Notes: generated by a model from the letters alone, not told the origin. 64,000 nucleotides of DNA from an uncultured delta proteobacterium (GCA_963716725.1 CAVQUB010000006.1:183027-247026); one strand, 5' to 3'. Counted from the first letter of the stretch, positions 1 to 64,000 are shown. Program-made: numbers and translations.

Positions 1-1109
1 AAGAAGATCGCCGGCGCCGGGCATCGCGCCAACGCCCGCCTCGCGGAGCTCGAGAGCCTGGCCCGCACCGCCGGGGTCGAGGTGGTCGATCGCGTCGTGC
101 AGCTGCGCGATCGCATCGATCCCAAGCTGGTGCTCGGCAAGGGCAAGCTCGAAGAGGTGGTGATGCGCGCCATTGAGCTCGACGTCGAGACCCTGATCTT
201 CGACCTGAATCTCAGCCCTGCCCAGGTCCACGGCATCAGTCGAGGAGACCGACCTCAAGGTCATCGACCGGACGCCAGCTGATCCTCGACATCTTCGCCC
301 AGCGCGCCGAGACCCGCGACGGCAAGCTCCAGGTCGAGCTCGCCCAGCTCAAGTACGCGCTGCCGCGACTGGGTCTGAAGGACGACGCTCTCAGCCGGCT
401 CACCGGCGGCATCGGCGGCCGAGGCCCCGGCGAGACCAAGCTCGAGATCGGCCGGCGCCGCGCCCGGGATCGCGTGCACCATCTCGAGCGCTCCCTGGCA
501 GAGCTGGCGAAGAAACGCGCCGAGCGCCGCCGGCGTCGCGATCAGAGCGGCGTGCCGGTGGTCGCCATCGTCGGCTACACCAACGCCGGCAAGAGCACGC
601 TGCTCAACACGCTGACCGACGCGGGCGTGCTCGCCGAAGACAAGCTCTTTGCCACCCTCGACACGCGGGCGCGTCGGCTCCACCTGCCCGATGGCCGCGA
701 GGTCGTGCTCATCGACACGGTGGGCTTCATCCGCGACATGCCCGAGGGCCTGTTCGCGGCCTTCCGCGCCACCTTCGAAGAGGCAGCCGAGGCCGATCTG
801 GTCTTGCAGGTGGTGGACGCCTCCGATCCCGAGCACGCGGAGCACGAGCGCACCACCGCCGCCCTCCTCGAAGAGCTCGATCTGTCGGGCCTGCCCCGGC
901 TCACGGTCTACAACAAGCTCGATCGCCTCGAGCCGCCCGAACGCAACGCGCTCGAGCGGCTGCCCGACTCGGCGACGATCTCGGCGCTCCGCAAGGACAC
1001 GACGCTGAGTCTGCTCCGGCGCGTCGCGGTGTTGCTCGGGTCCCGGGACGCCGAACCCCTGGGCACAGAGCCAGCCGAGCCTCTGCCACAGGAGCTGGCC
1101 GAGGCCTAG
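1..1109 (+). CDS. hflX: GTPase HflX, 5'-partial, interrupted by two single-base insertions (~241 and ~275)
   Basis: Frame 1 gives ...[14 protein letters not shown]...GKGKLEEV; frame 2 (242-274) gives [11 protein letters not shown]; frame 3 from 276 gives [11 protein letters not shown]...GPGETKLE, then G1 [22 protein letters not shown] and NKLD motifs. Confidence 0.9.
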
Positions 1110-1122
1110 GGCCGCGACCTGC

Positions 1123-1899
1123 TCAGATCTTCCCGACCGACGTCACACTGAGCTTGTTGCCGTCGAACTTGAACACGACCGTGTAGTCAGTGGGCGATGC
1201 GGTGCTCCCGTTGTTGATGACCACCGTGGTCTCGACTGCGTCGGGAAGACCGGTGACCACGTAATCTTTCGTCGGGTGGATGGTCCCCTGAGTCGTGCTC
1301 TTGAAATAGTGGTTCGGGGCTGCCTCGATCTGGCGGTTGACTTTCACGGTGTCAAAGGACCACCGAAGCCGGCGCTCAGATCCGATGCAGGAGTCGGGTC
1401 CTTCCACCGAGGCGTTGGTCGTCACGTGACAGACCGCTGTCGAGTAGCAGAGCACCGCGCCGATGGTGTTCTCCGCAATCGTATTCATCGTCAGGTATTG
1501 GGGAAGCGCGCTGCACTGCGCAGTGCAGATGTTGGCACCCATGTACGTCTTGCAGGTGACGCCGCTCGAGCCGCCGCTGCCGCCGGTCGCGCTGCCGCCG
1601 CTGCCGCCCGTCGCGGTGCCGCCGCTGCCGCCCGTCGCGGTGCCGCCGCTGCCGCCCGTCGCGCCTCCGCTGCCGCCCGTCGCGCCGCCGCTGCCGCCCG
1701 TCGCGGTGCCGCCGCTGCCGCCCGTCGCGCCGCCGCTGCCGCCCGTCGCGCTGCCGCCGCTGCCGCCCGTCGCGCTGCCGCCGCTGCCGCCCGTCGCGCC
1801 TCCGCTGCCGCCCCCGGATTTGTCGTCTTCCGCGCCGCAACCGGACGCCAGAGCGGTGCAACAGAGCATGGAAACCAAGGCGGCTGTCTTGAAGGTCAT
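1123..1899 (-). CDS. Lipoprotein with Gly/Ser/Thr-rich GGSGG(x)AT linker and Cys-containing C-terminal domain
   Basis: ATG at 1899 preceded by GGAG; lipobox LASGC; repeated GGSGG(S/T)AT. Confidence 0.8.
   Translation of the reverse strand: MTFKTAALVSMLCCTALASGCGAEDDKSGGGSGGATGGSGGSATGGSGGSATGGSGGATGGSGGTATGGSGGATGGSGGATGGSGGTATGGSGGTATGGSGGSATGGSGGSSGVTCKTYMGANICTAQCSALPQYLTMNTIAENTIGAVLCYSTAVCHVTTNASVEGPDSCIGSERRLRWSFDTVKVNRQIEAAPNHYFKSTTQGTIHPTKDYVVTGLPDAVETTVVINNGSTASPTDYTVVFKFDGNKLSVTSVGKI
1565..1815. repeat. Imperfect 21/24-bp tandem repeat encoding the GGSGG(x)AT linker
   Basis: Repeated gccgccgctgccgcccgtcgcg units. Confidence 0.85.
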
Positions 1900-2018
1900 C
1901 GTTTTCTCCTCAACCTGCAGCGTGCACGAACCCTCCACCGGCCGCGCTCTCGGCGATGGGGGACTTTTGGGGGATGCCCGCTTGAGCTGCGCCCCAACCC
2001 GCAGCATTCTTCTCACCG

Positions 2019-3899
2019 ATGGGCTCCCGAGAGCGGCTCGCATGGGTTCGCCACGCGGCGCCGATCGTGGTCTTGGTGCTCGCGGTCGTCGCGCTCGGGT
2101 TCGTGCCCCCGCGGCCGCACGGGACCATCACGCCGCTCGCGGATTGGCAATATCGACTCTCGGAGCCGGGCTCGCAGCTCGAACTCTCGGAGCCCTGGGC
2201 CAGCCCGCGCTTCGCGCCGCTGAAGCTGCCCGCGCATCCGGCTGGCTCCGGTGAAGTCCTGTGGCTGAGGACCCGCATCCCCCGGGAGCTGCCGCCGGAC
2301 GCGGTCCTCGCCATCGACGCGGTGCTCGGCGCCTTCACCGCCTACGTCGGAAGCGATCGCGTGTTCGCGTTTCCGGAACCCGACGGCGTCGCGGCACGTG
2401 GATCGGTCGGACTGCCCTGGCAGCTCATTCCCCTCCCGGCGGGCTCCGAGGGCAAGACCCTGTCGCTCTGCATCTCCGCCCACTACCGCCCCCTGGGAGT
2501 GAAGGGCACGCCGCTGTTCGGCTCCCGCGCGGATCTCATGGCGTGGACCCTCGAGCGCGACCTGCCGCGGTTGGTGGTGGGGTTCGTGGCAATCTTGCTG
2601 GGCCTGCTCGGATTCGTGTCGTTCTCGACGCGCCAGGCGTGGCGTTTGCCGTTCAGCTTCGCGGTCTGGGCGGCGGCCCTCGGCGTCTACGTGATCCACT
2701 ACACGCACTTGAAGGACTTGATCGCCGACGTGAGCGTCGTCTCGTTCTTCGCCTGGCTGCTCGCCTTGCCGGCCATGGTCGTCGGATCGCTGCTCTTTCT
2801 CGACGAGCTCTTCGTGGCCCGTTCGAGCAAAGTGTTGCGTTGGCTCCTGCGCGCGAGCCTGCTGTTCACGCCCCTCTATCTGCTCGCGCTGACGCTCGCC
2901 TGGGTCCTCACGCAATCCACGGAGCACGCGGCGCTCGGGGTCAGCGTATTTGCCCTGGCCACGAATGCCGTTCGAATCGTGATTCTGGTCTCGTCGCTCC
3001 TGGTGCTGGTCGAGGCCTCGCGTTTCGCGAGCGCTGGGGATTTGGACGCGCGGATCTTCTTGGTGGGATTCGGGTTCTTGCTCGCGTTCGCCGTCCGCGA
3101 CGTGATGGCAGCCTTCGGCACGGCCATGTTTTCGTGGCGCTCCCAGGTGCACGTCGGCGCGCTCGCTTGCGTGGTGGCCATGGCCATCTCGGTTCAGCGG
3201 CGATACGTCGCACTTCACGAGCGCGCCCGGCTTTTGGCTGAAGAAGCCGTCGCTCGCGGCAGAGAGCGAGATGCGCTGGTCCGCGACCTCCACGACGGAG
3301 TCGGCGCCATGACCAGCAACATCCGCATGCTCGCGGAGCTCGGGCAACGGAAGGCCGAACGCGCGCAGCCGGCGCTGGAGACCATCGCAGAGCTCTCCGA
3401 GAAGAGCCTCGCGGAGCTCCGAGCCTACGTGCACACGCTCGACGACGCCGAGGCGACCTGGGAGCGCCACGTCGCCGAGCTCCGGCGCTTCGGGGCGAGC
3501 TTGGTGGAAGCGCACGGTCGCGCCTTCGAGATGCAGGTCGACGTGGGCACGCAGGAGGCCCCGCCCATGCTGCTGGGCCTGCATTTGTTGCGAACCTTCA
3601 GCGAAGGCCTGACCAACGCGCTGAAGCGTTCAAACGGAAGCTACGTGAAGGTCGAGCTGAGCGTGCATCCCGACGCGCTGTCGCTGTCGATGGAGAACGA
3701 TGGGGACGGCGTCGCGGACGCGAGCCGCAGCATCGGGGGAGGTCGCGGCCTCGAGAACCTGCGCTCGCGCGCGGCGGAGCTCGGCGGTGAGTTCCGCATC
3801 GAGATCGGGAAGACCAATCGGCTGCTGCTCCGTGTGCCGTTGCCGCTCTCCAATCTTCCCGCGCTTGGCCGCGGGGCCGCGCTCAAGGGGACGGCGTGA
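2019..3899 (+). CDS. Membrane sensor histidine kinase (HisKA_3/NarX-type) with extracellular domain and about 7 TM helices
   Basis: H-box RDLHDGVG, N-box EGLTNALK, G-boxes ENDGDG and GRGLENLRSR. Confidence 0.9.
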   Translation: MGSRERLAWVRHAAPIVVLVLAVVALGFVPPRPHGTITPLADWQYRLSEPGSQLELSEPWASPRFAPLKLPAHPAGSGEVLWLRTRIPRELPPDAVLAIDAVLGAFTAYVGSDRVFAFPEPDGVAARGSVGLPWQLIPLPAGSEGKTLSLCISAHYRPLGVKGTPLFGSRADLMAWTLERDLPRLVVGFVAILLGLLGFVSFSTRQAWRLPFSFAVWAAALGVYVIHYTHLKDLIADVSVVSFFAWLLALPAMVVGSLLFLDELFVARSSKVLRWLLRASLLFTPLYLLALTLAWVLTQSTEHAALGVSVFALATNAVRIVILVSSLLVLVEASRFASAGDLDARIFLVGFGFLLAFAVRDVMAAFGTAMFSWRSQVHVGALACVVAMAISVQRRYVALHERARLLAEEAVARGRERDALVRDLHDGVGAMTSNIRMLAELGQRKAERAQPALETIAELSEKSLAELRAYVHTLDDAEATWERHVAELRRFGASLVEAHGRAFEMQVDVGTQEAPPMLLGLHLLRTFSEGLTNALKRSNGSYVKVELSVHPDALSLSMENDGDGVADASRSIGGGRGLENLRSRAAELGGEFRIEIGKTNRLLLRVPLPLSNLPALGRGAALKGTA

Positions 3900-6564
3900 G
3901 GGGCTGCCCCACCGCCGGCCACACGGAGCCATCGTAGTTGTAGGGGGGGTTGATCCCGTAGTCTCCAGTGTGCCGAAACGCCGTCAGTCGGTAGGGCGCC
4001 TTGGAGGCAACCTCGCTGGCCGGAAGCACCAGGGTGATGGAGTTGCCTGCAATGATGACGCGGGCAGCGCTGGTCGCAGGCTGGATGTTCCCGTTCAGGG
4101 CCGTCGACGTCTTCAGAGCCCACCCCGATGACGGGGCGTAGTTGGCCTCGTACCAGCGGTCCGTGTTCTTGAACAGGTCGTCGGCGTATTGCGCGTTCGC
4201 CTGGTAGTTGTTGCCGGGGGTGTTGTCCGCGTCGAACACGAAGCCGTACTGGTAGCGGTTCAGGGCGTCCGCGATGGGGATGGTCGCGTCGAGAGCCTTG
4301 CTGATCACGAGGATGTCGCCAGCCGGGACCGGCGGAGCGCCCGGTGCGCAGAGCGTTGTGCCGTTCGGACCGGCGCCGCAGGGGAACGCTCCCCCGCTAC
4401 CGAATACGACGTCGAGCTGGGTGGCGGTGAACGTTTGGCGCAGGGAAGTCCGGCCGTAGAGCGTCGTGTGGTCGTGGGCGACGGGCTTCGCGGCAATGGT
4501 GGCCTTCGAATGTTTGAACAGCTTCTCCTGGAACAGGAACCACGCCGCACACTGGGTGGCCTTCGACCAGCCACCCAGCATGCTGCCAATCAGCAGCACC
4601 GCCGCGGTCTTCGGGTCGGATTCGCAGGCGACGCCTCCATCGGGGCCGCCCTCGCTCCCGGCGTCGAGGCCGCCGTCGCCGCAGTCGCCGACAGTGACTT
4701 GAGCCGTGCCGCCGTAGGCGAAGGGATGTGCAAAGACGCGGAACGAGTAGGTCGTCGTGCCGGGGCTGGCCCCGCGAAGTCGGAGGTTCGCCTTCTGATT
4801 GGCGTTGTCGAAGATGAGCGTGTTCCACCCGTCGGCATCCTCGGAGCCCGACGCGACGACGGCGATGGCCTTGTCGAGAGTGTTCGCCTTGCCGGTCATC
4901 AGCTTGGTGATCGGCGTCGCCCCCGGCCAACTGACCGGCACGACCACCTCGTCGCCGGGACAAGGGATGCTCACGGCATCCAGTGGGACCTGCTTTGGAA
5001 CCGGGTCGAGACAGACGATTTGGGGCTTCGGATCGACCACGTCGCTGTCGTCTTGCACGATGGTCCACTCCCCGGCCTCTTTGAGGCTGACCGCTCCGCT
5101 CTTGTCGGTGTCCGCCGTCGTGTCGCGCCAACACTCACGCAGCGCTGCGCTGAAGTACGAGCTCATGTTGACCTCGCCCTCGTAGTTCAGGCCTGCGCCG
5201 GACTCGCTGGCGTCGTCGGCGGCCGTGATGGCAGTTCCCGTGAGTCCTTCACCTTGGAAAGCGGAAATCAGTGCGCCCGAGTAGCAGGCGTCGATGATGG
5301 GGTTGACCTCGATGTCGGTGCCCGCGAAGCGACTCGTGACCATCTCTCCAAGCGTCTCCAGGAGCAGCGTGGTCTTGCCGCCCGTGCCGTCAGAGATCTT
5401 GTCGAGACCGCTGATTCCACCGTGGGAGGTCAGGTAGAAATAGATGGTCTGACAGCCGTCGGCCTTCGCCGCGTCGAGCAGCGCGGCGATTTGGCTCGGC
5501 GTCGGTGGCGTCAGGAGACCCTGCGCCGTGCGCTGGGCGAAGACCTTGATGCTGCGCTGCTTGAAGAAGGCCTCCATCAGCTCGGCGTCCCGGCGCAAGA
5601 ATCTGTCGGGCAGCCCGTAGACGATCACGGCGCAGGCCTTGCCGCCCGGGCTCGGCTTGGTGTTCTGCGCGTGAGAACCCGGGCTCAGGCTCTGGGAGGA
5701 GGCCGTGCTCGATGCGGCCTCGGCGCTCGCGCCGAAGTCGTGGGTGCGCCAGGCGGAGATGAGGGCGGTGGTGGGCGCACCAGCGGACAGAGCGAGCTCG
5801 GGCCAGTAGCGCGCGCTGACTTCCTCCGGGAGCGCGCCGGCTTGGGTGGCGTCCACCAAGATCATGCGCGTGGCATGCTCGTACTTGCTCTGCGGTGCTT
5901 CGTCGACCCAGGCGAACCAAGAGTCCTTCTGGACCGAGAGCGTCGAGGTCGGAGTGCCCGCAGAGTTGTCGGCCGTGACGCTGGCACCTGCCGGCAAGAG
6001 CACCGGCCCGTGCAAGAGCTTCCCGCTGCCGGAGGGCGCGTGCTTGGCCTCGAGCTGGCAACGAAGCGATTCGCCGCTCACCATCGGCTTCGTCGTCGTC
6101 AAGCTGATACCGAAGCTCGCCGCGGCGGCAGACTGCTCGAGCAGGGCATCTACCAGGAATACGCCCGCGCTTCCGGTCACGCCCAAGCGCGCGGTCGCGA
6201 CGCCCTGCGCGTTGGTGCTCACCCGAGCCGTCGCCGCGCCGTACTTCGAGGGCACCTCGAAGCTGCCTCCCGGCGAGCTCTCCGGGGCGACGAACAACAC
6301 CACCGCTCCCACGAGCGGCGCCCCGGCGGCGTCCCGGGCGGTCACCGTGAGCTCGGTGATCTCGCCGTCACCGAGCAGCCGCGTCGCCGCACACTCGGGG
6401 ATCTCGAGGGTCGCGCCGGCGGGGGGCTTCGGAGCGGACTTCTTGGCCGTGCCCGAGTCGCCGGAGCAGGCCACGAGGATCGCGCCAGCAGCGGCCAGGC
6501 ACAGCAGGCATACGAACAGCAAGTCGACCCGACGACGCCGAAGGAGGGCGGCCAATTGCTTCAT
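3883..6564 (-). CDS. Large lipoprotein: Big-1/invasin-like Ig domain plus caspase/legumain-fold (clan CD) peptidase domain
   Basis: Lipobox LVAC; TVTARDAAGAPLVGAVVLF...TNAQGVAT; dyad FYLTSHGG and IIDACYSG; EF-hand-like DTDKSGAVSLKE. Confidence 0.7.
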   Translation of the reverse strand: MKQLAALLRRRRVDLLFVCLLCLAAAGAILVACSGDSGTAKKSAPKPPAGATLEIPECAATRLLGDGEITELTVTARDAAGAPLVGAVVLFVAPESSPGGSFEVPSKYGAATARVSTNAQGVATARLGVTGSAGVFLVDALLEQSAAAASFGISLTTTKPMVSGESLRCQLEAKHAPSGSGKLLHGPVLLPAGASVTADNSAGTPTSTLSVQKDSWFAWVDEAPQSKYEHATRMILVDATQAGALPEEVSARYWPELALSAGAPTTALISAWRTHDFGASAEAASSTASSQSLSPGSHAQNTKPSPGGKACAVIVYGLPDRFLRRDAELMEAFFKQRSIKVFAQRTAQGLLTPPTPSQIAALLDAAKADGCQTIYFYLTSHGGISGLDKISDGTGGKTTLLLETLGEMVTSRFAGTDIEVNPIIDACYSGALISAFQGEGLTGTAITAADDASESGAGLNYEGEVNMSSYFSAALRECWRDTTADTDKSGAVSLKEAGEWTIVQDDSDVVDPKPQIVCLDPVPKQVPLDAVSIPCPGDEVVVPVSWPGATPITKLMTGKANTLDKAIAVVASGSEDADGWNTLIFDNANQKANLRLRGASPGTTTYSFRVFAHPFAYGGTAQVTVGDCGDGGLDAGSEGGPDGGVACESDPKTAAVLLIGSMLGGWSKATQCAAWFLFQEKLFKHSKATIAAKPVAHDHTTLYGRTSLRQTFTATQLDVVFGSGGAFPCGAGPNGTTLCAPGAPPVPAGDILVISKALDATIPIADALNRYQYGFVFDADNTPGNNYQANAQYADDLFKNTDRWYEANYAPSSGWALKTSTALNGNIQPATSAARVIIAGNSITLVLPASEVASKAPYRLTAFRHTGDYGINPPYNYDGSVWPAVGQPLTPSP

Positions 6565-6677
6565 GCCACGATTGTCGGCGAACGCCGCCAGCCTCGCCAG
6601 GGAGCTGGTTGGGGGTTTTTGGGGGAGGTTGCCCAGGGCCGTGGTGTCCGCCGCGAGCGACGGCTAGATTACTCGTC

Positions 6678-7325
6678 GTGCCCCTTGCCTCAGCCCACCG
6701 CGAGCGCGCGCTCCGCGTCTTCGTCGTCGACGACGACGATCTGACGCGGGAGTTCCTCGCGGAAGTGCTGGCGCAGGAGCCGGGTTTCGAGCTGGCGGGA
6801 TCCGCAGCCAGCCTGGCAGAAGCGTTGTCCGCCATCGACGCGACGGTCGACGTGGCCATCGTGGACCTCGGCCTCGGCGCTGATTCCGGCGTCGACCTGA
6901 TCGCCGCGCTCAAGCACCACTTCCCCGCCATGAACGTGATGGCTCACACGGTGTTCGACGACCGCGACAACGTATTTCAGGCCCTGAAGGCCGGTGCTTC
7001 GAGCTACGTGCTCAAAGGGGCCCGAGCGAGCGAGCTCGTCCGCGCGGTCAGCGAGCTGAGCCACGGAGGCTCACCGATGAGCCCAAAGATCGCGCGCCTG
7101 GTGATCCAGCACCTGCAGAGCGTCGCGGACCCGGATCCAGCGACACCACGAGAGCGGCAGATCCTGAGGCTCATCGATCGTGGCCTCACCTACAAGGAAA
7201 TCGCCGCTGAGTTCAACATCAGCGCCCACACGGTGCACAGCCACATCAAGAACGTGTACGAGCGCCTGCAGGCCACCAGCAGGCGCGACGCCCTGGCGCG
7301 GGCCCGGGTGCGTGGGCTGCTCTGA
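6678..7325 (+). CDS. NarL/FixJ-family response regulator (REC + LuxR HTH)
   Basis: VFVVDDD, VAIVDLGL, YVLK, TPRERQIL...GLTYKEIA...TVHSHIKNVYERL; start codon uncertain. Confidence 0.92.
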   Translation: MPLASAHRERALRVFVVDDDDLTREFLAEVLAQEPGFELAGSAASLAEALSAIDATVDVAIVDLGLGADSGVDLIAALKHHFPAMNVMAHTVFDDRDNVFQALKAGASSYVLKGARASELVRAVSELSHGGSPMSPKIARLVIQHLQSVADPDPATPRERQILRLIDRGLTYKEIAAEFNISAHTVHSHIKNVYERLQATSRRDALARARVRGLL

Positions 7326-7387
7326 GCCGAACGAGCCCACCCAAAAAAAGCCGCAACCAGACCCGGGCCGCGCCCGAATGGGGCCTC

Positions 7388-7864
7388 ATGCGCACGCCGG
7401 CTTGGGTCTATTTCGCCCTCTGCCTGTCGCCGATCGCCTGCGGGGGCGGCGGCATGTCCCGGGCTCGACACGCCGCCGACGAGGGCCGGCACCCCGACGC
7501 GGTCTACGAGCTTCGAGGCATGGAAGCCGAGGTGACGGACCTGTCGACCGCCGAGCACGCGCGCTACTCGCTCCTGCGCGGGCTGTCGCATCTCGCCTGC
7601 GGCGATCTGATTTCAGCGGCGACCTGGCTGGCTCGGGCGCGTTCCGCCGTCGCTCACGAGCCCGAGCTGCTCAGCGTCACCGATCGCGGACGCCTCGACG
7701 CCGCCTGGCGCAGCATGGGGCTCATGCCCGGGGAGTCGGCGCGAATCACTTCAGGGCTTCCGGCAGCCGTGCCAGAGCACTCCGAACCGCCGCACGCATC
7801 GCGCTCCGCTCGACCGACTTCACCTGACTCGGACGATCCGTCGCCTGGGCCCGACCCTGAATGA
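7388..7864 (+). CDS. Hypothetical lipoprotein with a TPR-like helix pair
   Basis: Signal peptide ending PIAC; 3' end overlaps the convergent gene. Confidence 0.6.
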   Translation: MRTPAWVYFALCLSPIACGGGGMSRARHAADEGRHPDAVYELRGMEAEVTDLSTAEHARYSLLRGLSHLACGDLISAATWLARARSAVAHEPELLSVTDRGRLDAAWRSMGLMPGESARITSGLPAAVPEHSEPPHASRSARPTSPDSDDPSPGPDPE

Positions 7865-8204
7865 TTGCGTGAATGCTCCCGCCGCGAGCGCGGCGCAGGG
7901 TCGCGCTGACCACCGCGACGGTCTCGGCCTGACCCGAGCTCTCGCGGGTTGCCATCTGCACCAGGGCCGCCGAGAGCACGAAACGATCCTGGGCCTTCAC
8001 TTTTGACAGGTCGACCTCGCCAAGCTCGTGCTCGACGAGCCCGCGGAACGCTCGCTCGAGGGTCGGATCGCTCCGCGCGACCTTCACCTCGCCCAGGGCG
8101 ACGGGCGAAGATCCCGCGTCGGCCTGAGCGGCGAAGCCCGCAACCGCCGCCACCCCGACCAGTAGGGCAAAGAGTCGCCTCCTGCTTTCTAGAAGCACGC
8201 GCAT
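7746..8204 (-). CDS. Hypothetical secreted protein
   Basis: N-terminal signal (RRRLFALLVGVAAVAGFAAQADA). Confidence 0.6.
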   Translation of the reverse strand: MRVLLESRRRLFALLVGVAAVAGFAAQADAGSSPVALGEVKVARSDPTLERAFRGLVEHELGEVDLSKVKAQDRFVLSAALVQMATRESSGQAETVAVVSATLRRARGGSIHAIIQGRAQATDRPSQVKSVERSAMRAAVRSALARLPEALK

Positions 8205-8349
8205 GATCGTCTCCTCGGAGCCCGCAACGGGCGGCTCCCAGTGGAATTGGCTGCGAGCCTCGGAGGAAGTGACACCACGAGACGCCGCAGCTTGTACGAT
8301 CGCTCTACCAGGGGCCGCGGCAACCGGCCAAATTCGAGGTCAGCCCAAA

Positions 8350-8814
8350 CTAGCGCGCCGGCTCGATCCGATCCGCGTTGACCGTCTCGTCCCAGGCGGT
8401 CTCGTAACCCTCGTAGTGCACCAGGTAACGATCGGGTCCGGCGACGGCCACGATGGTCGCGATGTACTTCGACTCGCGCCACTTCACGCGCACGCGATCA
8501 CCCGGCTTGTAGGGGGACGCGCCGGACGCAGGACCCGAGCCTTTGGGCGCGACCCCGCTGGCGCGCGCGACCTTCTCGGGCGGCGGCGGCGGGGCGACCG
8601 GACTGCTGATCCGCCCCTTGATGCGATCGAGGATCACGTCCTCGTCCCAGCGCGCGTCGAAGCCGTCGAAGTGAACACGAAACCGCGCCGCGCCCTTCTT
8701 CTCGACGATGTACGCGGGGTAGTCCCGGCCCTCCCACTCGACCCACACGTACTCCCCGACTCGGTAAGGCTCCGTGCAGGCAGTGAGCAGGAGCGCGAGT
8801 ACGAGCCAACGCAT
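8350..8814 (-). CDS. Lipoprotein with two Tudor/Agenet (Tudor-knot-like) domains
   Basis: Lipobox LTAC; YRVGEYVWVEW...FRVHFDGFDARWDEDV and YKPGDRVRVKW...YLVHYEGYETAWDETV. Confidence 0.8.
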   Translation of the reverse strand: MRWLVLALLLTACTEPYRVGEYVWVEWEGRDYPAYIVEKKGAARFRVHFDGFDARWDEDVILDRIKGRISSPVAPPPPPEKVARASGVAPKGSGPASGASPYKPGDRVRVKWRESKYIATIVAVAGPDRYLVHYEGYETAWDETVNADRIEPAR

Positions 8815-8823
8815 TTCGAAGCT

Positions 8824-9831
8824 TCAGTATGAAGTGCTGGTCGAGAACGCCTTGGCGTGCGGCGCAGGGCCGTCGACGATCACGACCAGCTTGCGATTGT
8901 TCCAGTAGAACGACTCCGGATCGCTCCCGGTCACGCTGACGATGGTACCAATGACCCTGTTTTCGTTGTTGGTCAGATCGCCACTCGACACCTTCTGTCC
9001 GGGCTTCAGGCCAGAAACGGCGGCCCCCATCACGTTCCGAATACGCTCCGCGGCGACGACCTCACTCGGGTACACCAGGAGCACGTGCCGGATTTGGGTG
9101 CCGCCCGGCGACACGTAGATCGCGCCGATGCTGTCGACCACGCCCGGAGGCACCTTTTCGAGGGGCGTGGTACCGACCAACCGATACTGGCCGACGTTCG
9201 GTCGAACGATGGAACGTATCGACCCGCTGCTGGGCACACCGCTGCTGGGCCCGGACGAGCTGCCACCGCTCGACGAGCCTCCCATCACGACGAGCACGAT
9301 GATGAGCCCGATGCCCATCAGCACCGCGAAGCCCGCACCCAGGCAGCCCGCGACTCCACATCCACCCAGGACCTTGAGACCACCGCCTTCGTCCGCGGCA
9401 GCCGCGGCCGGCAACGCACCGGGATCGGGCGACGCGCCGTAGGGCGGAGCACCTGGAGGCGGCCCGTATGCGGGCGCACCCGGAGGCGCGTAACCCTGAG
9501 GCGCACCTGGAGGCGCACCCGGTGGCGCGTAGCCCTGAGGCGCACCCGGTGGCGCGTAGCCCTGAGGCGCACCCGGTGGCGCGTAGCCCTGAGGCGCACC
9601 CGGTGGCGCGTAGCCCTGAGGCGCACCCGGTGGCGCGTAGCCCTGAGGCGCACCCGGTGGCGCGTAGCCCTGAGGCGCACCCGGTGGCGCGTAGCCCTGA
9701 GGCGCACCCGCGAAGGGGCGCGGCCCCTGCGCTCCGCCGGGCGGTGCCGGCGCGGCCACCGTGTGCCCACAGTTGGCGCAGAAGCGTGCCCCCGCGTCGA
9801 GCGGCGTCCGGCATTGCGGGCAGAAGTTCAC
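8824..9831 (-). CDS. Zinc-ribbon, Pro/Gly-rich single-pass membrane protein
   Basis: CPQC...CANC; GAPQGYAPP repeats; TM helix; C-terminal extracytoplasmic domain. Confidence 0.8.
   Translation of the reverse strand: MNFCPQCRTPLDAGARFCANCGHTVAAPAPPGGAQGPRPFAGAPQGYAPPGAPQGYAPPGAPQGYAPPGAPQGYAPPGAPQGYAPPGAPQGYAPPGAPQGYAPPGAPPGAPQGYAPPGAPAYGPPPGAPPYGASPDPGALPAAAAADEGGGLKVLGGCGVAGCLGAGFAVLMGIGLIIVLVVMGGSSSGGSSSGPSSGVPSSGSIRSIVRPNVGQYRLVGTTPLEKVPPGVVDSIGAIYVSPGGTQIRHVLLVYPSEVVAAERIRNVMGAAVSGLKPGQKVSSGDLTNNENRVIGTIVSVTGSDPESFYWNNRKLVVIVDGPAPHAKAFSTSTSY
9510..9710. repeat. Perfect 27-bp tandem repeat, 7 copies plus a partial copy
   Basis: Unit gaggcgcacccggtggcgcgtagccct, encoding GAPQGYAPP on the minus strand. 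Confidence 0.95.
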
Positions 9832-10823
9832 GACGCGCTCCCCTCGAGGGCGCGGCGGCGCTCGACGAGCGCAGCGCGGATCTTGGCGACCTCGCCGTCG
9901 ACGCGGACGCGGCGCTCCGGATCCGACTCTTTGGCGAGCCTCGCCTTCGCAAACGCGAGCTGCACCTGGAGGTTGTGCACGCTCCGGATCCCGAAGAAGT
10001 AGCCGAGCTTGAAGCTCGCAAACGCCTTGGCGTAGGCAACCTGCCGCGCCACGACGCTCTTCAAAAGCGGGAGATCCGCCGCGCCCACCGCACCGGTCTG
10101 CACTTCGTCATCGAGATGACCGTGGATGGCATGACGCTCCGCCGTGAGCGCGTAGACGGCGACCGCTCCGATCAACAAGCCCGGCGCACCGAGGGCCAGG
10201 TTGGAGCGCAGCGCGCCGCTGTCGCCGAGGGCATTTCCGTGCTTCAGGAGCTGGTGCGCCGCGTCCGCGAGCACGGCGCCCACGAGCGCCGCTACGGGCA
10301 AGAGCGCCCGCGCCACCGGCGCTTTAGCCTCCGATGCGAGGCCGAAGCCCGCACCAATGATCGCGCCCACGACACCGTCCGACAAACCCGAGAGCGCGAG
10401 CTTGCCAAAGCTGGCCACCTCGGACACCGCGAGGCCGGGGATGCTGATGGCCGAAAATGTGAGCTGGTTGATCAGTTGCTCGCCGACGCCGAAGCCGAGA
10501 CCGCCGCAGGTCCCGTAGACGATGCCATCCATCGTGCCGTTGAACTCCTCCCAGCCGCGCCGCTGCCCGTACGCAACCAGGACCCCGACGCCGGCGCCGA
10601 TGGCTAGAAACTTCACCAGCTCTCTGACCGAGGCGCTCGCCCACAGGTTCAGGCCCAGCGTGCTCTGGTTGATGCCCACCGAAGTCGCTGCGGCGCCAAG
10701 GGCGCCGAAGGCGAACACCATGAGCATGGCCCACAGCGGCTCCTTCTCGTTCATGTCGACGAAGCGCACGACGGCCAGGTAGAGCAACGCGAGCAGCAGC
10801 GTGGAGATCAGTGTCGAGGTCAT
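9828..10823 (-). CDS. PrsW-family intramembrane protease homologue with degenerate catalytic motifs
   Basis: DMNEKEPLW, MDGIVYG...GLGFGVGE; multiple TM helices. Confidence 0.8.
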   Translation of the reverse strand: MTSTLISTLLLALLYLAVVRFVDMNEKEPLWAMLMVFAFGALGAAATSVGINQSTLGLNLWASASVRELVKFLAIGAGVGVLVAYGQRRGWEEFNGTMDGIVYGTCGGLGFGVGEQLINQLTFSAISIPGLAVSEVASFGKLALSGLSDGVVGAIIGAGFGLASEAKAPVARALLPVAALVGAVLADAAHQLLKHGNALGDSGALRSNLALGAPGLLIGAVAVYALTAERHAIHGHLDDEVQTGAVGAADLPLLKSVVARQVAYAKAFASFKLGYFFGIRSVHNLQVQLAFAKARLAKESDPERRVRVDGEVAKIRAALVERRRALEGSAS

Positions 10824-10847
10824 TGAAAGCCCCCTCCGGAGCCGACC

Positions 10848-11930
10848 CTAGTCGATTTCCTTCTTCCGCGTGAAGCCCGCGCGCTCCAGCGCAGGGTGGC
10901 CCGCCGCGAGCCACTCGGCCACCTTCGCCCGGGTGGTGCGGTAGGCGTGCTCGAGGATCTTGCGCCGTGCGGCGAAGCTCGCCGGGTTGTGCATGAAGAG
11001 CAGCGCGTCGGTCGGATCAGGCTCGATCAGCAGGATCTTGGTGGCGCCGCCGCCCGCGATGCGCAGCAGCGACTCCTGCAACTGCCGGTGCATGCCGATG
11101 CGGATCGATTGATTCATGACCCACATCAACCCCTTGTCCCTGACGCTACCCTTCAGCCCGTGCCCGGTCGGAACGGTCTCCGCACGCACCGGCACCATGG
11201 GGTTCACGACCACGATGACGTCGGCGCCCTCGGATGCCGCAACGTCGAGATGAGAAACCTGAGCCGAGCCCGCGTCGATGTACCAGCGGTCGGCGATGCG
11301 CACCGGCGAGAAGAACGGCGCGACGGCCATGCTGGCGATGCACGCTCGGGTCACGGAGACGTGATCGAATCCTTCGCCACCGAAGGCGATCTGCTCCGCC
11401 GAGTCGAGGTCGTGCGCCATGACCCGGAGCGGCTTGGGCATGCCGTGAAAGGTGTTGGGGATCCCGCGACGCACGAAGAAGTCTTCGAGGAAGCGCTCGT
11501 AGGCGTCGAGGGAGAAGAGGCCCGACGGCAAGGTGTCGTAGAAACGATCGAGCTCTTCCCAGAGCACGGCGGGCGAGGGCGCCGGCGCCCTCGAGAGGAG
11601 GCTGCTGGTTCCATGACGCAGCGCCTGCCAGGCGCTGACCAGCGTTCGCCTCCAGGCGTCCAGATCCATCTTCAGGATGTGCTTGCGCTCGAGCGGAAAG
11701 TACTGGTCCGCGGGATCGAGGAACGCTCGATACATGCGGGCGGGCGGCTGCCCCGCCGCCAAGACCGCGGCCACGCTCGCGCCGCTGTTGGTGCCGACGT
11801 AGAGATCGAAGCCCCGCTCCGCGAGCCCGCTCAGGGCGTCTTCGAGGGCGGCGAGGGCACCGATCTGGAACATGGCGCCGGTCGCGCCTCCGCCCGGGAG
11901 ACACAGCGCGATTCGGGCCGCAGCGCTCAC
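10848..11930 (-). CDS. Patatin-like phospholipase homologue
   Basis: GGGATG oxyanion loop; GTNSG at the GxSxG position; YIDAG at the DGG position. Confidence 0.85.
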   Translation of the reverse strand: MSAAARIALCLPGGGATGAMFQIGALAALEDALSGLAERGFDLYVGTNSGASVAAVLAAGQPPARMYRAFLDPADQYFPLERKHILKMDLDAWRRTLVSAWQALRHGTSSLLSRAPAPSPAVLWEELDRFYDTLPSGLFSLDAYERFLEDFFVRRGIPNTFHGMPKPLRVMAHDLDSAEQIAFGGEGFDHVSVTRACIASMAVAPFFSPVRIADRWYIDAGSAQVSHLDVAASEGADVIVVVNPMVPVRAETVPTGHGLKGSVRDKGLMWVMNQSIRIGMHRQLQESLLRIAGGGATKILLIEPDPTDALLFMHNPASFAARRKILEHAYRTTRAKVAEWLAAGHPALERAGFTRKKEID

Positions 11931-11931
11931 T

Positions 11932-13542
11932 CTAGCGCCCTCGCAGGTGCGGCACGACTCCGCGCTTGCAGACCGTGTCTTCGGCGAACTCGCTCCGCGT
12001 CTCGGCGTAGTCGAGGGTCGAGTGCAGCCCCCGGCTCTCTCTGCGACTGGCAGCGCTCGAAATGATCAACTCGGCGACGGTGGCGATGTTGCGGAGCTCG
12101 AGCAGGTCGCGAGTGACCAAGTGCTTCCAGTAATACTCGCGGATTTCTTCTTCGAGCAGCGCCACGCGCCGAGCCGCACGGCGCAGGCGTCCGTCACTGC
12201 GCACGATGCCGACGTAGTTCCACATCAAGCGCCGGAGCTCGTCCCAGTTCTGGGTGACGACGACGGCTTCGTCGCTGGGCACGGCGCTACCGATCTCCCA
12301 CTCCGGCACCTCGGGCAGCGGGCTGTGCCTGAGCTCGGGAAGCAGCGCGCCGGCCTTGTCCGCCGCGCGTCGGCCCAGGACCAGGCCCTCGAGCAGCGAG
12401 TTCGACGCGAGCCGATTTGCTCCGTGCAGGCCCGTGCACGCGCTCTCGCCGATGGCCATCAGGCCGGGCAGGCTCGTGCGTCCGTGCAGATCGCTGGTGA
12501 TGCCGCCGCACATGTAGTGAGCCGCGGGCACCACCGGCAGCGGGCGCTCGGTCATGTCCATGCCGTAGCGCAGGCACTGGGCGTGGATGTTGGGGAAGCG
12601 CTCCTTGACGAAGCTCGCCGGCTTGTGCGTGATGTCGAGCAGCACGTAGTCGCTTCCGCTCTTCTTCATCTCGAAGTCGATGGCCCGCGCCACCACGTCG
12701 CGCGGCGCCAAGTCGGCCATTTCGTGGTGCCGCTGCATGAACGCCTCGCGCGTCTCGGGGTGGCGCAAGATGGCCCCTTCCCCCCGCAGCGCTTCGCTGA
12801 TCAAGAAGGTCCGAGCCTGGGGATGGTGCAGGCAGGTCGGATGGAACTGGTAGAACTCCATGTTCGCGATTTCGGCGCCCGCGCGGTAGGCCATGGCCAC
12901 GCCGTCGCCCGTCGCGACGTCGGGGTTGGAGGTGTAGAGGTAGACCTTGCCCGCGCCCCCGGTGGCGATCACGGTCTGGCGCGCGAGCACGCGCCGCACG
13001 GCCCCCGATTTCTCGTCGAGCACGTACGCACCAGCGCAGGTGTCCGGTCCTCCGAACCTGCTGAGCACGATCAGATCGACACCCATGTGCCACTCGAGCA
13101 GCTGGATGTTCGGGTTCTCGGCGGCGCGCTCGAGCAAGGTGCGCTCGATCTCGCGACCGGTGATGTCGCCGGCGTGCGCGACGCGTCGCGCGGTGTGCCC
13201 GCCTTCCCTCCCCAAGTCGAGTTCACCGCTGCCGTTCCGAGAGAGCGGCACGCCGTAGTCGAGCAGTTGCCGGATCGCCGCCGGCCCTTCCTTCACGCAC
13301 AGCTCCACTGCGACGTCGTGACAGAGCCCGGCCCCCGCCGACAGCGTGTCCGCGATGTGGCGTTCGAAGCTGTCGTCCGCCGCGAGCACGGCCGCGACGC
13401 CACCCTGGGCCCACGCGGTCGACCCCTCTTCGAGCGTGCGCTTGGTGACGACGACGACGTTGCCGTGGCGCGCGGCGGAGAGCGCGAAGGTCAGCCCCGC
13501 GATGCCGCTGCCGAGGACCAGGCAGTCCGTGGTGATGGCCAT
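11932..13542 (-). CDS. nadB: L-aspartate oxidase
   Basis: LVLGSGIAGL, WAQGGVAAV, EGGHT, QFHPT, LISEALRGEG, HYMCGG, GLHGANRLASNSLLEG, RRESRGLH. Confidence 0.95.
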   Translation of the reverse strand: MAITTDCLVLGSGIAGLTFALSAARHGNVVVVTKRTLEEGSTAWAQGGVAAVLAADDSFERHIADTLSAGAGLCHDVAVELCVKEGPAAIRQLLDYGVPLSRNGSGELDLGREGGHTARRVAHAGDITGREIERTLLERAAENPNIQLLEWHMGVDLIVLSRFGGPDTCAGAYVLDEKSGAVRRVLARQTVIATGGAGKVYLYTSNPDVATGDGVAMAYRAGAEIANMEFYQFHPTCLHHPQARTFLISEALRGEGAILRHPETREAFMQRHHEMADLAPRDVVARAIDFEMKKSGSDYVLLDITHKPASFVKERFPNIHAQCLRYGMDMTERPLPVVPAAHYMCGGITSDLHGRTSLPGLMAIGESACTGLHGANRLASNSLLEGLVLGRRAADKAGALLPELRHSPLPEVPEWEIGSAVPSDEAVVVTQNWDELRRLMWNYVGIVRSDGRLRRAARRVALLEEEIREYYWKHLVTRDLLELRNIATVAELIISSAASRRESRGLHSTLDYAETRSEFAEDTVCKRGVVPHLRGR

Positions 13543-13647
13543 GGGAGCGGCAGTATTCCACCCGCTCGCGCCGCAGGGACCGACAATCCGGCTACCCGCG
13601 CCAAACGGCCCCGGCCGCCTGCGGCAAACGCTGCGCGCCCAAGCTGA

Positions 13648-13676
13648 TTGACGCGACGCCCCAAAGGATCTAACTC
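13648..13676 (+). promoter_or_regulatory. Putative sigma70 promoter of etfBA
   Basis: TTGACG followed about 16-17 nt later by (C)TAACT. Confidence 0.4.
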
Positions 13677-13801
13677 GCTCGGGCCCAGCGGGCCGTTTGC
13701 CGGGAAATCCGGCCGGACCGCGCGGCCGCCCCAGACCCACCGGCTCGATACACGGCCACCCCTCGCGGGTCCGTGGGCGGGCCACACCAAAGGAGCTCGT
13801 C

Positions 13802-14632
13802 GTGAAGATCCTGGTCCCGCTCAAGCGCGTCGCGGACCCCGCGAACCACAACAAGGTGAAGATCCCCGCCGCCGCCGACAAGATCGATACGGCGGGCCTC
13901 GAGTGGCAGATCAATCCCTTCGACCTGTACGCCCTCGAGACCGCGCTGCGGTTGACCGAGGACGGCAAGGCGCCGAAGACCCGCCTGGGAGAGGTCGTCG
14001 CCATCACGCTGGGCCCAGTCGAGACGGAGACCAACCTTCGCTCCGCCTTGGCGACGGGCGCCGATCGCGCGATTCGCGTCGACACCACCGACGACGCCCT
14101 GGACGGCCGCTTGGTCGCGGCTGCCCTGAAGGCCATCGTCGAAGAAGAGAAGCCCGACCTCGTGCTGATGGGCAAGCAGGTCGTGGATGGTGAGAACAAC
14201 TACGTCGGCCAAGCCCTCGCCGAGCTGCTCGACTGGCCCATGGCGACCTTCGCCGCGACCCTCGAGGAAGAGGCCGAAGGACTGCTGGTCGGCCGCGAAG
14301 TCGACGGCGGAGTGTCGACCCTGCGCGTGAAGTTCCCCGCGGTCGTCACCGTCGATCTGCGCATCGTGGCACCGGACAGCGTCCGCTCGACGAAGACGGC
14401 CGAGGGCTTCAAGTACCCCTACGACGAGGTGCGCTTTGCGCCGCTGCCCGCGATCATGCAGGCCAAGAAGAAGCCGCTGGCGGTCAAGCAGCTCGCTGAC
14501 CTCGTCGGCGGCACTACCCTCAGCAGCAAGTACGTGAAGTTCGAGGCGCCGCCGGCGCGCAAGGCCGGCGTGAAGGTCAAAGACGTGCAGGAGCTCGTCG
14601 CGAAGCTCGCCACCGAGGCGAAGGCCATCTGA
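13802..14632 (+). CDS. etfB: Electron transfer flavoprotein beta subunit
   Basis: GTG start after AAGGAG; KILVPLKRV, INPFDLYALE, GADRAI, LMGKQVVDGE, IMQAKKKP. Confidence 0.95.
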   Translation: MKILVPLKRVADPANHNKVKIPAAADKIDTAGLEWQINPFDLYALETALRLTEDGKAPKTRLGEVVAITLGPVETETNLRSALATGADRAIRVDTTDDALDGRLVAAALKAIVEEEKPDLVLMGKQVVDGENNYVGQALAELLDWPMATFAATLEEEAEGLLVGREVDGGVSTLRVKFPAVVTVDLRIVAPDSVRSTKTAEGFKYPYDEVRFAPLPAIMQAKKKPLAVKQLADLVGGTTLSSKYVKFEAPPARKAGVKVKDVQELVAKLATEAKAI

Positions 14633-14663
14633 GGCTCAGGCCACCTGAAGAAGGAAAAGAACC

Positions 14664-15647
<984 letters not shown>

Positions 15648-15696
15648 CGACACCAAGCATCACGCCCGCCGCGGATCACCGGATCCGCGCGGGCAT

Positions 15697-15770
15697 CGGG
15701 GCGTAGCGCAGTTTGGTAGCGCGCACGGTTCGGGTCCGTGAGGTCGGCAGTTCGAATCTGCCCGCCCCGA
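15697..15770 (+). tRNA. tRNA-Pro(CGG), copy 1
   Basis: Cloverleaf with CGGGGCG/CGCCCCG acceptor stem, anticodon loop TTCGGGT, T-loop TTCGAAT; CCA not encoded. Confidence 0.95.
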
Positions 15771-15805
15771 CAAAACCTGGGTTAAACGTCGAAGGGGAGG
15801 GAACC

Positions 15806-15988
15806 ATGGCGGAGCTGAAGAGCACCGAGCGCGGTCTCCTCATCGACATCAAGGAACTGGATCAGTTGCCTAGTTTGCGCAGCTCTCTGAGCGTCCCGCC
15901 GGCGAACATTCAGGCAGTGACGCATCCTCCCTCCGACGCGAAAGGCGGAGGCAACGTCAAGCGGCTCCTCGCCGCCATCCGGCGCTGA
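15806..15988 (+). CDS. 60-aa hypothetical protein, possibly an internally deleted remnant
   Basis: Strong GGAGG RBS before ATG 15806. Confidence 0.45.
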   Translation: MAELKSTERGLLIDIKELDQLPSLRSSLSVPPANIQAVTHPPSDAKGGGNVKRLLAAIRR

Positions 15989-15993
15989 GTGCG

Positions 15994-17244
15994 TCAGCGC
16001 CGAGTCAACCCCGGACGGAACGAACGCTTGGAGCTGCGACGACGATATCGTCGCCACGCGAGCCACGCGCCGACTGCGGGTAGCAGCGCCGCGGCGAGGA
16101 TCACGACCCGCGCGAGAGGCAGGCGCGCCTGAGGGAGCGAGGCGCACGCCAGCTCGAAGCTCAGAAACCAGACCAAGCCGGCGATGAGCGCAGGCGCGAG
16201 GAGGAGCAAGGCCAGCTGTATCACGGTCCCTGGAACCCTCAGGAAGGTCTCGATTCCGAAGCGAAGCAGCCCTTCCCTCGAGAACGCCGTGAGCACGTCC
16301 ACCACGGCCCTCGGTCCCGATTGCCCGCGCGGAAATGCGAGATGAACTTCATCCCAGCGGTCCGGTGAGAGCTTCGCCTTGAAGGCCCTGAGCCCGTGAA
16401 AATCGTAGAGTTCACTCGATGCGTCCCGGATGGCTCGGAGCCACCCGCTCACGTCGCCCGACAGCGGCGCGAGACCGAGCGTGGCATAGGCAGCGTTCTC
16501 CTCGGCGACTGCCCGGAGCGCATGGTCGATGACCAACTCGACCGTTCCGTTGGGTGCGGTCGGATCCCGCAAGAAATCCTCCAAGAGCCAGCCGTTGCGC
16601 GCGTACACCGGGACCATGCCGAGAAACGCGACGATGCGCCCGTCTTGCTCGGCGACGAAGTAGCGGTGCTCCGCCACGAAGTGAAACGGGTGCACAGCCA
16701 CGAGGAAGCCCATCGGCGCGAGAGTGAGCCTACTGCTCCAACGCTCGATGAGTCTCTCGATGTCACGCCGTCGACTCCCGGGCGCGTCGCTGGTCTCGAT
16801 GGCGTCCAGCCGTCGGACTTCTACTCCCTTGGCCCGGGCTCTCCTCAGCTGTTCGCGCAGACTCTTGGAGACAGGCCGCGAATCGGCCACTCGCCGCGGG
16901 TCCCAGACCGGCTGCTCCCCGATCAGCATCGACGCGAAGTCCACGCTTCGTAGAAAGCGGGGCTCGACGCCGAAGAAACACGCGCGTCGCCCGGCGTCGC
17001 GTGCCGCGCGTACGAATCGGCTCGCGCACATGGCCAAGCACTCCTCGGCGGCGATGGGCGCGCCGGCTGCGACCCAGGCCCCACCCGTGTCCACGTAGGC
17101 CACCGCGCCGCTCTGGTCGAACCAGTAGCAAAACCCTGGCTCTAGCACCTGAAACGAGGTCGCGTTCCAGCCGTGCGCGCGCAGCCGGTCGAGCACCTTG
17201 GCACGCTCTGGCTCGCGTTCCAGCGCAATCTCGGACTGGACCAC
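15994..17244 (-). CDS. DUF2156 / aminoacyl-phosphatidylglycerol synthase C-terminal (GNAT-like) domain protein with C-terminal TM helices
   Basis: WVAAGAPI, LREQLRRARAKGV, RDPTAPNGTVE, TLGLAPL, YDFHGLRAFKAKL. Confidence 0.85.
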   Translation of the reverse strand: MVQSEIALEREPERAKVLDRLRAHGWNATSFQVLEPGFCYWFDQSGAVAYVDTGGAWVAAGAPIAAEECLAMCASRFVRAARDAGRRACFFGVEPRFLRSVDFASMLIGEQPVWDPRRVADSRPVSKSLREQLRRARAKGVEVRRLDAIETSDAPGSRRRDIERLIERWSSRLTLAPMGFLVAVHPFHFVAEHRYFVAEQDGRIVAFLGMVPVYARNGWLLEDFLRDPTAPNGTVELVIDHALRAVAEENAAYATLGLAPLSGDVSGWLRAIRDASSELYDFHGLRAFKAKLSPDRWDEVHLAFPRGQSGPRAVVDVLTAFSREGLLRFGIETFLRVPGTVIQLALLLLAPALIAGLVWFLSFELACASLPQARLPLARVVILAAALLPAVGAWLAWRRYRRRSSKRSFRPGLTRR

Positions 17245-17459
17245 TGGGCAGAGCTATACCGCAAGCGGAGAGCTGTCCACCCCCCGCTCAGCGCCCGGGA
17301 ATATCGCTGAACTCGAAGGTCACCCGAACCTCCCGCCCGCCCGCGGTGCGCGTCTTCTCCGCTGTCGAGCGCGGAGTGCGAGTCTCGGGCACCCGCTCGG
17401 ACGTTCAACGTCATGCCTGCTTGACGCGCTCGCGCGCGCGAAGTTCGCTTCGCTCGCCC

Positions 17460-18299
17460 ATGGCCAGCAGGAAGAAGGAGGAGCCGATCCCGCTCACCGA
17501 AGCCTTGGTGTCCGAGGTCGAAGCTCGGGTTCGCGCGGCGCGCTTCGTTGCGAACAGGCAACTCGTGGGCCGCATGCTGTCGCGGCACGACGAGCTGCTG
17601 CTGATCGAAAAGCTCGTGACGCGCGGGCTCGAGCGGACGCCGAAGGGTCTGCGCGCGCCCCTCGCGGACCAAGTCGCAGCCGCGGTCGCGGGCACGAGCC
17701 CCATCCCGCTCTCCGCCCTCCCGAAGTGCGTGAGCGGCTCCACCGCAGCTGAGGTCAAACGCACGGCGCTTCAGCTCGTCGATGCGGGCAGCCTCGCGTT
17801 GGTCGCGGGCTCGCGCGTGGACGCAATCACGGTGAAGGGAGCGCACCTGCTCGATCCCGACGAGGTGGCCGCGATCCGGGATTTGAGCAAGCGCTTGACC
17901 AAACTCGTCGCGCGGCTGCGCTCGCGAAAGGGAACTCCATCGAAGACCCTGGCGCGATCCGAGGCGCAAACCCTGTTCGGGCCCGTGCTGGAGATGCTGG
18001 CCGCGCCCAACGCCGCCGCGGGGATTGCGACCGCGCGCGTCCTCGAAACCTTGGCCGAACTCGAACGGTCGCGCGGTCGCTCCGTGTTCGTCCCGGATCT
18101 GGTTCGTGCGCTGGGAACGACGCAGGCGCCTGCGCCCGCCCACCAGGCGCTGCTCGCGCTCGCCCGCGCGGGCCGGGTGGAGCTTCGCCCCGAGAGCGGC
18201 GTCGGAGCGCTGTCGCCGGCGGATCGCGCGCTGTGCCCGGCCGACGCCCAAGGCCTCGTGATTTCTTATGCCCGGGTGATTTCGGGAGAGACCGCATGA
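17460..18299 (+). CDS. Hypothetical basic protein with probable winged-helix domains
   Basis: C-terminal VFVPDLVRAL...HQALLALARAGRVELRP wHTH-like pattern; ATGA overlap with the next gene. Confidence 0.7.
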   Translation: MASRKKEEPIPLTEALVSEVEARVRAARFVANRQLVGRMLSRHDELLLIEKLVTRGLERTPKGLRAPLADQVAAAVAGTSPIPLSALPKCVSGSTAAEVKRTALQLVDAGSLALVAGSRVDAITVKGAHLLDPDEVAAIRDLSKRLTKLVARLRSRKGTPSKTLARSEAQTLFGPVLEMLAAPNAAAGIATARVLETLAELERSRGRSVFVPDLVRALGTTQAPAPAHQALLALARAGRVELRPESGVGALSPADRALCPADAQGLVISYARVISGETA

Positions 18300-20311
18300 G
18301 GGGCCCCTTCGACTTTGAACACGCCGATCCCTGGGGCAGCGACGTCGTCGATGTCGCGTCGCTCAACGCCCACGTGAGCGACGCTATCCTCTCACGGATC
18401 GAGGCCGTGCGCCGCGCAGCTCCGCTCGGTCCGGCGGAGCTGCGGTCGAGCACACTCTTGGCGTTGGGTCCGGCGGGGTCCGGCAAGACCCACCTCTTCG
18501 TGCGGGTGCGCCGCCGGTTGGGACCGCGTGCGGCCTTCGTGCTCGTTCGCCCCGAGATCGGCATCGAAGCGACGCCCCGGCACGTCCTCACCCAGATCGT
18601 CGACTCGCTGCAACACGCTGCCTCGGGCACCACGGACCGACAGTTGGATGTGATCGCAGCGTCCATGCTCGCGGCGGTGTCGGGAGAGCGGATCGGACCA
18701 CACGTGTTGCTGGAGCAGCTCCGCCAACGGGACGAACGGCTGCGCGAAGATCTGATTGAGCGGGTCACCGCTCACCTCGAGGGCTTGTACTCCGAGGTTT
18801 GGCCCGACTACCTGGAGCGCCTCCTCCGCGCACCGTTCTTGCCGGCACCCGACCGCAGGGCCGCCAACGCCTGGCTCGCCGGGCGCGAGTTGAACGACGT
18901 GCAGCTCAGCCGCCTCGGCGGTGGAGCGAGCCTCACCGACTCGGACGTCCTGCCGGCGCTACGAACACTGGCCATCGTCGCCGCGCACGGCGCTCCCATC
19001 GTGCTCGTGTTCGACCAACTCGAGAACCTGGTCACCGCGGATCGGCAGTCTTCCCGGATCTCGGCGCATGGCAACCTGGTGAGTGAGCTGCACGACACCG
19101 TCCGCGGCCTGGTCGTGGTCCAGCTCGCCCTCGACGCCGAGTGGGATCGCAACATCCGCCCAAAGCTGGCGGCTTCCCATCGCTCGCGCGTCGAAGCCAA
19201 GCTCCTCGAGCTCTCGCTCCCGACGCCGGATCAGCGCGAAGAGCTGGTGCGCGTGTGGCTCGCTCGCCTCCCGTCGGTGGATCCGCAAGAACCGTTCCCC
19301 TGGCCGTTCACCAGGGCGCAGCTCGAGGCCTGGCGCGCTGCCACCGTGATGACACCACGCATGCTGATGATCGCGTGCCGCGAGGGCTTCGAGCCGGCGC
19401 TTCGTCCGATCAACACGGCGATCTCGGCAGCAGCGGCCCCGGCCTCCGCCGGCGTCAATGTCGGTGATCGCCTGGCTGATCTCTGGGCGCTGCACCTCGA
19501 GCGCGCACGCAACGAGCTCCAGTCCGTCGCCGCCGAGGGCCGCGGCACCGATGCGGAGCGCCTGGCGAGCGCGCTGGTCGTCGCGGCGGATCTCGCCGAA
19601 CTCGACCCGTCGACCACCACCGACCGGATCACGCGCACGGTCCGGCTGGGCAAGTCGGACCGCGAAATTCGCCTGGTACAGCACGCCCATCCTCGCTCTG
19701 TCGCCGCGGCGCTCCAGCACACTCTGGCGCTCCAGCACCCCACTCGCGCGGTCGTCCTTCGTGAACACGACCTGGCGTTCCCACCGACGTGGATCAAGGT
19801 CCTCGAGCATTCGCACGAGCTGACCACGCACGGTGTCCCGCTGATCTGGCTCGCCTTCGATGATGCGGCGCGACTCGTCGCGCTCCACGACTTTCTCGCG
19901 GCGGGACGCTCCCAAGATCTCGCTGGTCCTGACGGGCGCCCGCTCGACTTCGCGACGGTAGAAGGTTGGGTGAAAGGCAGCGTCGATTGGCAGAGCTGGC
20001 CCGTGGTGCGATCGGTCGTGCTCGGGATTGCCGACGACGACGTGGATCTGGATCGCGCGCGTGCGCCCGAAGCTGCCGCAGCTCCGCTGCGGGTGCCGGA
20101 CGCAGACTCCGGGTCCGGTGCGCGTCCGGGCCCCTCCCTGGCCGTGCTTCGTCGCCTGCGCGTCGCGAGTGTCGCGCGGATACTGCGCGAAGTGCGCCGC
20201 GTCGACGCGCGTGCCACCGCCACGAGCGTGGCCCATGAGCTGAGGCAGGCAGGTCCGGCAGTGCGCTGGTACGGTCGACGCTTGTGCGCCCTCACGGAGC
20301 GTGAGCCGTGA
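18296..20311 (+). CDS. P-loop (AAA+/STAND-like) ATPase
   Basis: Walker A GPAGSGKT, Walker B VLVFDQLE, TPRMLM sensor-like segment; GTGA overlap with the next gene. Confidence 0.85.
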   Translation: MRGPFDFEHADPWGSDVVDVASLNAHVSDAILSRIEAVRRAAPLGPAELRSSTLLALGPAGSGKTHLFVRVRRRLGPRAAFVLVRPEIGIEATPRHVLTQIVDSLQHAASGTTDRQLDVIAASMLAAVSGERIGPHVLLEQLRQRDERLREDLIERVTAHLEGLYSEVWPDYLERLLRAPFLPAPDRRAANAWLAGRELNDVQLSRLGGGASLTDSDVLPALRTLAIVAAHGAPIVLVFDQLENLVTADRQSSRISAHGNLVSELHDTVRGLVVVQLALDAEWDRNIRPKLAASHRSRVEAKLLELSLPTPDQREELVRVWLARLPSVDPQEPFPWPFTRAQLEAWRAATVMTPRMLMIACREGFEPALRPINTAISAAAAPASAGVNVGDRLADLWALHLERARNELQSVAAEGRGTDAERLASALVVAADLAELDPSTTTDRITRTVRLGKSDREIRLVQHAHPRSVAAALQHTLALQHPTRAVVLREHDLAFPPTWIKVLEHSHELTTHGVPLIWLAFDDAARLVALHDFLAAGRSQDLAGPDGRPLDFATVEGWVKGSVDWQSWPVVRSVVLGIADDDVDLDRARAPEAAAAPLRVPDADSGSGARPGPSLAVLRRLRVASVARILREVRRVDARATATSVAHELRQAGPAVRWYGRRLCALTEREP

Positions 20312-22293
20312 CCGCGCTGACGGTCACCGAGGTCCGCAACGCGCTGCGGTGCCCGCGGGTCTTCGCCCTGGGGCGGCGCTTCTCGAAGCGGGTGGTCTTT
20401 CCGGTCGGCTCCTCCGCGCTCGGCTCGGCCTTCCACCGCATCGCCGATCGCTTCGCCACCAGCACGTCACACCTGCCGAAGCGCTTCGGAGCCCTGCTCA
20501 CCTCCGCGCCGGTGGATGAGATCAGCGACGCGCTCTGCGGGGTGTTGCTCCGTCATCTCGTCGACGAGCTCGACCGGACTCCCGCCTACGCGTCGATGCC
20601 CGCCGAGGTGGACGATCTCGCGGAGGCCCTTCGCTCGTACGCGGGCTACCTCGCGCAACGGATCGCGCGCCGGCCGGGCGACCTGGCCGAGGTGCTTCGG
20701 CGGTTCTTGCACGACGCGGAGGTCTCGGTGCGCTGCGAGCTGTCGACGTCGGCGGGGCCGGTGGAGCTCTCGGGTCGGATCGACGCGATCCATGCGCCCG
20801 ACGAGCACTCGTACGAGGTCGTGGAATACAAGCTCACCGACGAGTCGACGGAGGAGCTCGACCGGGCTCAGGTCGCGCTCTACCGGCACATGCTCCAGCA
20901 GGACAAAGCGGCAGTGCCGATCATCCTGCGCTTCGGACCGGGGCTCGTGACCACGCGACTCGAGCCCCAGGCGGCGGACGCCTGGGTCGAACGCGAGCTA
21001 CTGCCCCTGCTCGGAGCCATGGTGACCTGGGTGGCGAGCCCGGAGCGCGCGCCGGCGACGAAGCGCACCGACCTGTGTCCTGCCTGCCCGCTCCGCGCCG
21101 AGTGCGTCGCCCTCTATCGCGACGCCGTTCCACCTCGCGACGATCCGCCCGCGAACGCCTGTCGTCCCCGACCCAGCCCGCAAGGCGAGGTCGCGTTGCC
21201 GGATCGGGACCAGCGAGGCTCTCCACCCAGCAGGCGCCCGGCGGCAGATCCGTCAGCGCTCGCGGAGGCCACTCGCCTCGTCGATCTGGTCGTCCGCCTC
21301 TACGCTGATCAAGGTGTCGCGGCCGCCGTGCGCAAGACCCCGCGCGTGGGCTCGCGCCTCATCCGCATCGAGCTGACCGCTAGCCGCGGGAGCATCAGGG
21401 ATCTCGACCGTGGAAGCGCCGACGTGCTCCACCATCTGGAAGCCGATCACGCCGTCCGGGCGAGCTACGGTCCCGAAGGAGCGCGACGGGTGATCGACGC
21501 GCAGCGCTCGGCGCCGAGCACGGTGCGCCTGGCGCCGCTACTCGAGCGGTGCCGGGAGTGGCTGCGGGCTCGTCCGGGCCGCTTCATTTTGGGTGAAGAC
21601 GTCGATGGCGAGCCGCTGCGCGCCGATTTGGGCGAGCCCACCGCGTGTCACCTGCTGATCGGCGGCACGACGGGGAGCGGGAAGTCCGTCTTGCTCAAGT
21701 CGATAGCCGCTGGCCTCGCCGAATACCAACCCCCAGCGGCGATCCAACTCACCCTGATCGATCCGAAGCGCGTGACGTTCACCGGCGTCGAGGCCGCGCT
21801 CGGCGGCCACCTGGCCCGTCCCGTGTGCTTCGACGCGAACGAGACGGTCGCGATACTCCACGACCTCGTCACCGAGATGGAGGACCGTTACGAACGCTTC
21901 GCTGCGCTGCGCGTCGAGACCATCGATGACCACAATGCGGCATCCGCCCCGTGCGACGTCCTTCCCCGACACGTGCTGATCATCGACGAGTTCCAGGATC
22001 TGCTCGCTACCAAGGAGACCAAGGAGGACTTCCTGGGCTCCGTGCAGCGTCTCGGCGCGAAGGCGCGCGCGGCCGGCATCCACCTAGTACTCGCGACCCA
22101 GCACCCCGATCGAAAGACCGTGCCCGCCGCCATCAAGGTCAACCTGACAGGCAAGGTCGCGCTCAAGGTGCACCAGGCCACGGATTCGCTCGTGGTGTTG
22201 GGCGCGCGCGGGGCAGAGACGCTGCTGGGCAACGGCGATCTGCTCGCGGATCTGGGCCGAGGGATCGTGCGTGCGCAGGGCCCACTGCCCTGA
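20308..22293 (+). CDS. PD-(D/E)XK (Cas4/AddB-like, Fe-S) nuclease fused to an FtsK/SpoIIIE ATPase
   Basis: LRCPR...GSAFH...GRIDAI...VVEYK...QVALY...CPACPLRAEC; HLLIGGTTGSGKS, LIDPK, IIDEFQDL, ARAAGIHLVLATQHP, AETLLGNGDLL. Confidence 0.9.
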   Translation: MTALTVTEVRNALRCPRVFALGRRFSKRVVFPVGSSALGSAFHRIADRFATSTSHLPKRFGALLTSAPVDEISDALCGVLLRHLVDELDRTPAYASMPAEVDDLAEALRSYAGYLAQRIARRPGDLAEVLRRFLHDAEVSVRCELSTSAGPVELSGRIDAIHAPDEHSYEVVEYKLTDESTEELDRAQVALYRHMLQQDKAAVPIILRFGPGLVTTRLEPQAADAWVERELLPLLGAMVTWVASPERAPATKRTDLCPACPLRAECVALYRDAVPPRDDPPANACRPRPSPQGEVALPDRDQRGSPPSRRPAADPSALAEATRLVDLVVRLYADQGVAAAVRKTPRVGSRLIRIELTASRGSIRDLDRGSADVLHHLEADHAVRASYGPEGARRVIDAQRSAPSTVRLAPLLERCREWLRARPGRFILGEDVDGEPLRADLGEPTACHLLIGGTTGSGKSVLLKSIAAGLAEYQPPAAIQLTLIDPKRVTFTGVEAALGGHLARPVCFDANETVAILHDLVTEMEDRYERFAALRVETIDDHNAASAPCDVLPRHVLIIDEFQDLLATKETKEDFLGSVQRLGAKARAAGIHLVLATQHPDRKTVPAAIKVNLTGKVALKVHQATDSLVVLGARGAETLLGNGDLLADLGRGIVRAQGPLP

Positions 22294-22364
22294 GCAAGTC
22301 GCGCGGGGCTCGGAGGCGGCGTGCGTCGGGCACCGGACGCGGCGTGCTATCTTCTCCCGGAGCC

Positions 22365-22943
22365 ATGGTCCTCGGCGCGCCCCACCACCGGCACACGTTT
22401 CGCGACTACCTCCATGTCGAGGAGATGAGTGCGGTCAAGCACGAGTATTTGGCGGGAGAGATCTTCGCCATGGCCGGGGGCACACCGGAGCATGCCGCTC
22501 TCAGCGCCGCGTTCCTGACGCTCCTCGGTCCGCAACTGCTCGGCAGCAAGTGCCGTTCCTACTCGGCCGACCTTCGCCTCCGCGTTCCCGCCACCGGGCT
22601 CGCGACCTACCCCGATGCCGCCATCGTCTGCGGCGATCTCGAGCTCGATCCCGAATCTTCAACCCACGTCACCAACCCCAAGGTTGTCGTCGAAGTGCTC
22701 AGCCCGAGCACGGAGGAGTACGACCGCGGCGAGAAGCGTGAGCACTACCAGCGCCTCGCTTCGCTCGCACAGTACGTGCTGGTCGCACAAACGCGGGTGA
22801 GAGTCGAGGTTTTCTCCCTCGCCGACGACGGATCATGGACGCATACCGTCCATTTTGCGGGGGAGCTCGTGGAGCTTCGGTCAGTGGGGTGTCGCTTCGC
22901 TGTCGACGATCTCTACGCCGCTGCCGGTGTGCGCCTCGACTGA
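22365..22943 (+). CDS. Uma2-family endonuclease
   Basis: KHEYLAGEIFAMAGG, YPDAAIVC, VVEVLSPSTEEYDRGEK. Confidence 0.92.
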   Translation: MVLGAPHHRHTFRDYLHVEEMSAVKHEYLAGEIFAMAGGTPEHAALSAAFLTLLGPQLLGSKCRSYSADLRLRVPATGLATYPDAAIVCGDLELDPESSTHVTNPKVVVEVLSPSTEEYDRGEKREHYQRLASLAQYVLVAQTRVRVEVFSLADDGSWTHTVHFAGELVELRSVGCRFAVDDLYAAAGVRLD

Positions 22944-23013
22944 ACTCCGGTCACGTGACGGGCTACGACCACTTTCGTCGCATCGCGCGGCTACGCTCGG
23001 CCTCGAGTCCCCC

Positions 23014-23331
23014 GTGCCCGACGCTTTCCTCCGACTGCTGCTGCTGCTCAGCGAAATACCGGTGGCACCCCAGCGCATCGATACCTGCACGCTCGCGCAG
23101 CGACTCGAAGCCCAGGGGGTCCGCGTGACGCGCCGCACCCTACAGCGCGATCTGGAGCGACTCTCGCGCCAGCTCCCGTTGACCCGCCACGACGACGCCA
23201 AGCCCTACGCTTGGGCCTGGCTCGAGTCCGACCTGCGGCCGGGCCGCGGCAAGCAGACGGAGACCCTGCGGGAGGTGGCGGCCCGCGCGGCCTCACACAT
23301 CAGGCGGTCGAGCGGCTGTTCGCCCGACTGA
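23014..23331 (+). CDS. Stand-alone HTH protein paralogous to the N-terminus of the adjacent WYL protein
   Basis: LEAQGVRVTRRTLQRDLERLS...KPYAWAW versus LEEEGITVTARSVQRDLERLS...KPYQWSW. Confidence 0.7.
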   Translation: MPDAFLRLLLLLSEIPVAPQRIDTCTLAQRLEAQGVRVTRRTLQRDLERLSRQLPLTRHDDAKPYAWAWLESDLRPGRGKQTETLREVAARAASHIRRSSGCSPD

Positions 23332-23377
23332 TGCCCGTCCTGTCCCAACCACGCGGACATCGCCTAAGGTCGGTGGC

Positions 23378-24436
23378 GTGCCTCGTTCCGGATCCGACGT
23401 CGAGACGCTCCACCGCCTCTGGTCGTTGCTCCGCCACGTGCCGCGGTCACCGCGGCGGGCCGACACGGTGACGCTGCAGCGCCGGCTCGAAGAAGAAGGC
23501 ATCACCGTCACGGCGCGCAGTGTGCAGCGCGATCTCGAGCGGCTCTCGGCGCGATTCATCACCCTGCAGTGCGATCGACGGTCGAAGCCCTACCAGTGGT
23601 CGTGGGACGGCGACGCGCCGCTGGTCGAGATCCCCGGCATGGGCGTGCCGGCGGCGGTGACCTTCGAGCTGGTGCGCGCCCACCTGCACGACGCCCTGCC
23701 CCGATCGACGCTGGCGAGCCTGGAGCCGCACTTCGCCCGTGCGCGAGAGGTGCTCGCTCGGCACACGAGCACGCCCCTTGCGCGTTGGCTCGCGAAGGTG
23801 CGAGTCGTCCCCCGCGGCTACCCGCTCGCCCCGCCCAACGTGCCGCCTCACGTGCTCGACGTGGTCTACGGCGCGTTGCTCGAAGAGCGCCGCTTCCGAG
23901 CCTTGTACAAGAAACACGGGGCGAAGGAGGAAAAGGAGTACGTCGTCAGCCCGCTGGGCCTGGCCGCCCGCAACGGCATCCTGAGCCTGGTGTGCACGTT
24001 CTGGGACTACGACAACGTGAACCACATGCTGCTCCATCGCATGCAGCGGGCCGAGCTCCTCGACGAGCCGCTGCACCGACCCCGCGGCTTCGATCTCGAC
24101 GCGCACCTCGCGAAAGGCGGCGTCGGCTTCGCGCGCGGCGAGCCCATCCGCCTGCGCGCTCGCGCCCACTACGACGTCGCCGTCGTGCTGCGCGAGACGC
24201 CCATGGGCAAGGACCAATCCCTGTCGCCCGACGACGAGCAGCACGAGCTGCTCGAAGTGACGGTGCCCGACACCATGGAACTTCGCGGCTGGCTGCTCAG
24301 CTACGGCCCGATGATCGAGGTCCTCGAGCCTGCCGCGCTGCGCGAGGACTTGGTCCGGACCATCACGATGACGGCAGAGACCTATGCCAATCCCAGGGCC
24401 AAGCCGGCACGGACCGCCCGCAAGCCGCGCCCCTAG
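23378..24436 (+). CDS. wHTH-WYL-WCX transcriptional regulator
   Basis: N-terminal HTH, VSPLGL...SLVC...LLHRM, LRETPMGKDQ, ELRGWLLSYGPMIEVLEPAALR. Confidence 0.92.
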   Translation: MPRSGSDVETLHRLWSLLRHVPRSPRRADTVTLQRRLEEEGITVTARSVQRDLERLSARFITLQCDRRSKPYQWSWDGDAPLVEIPGMGVPAAVTFELVRAHLHDALPRSTLASLEPHFARAREVLARHTSTPLARWLAKVRVVPRGYPLAPPNVPPHVLDVVYGALLEERRFRALYKKHGAKEEKEYVVSPLGLAARNGILSLVCTFWDYDNVNHMLLHRMQRAELLDEPLHRPRGFDLDAHLAKGGVGFARGEPIRLRARAHYDVAVVLRETPMGKDQSLSPDDEQHELLEVTVPDTMELRGWLLSYGPMIEVLEPAALREDLVRTITMTAETYANPRAKPARTARKPRP

Positions 24437-24484
24437 CCGGAAGCCGTTTGTCCCCGGGATTTCGCGCAATTGTCACCGCGCTGC

Positions 24485-24513
24485 TTGACATAGTGCTCGC
24501 CATTGTCCATGTT
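24485..24513 (+). promoter_or_regulatory. Sigma70 promoter of tRNA-Pro copy 2
   Basis: TTGACA-N17-CATGTT. Confidence 0.6.
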
Positions 24514-24544
24514 CGCGCGCCCTTCCGGTTCTGGCCGGAGGTTT

Positions 24545-24618
24545 CGGGGCGTAGCGCAGTTTGGTAGCGCGCACGGTTCGGGTCCGTGAGGTCGGCAGTT
24601 CGAATCTGCCCGCCCCGA
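24545..24618 (+). tRNA. tRNA-Pro(CGG), copy 2
   Basis: Identical to 15697-15770. Confidence 0.95.
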
Positions 24619-24840
24619 CAAAACCCCGAGTTGAGCGTCGCGGGACACGGCAGCGAGTTCCGACGACGGTTAGCTCGTTACCACTCTGTTGCCAGTTGCT
24701 GCGCCGAGCCTGCCGACGGCGTCGTGCCACAATATTGCCACCCACGCCGCCTCGGAACTCGGGAGCTGTTTCCCGCGGTTCCGGCCCCCCCGCCCGGGCC
24801 CGCTCATGCTACGCTTCCCGATCGGCCTCCGGAGCCCCAC

Positions 24841-25323
24841 ATGCAGAACTACTACGTCGTCCTCGGCGTGCCTCGCGACGCCTCCAAGCGCGAGCTCGCA
24901 CGCGCCTACCGCCGTCGCGCCGTCGTCCACCACCGGACGAAGGTGATCCAACTCGAAGATCACCTGAACTACATGGCCGAGGCCTACGCCACGCTCGCCG
25001 ATCCCGAGAGGCGCGCCGCCTACGACGCCGAGCGCTGGGGCTACCCGGCCGAGCTCCAGGACCGCGACGCGCGCGACCGGCGTGAGGGGCGAGTGCGCGT
25101 GCAGATCGCGCGGGAAATGGCCGTCGTCTCCTCGCGCACCAGCGCGCTCGCCCTGGCCGCAAACGCCGAGCGTGTGCAGGCCCTCGCCACCGAGCACGAC
25201 CTGCGCGAGGCCCGAGACCGACGCGCGCGACGACGCCGCGATCTGGCGGGTCGCGCCCCGGGTGTCCTCATTCTCCTGGGCCTGGCGCTGGCGGCCTGGC
25301 TGGCCCTCTCGCGCTTGCTGTAG
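24841..25323 (+). CDS. J-domain (DnaJ-like) protein with C-terminal TM helix; lacks HPD
   Basis: NYYVVLGVPRDAS...AYRR...EAYATLADPERRAAYD. Confidence 0.8.
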   Translation: MQNYYVVLGVPRDASKRELARAYRRRAVVHHRTKVIQLEDHLNYMAEAYATLADPERRAAYDAERWGYPAELQDRDARDRREGRVRVQIAREMAVVSSRTSALALAANAERVQALATEHDLREARDRRARRRRDLAGRAPGVLILLGLALAAWLALSRLL

Positions 25324-25407
25324 CCAGAGCCGAGCCACCGCCCTCGATCCCACTTCGCGGGTCGGGGCCGAGTCGGGGCCTCGGTCACACTGCCCGCGTC
25401 CGATCCG

Positions 25408-26268
25408 ATGCCCGACGTGCGCCGGATCTTCGCCCTCCTGTTCGTGCTCGCCCTCGCCCTGACCTGCAAGCCGGCGCGGGCCGCCGAGGAGACACCGGAC
25501 TGGGACCGCGCCCGGGTGGCGGCCGACCTCCGGGCGGGCAAGCCCCTGGTCGTGCACGTGACGGTGGCGCTCTGCTCGAACCGCCAAATCGACTGCGGCA
25601 GCGGCATCGCCGGTCGCGCCGGGAACCTGAGCCACAACGTATACTGGGGCGCGATCTTCGGGGCACGACGCTTTCTCGAGATGAAGTCCAGCGGCTGGGA
25701 GCGCGTGAGTCTGGGTAAGATCGATGACACCGTGCTCGAGCGCGCCGTGTACCGGCGGCGAGTGCCTGCCAAGCGCTGGGACATCGATCGGAAGGACCCC
25801 ATCGAGCAGCTGGTAGTGCTCGATGCCGTGCACGGCGATCGCATCGACCAGGCCGTCACCGGCTTCTGGAAAGGCGCGACCGGCGGCGAGAAGCTGACGA
25901 TCCGAGATGGTGAACGCCAGCGCGACGTGCGCGTGCACGTCGCGGGATACGTCGGGCACAACCGGCTGATGGACGGCGTCGATCTGCCCGAGCAAGGCGC
26001 GTCCAGCGGCGACGCCGCCATCCCCTCCTTCGTACTCGCGTGTTACTCGGAGCAGTACTTCGGCAAGAAGCTGCGCCGCGCGGGCTCACGACCCTTGGTC
26101 ATGACCAAGCAGCTGATGGCGCCCGAGGGCTACTTGCTGCACGCCGTGCTCACTGGCATCGGGGACGGCAAGAGTTCGAAGCAGATCCGACTCGGCGCCG
26201 TGCAGTCCTACGCAAAGTGGCAGAAGCTGTCCCACGGCACTGCTTCGTGGATCTTTGCCGGCAAGTGA
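25408..26268 (+). CDS. Hypothetical secreted protein
   Basis: Signal peptide; NVYWGA, YVGHNRLMD and LACYS segments. Confidence 0.7.
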   Translation: MPDVRRIFALLFVLALALTCKPARAAEETPDWDRARVAADLRAGKPLVVHVTVALCSNRQIDCGSGIAGRAGNLSHNVYWGAIFGARRFLEMKSSGWERVSLGKIDDTVLERAVYRRRVPAKRWDIDRKDPIEQLVVLDAVHGDRIDQAVTGFWKGATGGEKLTIRDGERQRDVRVHVAGYVGHNRLMDGVDLPEQGASSGDAAIPSFVLACYSEQYFGKKLRRAGSRPLVMTKQLMAPEGYLLHAVLTGIGDGKSSKQIRLGAVQSYAKWQKLSHGTASWIFAGK

Positions 26269-26301
26269 GCCCGCGCCCCCTCACGCTTCGAGCGCTGGCC
26301 C

Positions 26302-26829
26302 CTACCCGGCTGCGATCTCGGCGCGCAGGCGCTCGGCCAGCCGCTCGAGTTCGGCGTCGTCGCAGGGCAGCTCGACGTAGTCGAGGGGATCCGGCAGCGC
26401 GAGGGCGATGGCCGACAGGCAGGTATCCCGGATGCACGCGACGACGTGCGGCGAGTCAGCGCGATCGATGAGGCCCCGCAAGAGCGGCCAGTGCCCCCGC
26501 TCGGCCGCTTCGAGCTTTCCGACACCGCCGATGACGACCACGTCGGCCGGCTGATCCGACAGCGCTCGCGCGAGTTCGAAGCCCGCCTGCTCGAATTTGT
26601 AGCCGCAGAGATCGGGGTCCTGAGAGATCCGAGCGAGCACCCCGACGCGCTCGGGATCGGTCACGCTCGCGATGTCCCAACCGAGAGTCTCGCCCGCGTC
26701 GTCCGAGACGTCGTTCTGAACGAAGCCCGCCACCCTGAGCCCGCGCGCCTCGAGCAAGGCCGCCAGCTTGCGCGCTGCGCGGCCCTTTTCGGTTCCCGCC
26801 CCGCCCACGATGGCAGACCACTGAGTCAT
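26302..26829 (-). CDS. DUF2478-like small NTPase-fold protein
   Basis: ARGLRVAGFVQ, ADVVVIGGVGKLEAAERG. Confidence 0.65.
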   Translation of the reverse strand: MTQWSAIVGGAGTEKGRAARKLAALLEARGLRVAGFVQNDVSDDAGETLGWDIASVTDPERVGVLARISQDPDLCGYKFEQAGFELARALSDQPADVVVIGGVGKLEAAERGHWPLLRGLIDRADSPHVVACIRDTCLSAIALALPDPLDYVELPCDDAELERLAERLRAEIAAG

Positions 26830-27899
26830 CTCTGGTTTCGCACTTTCCGCGCGCGGATCACGGCGCTGGCATTGACGCCGATGAATAGCACGATTGTCGC
26901 GGCGTTGCCGATGCCGCCCATGGTCCGCAACGGCGCGATGCCCCCGAAGTCACCGGCCCAGCGCAGGGCGAGCGAGAGCTGAAGCAGCGCGAGGTGCAGG
27001 TAGAAGATCGGGCTGTAGGCCAGCGACGTGCCGAGCACCGCGGGGAAAATCACCGGGGCGTGGGCGAAGACCATCGAGAAGACGAAGCCGAGCATCAACG
27101 CATGCACGAAGGCGTCGTAGCGAGCTCCCGCCGGATCACCCTGGGCCAGGAGCATGGCGAGCGCGCCCGCCGCGAGCCAGAAGTAGCCCGCGATCAGGGC
27201 CACCGCCATGAAGCGAGTGAGCCCGCGCTTCTTCACCGTGTAGCGCGCCACGTCGAACACCGCGAGCCACGCCGACATCGCCAGGAGTCCCGCGGCCAAC
27301 ACGCGCCGCGAGTCGTCGAGCCCAGCGCTGAGCAGCGCGGCGCCCCCGATCACCGCCGTCACCACGGCGACGAACCCGCGCCCCGCATTCGGGCCGGGCA
27401 CCATCACGCGACCGAGTTCGCGACGTTCGGCGAAGATCGTCAGCGTCAGAAACGCGATCAGCCAGGGCAAAACCTTCTGACTGGGTGCGCCCAGCGCCCA
27501 GCTCAGGTTCGCGACTGTCCACGCGACGCCGGCAGCAACCAGCGTCACCGTGAAGTCGGCGACGTGGCGCCGCGCTAGGGAGAGATTGACTGCCGAGAAG
27601 CACAGCGCGCTCGCGGTGGCCGTCCAGGCCGCGACGCCGCCCTGCCCCGCGAGGGCGATGACCCCGCCAGCGCCGGCGAAGAGCGGCGCGGCGTAAGACC
27701 ATTTTGCTCCGTGCGCGACAGCGCGCTCGAGCCCTATCAGCGTCCCGAAGAAGCCCGACACCATCAACACGCCATGCAGAGGCGCGGCAGCTGCCGCGGG
27801 CTCCGCAATGACCACGCCCATCCGTGCGAGACCGGCGGCGATCCCCGACAGCAGGCTAATCGCTGCAAGGAACAAGAAGGGCAGCCGAGCGAACTTCAT
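26826..27899 (-). CDS. Polytopic membrane protein, NnrS-like
   Basis: HGVLMVSGFFGTLIGLERAVA, YDAFVHALMLGFVFSMVFAHAP. Confidence 0.7.
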   Translation of the reverse strand: MKFARLPFLFLAAISLLSGIAAGLARMGVVIAEPAAAAAPLHGVLMVSGFFGTLIGLERAVAHGAKWSYAAPLFAGAGGVIALAGQGGVAAWTATASALCFSAVNLSLARRHVADFTVTLVAAGVAWTVANLSWALGAPSQKVLPWLIAFLTLTIFAERRELGRVMVPGPNAGRGFVAVVTAVIGGAALLSAGLDDSRRVLAAGLLAMSAWLAVFDVARYTVKKRGLTRFMAVALIAGYFWLAAGALAMLLAQGDPAGARYDAFVHALMLGFVFSMVFAHAPVIFPAVLGTSLAYSPIFYLHLALLQLSLALRWAGDFGGIAPLRTMGGIGNAATIVLFIGVNASAVIRARKVRNQR

Positions 27900-28213
27900 C
27901 GACCAGCGCCGAAGGCACCCGCGACATGCTCCGCCATCAAGCCCGGGTGCCAGGGCGGTTCCCAAACCAGCTCGATCTCGACCTCAGCGAGTTCCGGAAC
28001 CTGTACTTCGATGGCGGAGCGAGCCTGGTCCATGATGAAAGGCCCGAGCGGACACGCGGGGCTCGTCATCGTCATCTGGATCGAGGCGCGCGCGGCCTCG
28101 ACGTCCACCGAATAGACCAAGCCAAGGTCGACGATGCTGATTCCGAGCTCCGGATCGTCCACGCCACGAAGCGCTCCCCAGATCCGCTCGGTGATTCCCG
28201 GCGCGACTGACAT
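27896..28213 (-). CDS. Metal-sulfur cluster assembly factor (DUF59/SufT-like)
   Basis: VDDPELGISIVDLGLVY, MTMTSPACPL, VWEPPW. Confidence 0.92.
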   Translation of the reverse strand: MSVAPGITERIWGALRGVDDPELGISIVDLGLVYSVDVEAARASIQMTMTSPACPLGPFIMDQARSAIEVQVPELAEVEIELVWEPPWHPGLMAEHVAGAFGAGR

Positions 28214-28329
28214 GGGCGAATCCTGCGAAACGAGCGGGCGAAAGGGAAGCCCCGGCCAGGACGATTTATCCGAAGGGGCGCATTAGGGCGGGTGCGTCCG
28301 CCCATTCGAGCGGGTAGACTCCACAGGTC

Positions 28330-29124
28330 ATGGGCGTCCGAGAGTTCATCGAGCGAGCGCAGGCCTTGTCCGGCGCCGATCCGCAGCTCTTGGATCGCAT
28401 GTCCGCCGCGGCGAGCACGCGCAACCTGACGCGTGGGGAGATGCTCTGGCGCGCTGGGGATCAGGCCAAGTCCCTCAGCGTGATCAAGACCGGCCTGGTC
28501 AAGGTGGTGCGACCTGCCGCCCGCGGGCGCGCGTCGATCTGCGGCATCTTCGGCCCGCCGGACACGGTGGGGGATCTGGCCGTGCTGCGCGGCATCGCCT
28601 ACCCCGCGGACGCCATCGTCGCGACTGATTCCGCCACCGTCATTTGCATCCCGGGGATCCTGTTGACGGATCCCAGCACGCAGTCGACGCCCCTGGCCAT
28701 GAGCATGGCTTGCGCGATGCACACCAAGCTCGCCGCGTTGCACGACAAGGTCGAAGTGTTGTCCGCGGGCTCGGTCGAGGCGCGGCTCGCCACCCTGCTG
28801 ATCAAGCTCTACGACCGCTTCGGCGACGACTTCGACGACGGGTCGCATAGCATCCCCGTGGCGCTCTCGCGTCGCGAGCTGGCCGAGCTGGTCGCCACCT
28901 CCTTCGAGACCGCCATAAGGGTGATGACTCGCTGGGAGCGCGAGGGCGTACTCGTCACCACGGCCCACGGCTTCACGGTCAACCGACTCGAGACCTTGAG
29001 GGCGGCCGCGGGTGGTGACGGGGCCGACGCGTTGATCTCCGCTCACCCGTTGACGACGGCGAGGGGGAGCCGACCCATCCGAGCCTCGCGCTCGAGCCGG
29101 TCGCGCTCGAACTGCTGCTCGTAG
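28330..29124 (+). CDS. Crp/Fnr-family transcriptional regulator
   Basis: cNMP-like beta-barrel, SVEARLATLL, HTH LSRRELAELVATSFETAIR. Confidence 0.9.
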   Translation: MGVREFIERAQALSGADPQLLDRMSAAASTRNLTRGEMLWRAGDQAKSLSVIKTGLVKVVRPAARGRASICGIFGPPDTVGDLAVLRGIAYPADAIVATDSATVICIPGILLTDPSTQSTPLAMSMACAMHTKLAALHDKVEVLSAGSVEARLATLLIKLYDRFGDDFDDGSHSIPVALSRRELAELVATSFETAIRVMTRWEREGVLVTTAHGFTVNRLETLRAAAGGDGADALISAHPLTTARGSRPIRASRSSRSRSNCCS

Positions 29125-30164
29125 CCCCGCGGCACGTAGGCGCAGGTGCCATCCCAGTCGAGCATGTCACCGGTCATCGCGTAGGCGCGGGCGCGCGACC
29201 CCCCGCAGAGCTGCCTGTATTCGCAGGCGCCGCATTTACCCAGCAGCAGGTCCGGATCGCGCAGCTGGCGCAGGGTCGGACTGGTTTGGTAGATCTCGAT
29301 CACGTCGCGGTCGCGCACATTGCCGCAGGGGATGGGCAAGAAGCCGCTCGGGAAGACCTCGCCGCGGTGGGATACGAACAAGAAGCCGCGACCGTCGTTG
29401 ACGCGCAGGCCCTGCTTGCCACGGGTGCCGTGCTCGGCGGCGACGCCGCTCGCGCGCTTGCGCTCGGCGAGGACTCGCCGATAGTGCGGGGCCGCCGTGG
29501 TCTTGAGCGCGAAGGGCTCGCGTTCCGCGATGGCAGCGAGCTCCTCGAGCGCGCTCTCGACCTGAGCGTCGGTGGGCAGCATTGCGAGCTCCGCGCGCCC
29601 GGTGGGCACCACGAAGAACACGCTCCACAAGAGGCAACCCGCGTCGCGCACGACTTGGGCCATCTCGTTCAAGATGTGGATGTTCTTCGCGTGGATGCTG
29701 GTGTTGATCTGCGTGCCGATCCCGGCAGCCTTCGCGTCGCGCAAGATGCGCAGGGACGTGTCGAAGCTCCCGGGGACGCCGCGGAAGGCGTCGTGGGCCG
29801 GCGCCCTCGGTGCGTCCACGCTGACCGCGAGCCGAGACAGCCCCGCCTCCGCCAGTTGTCGAATCAGCTCGGTCGTCACCAGCGGCGTCGCGCTGGGAGT
29901 GAGCCCCATGAGCAAGCCGCGGGAGCGCCCGTGGGCCACGAGTTCGAGCAGATCGGGGCGCTTTGCGGGATCGCCGCCGGTCAGGATCACGAGGGGGACT
30001 CGGGCGTCGGCGAAGCGATCCAGGAGGCGCTTGCCTTCTTCCGTGTCGAGCTCGCGCGGATCACGGGATGGCTTGGCGCAGGCGCGGCAGTGCTCGCACA
30101 CCAGATCACAAGCCTGAGTGGTCTCCCAGATGGCGATGAAGGGGTGGTCGTCGAATTTGGCCAC
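29043..30164 (-). CDS. Radical SAM/SPASM protein (AhbD/NirJ-related, TIGR04053-like)
   Basis: WETTQACDLVCEHCRA, LTGGDP, GEVFPSGFLP, GKCGACEYRQLCGGSRARAYA. Confidence 0.9.
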   Translation of the reverse strand: MAKFDDHPFIAIWETTQACDLVCEHCRACAKPSRDPRELDTEEGKRLLDRFADARVPLVILTGGDPAKRPDLLELVAHGRSRGLLMGLTPSATPLVTTELIRQLAEAGLSRLAVSVDAPRAPAHDAFRGVPGSFDTSLRILRDAKAAGIGTQINTSIHAKNIHILNEMAQVVRDAGCLLWSVFFVVPTGRAELAMLPTDAQVESALEELAAIAEREPFALKTTAAPHYRRVLAERKRASGVAAEHGTRGKQGLRVNDGRGFLFVSHRGEVFPSGFLPIPCGNVRDRDVIEIYQTSPTLRQLRDPDLLLGKCGACEYRQLCGGSRARAYAMTGDMLDWDGTCAYVPRGYEQQFERDRLEREARMGRLPLAVVNG

Positions 30165-30183
30165 GGAGGTCTGCCTTCCGCGG

Positions 30184-30199
30184 AGCAAGGTACGTGCCC
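30184..30199 (-). promoter_or_regulatory. Sigma54 (-24/-12) promoter of the radical SAM gene
   Basis: GGGCACG-TACC-TTGCT on the minus strand, about 20 nt before GTG 30164. Confidence 0.65.
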
Positions 30200-30446
30200 A
30201 ACGCAAAAGACGCCAGCTGCTCGCGCCATCGTGACCTTGCCGCCGCGCCGGGCGCCAGGCTTGCGGAGACCCGAGCACCGAGCGCAGCCGATGCGCATCT
30301 CGGCGGGTTGGGCAGGGCTTTTCCTGGACAAGCGCGGACAACTCCGCGGACTCACAAAAATGCACTAGGGTGCGCCGCGCAGCCCGCGAGCTGCACCACC
30401 TGGAGTGGAACCCCGTCCCCACGGGGATACCTGGAGGACTAAGAAG

Positions 30447-30854
30447 ATGGATCTCAGAATTGTTCTGGTCGCGAGTGCCGCGCTGCTCCTGAGCGTCGGT
30501 TGCAACAAGGAGGAGAAGGCCTCGGGCGGCGCCGTCGGCGCGAGCACCGGGGCAGCCACCGCGGCTGCGGGCGGCGACGACCCCGCCGCCTACTACAAGA
30601 TGAAGTGCGCCGTTTGCCACGGCGACACGGGTGGTGGCGACGGCCCCGGCGGAACGGCCCTCGATCCGAAGCCGCGCAACTTCACCGACGCGACCTGGCA
30701 GGGTGCGACCAAAGACGAGGACATCAAGAAGGCCATCGTCGAGGGCGGCGCCTCCATCGGAAAGAGCGCGACCATGCCGGGAAATCCGGACCTCAGGAGC
30801 AAGCCGGCCCTCTCCGACGCCCTCGTGAAGTACGTCCGTGGCTTGAAGAAGTGA
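30447..30854 (+). CDS. Monoheme c-type cytochrome lipoprotein
   Basis: Lipobox SVGC, CAVCH, PKPRNFT, axial-ligand-like MP. Confidence 0.92.
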   Translation: MDLRIVLVASAALLLSVGCNKEEKASGGAVGASTGAATAAAGGDDPAAYYKMKCAVCHGDTGGGDGPGGTALDPKPRNFTDATWQGATKDEDIKKAIVEGGASIGKSATMPGNPDLRSKPALSDALVKYVRGLKK

Positions 30855-30887
30855 ACCTGTACCGGGGGGCGGCGAGCGCCGCGGCCA

Positions 30888-31376
30888 TCAGCCGCGGCGT
30901 TTTCGCTTTTTTGCGGCCGATGCGACCACATCAGCCAGTGTGCTCTCCCTCGCCCAGCTCTGGAGCGCCTCGCTGAGCACCGACCAGGCAGGGTGCAGGG
31001 GACAGGGTTTCTTCTCGTCGCACTTACCCCAACCAAAGACGCAGCGCCCACCGACCGGCGCTTCACCCATGGCAGCGAGCACGTCTGCGAAGCGGATCTC
31101 ACTCGCCGGACGCGCCAGCACGAACCCGCCGCCGTGCCCCTTCTGGGAATCCAGAAGCCCCGCTGCCACGAGTCGCCGCAGCACCTTCGACAGATAGTGC
31201 GCCGGCACGCTGGCTTCGACGGCGAGGTCCGCGGCCTTTCGCGCAACCCGATCGCCCTGCGCCAGGCAGGTCATGGCTCGGAGCGCATACTCTGCGCTCT
31301 GCGACACCGGCGAGATGCCATCGCGCAAGGCGACCGACAGGCTCCGCTTCTTCGACGGCGTTCTCTTGGTCGACAT
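30888..31376 (-). CDS. Rrf2-family regulator with three-Cys Fe-S motif
   Basis: SAEYALRAM, YLSKVLRRL, KGHGGGFVLAR, CVFGWGKCDEKKPCPLH; start codon uncertain. Confidence 0.92.
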   Translation of the reverse strand: MSTKRTPSKKRSLSVALRDGISPVSQSAEYALRAMTCLAQGDRVARKAADLAVEASVPAHYLSKVLRRLVAAGLLDSQKGHGGGFVLARPASEIRFADVLAAMGEAPVGGRCVFGWGKCDEKKPCPLHPAWSVLSEALQSWARESTLADVVASAAKKRKRRG

Positions 31377-31405
31377 GATCGTTGTCACTCCCGGCTTCGA
31401 GGCCG

Positions 31406-31441
31406 TTGAAACTTACCCCATCAATGGACCACGATGTCCAT
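31406..31441 (+). promoter_or_regulatory. Promoter with an overlapping palindromic operator (likely Rrf2 site)
   Basis: TTGAAA-N18-CACGAT; perfect ATGGAC-N6-GTCCAT at 31424-31441. Confidence 0.55.
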
Positions 31442-31466
31442 AAACGAGCTTCCCGTCCAGACACCC

Positions 31467-32936
31467 ATGAGTTCCGCGCGCATTTCCGACCAATCTCCCG
31501 AAGCCACCAGCGCTCGGCGCTGGGTGCTGCTCGCGGTGGGTTCGCTGCTGATGTCCGGCGTTTTGGCGCTGCTCTTGGTCGTCGCTCGCGTCCCCATCTT
31601 CTCGAGTTGGGTCACCGACCCGGCGTTCTTCCGGCGCTGCTTGGTGGTGCACGTCGATCTCTCGCTCCTGGTCTGGGTCTACGCGTTTGCAGCGGCACTC
31701 TCGTTCTTGTTGCCCAAGTCCGGCGCGAGCTCGGCGCCGAGTCGCGCCGGGGTGTTCGTCGCCTCCGCCGGCGTCGCGCTGCTGCTGTTTGCAGCCGGAG
31801 CGCCGGGCGCGCAGCCGATCCTCGCCAACTACGTGCCGGTGATCGACCACTGGTCGTTCTCCGCCGGCCTGGTCGTGTTTGCGGCCGGCGTGCTGCTCAG
31901 CGTGCTCGATCGGCGCCTGCTGCCCAGCGAGCCGGCGCCCGGAAGCGTACTCCCGGTGCCGGCAGCCGCCGTGCCCGGGATTCGCACGACCTGCATCGCG
32001 CTCTGTATCGCGGCCCTCACTTTCGCCTCCACCTGGATCTCGCGACCAAGGGGGCTGGACCCGGCGACGCTCTACGAGCTCGGCAACTGGGGCGGCGGGC
32101 ACGTGCTCCAGCTCGCGAGCAGCGCCGCAATGCTGAGCGTCTGGTTGATCCTGCTGGCCGGCGTGCTCGGTCGCGCGCCACTGTCGCGTGGAGCGGCCGC
32201 CGCGCTCTTCGGCGTCCTGCTCTTGCCCTGGACCGCCGCACCGCTGCTCGCCGCCAGCGGCATGCAGAACGTCGTCGCGCGCGAGGGCTTCACGCTGCTC
32301 ATGCGCTGGGGGATCTTCCCGGCCGCCGCCGTCGTGCTCATCGCGTGCCTGCGCGCGGTCGTCCAAGGCTTCCGCGACGGCGCGCTGACCCGGTCGGATC
32401 TGCGCGACCCGCGGCTCGTCGGCTTCTTTGCCAGCGCGGGTCTCACGCTGCTCGGTTGGATACTGGGCGCGCTGATCGACGGATCGACGACGATGATTCC
32501 AGCGCACTATCACGCCTCCATCGGCGGCGTGACGGTGGCGTTCATGGCGCTCACCTACCCGCTGCTCGAGGCCGTGGGCGTGCCGGTGCGGGCGTCGCGC
32601 TTCGCTCGACGCACCACCCACTGGCAGCCGGCGCTCTTCGGTGTGGGTCAGGGCGTCTTCGCCATCGGATTCGCGCTGGCGGGTGCCCATGGCATGGGGC
32701 GAAAACTCTACGGCGCCGAGCAGAATGCCCGCAGCGTCTGGCAACAGCTGGGCCTGGCCGTCATGGGCTTCGGAGGTCTGGTAGCGATCATCGCGGGGCT
32801 GCTGTTCCTCGCCATCGTCGTCAGCGCCTGGCTCCGCCGCGAACGCGCCCGCGTCTCGGCCTGGGAAAGCACAACCCGCATCCGCGGGGGAACACGCCTC
32901 GAATTGAAGGAAAGGACCGGAGGGTCACATGGCTGA
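31467..32936 (+). CDS. Degenerate heme-copper oxidase subunit I-like membrane protein
   Basis: LVVHVDL, GGHVLQ, PAHYHASIG, GMGRK; no HH CuB pair; alternative start at 31434. Confidence 0.75.
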   Translation: MSSARISDQSPEATSARRWVLLAVGSLLMSGVLALLLVVARVPIFSSWVTDPAFFRRCLVVHVDLSLLVWVYAFAAALSFLLPKSGASSAPSRAGVFVASAGVALLLFAAGAPGAQPILANYVPVIDHWSFSAGLVVFAAGVLLSVLDRRLLPSEPAPGSVLPVPAAAVPGIRTTCIALCIAALTFASTWISRPRGLDPATLYELGNWGGGHVLQLASSAAMLSVWLILLAGVLGRAPLSRGAAAALFGVLLLPWTAAPLLAASGMQNVVAREGFTLLMRWGIFPAAAVVLIACLRAVVQGFRDGALTRSDLRDPRLVGFFASAGLTLLGWILGALIDGSTTMIPAHYHASIGGVTVAFMALTYPLLEAVGVPVRASRFARRTTHWQPALFGVGQGVFAIGFALAGAHGMGRKLYGAEQNARSVWQQLGLAVMGFGGLVAIIAGLLFLAIVVSAWLRRERARVSAWESTTRIRGGTRLELKERTGGSHG

Positions 32937-33079
32937 GACAAAGCCGATTCACCCCGTTCAGAAGCTGCTCGACAACCCATGGCTCTTGCTCGCACTCGGA
33001 GTGCTGCTGCCGATCATCTCCTACACGGTTTGGGGATTGGTGGAGCTGCCAGAACCTGAAGCCAGCCCCGCTGCCCTGA
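32929..33079 (+). CDS. Small single-TM oxidase accessory protein with a +1 frameshift at ~33049
   Basis: KLLDNPWLLLALG...YTVWGLVEL, then QNLKPAPLP* after skipping one C. Confidence 0.6.
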
Positions 33080-33089
33080 GGAAACGAAG

Positions 33090-33617
33090 ATGGGAATCAC
33101 AGCCCCGCCTGCAGACTGGTTCAAGGCGCCCTCGGGCACCGAACGCGCCTGGATCGGCCTCGCGCTGCTCTGGTGCATCGTGCTCACCCTGGCGATGCCG
33201 TACTGGCACTTCAAGGGCAAGCAAAACAGCACCGGCGAGGCGTACTCGGTGGAACCCGCCAAGTTCGCTGCGCGTGTGCAGAGCTTCGTCGCATCGAACA
33301 AGGTCGACGAGAAGAACGGCATCCCGGTGGTCGAAGCCGCCCCGGGCGGTGACGCCTATCTGCAAGCGCAGATGTGGACCTTCTATCCGATCCTCAAGTT
33401 CCGCAAAGGGCAGACCTACCGGCTGCACATGTCCTCGACGGACATCCAGCACGGTTTCTCGCTGCTCCCCATCAACATGAACTTCCAAGTGCTGCCGGGC
33501 TACGACCACGTGCTCACCATCACCCCAACGATGACCGGCGAGTTCCCGATCATCTGCAACGAATTCTGCGGCATCGGGCACCACCAGATGACCGGCAAGA
33601 TCATCGTGACGGAGTAG
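33090..33617 (+). CDS. Heme-copper oxidoreductase subunit II (CuA, single TM, B-family type)
   Basis: DIQHGF and CNEFCGIGHHQM. Confidence 0.93.
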   Translation: MGITAPPADWFKAPSGTERAWIGLALLWCIVLTLAMPYWHFKGKQNSTGEAYSVEPAKFAARVQSFVASNKVDEKNGIPVVEAAPGGDAYLQAQMWTFYPILKFRKGQTYRLHMSSTDIQHGFSLLPINMNFQVLPGYDHVLTITPTMTGEFPIICNEFCGIGHHQMTGKIIVTE

Positions 33618-33621
33618 CCGA

Positions 33622-35226
33622 ATGACGACGATGGATCCCACTGTCGATGGCGGGCTGGTGGACGGCCCGGCCGACGAGGCCGAACCCAAGGGCAATCACG
33701 CGCCCGGCATGTCGCGCATCTGCGGCACCACGGGCTTCACGGTCGACCTGACCGCCCAGAAGTTCATCCAACTCAACGCGGTGGCTGCCGTGGTTTGCCT
33801 GCTCTTGGGCGGCATCGCGGCGCTGCTCATCGCCCTCACCCGCTGGCCTGCGGTCCATCTGCTCAACGCAGAGTGGTACTACCGCATGGTCACCTTCCAC
33901 GGTCTCGCGATGTTGATCTTGTGGATGATCTTCTTCGAGATGGCGGTGCTGTATTTCGCGGGCACCGTGCTGCTCAAGAGCAGGCTCGCGTCGTCGAGGG
34001 TCGCCTGGGTCAGCTTCATCATGATGGTGATCGGCGCCGGCATGGTCGCGACCATGGTGCTCACCGGCAAAGCAGACGTGATGTTCACGTCTTACGCGCC
34101 GCTGAAGGCCCACCATCTCTACTACCTGGGCATCATCCTGTTTGCGGTCGGCACGCTCATCGGCGTGATCAACTTCTTCGCGACCATCTACATCGCGAAG
34201 CGCGACAAGACCTACAAGGGCTCGGTGCCCCTGGTCGTATTCGGCGCCATCACCGCCGCCATCATCGCCGTCGGCACCTTGCTGCACGGCGCCGCCATCA
34301 TGGTCCCGACTTGGCTCTGGGCCCTCGGCGTGATCCCCCACATGGACTCCGCCGCGTACCGGCTCGTCTTCTGGGGCCTCGGTCACCCGTCGCAGCAGAT
34401 CAACGTCGCGGCGATGGTCAGCGTCTGGTACCTGCTGAGCGCCATCACGGTGGGCGGCAAGGTCCTGAACCAGGGCGTGTCGCGCGTTGCCTTCCTGTTC
34501 TACATCCTCTTCATCAACCTGGCCTCGGCCCACCACCTCTTGGTCGATCCCGGCCTCAGCGCCGGCTGGAAGATCTGGAATACGTCCTACGCGATGTACC
34601 TGGCGGTGCTCGCGTCGATGATCCACGGCTACACCGTGCCGGCGTCGGTCGAGGTCGCCCTGCGCAAGCAAGGGCACGACAAGGGATTGTTCGGCTGGCT
34701 CGGGGCCGCGCCCTGGAGCAACCCCGGATTTTCGGGCTTCTTCCTGTCCTTGCTGATCTTCGGCTTCATCGGCGGCATCACCGGCGTGACGCTGGGGACC
34801 GAGCAGATCAACATCATCGCGCACAATACCCTGCGCATCCCCGGCCACTTCCACTCCACGGTCGTGGGCGGCACGACGCTGGCCTTCATGGCGGTGACCT
34901 ACTACGTGGTGCCGCTGATCTTCCGCCGCGAATACCCGATGCGCGCCATTTGCAAGCTGCAACCCTTCGTGTTCGCGCTGGGCATCGTCATGATCTCGTT
35001 CGGCATGTCCTTCGCGGGATCGTATGGCGTCTCGCGTCGGCACTGGGATATCGAGTTCACGGGCGCAACCCACGCCGCCGGCTACGATCCGAGCGTGCAC
35101 GTGTGGCTGGCGCTGGTCGGCATCGGCGGCATCGTCGCCTTCACCGGCCTCTTGATGTACGTGCTGACGACGGTCGCCGCGGTCTTCTTCGGCAAGAAGA
35201 TCGACGGCAAGATGACGGCTTGGTGA
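33622..35226 (+). CDS. Heme-copper oxidoreductase subunit I, eNOR-type nitric oxide reductase candidate
   Basis: TFHG, FWGLGHPSQQ (Gln at the Tyr position), SAHHL, GHFH. Confidence 0.85.
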   Translation: MTTMDPTVDGGLVDGPADEAEPKGNHAPGMSRICGTTGFTVDLTAQKFIQLNAVAAVVCLLLGGIAALLIALTRWPAVHLLNAEWYYRMVTFHGLAMLILWMIFFEMAVLYFAGTVLLKSRLASSRVAWVSFIMMVIGAGMVATMVLTGKADVMFTSYAPLKAHHLYYLGIILFAVGTLIGVINFFATIYIAKRDKTYKGSVPLVVFGAITAAIIAVGTLLHGAAIMVPTWLWALGVIPHMDSAAYRLVFWGLGHPSQQINVAAMVSVWYLLSAITVGGKVLNQGVSRVAFLFYILFINLASAHHLLVDPGLSAGWKIWNTSYAMYLAVLASMIHGYTVPASVEVALRKQGHDKGLFGWLGAAPWSNPGFSGFFLSLLIFGFIGGITGVTLGTEQINIIAHNTLRIPGHFHSTVVGGTTLAFMAVTYYVVPLIFRREYPMRAICKLQPFVFALGIVMISFGMSFAGSYGVSRRHWDIEFTGATHAAGYDPSVHVWLALVGIGGIVAFTGLLMYVLTTVAAVFFGKKIDGKMTAW

Positions 35227-35239
35227 CAAGGAGGATCCG

Positions 35240-35413
35240 ATGGCCAAACAAGACAAAGCCGCCGAGGTGATCGAGAAAGAGTCGGAGCACCACGGCGACG
35301 AGGCCCACAAGGCCCCGGGCACCTTCGTGCTCACCCTGATCCTGCTCGTTTCGTTCGCCGTCTACTACTTCGCCAACTGGAAAGCGCTGGCGGACGTCTG
35401 GCACGTCCGCTGA
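35240..35413 (+). CDS. 57-aa subunit IIa (CbaD-like) single-TM protein, absent from the ORF track
   Basis: RBS AAGGAGG; ...KAPGTFVLTLILLVSFAVYYFANWKALADVWHVR. Confidence 0.8.
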   Translation: MAKQDKAAEVIEKESEHHGDEAHKAPGTFVLTLILLVSFAVYYFANWKALADVWHVR

Positions 35414-35436
35414 GCGCTCCCTATACAGTGACCGCC

Positions 35437-36486
35437 ATGGCTGACTCCGCCGACAGCGCAGGCCCGGACTCGGGACGCCCCGAAAGCCCGGACACCGGCG
35501 CTGCCGCGGAGCCGGCGGCCGGCGGGTCTGCCGGCCTGGCGCGCGACGACGCCTCCGGCCTGCCGCGTCCGCTGGCGTGGATGCACGTGTTTTTCTCGTC
35601 GTGGCGCTTCCCGGTGCTGATGTTGGCGGTGCTGCTCTCCTTCGACGTCTTCCAGCTCGCGATGCTGGTGATCCCCAAGAGCGACGTGGGCATCGGTGCC
35701 TTCGCCGAAGAGTTCAGGATCTGGTGTTACGGCCTCGACCAAGAGACCGGTGCCTACAAGATCAGCTACATCGCGATGTTCCTGGCGCAGCCCGCCGTCA
35801 TGTGCGGTGTGCTGCTCGTCGTCTGGGGCAAGCAGGTTCGAGAGGCCCTGCGCAGCCGACCCCGCGCGTTGCTGCCTTACCTCGGGGTGGCGCTGCTCAT
35901 GGTGAGCGCGGCGCTGGTGAGCTTGGTGGGCTTGGGCGGAGACGCCGCTGCCGCCCCGGTGCCCTTCCCGGCGGCGGCGCTCCGTACCGCGAAGCCCGCG
36001 CCGGCCGTGGCGCTGACCGACCAAGACGGCCAGAAGACCGAGCTCGCGGCGCTCCAGGGCAAGGTGGTGGTGGTCACGGGGATCTATGCCACGTGCTTTC
36101 ACACCTGCCCCCTGATCATGGGTCAGCTTCGGCGCAGCCTGGATGCCCTCTCCAAAGCCGACCGCGAGCACGTCCGCGTGCTGGCGGTGACGCTCAACCC
36201 GGAGCACGACAAGCAGCCGGTGATGCTCAAGACCGCCGCTCGCTACCAGGTGAAGTCTCCCGAGTATCGACTGCTGTGGGGCGAACCCGAAGCAGTGAAC
36301 GCGACGCTCGACCGACTCGAGATCGCGCGATCGAAGAACCCGATGAACGGGGAAATCGACCACGCCAACCTCTTCATCGTCGTCGACCGCAAAGGCCAAG
36401 TCGCGTACCGCCTCACGCTGGGCGACAACCAAGAACGCTGGCTCAGCGACGCCATCAAGCTGCTCGTCAAGGAGCCGGGCGCCTGA
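35437..36486 (+). CDS. SCO-family copper chaperone with N-terminal membrane domain
   Basis: LTDQDG, CFHTCP, IDH. Confidence 0.9.
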   Translation: MADSADSAGPDSGRPESPDTGAAAEPAAGGSAGLARDDASGLPRPLAWMHVFFSSWRFPVLMLAVLLSFDVFQLAMLVIPKSDVGIGAFAEEFRIWCYGLDQETGAYKISYIAMFLAQPAVMCGVLLVVWGKQVREALRSRPRALLPYLGVALLMVSAALVSLVGLGGDAAAAPVPFPAAALRTAKPAPAVALTDQDGQKTELAALQGKVVVVTGIYATCFHTCPLIMGQLRRSLDALSKADREHVRVLAVTLNPEHDKQPVMLKTAARYQVKSPEYRLLWGEPEAVNATLDRLEIARSKNPMNGEIDHANLFIVVDRKGQVAYRLTLGDNQERWLSDAIKLLVKEPGA

Positions 36487-36487
36487 G

Positions 36488-38668
36488 ATGATCCCGTCCT
36501 CCCCGACCGAACCGGCGGGGGGTGCGACGAACGAAGCGTCGCCCCCGCTCGTCACCGAAGGTGACGTTACGTCACGCCAGGCGGCCCCCAAGCGCGGGCT
36601 CACGGTGATCCGCGACGACGGCGAGCGGGTCGAGCCCGCCGTCCGCGGTGAACGATTGCTGCGCCTGGGCAACCGCGCGTTCCAAGGCGTCGACTCCCTG
36701 CTCCGGCGCGGCCTGCCCGTCGAGCTGAATCCGATGGCGCAGACCGGCGCCATCGCCAACACGGCGCTGATCACCGCCATCGTCTCGGGCATCGTGCTGC
36801 TGCTCTGGTACTCGACCAGCGTGCACGACGCCTACGACTCCGTAGTCAGCATGGGACGCTCGCGCTTCGGCGCAGGCTTCGTGCGAAGCCTGCACCGATA
36901 CAGCTCTGACGCGGCGCTCCTGTTCGTGCTCATGCACGCCGTGAAGCTGTTCTTCGAGCGCCGCTTCGGCGGTGCGCGCTGGCTGGCCTGGGTCACGGGA
37001 CTGGCGCTGATCGGGCTCTTGTGGCTCGACGGCTGGCTCGGATACTGGCTGGTGTGGGACCAGCGGGGGCAGTTGGTCGCCCTCGGCTCAGGACGCTTGC
37101 TCGACGCGCTGCCGATCTTCGCCGACCCGCTGTCGCGCTCGTTCTTGGTCGACGACCGACTCAACTCGCTGCTGTTCTTCGTGGTCTTCTTCCTGCACAT
37201 GCTCTTGCCGCTCGCGATGGGCGTCGCGCTGTGGCTCCACATCACGCGCCTGTCACGCCCATGGTTTTTGACCAAGCGCGTGATGACCGTTTGGGTCGTG
37301 GCGTCGCTCACGCTGGTGAGCCTCGCCTTGCCCGCCGACGTCGCGGCGCCGGCGAAGATGGCCGAGCACCCCGAGACCTTCAGCATCGACTGGTGGTATC
37401 TGGCGCCGATTTGGCTCACCGACCGCCTCGGTGGCGGTGCGCTCTGGGCCATCGTGCTGGGCTCCGGCGCCGTCTTGTTCTCGATCCCTTGGCTCTTGGC
37501 CCGGGGCCGAGCTCGAGTCGCGACGGTCATCGAGGCGCGCTGCAACGCGTGCGAGAAGTGCTACCAGGACTGCCCCTACGACGCGATCCAGATGGTGCCC
37601 CGCACGGACGACCAGCCGCATCGGGCCACGGCCAGCGTCGATCCGAGCAAATGCGTCGGCTGCGGCATCTGCGCGGGCTCCTGCGACTCCGCTGGGATCG
37701 GCCTCACCTGGTTCGACAGCATCCGACAACGTCACCGCATCGACGAGCTCGTGGATCAGACGCTCGGCGCCGACCAAGGCCTGTGCCTGGCGTTGGTCTG
37801 CAACGAGTCGGCCGGCGGGCACCTGCATGTGGACGACGCGACGGCGCGGTCAGCCGAGCTCCCCGGCTACGCCGTCGTGCGCGTTCCCTGCGCGGGTTGG
37901 GTCCACCCGCTGACCGTCGAGCGGGCGCTCCGGCGCGGCGCGCGCGGCGTGCTCATCGTCGCCTCCGGCCCCGGAAGCTGCATGTACCGGGAGGGCAACC
38001 GCTGGACAGCCGAGCGCATGGCCGGCAAGCGCGAGCCAAGCTTCCGCGTCGACAAGGCCGATCGGAACCGGGTGCGCGTGCTCGAGCTGTACCGCAGCGA
38101 GGGCCAGCAGCTGATCGACGAGGCGCGGCGCTTTGCCCAGAGCGCCCCCACGAGCGACGTCGCAGCGCCGAGCTTTGGCCGTCGTCTGATCGTGGGTCTG
38201 GGCCTGGCGGCCCTCTTCGGCCTGGTCACCTACGCGGGCACCGCCGCGGCGTACCGGACTCCCGGCGATCCGTCGCCGACGCTCGTCGTCTCCTTCAAAC
38301 ATCCGGGCAAGGCCGGTGAGAACTGCCGCGAGGCCTCCAAGGAGGAGCTCGAGAAGCTGCCGCCGCACATGCGCCAAAAGCAGATCTGCGAGCGGCGCCG
38401 CGTCAGCGTGCGCTTGAGGGTCGAGGTCGACGGCAAGCAGCTCGTCCGGGGCGCCTACGAGCCGCGGGGGATTTGGGGCGATGGCAACAGCATCGCCATC
38501 GAGCGATTCTCGGTCCCGCCCGGCACCCACGACGTGACGATCGAGCTCGGCGACACCATGAACCCCAGCGAGTTCAACCACTCGACCACCCGCCGCATTG
38601 ACTTGAAGGAAAGGCGTAACACCGTCGTTCTCTTCGACAAGATGGCGGGCTTCGCGTGGTACGAGTGA
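36488..38668 (+). CDS. Cytochrome b + 2x[4Fe-4S] ferredoxin + MvhD/FlpD-like domain fusion
   Basis: RSLHRY, LMHA, FLHM, WLHI; CNACEKCYQDCP, CVGCGICAGSC; VPCAGWVHP...GPGSCMYREGN. Confidence 0.85.
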   Translation: MIPSSPTEPAGGATNEASPPLVTEGDVTSRQAAPKRGLTVIRDDGERVEPAVRGERLLRLGNRAFQGVDSLLRRGLPVELNPMAQTGAIANTALITAIVSGIVLLLWYSTSVHDAYDSVVSMGRSRFGAGFVRSLHRYSSDAALLFVLMHAVKLFFERRFGGARWLAWVTGLALIGLLWLDGWLGYWLVWDQRGQLVALGSGRLLDALPIFADPLSRSFLVDDRLNSLLFFVVFFLHMLLPLAMGVALWLHITRLSRPWFLTKRVMTVWVVASLTLVSLALPADVAAPAKMAEHPETFSIDWWYLAPIWLTDRLGGGALWAIVLGSGAVLFSIPWLLARGRARVATVIEARCNACEKCYQDCPYDAIQMVPRTDDQPHRATASVDPSKCVGCGICAGSCDSAGIGLTWFDSIRQRHRIDELVDQTLGADQGLCLALVCNESAGGHLHVDDATARSAELPGYAVVRVPCAGWVHPLTVERALRRGARGVLIVASGPGSCMYREGNRWTAERMAGKREPSFRVDKADRNRVRVLELYRSEGQQLIDEARRFAQSAPTSDVAAPSFGRRLIVGLGLAALFGLVTYAGTAAAYRTPGDPSPTLVVSFKHPGKAGENCREASKEELEKLPPHMRQKQICERRRVSVRLRVEVDGKQLVRGAYEPRGIWGDGNSIAIERFSVPPGTHDVTIELGDTMNPSEFNHSTTRRIDLKERRNTVVLFDKMAGFAWYE

Positions 38669-38676
38669 CGGCCCCC

Positions 38677-40017
38677 ATGAGCGACGAGACGCCCTTTCGC
38701 ACCATCATCGAGCCTTTTCGTATCAAGGCGGTGGAGCCCATCCCACACACGACGCGTTCCCAGCGGGACGCCTTGCTCGAGCGGGCCGGCTACAATCTGT
38801 TCAAGCTTCGCGCCGAGCACGTGACCATCGACCTGCTCACGGACTCTGGGACCGGCGCCATGAGCGATCGGCAATGGGCGGCCCTGCTGGCCGGCGACGA
38901 GTCCTACGCGGGCAGCCGCAGCTACGATCGCTTCGAGACGACGGTGAAGCGGCTCACGGGATTCGAGCACGTCTTCCCCACGCACCAGGGGCGGGCCGCC
39001 GAACGCATCTTGTTCGAGGCCGTGGTGAAGCCCGGCGACGTGGTCCCGAACAACACCCACTTCGACACCACGCGCGCCAATCTCGAGCACGTCGGCGGCG
39101 TAGCGCTGGACATGCCCAAGAGCAGCGATGCCCGCTTCGGCGGCAACATCGATCTCGATCGCCTGGCGCAGGTGCTCGAAGGACCGGAGCACGTGCCGCT
39201 GGTGATGATGACGCTGACCAACAACGCCGTCGGCGGACAGCCCGTCTCACTCGAGAACATGCGCGCGGTCCGGGCGCTCTGCGATCGGCACCAGGTTCCG
39301 CTGATTGTCGACGCCGCCCGCTTCGCGGAGAACGCCTGGCTGATCAAGCGCCGCGAGCCGGGGTACCAAGACCACACCCCGGAGCAGATCGCCCAAGAGC
39401 TCTTCGCGCTGGCTGACGGCTGCACGCTCAGCGCCAAGAAGGACGGCATCGTCAACATCGGCGGTGTGCTCGCCACACGAAGCGCAGATTGGGCACGCAA
39501 GTTCGAGGTGCTCCTGATCCTGAGCGAAGGCTTCCCCACCTACGGCGGACTCGCGGGACGCGATCTGGAAGCGATGGCCGTGGGCCTGATCGAGGCGCTC
39601 GATCCCGAGTACCTGCGCTACCGTGAGGCGACGGTGGCTTATCTGGCGCGCGGGCTCGAAAGAGCCGGGCTGCCCATCGTCGATCCTCCCGGCGGCCACG
39701 CGGTCTTCATCGACGCTGGCCGCGCGCTGCCGAATTTGGACCGCTCGGCGCTCCCCGCCCAAGCCATCGCCATCGAGCTCTATCGCGAGGGCGGCGTGCG
39801 TACGGTCGAGGTCGGCACCCTGATGTTCGGCGCCGCGGCCCAGCACGAGCTGGTGCGGGTCGCGCTTCCGCGACGCGTGTACACCGCATCCCATGTGGAC
39901 TGGGTGATCGAGACCGCCGAACGCGTCGCCGCACGCCTGGGCGAGCTCCGCGGCTATCGAATCGTCGAGGAGCCGCCGCTCCTCCGGCACTTCAGCGCGA
40001 AACTGCACCCGCTTTGA
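38677..40017 (+). CDS. tnaA: Tryptophanase (PLP beta-eliminating lyase)
   Basis: EPFRIKAVE, IDLLTDSGT, THQGRAAE, SAKKD, LRHF (His rather than the Phe seen in tyrosine phenol-lyase). Confidence 0.88.
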   Translation: MSDETPFRTIIEPFRIKAVEPIPHTTRSQRDALLERAGYNLFKLRAEHVTIDLLTDSGTGAMSDRQWAALLAGDESYAGSRSYDRFETTVKRLTGFEHVFPTHQGRAAERILFEAVVKPGDVVPNNTHFDTTRANLEHVGGVALDMPKSSDARFGGNIDLDRLAQVLEGPEHVPLVMMTLTNNAVGGQPVSLENMRAVRALCDRHQVPLIVDAARFAENAWLIKRREPGYQDHTPEQIAQELFALADGCTLSAKKDGIVNIGGVLATRSADWARKFEVLLILSEGFPTYGGLAGRDLEAMAVGLIEALDPEYLRYREATVAYLARGLERAGLPIVDPPGGHAVFIDAGRALPNLDRSALPAQAIAIELYREGGVRTVEVGTLMFGAAAQHELVRVALPRRVYTASHVDWVIETAERVAARLGELRGYRIVEEPPLLRHFSAKLHPL

Positions 40018-40564
40018 GCGCCTCGCGGGGCCCCAGCAGATCTTCCAAGAAGTACGCCGACAGCCCGGCGCGGCCGGGCAGTCCGGCCTTCTTGTAGAGC
40101 GATTGCGCTTGCTGTCGCGCGGTGCGTTCGCTCACGCCTCGAAGATCGGCGATCTCGTGATGGCTCAGGCCCTTGAGCAACAAGAGGCCGATCTCGCGCT
40201 CCGCGGGCGACAGACCCCAGCGATCGAACTCACCGTCGATCGAGGCTGCGAGTCCGTCGAGCAAGTCCTTGGCCTCGGTTTTCCAGCGCTCCGCCTCGAC
40301 GCGATGAGCCTCGGACTCGCCGCGCAGCGCCTTCGCCTCGGCCCGCGCCTCGTCGGCCTCGCTCCGAAGCGCCAACCAGCGGCGTGCAAACAGCCCCCCC
40401 CCGGCGACGGCCATGCCCACGACCGCAACCTCGAGCACGAGGTGCGACAGGCTCGCACCATGCAGGTAATCCGCGAGCAGGTCCGAGCCGATGCTGATCC
40501 CGATCACTACGAACAAGACAGCACCCCAGAGCGTGCGGCGGGCTTCTCTTCGATCGTCGGCCAT
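39992..40564 (-). CDS. Membrane-anchored LuxR-family regulator
   Basis: Two TM helices, coiled coil, WGLSPAEREIGLLLLKGLSHHEIA...SERTARQQ. Confidence 0.88.
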   Translation of the reverse strand: MADDRREARRTLWGAVLFVVIGISIGSDLLADYLHGASLSHLVLEVAVVGMAVAGGGLFARRWLALRSEADEARAEAKALRGESEAHRVEAERWKTEAKDLLDGLAASIDGEFDRWGLSPAEREIGLLLLKGLSHHEIADLRGVSERTARQQAQSLYKKAGLPGRAGLSAYFLEDLLGPREALKAGAVSR

Positions 40565-40660
40565 CGGTCCGTGCAGAGTAGTCGAGGCTTTTGCCGGGTG
40601 CTTCGAGCGAGATCGCCCGTTCCGAGGGTGCGAAGCAGACCTACATGCAGCATGCAGCAC

Positions 40661-40693
40661 CGCCTGACATCGCTCAAGTCGACATGTCAGGCG
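40661..40693. promoter_or_regulatory. Perfect 10-bp inverted repeat (putative operator) between divergent genes
   Basis: CGCCTGACAT-N13-ATGTCAGGCG. Confidence 0.55.
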
Positions 40694-40731
40694 TCATGGC
40701 AAACAGCACCCGCGTCGCGGACAATCTCCCC

Positions 40732-43700
40732 ATGTCCGTAGTCCGACCGGTGTTCGTGGTTGGGGTCGTGGTGGCGAGCGTGCTGGCGGCGGCGGCGCCG
40801 GGCTGTTCGCAGCGCGACGTCGAGTCCGAGAGCACGTATTTCGACCGCAAGATCGCCCCGGTCTTGGCAGGGTCCTGCGCCCGGAGCCCGACGGGATCCC
40901 TGTGTCACGTCACCGCCGACGAGCGCGGCAACGCGCTGGGCAACCTGGACGTCACCAGCTACGACGTCCTGGCGAAGCGTCGCGACCTGTTCGCCAAGTA
41001 CGGCCCCTACGGCATGCCTGCCCTGCTGCTGAAGGCCGTTCCGCCCCTGACCCTGCAGCTCACCGCCTACGACGGGAGCACCGAGACCATTCACACGGCG
41101 ATTCCCCACACGGGCAACTCGATCCTCGACCCGAGCGCCGCGAGCTTTCAAACGCTGACTCGCTGGCTCGACCGGGGCGCCAACGAGAACAACTCGAAGA
41201 CCGAGCAGAAGAAGATCGAGAAGGAGGAGTGCGTCGAACGCATCGGCTCCGATCCCATGTTCGACTCGACCAAAGATCCGAGCACCCCGGACTACCAGCT
41301 CTTCGCTGACAACGTGAATGGCTGGCTGGTCGCCAACTGCGCCGGCGCCAACTGCCATGGCGCGCCGGAGGGCTCCTTCCCGCTGTCGTGCGGGAAGACC
41401 CCTGAGCAGCGGCGCTGGAACTACTTCTCCGCGAGCGACTACGTGGCGAAGAACCCGCAGTTCAGCGAGATCCTTCAGCGGCCGATGAGCCCCGCTTACG
41501 GCGGCACCTACCACGAAGGCGGCGCGTTCTTCAAATCGCCGGAAGACGGGCAATACAAGAAGGTGTTCGAGTGGGCGGTGGCCCACGGAGGAGCCACCAA
41601 CGTCCCGACGGATGCCGGCTTCGACATGTTCGCCAAGCGCGTGCAGCCGATGTTGGTCAAGCGAGGCTGCATCATCGTGGGTTGCCACTCGGCTCCCGTG
41701 TTCAATGGTTACAAGCCACGCGCGTCGAGCGGGACCCACTTTGGGATTTCCGCGACCCGCGACAACTACCGCCAGACCTTGAAGCAGGTCTCCCTGGAAT
41801 CCCCCGATCCGAACGCGGGCCGGCTGATCCGTAAGAATCTCGAGCCCTCGCGGGGCATTCGACACCGCGGCGGCCCGCTCTTCGCCCTCAACGGGGATCC
41901 TACCAAGTGCGACCTGACCGCGGCTGAAACTGGCCCCCTCGACGATCAAGATCCCTATTGCGTCGTCGTGGCCTGGATCGCCAAGGAGCGCGCGGAACGC
42001 ATGAAGAACGTCGTGCCGCTGTCCGGCATCGTCTACGTGAAACGCCCCCCGGCGAACCACCCCGAAACACTACAAGGTTTCGAGAGCTACTCGCCCGGCG
42101 CAGATCTGCGCTTCATCGGGGCTTCCCTCGACGCGCAAGGCAAGATCTCGACATCCGGCGGCGACGTGAGCTTGCTCGGGGGCTGCGGACTGAGCCCTGC
42201 CACGGCCGACGTGCGTCGACCTCAGATGTCCTGGGATGGCAAGACCGTGGCCTTCGCCGCGCGCACCTCGGCGACGACGCCGCTGCGGGTCTACACCTCG
42301 GCACCCGACGGCTCGGGATGCGCCGTGGAACCCACCGTCGACGCGGCTCCGACGGATGAATCCGGCGGCGCGGTCCCGACCAACGGCGAGCTGGTCCACA
42401 ACTTCGATCCGGCTTTCGCGCCCGACGGCACCCTGGTCTTCGCCTCGACCCGCGGCAACACCCGCAAAGGAGCGGACTTCAAAGGCCCGCTGCGCTCGGC
42501 GGCGGATCCTTCGCGGCTCAACAGCAACATCTACGTGCTCGATAAAGGCAAGATCCGCCAGCTCACCTTCTTGCTCAACTACGAGGGGCAGCCGAGCTTC
42601 GAGCTCAACGGTCAGATGCTGCTCACCGCCGAGAAGCGCGCGCCGGGCTTCTACCAGCTCGCGTCCCGACGCATCAACTTGGACGGCGGCGACTACCACC
42701 CGAACTTCGGCCAGCGCTCCAGCATGGGCTACACGCAGTTCAGTGATTGCATCCAGTTGACCGACGGCAACTTCGTCGGGATCGCCAGCGATCGCGGAGC
42801 GGCGCACCAGGGCGGCACGCTGGTCACGGTCAATCGCTCCATCGGGCCAGACAACGTGAGCGACAACCCGGCGGACTACCTCGAGGATCCAGACGCGGCC
42901 GACTTCGCGAAGACCGCGTTCTTCCAGCGTTCGCTCAAGATCCTCGACCCGGCCGCGACCGGGCGCGTCGGTCAAGCGACCCAGGGCGCGTATCGCAACC
43001 CCTCCGTGCTGCCCAACAGCGACATCTTGGTCAGCTACGCCGCCAATGTGGTCGACACCGGGAACTTCAGCGGCAACTTCGACGTGGTCGCCGTGGACTC
43101 CATCACCGGACAGCGAACTTCATTGGCGGGTCTCGGCGATCCGGCCGCGGACGAACTCTGGGCCGTGGCCGTGTTCGGACGAGTGAGCAAGCAGGTGTTC
43201 CGCTCCTCGCCCGCCGATCCCACGGGCAGCGCGGTGATCTACGCCGACGATCCGGAACGCAACGACCGCGCGCAGCTCACCTATCTCGACTTCCCGATGA
43301 TCACCAGCCTCGCGTTCCAGAACACCCGCTCTCGGCGCTTCTTGCACTCGATGACGAGCTTCGAGCTGTGGGAGAGCCTGCCGCCTCAGGGTGAGAAGAG
43401 CCTCGACGACGCGAGCCCGTACATCATCGATGACGGGGTGTACGGCAAGCTCTACGCGCGCCGCCGCCTCCGGGGCAAAGTCCCGCTGAAGGACGACGGC
43501 TCCACGCGCCTCCAGATCCCGGGCGGCATCCCCGTGGTCCTGGGCGTCGAGTCGCAGCTCCAAGGCGAGTCGGACTCGAGCATGCACCACCAAAAAGAAG
43601 AGGTGCAGTACTACCCCGGCGAGTGGGTCACGCTCTCGTTCCGACGCGAGCTGTTCAACAACTTCTGCGGCGGTTGCCACGGAGCGACCACGGGCAAGGA

Positions 43701-43824
43701 GCACGACGTGGCGGTCAAGCCCGACCTCTTGAGCCAGGCGTCGAAAGCCCAAGCCAAGAACGCCACCCCGTTGGATCTGGTCAGCAAGTCCCCCGGCGAC
43801 GCCAAAGCTCCTCCCTTCCCCTGA
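40732..43824 (+). CDS. Large heme-c lipoprotein with beta-propeller (PD40) repeats and hydrazine-synthase-alpha-like region
   Basis: Lipobox APGC; CAGANCH, CIIVGCH, CGGCH; PQMSWDGKTVAF, DPAFAPDGTLVFASTR, RINLDG, YRNPSVLP. Confidence 0.75.
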   Translation: MSVVRPVFVVGVVVASVLAAAAPGCSQRDVESESTYFDRKIAPVLAGSCARSPTGSLCHVTADERGNALGNLDVTSYDVLAKRRDLFAKYGPYGMPALLLKAVPPLTLQLTAYDGSTETIHTAIPHTGNSILDPSAASFQTLTRWLDRGANENNSKTEQKKIEKEECVERIGSDPMFDSTKDPSTPDYQLFADNVNGWLVANCAGANCHGAPEGSFPLSCGKTPEQRRWNYFSASDYVAKNPQFSEILQRPMSPAYGGTYHEGGAFFKSPEDGQYKKVFEWAVAHGGATNVPTDAGFDMFAKRVQPMLVKRGCIIVGCHSAPVFNGYKPRASSGTHFGISATRDNYRQTLKQVSLESPDPNAGRLIRKNLEPSRGIRHRGGPLFALNGDPTKCDLTAAETGPLDDQDPYCVVVAWIAKERAERMKNVVPLSGIVYVKRPPANHPETLQGFESYSPGADLRFIGASLDAQGKISTSGGDVSLLGGCGLSPATADVRRPQMSWDGKTVAFAARTSATTPLRVYTSAPDGSGCAVEPTVDAAPTDESGGAVPTNGELVHNFDPAFAPDGTLVFASTRGNTRKGADFKGPLRSAADPSRLNSNIYVLDKGKIRQLTFLLNYEGQPSFELNGQMLLTAEKRAPGFYQLASRRINLDGGDYHPNFGQRSSMGYTQFSDCIQLTDGNFVGIASDRGAAHQGGTLVTVNRSIGPDNVSDNPADYLEDPDAADFAKTAFFQRSLKILDPAATGRVGQATQGAYRNPSVLPNSDILVSYAANVVDTGNFSGNFDVVAVDSITGQRTSLAGLGDPAADELWAVAVFGRVSKQVFRSSPADPTGSAVIYADDPERNDRAQLTYLDFPMITSLAFQNTRSRRFLHSMTSFELWESLPPQGEKSLDDASPYIIDDGVYGKLYARRRLRGKVPLKDDGSTRLQIPGGIPVVLGVESQLQGESDSSMHHQKEEVQYYPGEWVTLSFRRELFNNFCGGCHGATTGKEHDVAVKPDLLSQASKAQAKNATPLDLVSKSPGDAKAPPFP

Positions 43825-43875
43825 TCCCGAACCGGCGCTCCCGGCGAGTCACGAGGCGTGGTACGGGTGCGGAAC

Positions 43876-44316
43876 ATGCACCCGGCCTGCCGCCACCTCG
43901 AGGAAGACCACGCCCGCATCGACCAGCTGTCGGTGGAGCTCGACGGCGCGCTCAGCGCCGACCGCGCGACAATCCAGGAGATCTGGACGCGGCTCGAACG
44001 CGCGCTGCTCGCGCACTTCGACGCGGAAGAGCGCTGGCTGTTCCCGCTCTTCAGCGCCGATCACCCCGAGGAGATCCTCGCGCTCCAACAGCAGCACGCC
44101 CGCCTGCGTCGCCTGGTGAGCGAAGCGGGCGTGGCCGCGGATCTTCGGACCCTCCGGAGCGACCAGACACTGGAGCTCCTGTCGGAGCTGCGGGCTCACG
44201 CGAAGCGCGAGGACGACAGCATCTACGGCTGGCTCGAGCAGCTCCCGGAGCCGAGCAAGCTCGAGGAGCTGATCGAGGCTCTCGTCCGCCGCGCCGGCGG
44301 CGTCGTATTGGGGTGA
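43876..44316 (+). CDS. Hemerythrin-domain protein
   Basis: DH...HFDAEE...QH...HAKRED. Confidence 0.85.
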   Translation: MHPACRHLEEDHARIDQLSVELDGALSADRATIQEIWTRLERALLAHFDAEERWLFPLFSADHPEEILALQQQHARLRRLVSEAGVAADLRTLRSDQTLELLSELRAHAKREDDSIYGWLEQLPEPSKLEELIEALVRRAGGVVLG

Positions 44317-44329
44317 GAAAGGAGGAGGC

Positions 44330-45358
44330 ATGAGCGAGCTCAGACTGACACGCTTGGTCCAAGGCGGCGGTTGAGCCCGGAAGCTTCCGGCTGAGGATCT
44401 GGTCCAGGTCCTGAAACACCTCCCGACCTTGTCTCATCGTTGGGTGAGCACCGACACCGGTCCCCTCGACGACGCGGCGATCGTGTCTCCCGAGCAGGGT
44501 GCGGGTTCGCTCGTGCTGACGCTGGACGTGATCACGGCCGTGGTCGACGACCCGCGAGCCTTCGGTCAGATCGCGGCGGCGAACGCCCTGTCGGACGTGT
44601 ATGCGATGGGCGGCGAACCCCAGGTTGCGCTGAGCTTCGTGGGCATCCCCGACGCGGTTGCCCTCGACGTACTCGAGCTTGTCCTGCTCGGCGTGACCGA
44701 GAAGTGCCACGAAGCCGGCTGCGCCATCGTGGGCGGTCACACCATTCGCGACGCTGAGCCGAAAGCGGGGCTCGCGGTCGTAGGTTCGGTGGATCCCGCG
44801 CGGGCGTGGACCCACAAGCGGGCCCTCGCCGGTCAGAGCCTGCTCCTGACCAAAGCGCTCGGCACCGGGGTCATCGCCCAGGCCGCACGCTCGGATCAAG
44901 CCAGCGCCGAGAGCATCGCGCTGGCGACGAGCAGCATGGCGCGGCTCAATCGATCCGGAAAACGCGCCGGGGTCGCCCACGGCGCCACGGCGGCCACCGA
45001 CGTCACGGGCTTCGGCTTGCTCGCGCACCTGCATCACATCGTGGCGGCCAGCGGGCTCGAGGCGCGGCTCGACGTCGCCAGCATCCCGCTGCTCGAGGGC
45101 GCCCTGGCCGCCGCACGCGCCGGGCACGTGCCAGGCGGCAGCAAGAAGAACCTCCGCTACGTCGACAGCCACCTGGTCGGCGCTGATCGATTGTCGGCTG
45201 AGCTTCTGACCGTGCTCGCTGACGCCCAGACCAGCGGCGGGCTGCTCCTGTGTCTGCCCGCCGATCGCGCCGCGTCGGCCGCCGCGGAGATCGGTGACGG
45301 CGCGTGTGTGATCGGCGAGCTGGTCTCGGGGCCGGCGGGCCGCGTGACCTTGATCTGA
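44330..45358 (+). CDS. selD: Selenophosphate synthetase, selenoprotein (UGA-Sec at codon 15)
   Basis: RBS GGAGG; MSELRLTRLVQGGG-TGA-ARKL; DDAA, AANALSDVYAMGG, GGHT, TDVTGFGL, DAQTSGGLL. Confidence 0.93.
44394..44412 (+). promoter_or_regulatory. Putative bacterial SECIS hairpin
   Basis: AGGATCTG-GTC-CAGGTCCT; G-containing apical loop about 27 nt after the UGA. Confidence 0.65.
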
Positions 45359-45365
45359 GAACGGG

Positions 45366-45941
45366 CTACCCAACGTGCATGTCGTCGACGGTCCGGCGAA
45401 GATCTTCCAGCAGGGCGTGCTCCCAGTTCGTGCCTAGACTCGCGACCACACCGCGGTAGTACCAGAGGCACTCTTCTCGGGTCGGCGTGAACCGCTCCCA
45501 AATCCGATCTCCAATGACTCGGCGGTCCCGCACGATGGCGGAGGCGTTGTGCAGCTTGTCGGCGGCGCAGATCAACTTCAGCTCCGCCGGCTCCGCGGCG
45601 AGGCGCGTGACATAGGCGAGCTTGCGCTCCTTCCAGGGCGGACGAGGCTGCCCCGTCGAGTCACTCAGCCCTTCGACCAGCCGCGCGACGCGGTCGCCGA
45701 AACGTCGGGCGAGCTCGTCGCGCTGAGCGCCCCGGATGTCCTCGAGGTAGTCGTGGCAGAGGGCTGCGACGATCTGCTCTTCGTCCCCCCCGTGCTCCGC
45801 CACCGTCGCGGCAACCTGAAGCAGGTGCGACAGGTAGGGCGCGCCGGAGCCTTTACGGATGTGGTGTCGGAACGCCGCCGCGACGAAGGCCAGGGCCTCG
45901 TCCATGCGTTCGGAGTACTGGGCTTCGACCCGTCGGCTCAC
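45366..45941 (-). CDS. HD-domain protein, small alarmone hydrolase (Mesh1/SAH-like)
   Basis: RKGSGAPYLSH, ALCHDYLED, ADKLHN. Confidence 0.85.
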   Translation of the reverse strand: MSRRVEAQYSERMDEALAFVAAAFRHHIRKGSGAPYLSHLLQVAATVAEHGGDEEQIVAALCHDYLEDIRGAQRDELARRFGDRVARLVEGLSDSTGQPRPPWKERKLAYVTRLAAEPAELKLICAADKLHNASAIVRDRRVIGDRIWERFTPTREECLWYYRGVVASLGTNWEHALLEDLRRTVDDMHVG

Positions 45942-46062
45942 CCCGAAACTGTACGCCCCGGGACGCCGTTTTCCAGCCACACCGAAGCGGTTCTGAGGTA
46001 TTCTCGTGACACTGCAACTCAGCCGGCAGGCCCGCCGGCCTGCCGCCAGCCAGGAGGCCGCC

Positions 46063-46671
46063 GTGCCGATCGAGCTCCCCGCCGTGCGAATCCTGATCGT
46101 CGACGATGACCGCGCCATCTGCGACTACATGCAGACGTTGCTCGAGAAGGACGGCTTCGCCGTCAAGGCCCTGAGCGATCCGACCCTCGTCGAAGACGAG
46201 GTCCGGCAGGGCAGCTATCACGTCGTGATCCTCGATCTGATGATGCCCAAGCTGGACGGCATCGAGGTGCTCAAGCGGATCCGCGAGCACGACACCGACG
46301 TCGCCGTGGTGGTGTTCACCGCGCACCCCAACCTCGACTCGGCCGTCGCAGCGATGAAGCTCGACGCCGTCGACTACATCAAGAAGCCGTTCAACGTCGA
46401 CGAGTTCCGCGAGGTCCTGGCGCGGGTCATGCGCAAGAAGGGGCTCGCGCGCACACCCGAAGAGCAACTGCACAAGATCATCGGTGACACCATTCGCAAC
46501 CAGCGGAAGAGCAAAGAACTGACGCTGAAGCAAATGAGCCGTCGAACCGGGCTCAGCATTTCTCTCTTGTCTCAGATCGAGCGTGCCGAGAGCAGCCCGT
46601 CGATCTCGAGCCTGTACAAGATTGCCATCGCGCTAGACACCAAGATCCAGGACTTGTTCGGCGACAACTGA
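46063..46671 (+). CDS. Response regulator (REC + XRE HTH)
   Basis: ILIVDDD, LDLMMP, YIKKPF, LTLKQMSRRTGLSISLLSQIER. Confidence 0.9.
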   Translation: MPIELPAVRILIVDDDRAICDYMQTLLEKDGFAVKALSDPTLVEDEVRQGSYHVVILDLMMPKLDGIEVLKRIREHDTDVAVVVFTAHPNLDSAVAAMKLDAVDYIKKPFNVDEFREVLARVMRKKGLARTPEEQLHKIIGDTIRNQRKSKELTLKQMSRRTGLSISLLSQIERAESSPSISSLYKIAIALDTKIQDLFGDN

Positions 46672-46672
46672 A

Positions 46673-49600
46673 ATGAAGAACAAATTGGCCTCCCGACATT
46701 GGCGCCGGACTCCTGCCGTCGCCCTGACCGCCCTCGCTTCCCTTTCACTCTGGCTCGCACCGAGCCCCGGCCGAGCGGATTGGCCCCCACCGCTCACCGC
46801 AACGGCGAGCGACATGAAGAACCCGGCGAACTGGCCCAACGACCCGAGCTACGGCTACGTCGCGAGCGCGAAGGCCGGAGAGCGCGAGAGCGGACAGTGG
46901 CAGTTCTACTCGTTCATCCCAGATCGCTCCCCGGGCGCCTTCGTGCCGCAGCTCAACCCGGGCGAGACCGCCGCGGGCATGAGCGTCGACTTGGCCTGGC
47001 GCCACACCATCGGTGACGACCGAGTGCTGATCGCGGTGCTCGACTCGGGCATCAAATGGGACGAGGCCGATCTGGCGGAGAAGGCCTACCTGAACCTGGG
47101 GGAGCTCGCCGCCCACCCGCCGCTGAAGGCCGACAGCTCCTCCTGCGCCCCCCTGGATCCCGCCAAGCCAACGGAGCAGCTCTTCGACTGCAACGGGGAC
47201 GGCATCCTGACGGTCGGCGACTACAAGGACCACCCGGGCCTCCTGCCCGACGCGGAGACAGGTCATCCGAAGGGCGACTGGAACAAGAACGGCATCTTGG
47301 ACGCCGGCGACTTGATCGACAACCCGATGTTCTCGGACGGCGTGGACGACGACGGCAACGGCTACGTCGACGACATCTCCGGCTGGGACTTCTTCAAGGA
47401 CGACAACGACCCCTACGACGACACGCGCTACGGGCACGGCACCGGTGAGGCGAAAGACTCCGCGGCAGCCACCAACAACGACATGGGCGAGGCCGGGATC
47501 TGCCCGAAGTGCCGCTTCATGCCGCTCCGAGTCGGCGACAGCTTCATCGCGGACGGCCAGGACTTCGCCAAGGCCGTGGTCTACGCCACTGACAATGGCG
47601 CCAAGGTCGTGCAAGAGGCCCTCGGCACCCTCAGCATGAGCGGCTTCGCGCAGACCGCGATGGACTACGCCTACAGCCGCGGCACGGTGATCGTCGCCAG
47701 CATGGCCGACGAGAACAGTCGACACCACAACGTGCCCGCCACCGCCAACCACACCATGCCGGTGCACGCGATCACCATGATGGCGACCGACGAGAGCACC
47801 ACCGCGCGGAGCTTCCTCGCCTTCAACAACTGCACCAATTTCGGCGCCCAGAACTTCCTCTCGGCCTCCGGCACGGGCTGCTCGAGCGAGGCGGTGGGGC
47901 GACTGTCGGGGCTTTCCGGACTGGTCTACTCGATGGGGCTCCAGGCCAAACTCGATCCGCCGCTGTCCGCCGGCGAGGTGATGCAGATCTTCTTCAAGAC
48001 CGCCGACGACATCAACATCGAGGCGTCCCAGAAGCCGGACTCCGGCTTCTACTGGTCGCAGAAAGGTTTCGACCAGCGCTTCGGTTACGGTCGAGTGAAT
48101 GCAAATACCGCCGTCGAGTGGGTGAAGGCCGGCCGCATCCCGCCCGAGGTGGACATCGTTCGGCCCTATTGGTTCGAGGTGCTCTACAAGGACCAACTCA
48201 CCCAGGCCGTACCGATCATGGGCACGGTGCGAGCACGCCGCGCGCCGCTCTACAGCGTGATCGTGGAGTGGGCCCCGGGCGTGCAACCCCTCGACAGCGC
48301 CTTCAAGGTCATCAAGAAGCTCGAGAACATCAAGAGCAGCGAGATGCCGGTGCTGGGCGGCGACGGCACGCCGCTGGCCTCGCTCGACGTTCGGGAGATC
48401 GACGTGACGCACGAGCGGGACGTGGACAGTCCGCTGGGCGAAAACGATCGAACCATCACGGTCCGCGTGCGCGCCATCGCGCACTACGGCGGCACCATGG
48501 GTGACGTCGAAGGCGAACTTCGACGGGCCTACGCCGTTCACGAAGATCCGGACCTCCTGCCAGGTTTTCCCATGTATTTGGGCGCTTCCGGCGAGTCGAG
48601 CCCGAAGCTCGCGGACATCGACGGCGACGGCACTCGCGACATCGTGGTGGGCACCGCCGACGGAAAGCTCCACGTGCTCAGCATGGCGGGCGGCAAGCCC
48701 GCCTATGTGAAGGGCTTCCCCTTCTCCACCGACCCCATCGACGGCCTGAACCCGAAGATCAGTCCGAGCTACCTGGCCGCGCCGGGCTACGCAAAGCCCG
48801 ACAGCCTGGTGGCGAAGAGCGCCGCCGGCGAGCCCATCACGCCGACTCCAGCCATCGCGGACTTGGACGGCGACGGGAAGCTCGACATCGTGGTGACCAC
48901 CTACTCGGGCACGGTCTACGTCGTGAAGAACGACGGCAGCCTGCTGGCGGGCTGGCCTCGCCGCCTACCCTTGGTTCCGTCTTGCCCCTACGGCGCTCCC
49001 AAACCCACGGACACGCCCTGCATGGACACCGACACCCGGATCGCGCGCGGCGCCTTTGGCAGCCCGTCGCTAGCCGACATGAACGGTGACGGAAAGTACG
49101 AGATCATCCAGGCCTCCTTCGACGGCAAGGTCTACGTCTTTCTCTCCGATGGCACGGACCTCCCCGGCTGGCCGGTGGCCGTTCACTACGAAGGCGGCGA
49201 CGGCAGCGGCGAGTACAACCGCATCTTCACCTCGACCGCGGTGGCCGACTTCAACGGCGACGGCACGCCCGACGTGCTGGTCGGCTCCAACGAAAAGCTG
49301 GGTAAGGCCGGCGGCGTGGGCGCGGTCTACCTGATCGACGGCCGAGGCACCAAGGCGGGCGCGAAGCCGTGGCTGCCGAACTGGCCCGTGACCATGGTCT
49401 CCTTCAACCTGTTTCCCGTGATCTCCGAGGGCGTGGGCAACTCACCCGTCGCCGGCGACTTCGACGGCGATGGCAAGCCGGAAGCGGTGATGCACGGCAA
49501 CGCGAGCTCACCGCTGATCGTGCCCGCCGATCCGGGTACCCAGAAGGGTCTCTCGAGCACGCCGACCAACGCCCTCCCCGTCCGCATCGATCCGGACACC

Positions 49601-50431
49601 CAGGTCGAGGAGCGCGGGCTGGCGCCGACCAGCATCTTCGGCGCTGACTCGAAGGCCAACCAACCCGACACCATGTTCCCGCTCTTCGCCCAACCCTCGA
49701 TGGGCGACCTCGATCAGGACGGCGTCCCGGACGTGGTCTCGAGCGGTGGGTCGCTGAGCCTCGCGCAGAACTTGCTCTCGAGCCAGCCGTCCCAGAGCGT
49801 TCCGCAGAACCTGCTCGCGATGTGGAGCGGCAAGACGGGGAACATGCTGGCTGGAAGCCCGGTGGTGCTCGAGGACTTCACCTTCTTCAACAGCCAGGCC
49901 ATCGCCGATCTCAACGGCGACGGGTACCCCGAGGTGCTGACCGGCACTGGCGGCTACTTCGTGCACGCCGCCGACGCCTGCGGGCGGGAGCCCGAGGGCT
50001 GGCCCAAGTTCACCGGACAGTGGGTCGTCGCGACGACGGCGGTGGGCGACGTGACCGGCGACGACGGACTCGAGGTGGTGGTCAACGCACGCTCCGGCTG
50101 GCTCTACGCCTGGAAGACCGCCGGCAAGACCGACGGCGTCATCGCGTGGGAGAGCTACCGGCACGACAACCGCAACACCGGCTACTACGGGACGCCGCTC
50201 GACCAAGGCAAGCTGATGAGCGGCGTGCCGCCCTTGCCCCTCGACGACGAGGGCAAGTGCGTCGGGACCGGCGGCCCCGCCAAGAAGCCGACCTCGGTCA
50301 GCCCCGCCGGTGGCTGCGGCTGCCGCACCCCGGCCGGCGACCTGCACGGCGCGTGGAGCCTCGGCCCGCTCGCCGCGCTCGCGCTCCTCGCAGCGCGTCG
50401 TCGGCGGCCTTTTCGAGGCGCGAGGCGATGA
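46673..50431 (+). CDS. Secreted S8 subtilase with FG-GAP/VCBS repeats and MYXO-CTERM anchor
   Basis: AVLDSG, YGHGT, GCSSEA, FGYGRVNA; many ADxDGDG repeats; GGCGC...LALLAARRRR. Confidence 0.88.
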   Translation: MKNKLASRHWRRTPAVALTALASLSLWLAPSPGRADWPPPLTATASDMKNPANWPNDPSYGYVASAKAGERESGQWQFYSFIPDRSPGAFVPQLNPGETAAGMSVDLAWRHTIGDDRVLIAVLDSGIKWDEADLAEKAYLNLGELAAHPPLKADSSSCAPLDPAKPTEQLFDCNGDGILTVGDYKDHPGLLPDAETGHPKGDWNKNGILDAGDLIDNPMFSDGVDDDGNGYVDDISGWDFFKDDNDPYDDTRYGHGTGEAKDSAAATNNDMGEAGICPKCRFMPLRVGDSFIADGQDFAKAVVYATDNGAKVVQEALGTLSMSGFAQTAMDYAYSRGTVIVASMADENSRHHNVPATANHTMPVHAITMMATDESTTARSFLAFNNCTNFGAQNFLSASGTGCSSEAVGRLSGLSGLVYSMGLQAKLDPPLSAGEVMQIFFKTADDINIEASQKPDSGFYWSQKGFDQRFGYGRVNANTAVEWVKAGRIPPEVDIVRPYWFEVLYKDQLTQAVPIMGTVRARRAPLYSVIVEWAPGVQPLDSAFKVIKKLENIKSSEMPVLGGDGTPLASLDVREIDVTHERDVDSPLGENDRTITVRVRAIAHYGGTMGDVEGELRRAYAVHEDPDLLPGFPMYLGASGESSPKLADIDGDGTRDIVVGTADGKLHVLSMAGGKPAYVKGFPFSTDPIDGLNPKISPSYLAAPGYAKPDSLVAKSAAGEPITPTPAIADLDGDGKLDIVVTTYSGTVYVVKNDGSLLAGWPRRLPLVPSCPYGAPKPTDTPCMDTDTRIARGAFGSPSLADMNGDGKYEIIQASFDGKVYVFLSDGTDLPGWPVAVHYEGGDGSGEYNRIFTSTAVADFNGDGTPDVLVGSNEKLGKAGGVGAVYLIDGRGTKAGAKPWLPNWPVTMVSFNLFPVISEGVGNSPVAGDFDGDGKPEAVMHGNASSPLIVPADPGTQKGLSSTPTNALPVRIDPDTQVEERGLAPTSIFGADSKANQPDTMFPLFAQPSMGDLDQDGVPDVVSSGGSLSLAQNLLSSQPSQSVPQNLLAMWSGKTGNMLAGSPVVLEDFTFFNSQAIADLNGDGYPEVLTGTGGYFVHAADACGREPEGWPKFTGQWVVATTAVGDVTGDDGLEVVVNARSGWLYAWKTAGKTDGVIAWESYRHDNRNTGYYGTPLDQGKLMSGVPPLPLDDEGKCVGTGGPAKKPTSVSPAGGCGCRTPAGDLHGAWSLGPLAALALLAARRRRPFRGARR

Positions 50432-50449
50432 CAGGAGAGGGCGCGGTCG

Positions 50450-51598
50450 TCATCTGCGCCGCTTCCTTCCGCGCCCTGCGCTTGGTTGATCGACCGAGAG
50501 CTGCGCGTACAGCTCGTGCAGCTTGCGGCGCAGGAGCGCCTTGGACGGGAGCATGGTCTGGTACTCGGCGACCAACGTCGGAGAGGTGGTGCGGGCGAGG
50601 GCGTACTCGACGACCTCGTCGTCCTTCGTCGCGCACAAGAGAACGCCAATGGAAGGCCGCTCGTGCGCCTTCTTCACGTCGCGGTCGAGGACCTCGACGT
50701 AGAAGCTGAGCTGGCCGAGGTCGGCGGGCTTGAACTTGTCGACCTTCAGCTCGAAGGCGACGAGGCACTGCAGCGACCGGTGGAAGAAGACGAGGTCAAT
50801 CGCGAAGTCCTGTTTGCCCACCTGCACCGGGTACTCGGACCCGACGAAGCAAAAGTCGCGACCGAGCTCGGTGATGAACCGGCCGAGGTTGCGCAGGAGG
50901 GCGCCATGCAGGTCGGCCTCCGAGTGACCGTCGTGCAGCGAGAGGAACTCGAGGCTGTAGGCGTTCTTCAGCTCGTCGAGGGCGGTCGGATGGACTTGTG
51001 CCACCGCTGGCGGTGCTTTCTTTGCAGCGGCGTCGCTTCGCACGATTGCCGCCGACTGGATCTGACGTTCGAGTTCGCGCTTGGTCCACCTCCCGCTGAT
51101 GGCCGCGAGTATGTAGAACTCACGCTCCTCGGGGCGCCGCGTCTGGCTGAGGATGATGAGGTGCTGGGTCCAGGGCAATTGTGTCACCAGCGGTGACACT
51201 TTCTTTTGGCTTCGGTACGCCTCGAAGAACTGCCGCATCCGGAAGAGGTTCCGGCGCGTGTAGCCGCGTATGCCAGGGTAGCGGCGCGCGAGCGTGTCCG
51301 CCAGCTCATCGACGACACCGTCGCCCCACTCAGCTTTCTCAATCTTATGGCTGATGTGCTCGCCGAGCTGCCAGTAGAGGGTCACGAGCTCCGTGTTGAC
51401 GGCCTGGTAGGCACGGTTGCGTGCAGCCTCGATGAGCGCCACCACCTCGGAGAACCTGGAGTCGTCGGACGCGAGAGCGCTCGACGGTCTCTGCAGCCCG
51501 GAGACAATCGCGTTCCTTTTCGCGGGCGATCGTCTCACCGTTGGTGAGACTTTCTTCGGCCCCGCCTTCGCGGGCTGCCTGCGCGAAGGATTGGTCAC
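50450..51598 (-). CDS. YhcG / DUF1016 PD-(D/E)XK nuclease-domain protein
   Basis: VNTELVTLYWQLG, RNLFRMRQF, ELGRDFCFVG, IDLVFFHR...AFELK, GQLSFY. Confidence 0.92.
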   Translation of the reverse strand: MTNPSRRQPAKAGPKKVSPTVRRSPAKRNAIVSGLQRPSSALASDDSRFSEVVALIEAARNRAYQAVNTELVTLYWQLGEHISHKIEKAEWGDGVVDELADTLARRYPGIRGYTRRNLFRMRQFFEAYRSQKKVSPLVTQLPWTQHLIILSQTRRPEEREFYILAAISGRWTKRELERQIQSAAIVRSDAAAKKAPPAVAQVHPTALDELKNAYSLEFLSLHDGHSEADLHGALLRNLGRFITELGRDFCFVGSEYPVQVGKQDFAIDLVFFHRSLQCLVAFELKVDKFKPADLGQLSFYVEVLDRDVKKAHERPSIGVLLCATKDDEVVEYALARTTSPTLVAEYQTMLPSKALLRRKLHELYAQLSVDQPSAGRGRKRRR

Positions 51599-51599
51599 G

Positions 51600-51884
51600 A
51601 CGCCCCCTTCTTCGCCGAGGCGGGGCGCGTGCTCTCGGGGCGGCGGGCGGCGGGTCGAGGCGCGGCGGGTACGGCGTGCCGGCGCGCGCGGCCTCGGCCA
51701 GCGCGTCGTAGATCGGGTTGATCTGGATGAGCGGGTCCGGCCAGAAGCGCCCGTCGGCGCAGCTGGCCTCGACCTGGTCTCGGATGTCCTCGGCCTGGAT
51801 GGTCGTAAAGGATGTCGCGAACTTGCGGTACTCACCGACGACGGTGTCGCGGAGCGAGAAGACGTCCGTGTGCTTCGTGGTCAC
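51600..51884 (-). pseudogene. Chimeric remnant: DEAD/DEAH helicase N-terminus joined to a DNA methylase-like C-terminus
   Basis: (T)DVFSLRDTVVGEYRKFATSF...WPDPLIQINP / IYDALAEAARAGTPYPPRLDPPP; family assignment is from recalled termini. Confidence 0.6.
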
Positions 51885-52331
51885 TCGCGGTCGCTCCCCT
51901 TGCCCGAACAGGCGAAGAGTTTCGTCGAGCCGGGCGCGGGGCTCAACCCCAGGTTTCCCGGGACCTGGAACCTGCGGCGGCGCTGCCCTGCGATCACCGC
52001 TGTCGCAAGGCTGACCCGACCTCAGACACCCTTCCGCGCTCGGAGCGCCGCGCCTCGCCATCGCCGGAGGTACGGGGTCACTAGCAGCTCAGGGAGCTGC
52101 TGCGTGTCCTCCAGGAACCAGCCGGTGAGCCCGTCTGCGAGCATTCGGCGTCGAGAAGCCCGAACTCGTTCAGCGATGGCGCTATCCGGTGCGACCGACG
52201 TGAAGGCCCACCAGCGCTACCTGCTGAACACGGCCAAGATGCGCAGAGTTCCGTCCGCCGCGCTGCCGAGTTTGAGCATCGTTCATGCAGAAACTCCCGA
52301 GGGCGAAGATCGAAACCCGAATGATTCCGGG

Positions 52332-52405
52332 TGCCGAAGGTCGGACTTGAACCGACGACCCCACGCTTATGAAGCGCGTGCTCTAACCAGCTGAGCTACT
52401 TCGGC
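52332..52405 (-). tRNA. tRNA-Met(CAT), elongator type
   Basis: GCCGAAG/CTTCGGC acceptor stem, anticodon loop TTCATAA, T-loop TTCAAGT. Confidence 0.92.
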
Positions 52406-52419
52406 TAAATGGGGCCGGG

Positions 52420-52448
52420 ACTATGTGCGGTCGCCCGCAATCGGTCAA
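52420..52448 (-). promoter_or_regulatory. Sigma70 promoter of tRNA-Met
   Basis: TTGACC-N17-CATAGT on the minus strand. Confidence 0.6.
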
Positions 52449-52653
52449 GACCCTTCCACAGGTGCTCATTCTCGATCGGAAGTCGGAGAGCGGAGCGCGG
52501 CCTTCGCCGGCCGTTGCGGGCGCCTGGTGCAGGAGCCGGTCGATGACCGGGGCTAGCGCCGGGGAGCGGTCGGATGCGAGGTCGCGGCGCCCGGAGCGCG
52601 GCGGCGGTGTCGTGGTAGGACTCGGTAGCTGAACCACCCTCAGCGCGGCGCGC

Positions 52654-53421
52654 ATGCGAGAGCCCCTGCTCGAAACTCACCGCCTCCCGGCGCCGCCCGT
52701 GGAGACCGCGACCAACGCGCTCCGCGCAGCGCTCGCTCAGACTGGCGTCGAGTTCACGTCCGTCGAGACCCACGTCGAATATCACCGCTTCGTCATCCAG
52801 CGCGGTTCGCTCACCGCCATGGCAAACGGATCTGAGCTCGCCGAGCCACCACCGCAGCTATTCGCACCCATCGGTCTGCGCCCGATCAGCTTCGGGCGCA
52901 GGTTGGTCCCGCAGGCCGTCGACTACCCCTGGGACCACGTTGGGCGCTTCGCCATCCCCGCCGACGATACTTCGCCGCCGCTCTGGCTTCTGCTCGACGC
53001 GCCATACCAGCATGAAGTCGCGACCTACGAACCCTCGTGGAGCCCGGGCCGCGCGGAGCTCGATCAGCGCCTAAAGCGCGTCGTCGAATCAACGATGCGG
53101 CTCGACGCGACCTCGCGCGGCATTTCGCTGTTGCGCTTTTCCTTCGCGTTCGACGTGCAGTCGGAACCGCTCCAGCTGCTAGTTCCCTTCGTGTGGCTGC
53201 GCTACCGGTTGCGCGAGCCGGGGATCGGGCACTATGTCGCGAACGAGAGGGAGGATGGCTGGTACGTCGCGGCGCTCGCGGTCGATGGTCGACTGCTGGG
53301 AGAGCCGTGGCCCGTACGCGGGATGCGCACCGGCGTGGGAGTGGCGCTGGCGCTGGCCGGAATCGCGCTCTTGACCATCGCGACGCTCGTCTGGTTGCTC
53401 TTGCAACTGTTCTTGCCATGA
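52654..53421 (+). CDS. Hypothetical protein with C-terminal TM helix
   Basis: 255-aa ORF filling an otherwise empty gap; hydrophobic C-terminus. Confidence 0.55.
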   Translation: MREPLLETHRLPAPPVETATNALRAALAQTGVEFTSVETHVEYHRFVIQRGSLTAMANGSELAEPPPQLFAPIGLRPISFGRRLVPQAVDYPWDHVGRFAIPADDTSPPLWLLLDAPYQHEVATYEPSWSPGRAELDQRLKRVVESTMRLDATSRGISLLRFSFAFDVQSEPLQLLVPFVWLRYRLREPGIGHYVANEREDGWYVAALAVDGRLLGEPWPVRGMRTGVGVALALAGIALLTIATLVWLLLQLFLP

Positions 53422-53485
53422 GTGGGGACGGTCTTGTGATCGCGCAGCGATCAACTCGAGCGAGCGCTCGCAGCCCTGGTCGGAG

Positions 53486-54829
53486 TCAGGATCCGCCCCG
53501 CCGTCCCTTGCCGGGCCCGTCCCGCCCGACTGCCGGGTTGGTCGCGTCGAAGGTCATGCGCAGCGGCTGGGGTCCCGGCAGGAGCCGAGCCGGCAGCGGA
53601 CCGAAGGGCGCCGCACGTCTGACCGCCGCGACAACGTTGCGATCGAACTCGTCGATGCCGCTCGAGCGAGCGACCGCGACGGAGGCGAGCCTGCCGTCCC
53701 TTTGGATCACGATGGTCACCGTGACGAGTCCCGACCGGCCATCGGCGATGGCCCACTCTGGAAAGGCCTTGCGCCAGAAGGGCTCGACCTTGCGCTCGAC
53801 TCCGCGAAAGTAGCCGATCACGCCGGCGTCGGCCCCGACGTCGAGCAACGCTCCGGGGCCGGTCCCGGACGCCAAAGAGCGCGAACCCGAGCCGACCGCG
53901 CCGCCACTCGCAGGCCGACCCGGGCCAGTGTCGCCTCCAACTCCTGCGCCCGCGCGGCCGCCGGCCGTGCTCGCGTGGATCAGCGATGAGACAGCGTTTG
54001 CGACGTCTTGCGAGCTGTCGGTGTCGTCGTTGGGCCGCGCTTTGTTCAGCGATGGGACCGCCGCGCGCGCAGCCGGCACCATCGGTCGGGCCAGCACCAC
54101 ACGTGCGCTGCGGCGAAAGTCTCGTCCCAGAGCGCCAGCGTGAGTCCCGAGCGGCGCGACGTCGCGCTCGGCGCCGGACTCCCGGGCGCCCGCCGCGGGT
54201 TCGGGGCCGCTGCCCTCCTCCGTCGCTGGGCCGCCGATCACGCCGCCGAGATCCGATGCCGCGGCGCCGATGTTACTGCCGCGCGACGGGTCGCGCTCGG
54301 CGGGCTGCCGACGGATCGCGAGCTTGCCCTTGCCCGACGCGACGAACGACAGCTCCATCGGGTTGGGCGTTGCGCGGCGGTCGTCGTGGGACGCCCGGTG
54401 TTTGGCCGTCGCGAGGCGCTGCACTTGGCTTCGATCGAGTCGGTTCAGCGGATCGCGATCGAGGCTCAGCCCGTCGATGCTATCGGCGAGGTTCAGCGCC
54501 CGCTCGCTCGCCTCGACGGTGCCGCCCCGACCCGCAGAGTCCAGGTCCGGGCGCGGCGGACGTTCGCCGCCGAATGGCCCTGAGGCCGGGCGTTCTCTGA
54601 GCATCGCTTCGGGATCCGCTGATCCGGCGAGCCCCTGCCTGGAGACCTCGGGAAGCTCGACCTCGCCGGGCTCCAGGGTCACCTCGACGGTGGGCGCGGC
54701 ATGTTCGCCGAGCCGCGAGTCATCGAGCGATCGATGCAGCAGCCAGGCCCCAAGCCCGATCACCCCGACGTGCAGCGCCACCGAGGTCGCGAGCGCTCCC
54801 GGTGGGGCAAGAATTCGGGGCCGCCTCAT
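53486..54829 (-). CDS. TonB-family energy transducer-like protein
   Basis: N-terminal TM SVALHV; C-terminal VTIVIQRDGRL...RSSGIDEFDRNVVAAVRRAAPFGPLP. Confidence 0.85.
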   Translation of the reverse strand: MRRPRILAPPGALATSVALHVGVIGLGAWLLHRSLDDSRLGEHAAPTVEVTLEPGEVELPEVSRQGLAGSADPEAMLRERPASGPFGGERPPRPDLDSAGRGGTVEASERALNLADSIDGLSLDRDPLNRLDRSQVQRLATAKHRASHDDRRATPNPMELSFVASGKGKLAIRRQPAERDPSRGSNIGAAASDLGGVIGGPATEEGSGPEPAAGARESGAERDVAPLGTHAGALGRDFRRSARVVLARPMVPAARAAVPSLNKARPNDDTDSSQDVANAVSSLIHASTAGGRAGAGVGGDTGPGRPASGGAVGSGSRSLASGTGPGALLDVGADAGVIGYFRGVERKVEPFWRKAFPEWAIADGRSGLVTVTIVIQRDGRLASVAVARSSGIDEFDRNVVAAVRRAAPFGPLPARLLPGPQPLRMTFDATNPAVGRDGPGKGRRGGS

Positions 54830-55638
54830 TCCCCATCATTGTGTCCGATACCCGCCGCCGCCGCCAGGGCGGGGCCGAAACGCCGGCAGGCATTCTCGGT
54901 GCTGAGCCGGGCGAGGTCTTCGAAGGAAATGTGGCGGAGCGCCGCCACGGCGCGCGCGGTGTGGGCGACGTGGGCAGGCTCGCAGCGCTTTCCGCGCAGG
55001 GGATGTGGGGCCAGGTAGGGAGCGTCCGTCTCGACCAGGATTCGATCGGCCGGAGCCCACGCGGCGACGTCGTGCACGCTCTTCGCGTTCTTGAAGGTCA
55101 CGACGCCGGAAAACGACAGGTCGAAGCCCAGATCGAGGGCCTTCTGGGCAAAGGCGCGATCTTCACTGAAGCAGTGGATCACCCCGCCGACGTCGTTCGC
55201 CCCTTCGCGTTCCAATATCTCGAGGGTGTCTGCCGCCGCCTCCCGTGTGTGCACGACGATGGGCAGGCGTCGCTCACGGGCGAAGCCGATCATCTGTCGG
55301 AACACCTCACGCTGCACGTCACGCGGCGAGTGGTCGTAGTGGTAGTCGAGGCCAATCTCTCCGACGGCGACGACCCGAGGATCGGCGCTGAGCTCAGCGA
55401 AAACGCTCAGCAGCTCCGGCGAGAAGCTCGACGCCTCGTGAGGGTGGATGCCCACGGTCGCGACGACATCGGGGCGACGCTGTGCGAGGGCTATGGCGAA
55501 GCGCGCCGCGTCCACGCCACCGACGCCGACGGCCACGAAGGCGGAGACCCCGGCGTCGTGCGCGCGGGCGATGACCGCGTCGGCACCCTCGGCGAAGTAG
55601 CCGGTGTCGAGGTGACAATGAGTATCGATGAGGTTCAC
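54826..55638 (-). CDS. tatD: TatD-family DNase
   Basis: IDTHCH, GIHPH, GEIGLDY, HTREA, HCFS, ETDAPYLAP. Confidence 0.93.
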   Translation of the reverse strand: MNLIDTHCHLDTGYFAEGADAVIARAHDAGVSAFVAVGVGGVDAARFAIALAQRRPDVVATVGIHPHEASSFSPELLSVFAELSADPRVVAVGEIGLDYHYDHSPRDVQREVFRQMIGFARERRLPIVVHTREAAADTLEILEREGANDVGGVIHCFSEDRAFAQKALDLGFDLSFSGVVTFKNAKSVHDVAAWAPADRILVETDAPYLAPHPLRGKRCEPAHVAHTARAVAALRHISFEDLARLSTENACRRFGPALAAAAGIGHNDGE

Positions 55639-55666
55639 TGGATCACACGCTCCCGGTGCAATGACG

Positions 55667-55696
55667 AAAAAGGCAGGGCTCCGAAGCACCCTGCCC
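55667..55696 (-). terminator. Rho-independent terminator
   Basis: GGCAGGG...CCCTGCC hairpin followed by TTTTT on the minus strand. Confidence 0.7.
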
Positions 55697-55825
55697 TCTC
55701 GCTTTGGCTACCCGCGCGAGCCCCATGCCACGAGCGGCGACAATCTACACCTGGCCGGACGTCGGGACAGCCCCAAGCGGCGCACCGTCCGGATTTCTCG
55801 TTGGGGGATCCACGGACGCCCCGGT

Positions 55826-57085
55826 CTAGCCGCGACGCCTTCGCACCCAAAGCAGGAGGCCGCCCGCGAGCAACACGCCCGCGCCCACCACGAGTTCACC
55901 GAACCTCGCCGCTCGAGCGATGAGCCAGACCGCACCGAGCGCGAGGGGCGCCGGCCAGGCGTGCCAGGGTCGAAGCCCACTCTTTCGGCCAAAGGACAGC
56001 TTCACCAGCGAGGCCATGCTCATCCCGTATTGGGCCAGGACCGCCACGCTCGACAGGGCGAACAGCTGCATGAGCCGCCCGGAAAGCACGCAGGCGAGCA
56101 CCAGCGCCGCGCTGATCCACAGGGCGCGCTGGGGGACGTGCCGCGCGTCTTCGTGCCCGATCCACGGCCCAAGTCCGTCCGTTCGCCCCAGGGTGGACAG
56201 ATACCGCGGCGTCATCGCGAACATCCCGAACGCGATGCCGAGCGCCGACAAGTTGGTGCCCACGGCAACCAGGGAGCCGACGCCTTGTCCCCCGAGAGCG
56301 ACGCCGAGCGCCACCAGCGGAGCCCGGCTGGACGCCAGCCCAGGGACGGCGGCGACGCACGCCGCGTGCAAGACCAAATAGAGCGACGCGGCAAACACCA
56401 GCGACAGGACTGTTGCGGCCGGAACCGCCCGATGCGAGCCGCGCGCATTGCCCGCGGGCACAGGGACGATCTCGAAGCCCTGGGTGGCAAACACCACGAC
56501 CAGCGCCGCCCGCGCAAAGTCCACGCCGGCTGGAGGGCCCGCGATGGGCAAGCTGTGCGAGCCGAGAGAAAACAGCGCCCCCAGGAGCAGCAGCGGGAGC
56601 AGTTTCAAGAGGGTGATCGTGTTCCACACGAATGCGCTCGGCGACAGTCCCGACGCCGCCGTCGCGGCCAAGCCGACGATGGTCAACGCGGCGAAGCCTC
56701 GCTGCGCGAGGACGCCCTCGAAACCAAGCAGGGGGCCCGCGTGCTGGCTCAGCCCCGCGATCACCGCCGAAGTGCTGAACAACGCTGACACGTAGGCCAC
56801 CCACCCCACCGCGAATCCCGCCGTGGGCCCGAAGGCGGCACGGGCCCAGACGTAGGGCCCGCCGTCTTCGGCGAATCGGCTCCCGAGTGAGGCATAGGCC
56901 AGCGCCACCGGCAGCAGACACGCCGCCGTCGCCGCGTACACCAGGATCCCCGCGAAGCCCGGCACCAGGGCCGCGACCTCGCTCGGCGCGAAGAAGATCC
57001 CCACGCCGACGATGCCGTTGACGCCCAGGGCGAGCAGGCTCCAAAAACCGAGCGTCCGGCGCCCCAGGGCGGTGCTCTCCGCCAC
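55826..57085 (-). CDS. APC-family amino acid permease
   Basis: GIVGVGIF, GGPYVWARAAFG, GFE; about 12 TM helices. Confidence 0.9.
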   Translation of the reverse strand: MAESTALGRRTLGFWSLLALGVNGIVGVGIFFAPSEVAALVPGFAGILVYAATAACLLPVALAYASLGSRFAEDGGPYVWARAAFGPTAGFAVGWVAYVSALFSTSAVIAGLSQHAGPLLGFEGVLAQRGFAALTIVGLAATAASGLSPSAFVWNTITLLKLLPLLLLGALFSLGSHSLPIAGPPAGVDFARAALVVVFATQGFEIVPVPAGNARGSHRAVPAATVLSLVFAASLYLVLHAACVAAVPGLASSRAPLVALGVALGGQGVGSLVAVGTNLSALGIAFGMFAMTPRYLSTLGRTDGLGPWIGHEDARHVPQRALWISAALVLACVLSGRLMQLFALSSVAVLAQYGMSMASLVKLSFGRKSGLRPWHAWPAPLALGAVWLIARAARFGELVVGAGVLLAGGLLLWVRRRRG

Positions 57086-57091
57086 GTGCCC

Positions 57092-59347
57092 TCAGCTGAG
57101 CAGGTCGGCCAAACGTTCGCGAACCAGCGCCGTCATCGCATCGCCCGCCGAGACGTCCTCGTAGCCGAAGCGGGACTTGAGACGCTCCAGCGCGGATCGC
57201 GCCTCGGCCGCGCTGGCGTCGTCGAGCCCGTCGCCGTCTTGTCGCAGGAGCACGACCAAGTCGCGAGCGAGCCGGGCCACCGCGACGCGACGCTCGACGA
57301 ACACCGAATCTTGCATGCGCTTGAGCAGCGTCGCGAAGACCCGACTGTTGTCGATGGGGTCGTCGGGGTGATCGATGGCCCAGGCCGCAACCCGGCTGAT
57401 CAGCGATTGGCGGAGATCTTCCGGCTTGTCCGGCGTGCCGAGCAGCGTCTCGACCTCGCCCATCAGCTGCGGATCGGCGTCTTCGTACTGCCCGGTCAAC
57501 GGATTGAGCAGCTTCTCGCCCTTGAGCCAGTAGTTCACGTGGGTGATGTAGCGATCGAAGAGCTCGCGGTAGCGCGTCTCGTCCACGAAGCCACTCGCAA
57601 CACGCAGCTCGTCCTCCAGGGTCTCGAGCAGGCGGTCGCGCAGTTCGACGCGAAACAACTCGTGGTCGTGATAGCCGCCCGCCACCTTGTCCTCTTGCAG
57701 CCAGGCGTACTCGCTGGTGCGCTCGCAGAGCCGGTCGAGCTCTTCGAGCACCGCGAATGGCGACAGGCAGTCGAAGCGCGGACTCTGCGCCGCGTCGAAG
57801 AGCAGCGTGCGCATCTCCCGGGGACTGGCGCCGGTGGAGCCCTCGTAGATCGGGTAGGACTCGCTCTCGTGGTACACCTCCGCGATGGCCGAGCGCAGCA
57901 GCTTGGCGCTCTCGTCGTCGAGGCGCGAAGGCGTGGTTCCAGTGGCGTAGAGATCCAACTTCTCCATCGCCGTCAGATCCCCGATCAGGTCTCGGATCGG
58001 CTTCTCGTAGCGGTCGGCCATGGGCCGGCGCATCCGGGTGAGCACGGCAAACATGGCCGCGACGGCCGTCGCGTGGGGCGCGACGTGTCTCTTCACTTGA
58101 GGGGCGATCTGCGTGTCGTAGATGCGCTGCTCGTCGACGTAGCTCCGGAGGTAGGGGACCTTGATCAGCTCGAGCCGGCCGCGAAAGCTCTCGAACTCCG
58201 GGTGCTCGCGGAACGCGGAGAGGTGAATTTCGTTGCCGCTCGCGACCATCACGCAGTTGACCTGCACGTTCTGGGAGCGCAGCGCGACTTCGCCGGTCTC
58301 GGCGGTGATCTGCAGGTACTTGAACGCGTCGAGGGGTCGCTTGAGGATGTCCGAGAACTCGAGCAGTCCGCCGGCCGCCTCGATCAGCTCACCGAAGGCC
58401 TCGAACAACGTCACCGCCTGCAACGCGGACGGCAGCGCGGAAAGCGAACGGTCTGCCGTGACTTGGCGCTCGCCTGCGTCCACCGAGAGCTGGGGTCCAA
58501 GAGTGACAGCGCCAACCCGGTAGCGCTGGCTGATGAAGTAACGCTCCACCTGCACGTGGCGCAGCACCTCTTCCAGCGAGCCCTCGTAGCTCGAGAGCAG
58601 CGCTTCGTAGACCTGCTTGCTCTTGTGCGACAGGTTCCCGCTCGAGATCCAGGTCGGAGGCGGGTCTTGGGTCCCGGACTCGCGATAGAGCCGGTCGAGC
58701 AGCGCGGTCCGCGCATCTTCGGGCAGCAGAAACAACGGGTGGTCGCGCACCTCGACGAACAGGCGCGCGTCGATCTGGTCCTCGGGCAGGTGCGCGTAGC
58801 TGCCGTCCGCCCCGGAAACCGCCGAGCGTTTGCCGCCGAAACCGATGGCGCCCTTCAGCTCGCGCTGGCTGGGAAATACCCAGTGAAAGCGGTAAAGCGC
58901 GCCGACGTCCAGCGTCGAATAGTGCTCGAGCGCGCGCATGATGCACGCCGCCGCGGTGCTCTTGGCAGAGCCGTTCGGTCCGTGCATGAGCACGATGCGA
59001 TTGGGCCGCCCCTCGCGCACGAAATTGTTGAGCGCGCGGAACAGCTCCCCTTGCAGCGCCTCCTGCCCGACCAGCGTGTCGCGCACGGGAGCTCCCTGGT
59101 CGGCAAAGGGCTGGTCGAAGAGCGCGAAGCGCGTCTCTTCCCCCCACGGACGCTCGACCGATCGCCGTCCATAGTGCTCGAACATGTCCCGCAGGTAGTA
59201 AGCCGCGTCCCGGGAGTGACGGAGCGGATCCGCAGCAAATAGCTCAAGGTACTCTTGGAACGACAGAACGCGTCGTTCTTGCTCGAAGCCCCGCTGCACC
59301 TGCCCGGCGATTTGCCGAAGCTCGTCGAGGATGCGCTTTCCGCCCAT
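57092..59347 (-). CDS. PrkA/YeaG-family AAA serine protein kinase
   Basis: GPNGSAKST, GGLLEFSDILKRP, IKVPYLR, HVAPH, GASPREM. Confidence 0.88.
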   Translation of the reverse strand: MGGKRILDELRQIAGQVQRGFEQERRVLSFQEYLELFAADPLRHSRDAAYYLRDMFEHYGRRSVERPWGEETRFALFDQPFADQGAPVRDTLVGQEALQGELFRALNNFVREGRPNRIVLMHGPNGSAKSTAAACIMRALEHYSTLDVGALYRFHWVFPSQRELKGAIGFGGKRSAVSGADGSYAHLPEDQIDARLFVEVRDHPLFLLPEDARTALLDRLYRESGTQDPPPTWISSGNLSHKSKQVYEALLSSYEGSLEEVLRHVQVERYFISQRYRVGAVTLGPQLSVDAGERQVTADRSLSALPSALQAVTLFEAFGELIEAAGGLLEFSDILKRPLDAFKYLQITAETGEVALRSQNVQVNCVMVASGNEIHLSAFREHPEFESFRGRLELIKVPYLRSYVDEQRIYDTQIAPQVKRHVAPHATAVAAMFAVLTRMRRPMADRYEKPIRDLIGDLTAMEKLDLYATGTTPSRLDDESAKLLRSAIAEVYHESESYPIYEGSTGASPREMRTLLFDAAQSPRFDCLSPFAVLEELDRLCERTSEYAWLQEDKVAGGYHDHELFRVELRDRLLETLEDELRVASGFVDETRYRELFDRYITHVNYWLKGEKLLNPLTGQYEDADPQLMGEVETLLGTPDKPEDLRQSLISRVAAWAIDHPDDPIDNSRVFATLLKRMQDSVFVERRVAVARLARDLVVLLRQDGDGLDDASAAEARSALERLKSRFGYEDVSAGDAMTALVRERLADLLS

Positions 59348-59371
59348 TGGGCGAGCCTACCAGATGCGCGC

Positions 59372-59989
59372 TTACTTCACGTCGACGTCGACCGCGAGCG
59401 CGCGTTTCTCGATCAGGCACTTGTCGTCCGTGCACACCGAGAAGTGAAACACGCCCGAAACTCGCTGCTTGCCCGCATCGGCCACCGTGAAGGCAACCGG
59501 CATGGTCACTTTCATGTTCTCGACCTTGGCCTGATCCTTCTTCACGACCGCAACCGGGTAGGTCACGCCCGGCGACTCCTGGGTCTTGAATTTGTAAGGG
59601 TACTTGTCGTTGGCGTGAAACGGCGCCTTGGCCTCGAGCACGATCTCGACCTTGCCCTCTTGTCCGGCCTTGTAGGCGCCGCTCGCGGCCATGCTGAGCG
59701 AGAAGTTCGCCTCGGAGTACGCCGCCTTCGCCGATTTCAGATCCACCGGCTCGCCTTCGCCGGCGGCCTCGTCGGCGCCTTCGGCCTTGACCGGGGCCGC
59801 TCCCGACTTGTCGCCCACCGCCACCGCCGCCGGGGTCAGCTCCGTCGCCTGATTCTGGGAGGGCGGCTTCGGCTGCTCAGCGCTCGGCGTTGCTTCCTTG
59901 CTGCAACCGAAGGCGATCAACGTCGCCGCAGCCAAGAGCAGGCTGACGCGTCCAGTGTAGGTGGAGATGGGAGAGCGCAGGTGGGTCAT
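59372..59989 (-). CDS. Lipoprotein with a DsbD-N-like Ig domain
   Basis: Lipobox AFGC; FSVCTDDKC. Confidence 0.65.
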   Translation of the reverse strand: MTHLRSPISTYTGRVSLLLAAATLIAFGCSKEATPSAEQPKPPSQNQATELTPAAVAVGDKSGAAPVKAEGADEAAGEGEPVDLKSAKAAYSEANFSLSMAASGAYKAGQEGKVEIVLEAKAPFHANDKYPYKFKTQESPGVTYPVAVVKKDQAKVENMKVTMPVAFTVADAGKQRVSGVFHFSVCTDDKCLIEKRALAVDVDVK

Positions 59990-60090
59990 GAACCCGGTGG
60001 ATACCACAGCACCCAAACCGGGGCCATACGCGGTCACGACATGCATCAGAGCTTGCTACGGTCCGAGCGCGCCAGGAGTTCCCTCGCAAC

Positions 60091-61413
60091 TCAGCGCGTC
60101 AACACGACGACGAGCAGCACGCCGACGAGCAGCGCAATCCCGCCCACCGCGAAGGCCACGATCAGCGCAAAGTTACCGATCTTGGGCACACCCATGGGGA
60201 CCAGATCGTCGGCGTAGGGCGGGGAATAGCCCCCCTGCCCCACGGGCATCGCGGGCGCCGCGCCGGGCGCCGCGCCGGGTGCAGCGCCGGGTGCAGCGCC
60301 GAGAGACTCGCTCTCGCCGAAGAAATTGTCCGCCTCGTCCCGGGCCGGGGCGACCACGACCTGCATCAGTTGAGGGAGCCGCTGGGCAATGGCTGCCGCC
60401 AGGTGCTCCTGCGGCAGGGTCGCCCAGTCTCGGTGCGTACCTTCGAGGCCGTAGGCCTGCCCCAACGCGTCCGCGAAGGCGCCAACCGAGGGGATACGCA
60501 GGCTCGGGTTCTTCTTGAACGCGTGCAGCATCACTCGATCGACGGTCGGCGGAACGGGATGAGGCTTGCCCTGCGCCGCGATGCTTGGCGCCGGCGGCTC
60601 CTTGGTCAGGATCTCGAGCAGGATGCTCGGGCCGTTGTTGCCCTTGAAGGGCACTGTCCCCACCAAGCACTCGTAGCTGATGGCCGCGAGCGCCCACACG
60701 TCCGCTCGATGATCGAGGGTCTCCAGTCCCTGCGCTTGCTCCGGCGCCATGTAGTACGGCGATCCGATGGTCGTGCCCATGACCGTGAGCTTCTTGGCGG
60801 GATCGCTCTTGTCCTTGACCGAACCAAAATCGAGGATCTTCGCGATGTCGCCCTCTCGGGTCTGGCACAAGAAGACGTTGTCCGGCTTCAAGTCGCGGTG
60901 GACCAGCTTCCGCACGTGGGCTCCGTCGAGGCCAATCGCGACCTGACTCACCATACGGATCACACGCTCGGGCGGCAGCACGTTCTCGCGCTTGAGGGTC
61001 GCGCGGAGCTCCTCTCCGTACAGGAACTCCATCACGAGCGCGTAACTGCCGTCGTGCGTGGCCTGGAAGTCCCACACGTCCACGATGTGGTCGTGGGGCA
61101 GAAGCGAGCTGATCTCGAACTCGCGACGAAACCGCTCGAGCGACACGGCGTCGGTGGCCACGTCGGGGTGCAGGATCTTCATCGCCGCGTTGCGCTTCTC
61201 GGTCATGTCGAGCGCTTCGTAGACGCGCCCCATGCCGCCATCCGCGACGATGCGCCGGATCTGGTAGCGCCCGCACATGATCTGACCCACCCGCGGATCG
61301 CCATCGGCCGCGGCAATCGGCGCCTGGGTCGCGCTGACCAACTCGTTGCCGTCGATGGGGCAGAACCCGGCGTCGTCCGGGAACAGCCGGGCGCAGCCCG
61401 GACAAGCCTTCAT
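60091..61413 (-). CDS. Hanks-type Ser/Thr protein kinase with N-terminal Zn ribbon and C-terminal TM
   Basis: GGMGRVY, AMK, HRDLKPDN, DFG, YMAPE. Confidence 0.95.
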   Translation of the reverse strand: MKACPGCARLFPDDAGFCPIDGNELVSATQAPIAAADGDPRVGQIMCGRYQIRRIVADGGMGRVYEALDMTEKRNAAMKILHPDVATDAVSLERFRREFEISSLLPHDHIVDVWDFQATHDGSYALVMEFLYGEELRATLKRENVLPPERVIRMVSQVAIGLDGAHVRKLVHRDLKPDNVFLCQTREGDIAKILDFGSVKDKSDPAKKLTVMGTTIGSPYYMAPEQAQGLETLDHRADVWALAAISYECLVGTVPFKGNNGPSILLEILTKEPPAPSIAAQGKPHPVPPTVDRVMLHAFKKNPSLRIPSVGAFADALGQAYGLEGTHRDWATLPQEHLAAAIAQRLPQLMQVVVAPARDEADNFFGESESLGAAPGAAPGAAPGAAPAMPVGQGGYSPPYADDLVPMGVPKIGNFALIVAFAVGGIALLVGVLLVVVLTR

Positions 61414-61453
61414 GACGAGTCCGCCCCCTCTCCGTCGCGCCGCGCCACGAGGC

Positions 61454-62215
61454 TCACGGTCCCGTGGACGGGCCGTCCTCCGACTCTGACGCTTCGTCGG
61501 GTTGGGCTTCGAACTTGAAGTAGAGGATTCGATTGCAGCTCGGGCACTGGGAGAAATCCTCGTTGTGCCGGATCTGTTGGTAGAGCATCGGTGGCAGACG
61601 CATATGACATTCGCTGCACGTCCCGTCGGTCGTGCAGGCGACCGCCGAGCCGCGGCGCTTGCGCACCAGCTCGTAGCGCCGATACAGGGTGGGCTGCACT
61701 TGGCCCACGAGATCCTTCCGCACGGCCTCTTTGGCGGAAGCCTCGGCCTCGAGCTCCCCGAGGCGCGTCGTCATCTCGCCTTCGGTCTCGCCGAGCTCTG
61801 CTGCGATCTTGTCGCGGTCGGTCGTGGTCGTCTCGATGCCCAGGCGCGCCTGCTCCGCCAAGCCGTTGAGCCTTTCGACTTCGATCTCGCGGTCTCGGAA
61901 GAGCTTTCGCAGCTCCTCCATCTCTCGCTGCGCGGCGTTCGCTTCCCGTTCGGTGCGACAGCGCGGCAGTTTCTCCCGCGACTTCTCGATCTGGTTGCTC
62001 ATCTGCCTGAGCTCGAGCAGCAGCTCGTTGCGCATGCGATCCATCTCTTCGACGCTCTGGCGATCGCGTACGAGCTTTCCGTCGAGCTCTTCCCGCGACT
62101 GTCGCTTGCTGGACAGGATCTCGCGTTCGCGGCCCAGGTGGTCGTGGAGCGTCTTGAGCTCCGCATCGAGTGAGGACAGACGCTCGAGCGCGTCAATTTG
62201 CGGTTGCAGTTTCAC
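61454..62215 (-). CDS. C4-type zinc-ribbon coiled-coil protein (HP0958/CT398 family)
   Basis: Long coiled coil; CSECHM...CPSCNRILY. Confidence 0.9.
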   Translation of the reverse strand: MKLQPQIDALERLSSLDAELKTLHDHLGREREILSSKRQSREELDGKLVRDRQSVEEMDRMRNELLLELRQMSNQIEKSREKLPRCRTEREANAAQREMEELRKLFRDREIEVERLNGLAEQARLGIETTTTDRDKIAAELGETEGEMTTRLGELEAEASAKEAVRKDLVGQVQPTLYRRYELVRKRRGSAVACTTDGTCSECHMRLPPMLYQQIRHNEDFSQCPSCNRILYFKFEAQPDEASESEDGPSTGP

Positions 62216-62262
62216 GGCGGGGCAGGGCTCCTTGTCACGCGAGAATCCCCCAAGGCTGGTTG

Positions 62263-62336
62263 TGGGCCCACCTGGGTTCGAACCAGGAACTGCCCGGTTA
62301 TGAGCCGGGGGCTCTGACCGATTGAGCTATGGGCCC
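62263..62336 (-). tRNA. tRNA with CAT anticodon, probably tRNA-Ile2 (lysidine)
   Basis: GGGCCCA/TGGGCCC acceptor stem, anticodon loop CTCATAA; Ile2 identity inferred from the acceptor stem. Confidence 0.88.
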
Positions 62337-62495
62337 GGCGGCTCGGCGGGACCAACGCGCACCTTCGGCCCGCAGTCTTCGGCAGGGAAGGTACGTCGGC
62401 CCATGCAAGCTCCACGCCCGGAAAGCTAGTCGAACGCGGCGGGTGGGGCAACAGCGGACGCGTGCCGGCACAACCGCTGAAATCCCTGAGAAATG

Positions 62496-63464
62496 TCACC
62501 CCTGCGCCTTCGAGCAACAGCGGAACCCGACTTGGTAGAAGCGAAACCAGCGGTTGTGGGAGCTCGTCACCGGCCGACACCGTGCCCGGATCGGACCCCA
62601 GTAACCGCCCTTCAAGCTCGACACGTCCTCGCCGGCGTCGGCCTTGGGCGCCTCATTGGTGACCCACTCGTCCACGTTGCCCGTCATGTCGTGGACGCCA
62701 AAGGGGCTGACGCACTTCGACATCGAACCGCTCGCAACGCGTTGATCGAGGCGCGCCACCTCGTCCGACACCTGGCGGTCGTGGGAGAACGCCGAGAAGT
62801 CCGGGTCGCGGTAGCGGCGATCGATGTTGCAAGCGTCGGAGTTGCGCTCGAAGCCGTAGGGATAGGGTAGCCGCGCTTCGCCTTCGCAGGCGAAGGTCCA
62901 CTCGTCTTCGGTGCAGAGCCGCTTGCCCTCCGCGAGACAGGCTCGCTCCGCTTCCACCCAGCTGGCCATGACCACCGGATAGGCGCCAACCTGGTTGGGG
63001 TATTCGTAGCGATCGATGCAGAACCGCTTGGGCACCTTGGTTCCCTCGCAGAGGATCTTCTCGTCGTAGCGACGACAGCGATCACGACTCTCCTCGATCC
63101 ACTCCACGCAGCGGTGTCCGACGTAGGGACAGTAGACGCCGTCGACCAATTGCATGTCGGGTGAACACGCCGCGCTGGGCAGAGGTGTGGCTGCCGACGG
63201 AGCCGGGGCCGCCGCGCGGCCCGCCGCGGGCTCGAACCAGCTTCGCGGCGCGAGCCCCAGGCGCGCGGGTTGACGGCGTCCGGATAGCGGACCGAGCAGG
63301 AGCAGCAGGGCACCTGCCGCCAGCAGGGCGACGGAGCCCACCGCGAGCGCGAGCAGCGGACCGCGACGCGCTCCCCGACCGACTCCATCGCGCAGGACCA
63401 CGGCCAACATCGGGACGCGAAGCCTAACCGCTCGGCTCGACGCCGCGGGGTCCACAATCCTCAC
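62496..63464 (-). CDS. FGE-sulfatase (SUMF1/EgtB/PvdO) domain protein
   Basis: FCIDRYEYPN, GKRLCTEDEW, DMTGNVDEW, GFRCC; start codon uncertain. Confidence 0.88.
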   Translation of the reverse strand: MRIVDPAASSRAVRLRVPMLAVVLRDGVGRGARRGPLLALAVGSVALLAAGALLLLLGPLSGRRQPARLGLAPRSWFEPAAGRAAAPAPSAATPLPSAACSPDMQLVDGVYCPYVGHRCVEWIEESRDRCRRYDEKILCEGTKVPKRFCIDRYEYPNQVGAYPVVMASWVEAERACLAEGKRLCTEDEWTFACEGEARLPYPYGFERNSDACNIDRRYRDPDFSAFSHDRQVSDEVARLDQRVASGSMSKCVSPFGVHDMTGNVDEWVTNEAPKADAGEDVSSLKGGYWGPIRARCRPVTSSHNRWFRFYQVGFRCCSKAQG

Positions 63465-64000
63465 TCACGGGGACCGGCCAACCTTCCGGCCCTTTTCTCT
63501 GGTCGAGCTCGTGTTTCGGAAGGGGTGGCGCCGGCAGGCTCGGGGAGATTCCGTCCTCTGCCTCAGCGCAGCAGCGGAACCCAATTTGATAGAACTGAAA
63601 CTCCGGACCGTGGGTCTTCGTCGTCAGCCGGCAGGTGTTTCGGACCGGTCCCCAATAGCCGCCGTTGAGCGTCGAGATCTGCGCCCCGCCTTCGTCTGAA
63701 TTGTCGGTCCACTCGTCGACGTTGCCGACCATGTCGAAGGCGCCGAAAGCGCTCACGCACTCCGGATGGCTGCCGATGGGGTCCGCCTGCCACAACCTCG
63801 CGAGCTCCGCCGCTCGGGTCGCCGGCGACACCAGCTTCTTCGCATCGGCCTCCGCGACGGGCCGTCCCACGTTGCAGGGGCTCGGGGAGCGCTCCCAACC
63901 GTAGGGGTACGGCGCCCGCTTCGGCCCTTCGCAGGCGAGCGTCCACTCGCTGCGCTTGCAGAGGCGCTTGCCCGCGCTCTCGCAGGACTTCTTGGCGTCG
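63424..64000 (-). CDS. Second FGE-sulfatase domain protein, 5'-partial
   Basis: GKRLCKRSEWTLACEG, DMVGNVDEW, GFRCC. Confidence 0.88.
   Translation of the reverse strand, partial: DAKKSCESAGKRLCKRSEWTLACEGPKRAPYPYGWERSPSPCNVGRPVAEADAKKLVSPATRAAELARLWQADPIGSHPECVSAFGAFDMVGNVDEWTDNSDEGGAQISTLNGGYWGPVRNTCRLTTKTHGPEFQFYQIGFRCCAEAEDGISPSLPAPPLPKHELDQRKGPEGWPVPVSEDCGPRGVEPSG

Follow-up and report, generated by a model that had tools for sequence, protein, structure and literature searches.

Among described systems, the closest to the locus studied here is the Orc/CDC6-coupled “HerA/FtsK capture” class of counter-invader systems, which was predicted in silico only (Rakesh, Aravind and Krishnan, Nucleic Acids Res 2024, PMC10853773). 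As given in the main text of that paper, the class combines an Orc/CDC6 ATPase, an active REase, a HerA/FtsK protein and a fast-evolving multi-wHTH protein. The ATPase carries an inactive REase domain between its AAA+ core and a C-terminal wHTH, the HerA/FtsK protein has its relatives in the cellular FtsK or DndH clades, and the wHTH protein is related to the triple-wHTH module of DndG, SspB and FokI. The description is repeated in PMC12839542, and the literature searched contained no experimental test of the class. A second point of comparison is DndFGH/SspFGH; nickase and translocase activities are reported for the DndFGH complex (PMC11662687).

The locus lies in a window, by which we mean the whole stretch of 64,000 nucleotides that was analysed, from an uncultured delta proteobacterium (GCA_963716725.1, CAVQUB010000006.1:183027-247026). 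It is formed by three genes:

17460..18299, + strand: gene A, encoding a 279-aa basic protein with three winged-helix (wHTH) domains
18296..20311, + strand: gene B, encoding a 671-aa ORC/Cdc6/TnsC-like AAA+ ATPase
20308..22293, + strand: gene C, encoding a 661-aa fusion of a Cas4/RecB-family PD-(D/E)xK nuclease with an FtsK motor

As an earlier note on this DNA had stated, the genes are co-oriented and coupled by 4-nt overlaps (ATGA at 18296-18299 between A and B, GTGA at 20308-20311 between B and C), and the trio that it had read as sensor or DNA binder, ATPase and motor-nuclease was recovered as a self-contained, conserved set of predicted parts. The start of gene A is the ATG at 17460, to which Met the N-termini of 20 A homologues align. 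Judged by predicted domains, A-B-C fits the HerA/FtsK capture class; the view that it could not be matched to a named system did not hold, the class being described in the main text of PMC10853773. PADLOC-DB v2 has no named system that covers A-B-C. The placement of this Cas4-like Fe-S nuclease::FtsK fusion, and of the Polyangiaceae family, is by domain set. The main text names two REase families, one of them common to AbiJ, contains neither Cas4 nor RecB nor the words cyanobacteria, deltaproteobacteria or myxo, and mentions 4Fe-4S for DndC only. We propose with moderate confidence that A-B-C is a stand-alone, horizontally moving Orc/CDC6-coupled “HerA/FtsK capture” cassette, most likely directed against phages or plasmids. 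The class itself was predicted computationally in 2024.

Predicted parts of the three proteins

Protein A has a pI of 10.2 and its predicted structure consists of tandem winged helices (mean pLDDT 88), in agreement with its former description as a basic wHTH-like protein. The fold-search matches listed for the A model were generic wHTH proteins; among 21 A homologues, no Dnd, Dpt or Ssp model of PADLOC was matched and no wHTH family of Pfam was matched consistently. Identities at the same distant loci were 29-39% for A, 35-46% for B and 45-51% for C, by which A is the fastest-evolving member of the trio. We presume that A is the DNA-recognition subunit.

Protein B is divided into three parts:

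residues 1-370: ORC/Cdc6/TnsC-like AAA+ part
residues 389-575: alpha/beta middle domain with REase-like strand order, without conserved catalytic residues
residues 613-666: predicted C-terminal wHTH

The Walker A motif of B (G58-x2-G-x-GKT65) is invariant among homologues, and its Walker B motif reads hhhhD240-Q241, followed by an invariant E243. The earlier label of an ATPase with intact Walker A and B motifs therefore stands for Walker A but needs a qualifier for Walker B, because the latter is DQ rather than the usual DE. The DQ pair suggests that B may be a slow ATP switch and not a motor. The middle domain is modelled confidently as helix-strand-strand-strand-helix-strand, the conserved D..(D/E)xK is absent, and fold searches with the whole model were filled by AAA+ matches; its putative REase nature is read from strand order only. 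The model of the C-terminal part shows three helices and, after them, a wing of two strands (pLDDT about 90). BREX was considered for B and rejected: among 36 B homologues, 6 are matched by PF10923 (best 4e-08), which does not match B itself, and 2 by PADLOC BrxD, and the interval between the two tRNA genes described below contains neither PglZ nor PglX.

In protein C the following parts can be distinguished:

residues 1-270: nuclease with four invariant Cys, Cas4/RecB-family PD-(D/E)xK
between nuclease and motor: Pro/Arg-rich linker
about residues 400-660: FtsK-type motor

Pfam matches PDDEXK_1 (1.1e-18, residues 4-266) and FtsK_SpoIIIE (8.6e-30, residues 412-600). In an alignment of 27 sequences from two phyla, the cyanobacterial C' included, C15, D159, E173-Y-K175, Q188..Y192, C257/C260/C266, G456SGKS460 and D560E561 are invariant; the catalytic, cysteine and Walker residues are among them. 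The reading of the third gene as a nuclease-FtsK fusion was confirmed. Among PADLOC models C matches the C-terminus of SspH (4.2e-58), mad8 (1.4e-21) and Cas4 (1.5e-08), and a PDB profile search found FtsK 2ius (3.3e-60). With D159/E173/K175 invariant and the Walker A and B motifs of the motor kept, both halves of C resemble the active REase-fold nuclease and the HerA/FtsK component of the capture class. The nuclease half is also similar to Cas4/AddB-type Fe-S nucleases in its D..ExK and QxxxY motifs and in its cysteines, one N-terminal Cys plus CxxCx5C; it differs from them in being fused to an FtsK motor with no cas genes nearby. CRISPR-associated Cas4 was rejected as an identity (TIGR00372 31.8 bits, with the cut-off at 65; no cas genes in the window annotation), as was cellular FtsK (NF007615 120 bits, with the cut-off at 1566), since C has no membrane anchor and no gamma-domain family and ends with the motor. 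Contig C9 of the same genome contains a further FtsK-like frame, 872 aa long.

DndFGH/SspFGH, which do the restriction in phosphorothioate systems, are alike in logic: recognition is by a triple-wHTH protein, which works with an ATPase and with a nuclease that has an FtsK-like translocase. The identity was nevertheless rejected: C is one third as large as SspH or DndH (models of 1561-1766 positions) and matches only the motor, positions 1477-1751 or the C-terminal 275 positions of the 1766-position PADLOC SspH model, neither A nor B matches a Dnd, Dpt or Ssp model of PADLOC or NCBIfam, and the seven interval proteins scanned include no dnd or ssp modification genes. The family scans agree with the statement that methylase, PglZ, Dnd/Ssp and Cas genes are missing from A-B-C.

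The predicted complex of full-length C with B 385-671 scored 0.59 (0.59, 0.59 and 0.60 in three runs) against 0.00 for the best of three controls, with at least 42% of contacts agreeing between runs and a partner pLDDT of at least 76. Of 80 solved complexes, 58 reach the mark passed by this pair, as do 2 of 110 mismatched pairs, but scores of up to 0.60 belong to only 7 of the 80 solved complexes plus both mismatched pairs that reach the mark. The predicted C-B complex thus lends weak support to the link between the genes. A natural fusion of 1436 aa (P0381) joins B, a C-type nuclease and a P-loop domain.

Conservation, mobility and neighbourhood of the cassette

Homologues of the three proteins were found together in a conserved order among 91 loci, 12 from genomes or plasmids and 79 from metagenomes. 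The order A-B-C is kept in 11/11 genome loci with full-length C. B is present in 66 of the 67 loci that have the start of C and at least 300 nt upstream and in 51/52 with at least 2100 nt upstream, and A and B both lie upstream of C on the same strand in all 48 loci with at least 3000 nt upstream, counts that include at least five near-duplicate pairs. With its tandem wHTH domains and its fast evolution, A corresponds to the multi-wHTH protein of the capture class. Locus L102, with C and without B, is the exception. A homologous trio is carried by a conjugative plasmid of Pseudanabaena PCC 7367, in which C' is 30% identical to C (2e-69), B' matches B with an hhalign probability of 98.6%, and A' matches the profile of the window's A weakly (hhalign probability 16%).

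Full-length C occurs in 7 of 61 genomes, this one included, and in two of six other genomes of the genus; a B profile matches at least 7 of 301 genomes in a sample of the phylum. In the congeners G002 and G003 the cassette occupies other chromosomal sites, and its nucleotide identity to theirs is 74-75% versus 80-86% for flanking core genes. Homology with the congeners begins about 45-55 nt before A and stops at the stop codon of C. A-B-C is a tight, conserved, patchy and horizontally moving unit, and it shares the mobility and patchy distribution of the capture class.

Instead of host defence, the cassette could serve a mobile element's own DNA handling, such as the choice of transposition targets, segregation, transfer or packaging, with B acting like TnsC or MuB and C as a pump-nuclease. 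The closest folds to B do include these two transposition ATPases. We regard this explanation as quite unlikely, however: no transposase, integrase or relaxase is conserved alongside, the flanks vary by locus, A-B-C has no flanking terminal repeats, and homology with the congeners has the limits given above. Furthermore, the best 80 viral-contig matches to C all begin at residue 324 or later, none with the nuclease half, and B has no plasmid match beyond one cyanobacterial record.

A role in the host's own biology would have A and B as a DNA-binding regulator with a helper ATPase of the RcaD/RcaG type, or the trio as a repair or end-processing machine of the host chromosome similar to AddAB or NurA-HerA. 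Cas4/AddB-type Fe-S nucleases work at DNA ends in repair, which favours the second form of the idea. NurA-HerA is described as a motor-nuclease pair of repair (PMC9960219). As to the first form, RcaD and RcaG were reportedly studied in Calothrix (Tolypothrix) PCC 7601 by Noubir et al. in 2002, and PMC2799420 describes RcaD (285 aa) as binding the phycocyanin promoter and RcaG, encoded downstream of it, as a putative ATPase thought to aid this binding. A DNA binder of about 285 aa, most conserved at its C-terminus and followed by an ATPase gene, agrees in order and sizes with A-B and with the Pseudanabaena pair, a comparison by description only, and RcaD and RcaG are candidate cyanobacterial relatives of A and B. 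In the same source they are reported as regulators of phycobiliprotein operons rather than as defence genes. Against these ideas stand the weak match between A and A' and the patchy presence at differing sites, which argues against a housekeeping role, and an invariant, intact nuclease plus motor exceeds the needs of a regulator. We consider a regulatory or repair role unlikely. A defence function of A-B-C, as predicted from its sequence features, is likely.

Known defence genes adjoin the cassette at some loci: full-length ZacB and ZacC of Azaca (L001), AbiEi and PDC-S70 (L002), SNF2/ZorD-like helicases (L008 and L041), a type IV restriction enzyme (6.5e-226) with PD-Lambda-1 (L068), PDC-M28 (L061) and an SNF2 helicase (L056). 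This survey of 51 and then 103 flanking ORFs (103 of 202 in the second set) is descriptive only, and most loci have ordinary neighbours.

Proposed mechanism

We hypothesize that A, the fast-evolving triple wHTH protein, recognises DNA, either as a target or by a self mark. B, presumably a slow DQ switch, would assemble on the A-recognised DNA via the predicted winged helix at its C-terminus and would recruit or license C with the help of its middle domain, putatively an inactive REase. The FtsK-type ring of C would then pump double-stranded DNA and the Cas4-like Fe-S nuclease would cut it. Neither a modification partner nor another obvious self-protection was found with the cassette; given the missing modification gene, self/non-self discrimination would have to come from A/B recognition, from DNA ends or from DNA in transit.

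One way of telling self from foreign without modification, in our estimate a long shot, is that A reads motifs in trans, B loads A, and C cuts only DNA that lacks, or only DNA that carries, the motifs of A. C has no FtsK gamma domain, which reads chromosome polarity motifs, and A could supply this reading; the dead REase-like domain of B could pair with the live nuclease of C to license cutting. If true, the motor-nuclease would have a programmable “reader” in the manner of Chi/KOPS, with the rapid evolution of A tracking specificity.

Downstream genes and the tRNA-bounded interval

The cassette and the genes following it lie between two tRNA genes:

15697..15771, + strand: tRNA-Pro(cgg), left boundary (ARAGORN), where synteny with four congeners ends
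22365..22943, + strand: Uma2-family putative endonuclease gene
23014..23331, + strand: HTH-only gene, paralogous to the N-terminal part of the WYL regulator; the reading frame is open from 22855 on, and the GTG at 23014 is its likely start
23378..24436, + strand: HTH-WYL-WCX regulator gene, 352 aa
24545..24619, + strand: tRNA-Pro(cgg), right boundary, an identical copy

The earlier note had described a tRNA-bounded island. Two tRNA-Pro genes are indeed present, but a pair of them, separated by 1.3-6.3 kb, is found in three congeners as well; both genes go back to the ancestor of the genus, and the interval that they enclose is variable. None of its seven proteins scanned matched an integrase family. 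The congeners' interval carries ordinary genes (fasciclin, YkuD, PurT), and neither a defence hotspot nor an integrase-borne island was supported.

Uma2 and two WYL-type genes had been named downstream of the trio; Uma2 and one WYL gene (23378-24436) were confirmed, and the second gene proved to be HTH-only. In principle A-B-C, Uma2 and both HTH/WYL genes could form one six-gene system with Uma2 as a second effector. All six share one orientation and fit into 7 kb, A-B-C of G002 has an HTH and a WYL gene at its sides, and Uma2 (Pfam Uma2 5.2e-32) matches the PADLOC single-gene candidate PDC-S03 (1.1e-19). Such a system is very improbable: a phmmer scan of the 91 related loci found no adjacent Uma2 at E <= 1e-5, and a single weak tblastn match lies about 6.7 kb downstream in L004. 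G002 has the arrangement HTH-A-B-C-WYL without Uma2, and G003 has A-B-C alone. By these comparisons Uma2 is an unrelated neighbour and no conserved part of the cassette, against the former assumption that it belongs with the system.

The 352-aa product has WYL (1.2e-10, residues 159-226) and WCX (7e-15, 255-329) domains, and the PADLOC WYL model covers its residues 13-320. In G002 (61% identity) and L042 an orthologue directly follows C, and L098 has a weak further match. The claim that WYL regulators go with the system applies to close kin (G002 and L042) but not to G003 and not beyond the clade. The HTH-WYL-WCX architecture and the position beside A-B-C in three close relatives resemble the BrxR/CapW-class regulators of defence operons; unlike these, the gene is not linked to the cassette outside the clade, and its role is putative. 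It probably regulates transcription of the cassette in a lineage-specific way, and it stands outside the class description in the main text of PMC10853773. The HTH-only protein matches no Pfam family and only the HTH end of the PADLOC WYL model (0.0039), and the conserved part of its ORF (22855-23331) begins at the GTG at 23014. G002 has one homologue, 5' of A (53% identity), and G003 has two (59-64%), and the paralogue is a possible lineage-specific co-regulator; together with the WYL regulator it would probably control expression of the cassette in the genus. In G003, the WYL orthologue (74%) is found at the locus equivalent to this one, with A-B-C on another contig.

Composition and setting of the tRNA-Pro interval

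The window has a high GC content (~0.68) and lies on contig C6 of a 7.9 Mb genome that is 84% complete; those relatives for which public records give a name are Polyangiaceae/Myxococcota MAGs. The genes A, B and C, hereafter the cassette, are among seven genes enclosed by two identical tRNA-Pro genes.

Features of the tRNA-Pro interval
15697-15771 and 24545-24619: two identical tRNA-Pro(cgg) genes enclosing seven genes
15994-17244, minus strand: MprF/LysX C-terminal-like gene (LPG_synthase_C 1.1e-29; far under NCBIfam cut-offs)
17460-18299, plus strand: gene A, triple winged-helix (wHTH) protein
18296-20311, plus strand: gene B, ORC/Cdc6/TnsC-like AAA+ ATPase
20308-22293, plus strand: gene C, Cas4-like nuclease fused to FtsK
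22365-22943, plus strand: Uma2 gene
22855-23331 (ORF; GTG at 23014 is the probable start), plus strand: small HTH gene
23378-24436, plus strand: HTH-WYL-WCX gene

The genes described in the earlier note are real, and the overlaps it claimed are present in the sequence (ATGA at 18296, GTGA at 20308). The ATG of A at 17460 is backed by the aligned N-termini of A homologues. A promoter and terminator scan of 15700-24700 returned 0 promoter-like and 3 terminator-like sites, with no excess over shuffles.

Four congeners are syntenic with the window on the left as far as the first tRNA-Pro gene and on the right from the second onwards, and three of the four also hold two tRNA-Pro genes, 1.3-6.3 kb apart. 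Because these three carry fasciclin, YkuD-like, PurT, AIG2 and deacetylase genes between the two copies, the interval is a variable spot. The reading of this tRNA-bounded stretch as a defence hotspot is not borne out, and none of the interval's proteins matched an integrase family. For the MprF/LysX C-terminal-like gene, tblastn gave no match within the corresponding syntenic intervals of the four congeners. Besides the 78-nt tRNA-Pro copies, the repeats are short two-copy families, none of which brackets the cassette; a 16-nt repeat at 17445-17460 and 22756-22771 was within chance range.

Two congeners, G002 and G003, carry the cassette elsewhere in the genome. Homology with their copies begins ~45-55 nt before A and ends at the end of C, and the cassette is 74-75% identical to them, compared with 80-86% for flanking core genes. 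A full-length C was found in 7 of the 61 genomes searched, this one counted, and in two of six other genomes of the genus, while the B profile matched at least 7 of 301 genomes in a sample of the phylum, a minimum because the filter applied was stricter. Among viral contigs the best 80 matches all cover the FtsK half only, and the whole cassette was unseen. Although 925 plasmid records match C, none does so across 80% of its length; B matches no plasmid record, and its homolog B' from Pseudanabaena PCC 7367 matches itself only. Left out of later counts were the Oceanobacillus/Virgibacillus loci L006, L007 and L010-L012 and the Bacteroidales locus L009. L006, the only one inspected of the first group, has its match within an 842-aa ORF and was taken as an ordinary FtsK/SpoIIIE gene, and L009 was treated likewise.

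Conservation of A, B and C as a unit

A, B and C form a unit. The conserved gene order that the earlier note named as a check was found: the order A-B-C holds in 11 of 11 genome loci with a full-length C relative. A metagenome scan yielded 386 stretches encoding a C relative, of which 79 loci were retained; together with 12 genome or plasmid loci, 91 loci were compared in all. Among these, 67 include the C start along with 300 nt or more of upstream sequence, and 66 of them have B. All 48 loci that extend at least 3000 nt upstream carry A as well as B on the same strand; these are not 48 independent events because at least five locus pairs are near-duplicates. The sole exception, L102 (1-2118), holds a full-length C homologue behind unrelated ORFs of 470 and 181 aa, for which neither the B profile nor Pfam gave a match; either a variant in which the partner has been replaced or a chimeric assembly may explain it. 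At E <= 1e-30 the B family comprises 279 cluster representatives, clustered at 50% identity.

The conjugative plasmid pPSE7367.01 of Pseudanabaena PCC 7367 carries a homologous trio, annotated as a hypothetical protein of 266 aa, a ‘P-loop NTPase’ of 680 aa and an ‘FtsK’ of 688 aa. Its C' is 30% identical to C over the full length (2e-69) and its B' matches the B profile with 98.6% probability. A' has no significant similarity to A, which agrees with A being the fastest-evolving gene of the trio (29-39% identity, against 45-51% for C at the same loci).

Two metagenomic proteins join parts of the trio. P0381 (1436 aa) combines a B-like region (24-634) with a nuclease of the C type (762-1036) and with a P-loop domain. 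In P0293 (951 aa), B (6-662) is linked to the motor half of C and the nuclease is missing; a fusion, a frameshift or an error of gene calling may account for this. Co-folding of C with B 385-671 scored 0.59 (best of three controls 0.00), in a benchmark where the passes at or below 0.60 comprise 7 of 80 solved complexes and both passing mismatched pairs. The runs share at least 42% of contacts, with a partner pLDDT of at least 76, and the models lend weak support to a predicted contact between C and B.

Domain architecture of the three proteins

In protein C an FtsK motor (FtsK_SpoIIIE 8.6e-30) is fused to a PD-(D/E)xK nuclease (PDDEXK_1 1.1e-18). The invariant nuclease residues are D159, E173-x-K175 and Q188..Y192, and four cysteines are invariant as well (C15 and C257-x2-C260-x5-C266); we take this motif set to be the Cas4/AddB Fe-S pattern. 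The closest matches for the motor are cellular FtsK (2ius, 3.3e-60) and, in PADLOC, a C-terminal stretch of 275 positions in the SspH model (4.2e-58). No membrane anchor or gamma domain was detected in C.

The model of B (pLDDT 89) has three parts. Walker A is invariant among homologues. Because Walker B reads hhhhD240-Q241, followed by an invariant E243 and the same in a cyanobacterial homologue, the sequence suggests that B is a slowly hydrolysing ATP switch. Residues 389-575 are modelled as an alpha/beta domain of helix-three strands-helix-strand order, which is the strand order of restriction-endonuclease folds, and we regard this part as a putative REase-like domain; a conserved acidic or lysine triad is absent from it. 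Residues 613-666 are predicted to form a C-terminal winged helix. An Atlas search with B 385-580 returned unnamed clusters only (best score 0.93), and PDB sequence-profile searches with A and B gave only chance-level or bare P-loop matches. In whole-model fold searches no REase was listed for the middle domain of B, nor FokI, SspB or DndG for A; these absences are uninformative because AAA+ and generic wHTH matches took up the lists.

Neighbouring genes and predicted function

To either side of the cassette, 51 flanking ORFs were scanned at 12 genome or plasmid loci (49 of 86, and 2 from L041), the remaining 37 of the 86 being mostly short or Pfam-named ordinary enzymes. For the metagenome the first 103 of 202 flanking ORFs were scanned at 17 loci, after removal of the near-duplicates L057, L064, L072, L073 and L109 and of loci with less than 3 kb of flank. 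In a Myxococcales MAG (L001, 4160-9390), full-length ZacB-ZacC (Azaca) lies directly downstream on the opposite strand (2.5e-166 and E = 0 against the PADLOC Azaca models). AbiEi and PDC-S70 adjoin the cassette in L002 and a 1689-aa SMC-like protein in L004, and SNF2/ZorD-like helicases stand beside it in L008 and L041. The latter, the Pseudanabaena plasmid locus (298-4435), encodes a 1060-aa SNF2/ZorD/DpdE-like helicase (1e-129) with a SWIM zinc-finger partner just upstream of the trio and a phycobiliprotein lyase just downstream. Further neighbours are a type IV restriction enzyme (6.5e-226) and PD-Lambda-1 in L068, PDC-M28 in L061 and an SNF2 helicase in L056. Most other neighbours in the scanned flanks are ordinary. 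The defence neighbours, a descriptive observation, are suggestive of a defence role.

The earlier note had counted Uma2 and two WYL-type regulators with the system. No other locus has a Uma2 match at E <= 1e-5 beside the cassette, and Uma2 is not part of the system. One of the two regulators is an HTH-WYL-WCX gene as described, whereas the other holds an HTH only. The WYL regulator lies directly after C in L042 and in G002 (61% identical), and the latter also has an HTH-only paralogue ahead of A. In G003 the cassette is on another contig, and the HTH and WYL genes remain at the locus syntenic with this interval. The syntenic G003 locus (L040, 3082-7971) holds a WYL orthologue (74% identical) and two HTH-only paralogues; an RNase_H_2/PolB-exonuclease-like gene (2e-34) is also found there. 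Due to this adjacency in G002 and L042 and separation in G003, WYL control of the cassette is plausible but lineage-specific, local to this clade.

PADLOC-DB v2 assigned no system to the trio. The earlier note could not match it to a named system either; the trio does fit a predicted class described in PMC10853773 (Rakesh, Aravind and Krishnan, NAR 2024). There, HerA/FtsK domains of the clades that DndH has also captured, the cellular FtsK clade among them, are coupled within mobile neighbourhoods to a specific Orc/CDC6 ATPase, in which an inactive REase is an insert ahead of the C-terminal wHTH; an active REase is a further partner, and a subset has a rapidly evolving protein of 2-4 wHTH domains. 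The proposal is that the apparatus is localised by the ORC-like ATPase, with the motor intercepting invader DNA and feeding it to the nuclease. PMC12839542 (2026, same group) repeats this description. The fit is feature by feature, the REase nature of the B insert and the kinship of A with DndG/SspB being putative. In the main text of PMC10853773 the words Cas4 and RecB are absent and 4Fe-4S appears for DndC only; the Cas4-type fusion of the trio may or may not be among its examples. The system belongs to a kind already predicted in silico, and our literature search found no experimental study of this Orc/CDC6-FtsK ‘capture’ class.

A and B might instead be a regulator pair of the RcaD/RcaG type. 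This possible reading draws on PMC2799420, where RcaD is described as a promoter-binding protein of 285 aa and RcaG, a putative ATPase, comes after it; if the cyanobacterial A/B pair is RcaD/RcaG, the 2002 regulatory assignment would deserve re-examination. A defence system is the best-supported reading of the cassette, and we consider this predicted function rather probable. A working system would be the first tractable example of a class so far only predicted by comparative genomics: a modification-free immune machine of a replication-initiator-like ATP switch, a chromosome-segregation motor and a Cas4-type nuclease. The size of the family (386 metagenome stretches, 279 B cluster representatives) is sufficient for specificity studies, the invariant catalytic residues allow clean mutants, and induction could be approached through the genus's WYL link.

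Elsewhere in the window, a YhcG/DUF1016 PD-(D/E)xK nuclease gene (50450-51835, minus strand; YhcG_C 6.3e-52, DUF1016_N 1e-42) adjoins tRNA-Met 52330-52405, one of two tRNA-Met(cat) genes (52330, 62262). The ~10 kb separating these two hold ordinary genes (TonB, TatD, permease, PrkA, Ser/Thr kinase).
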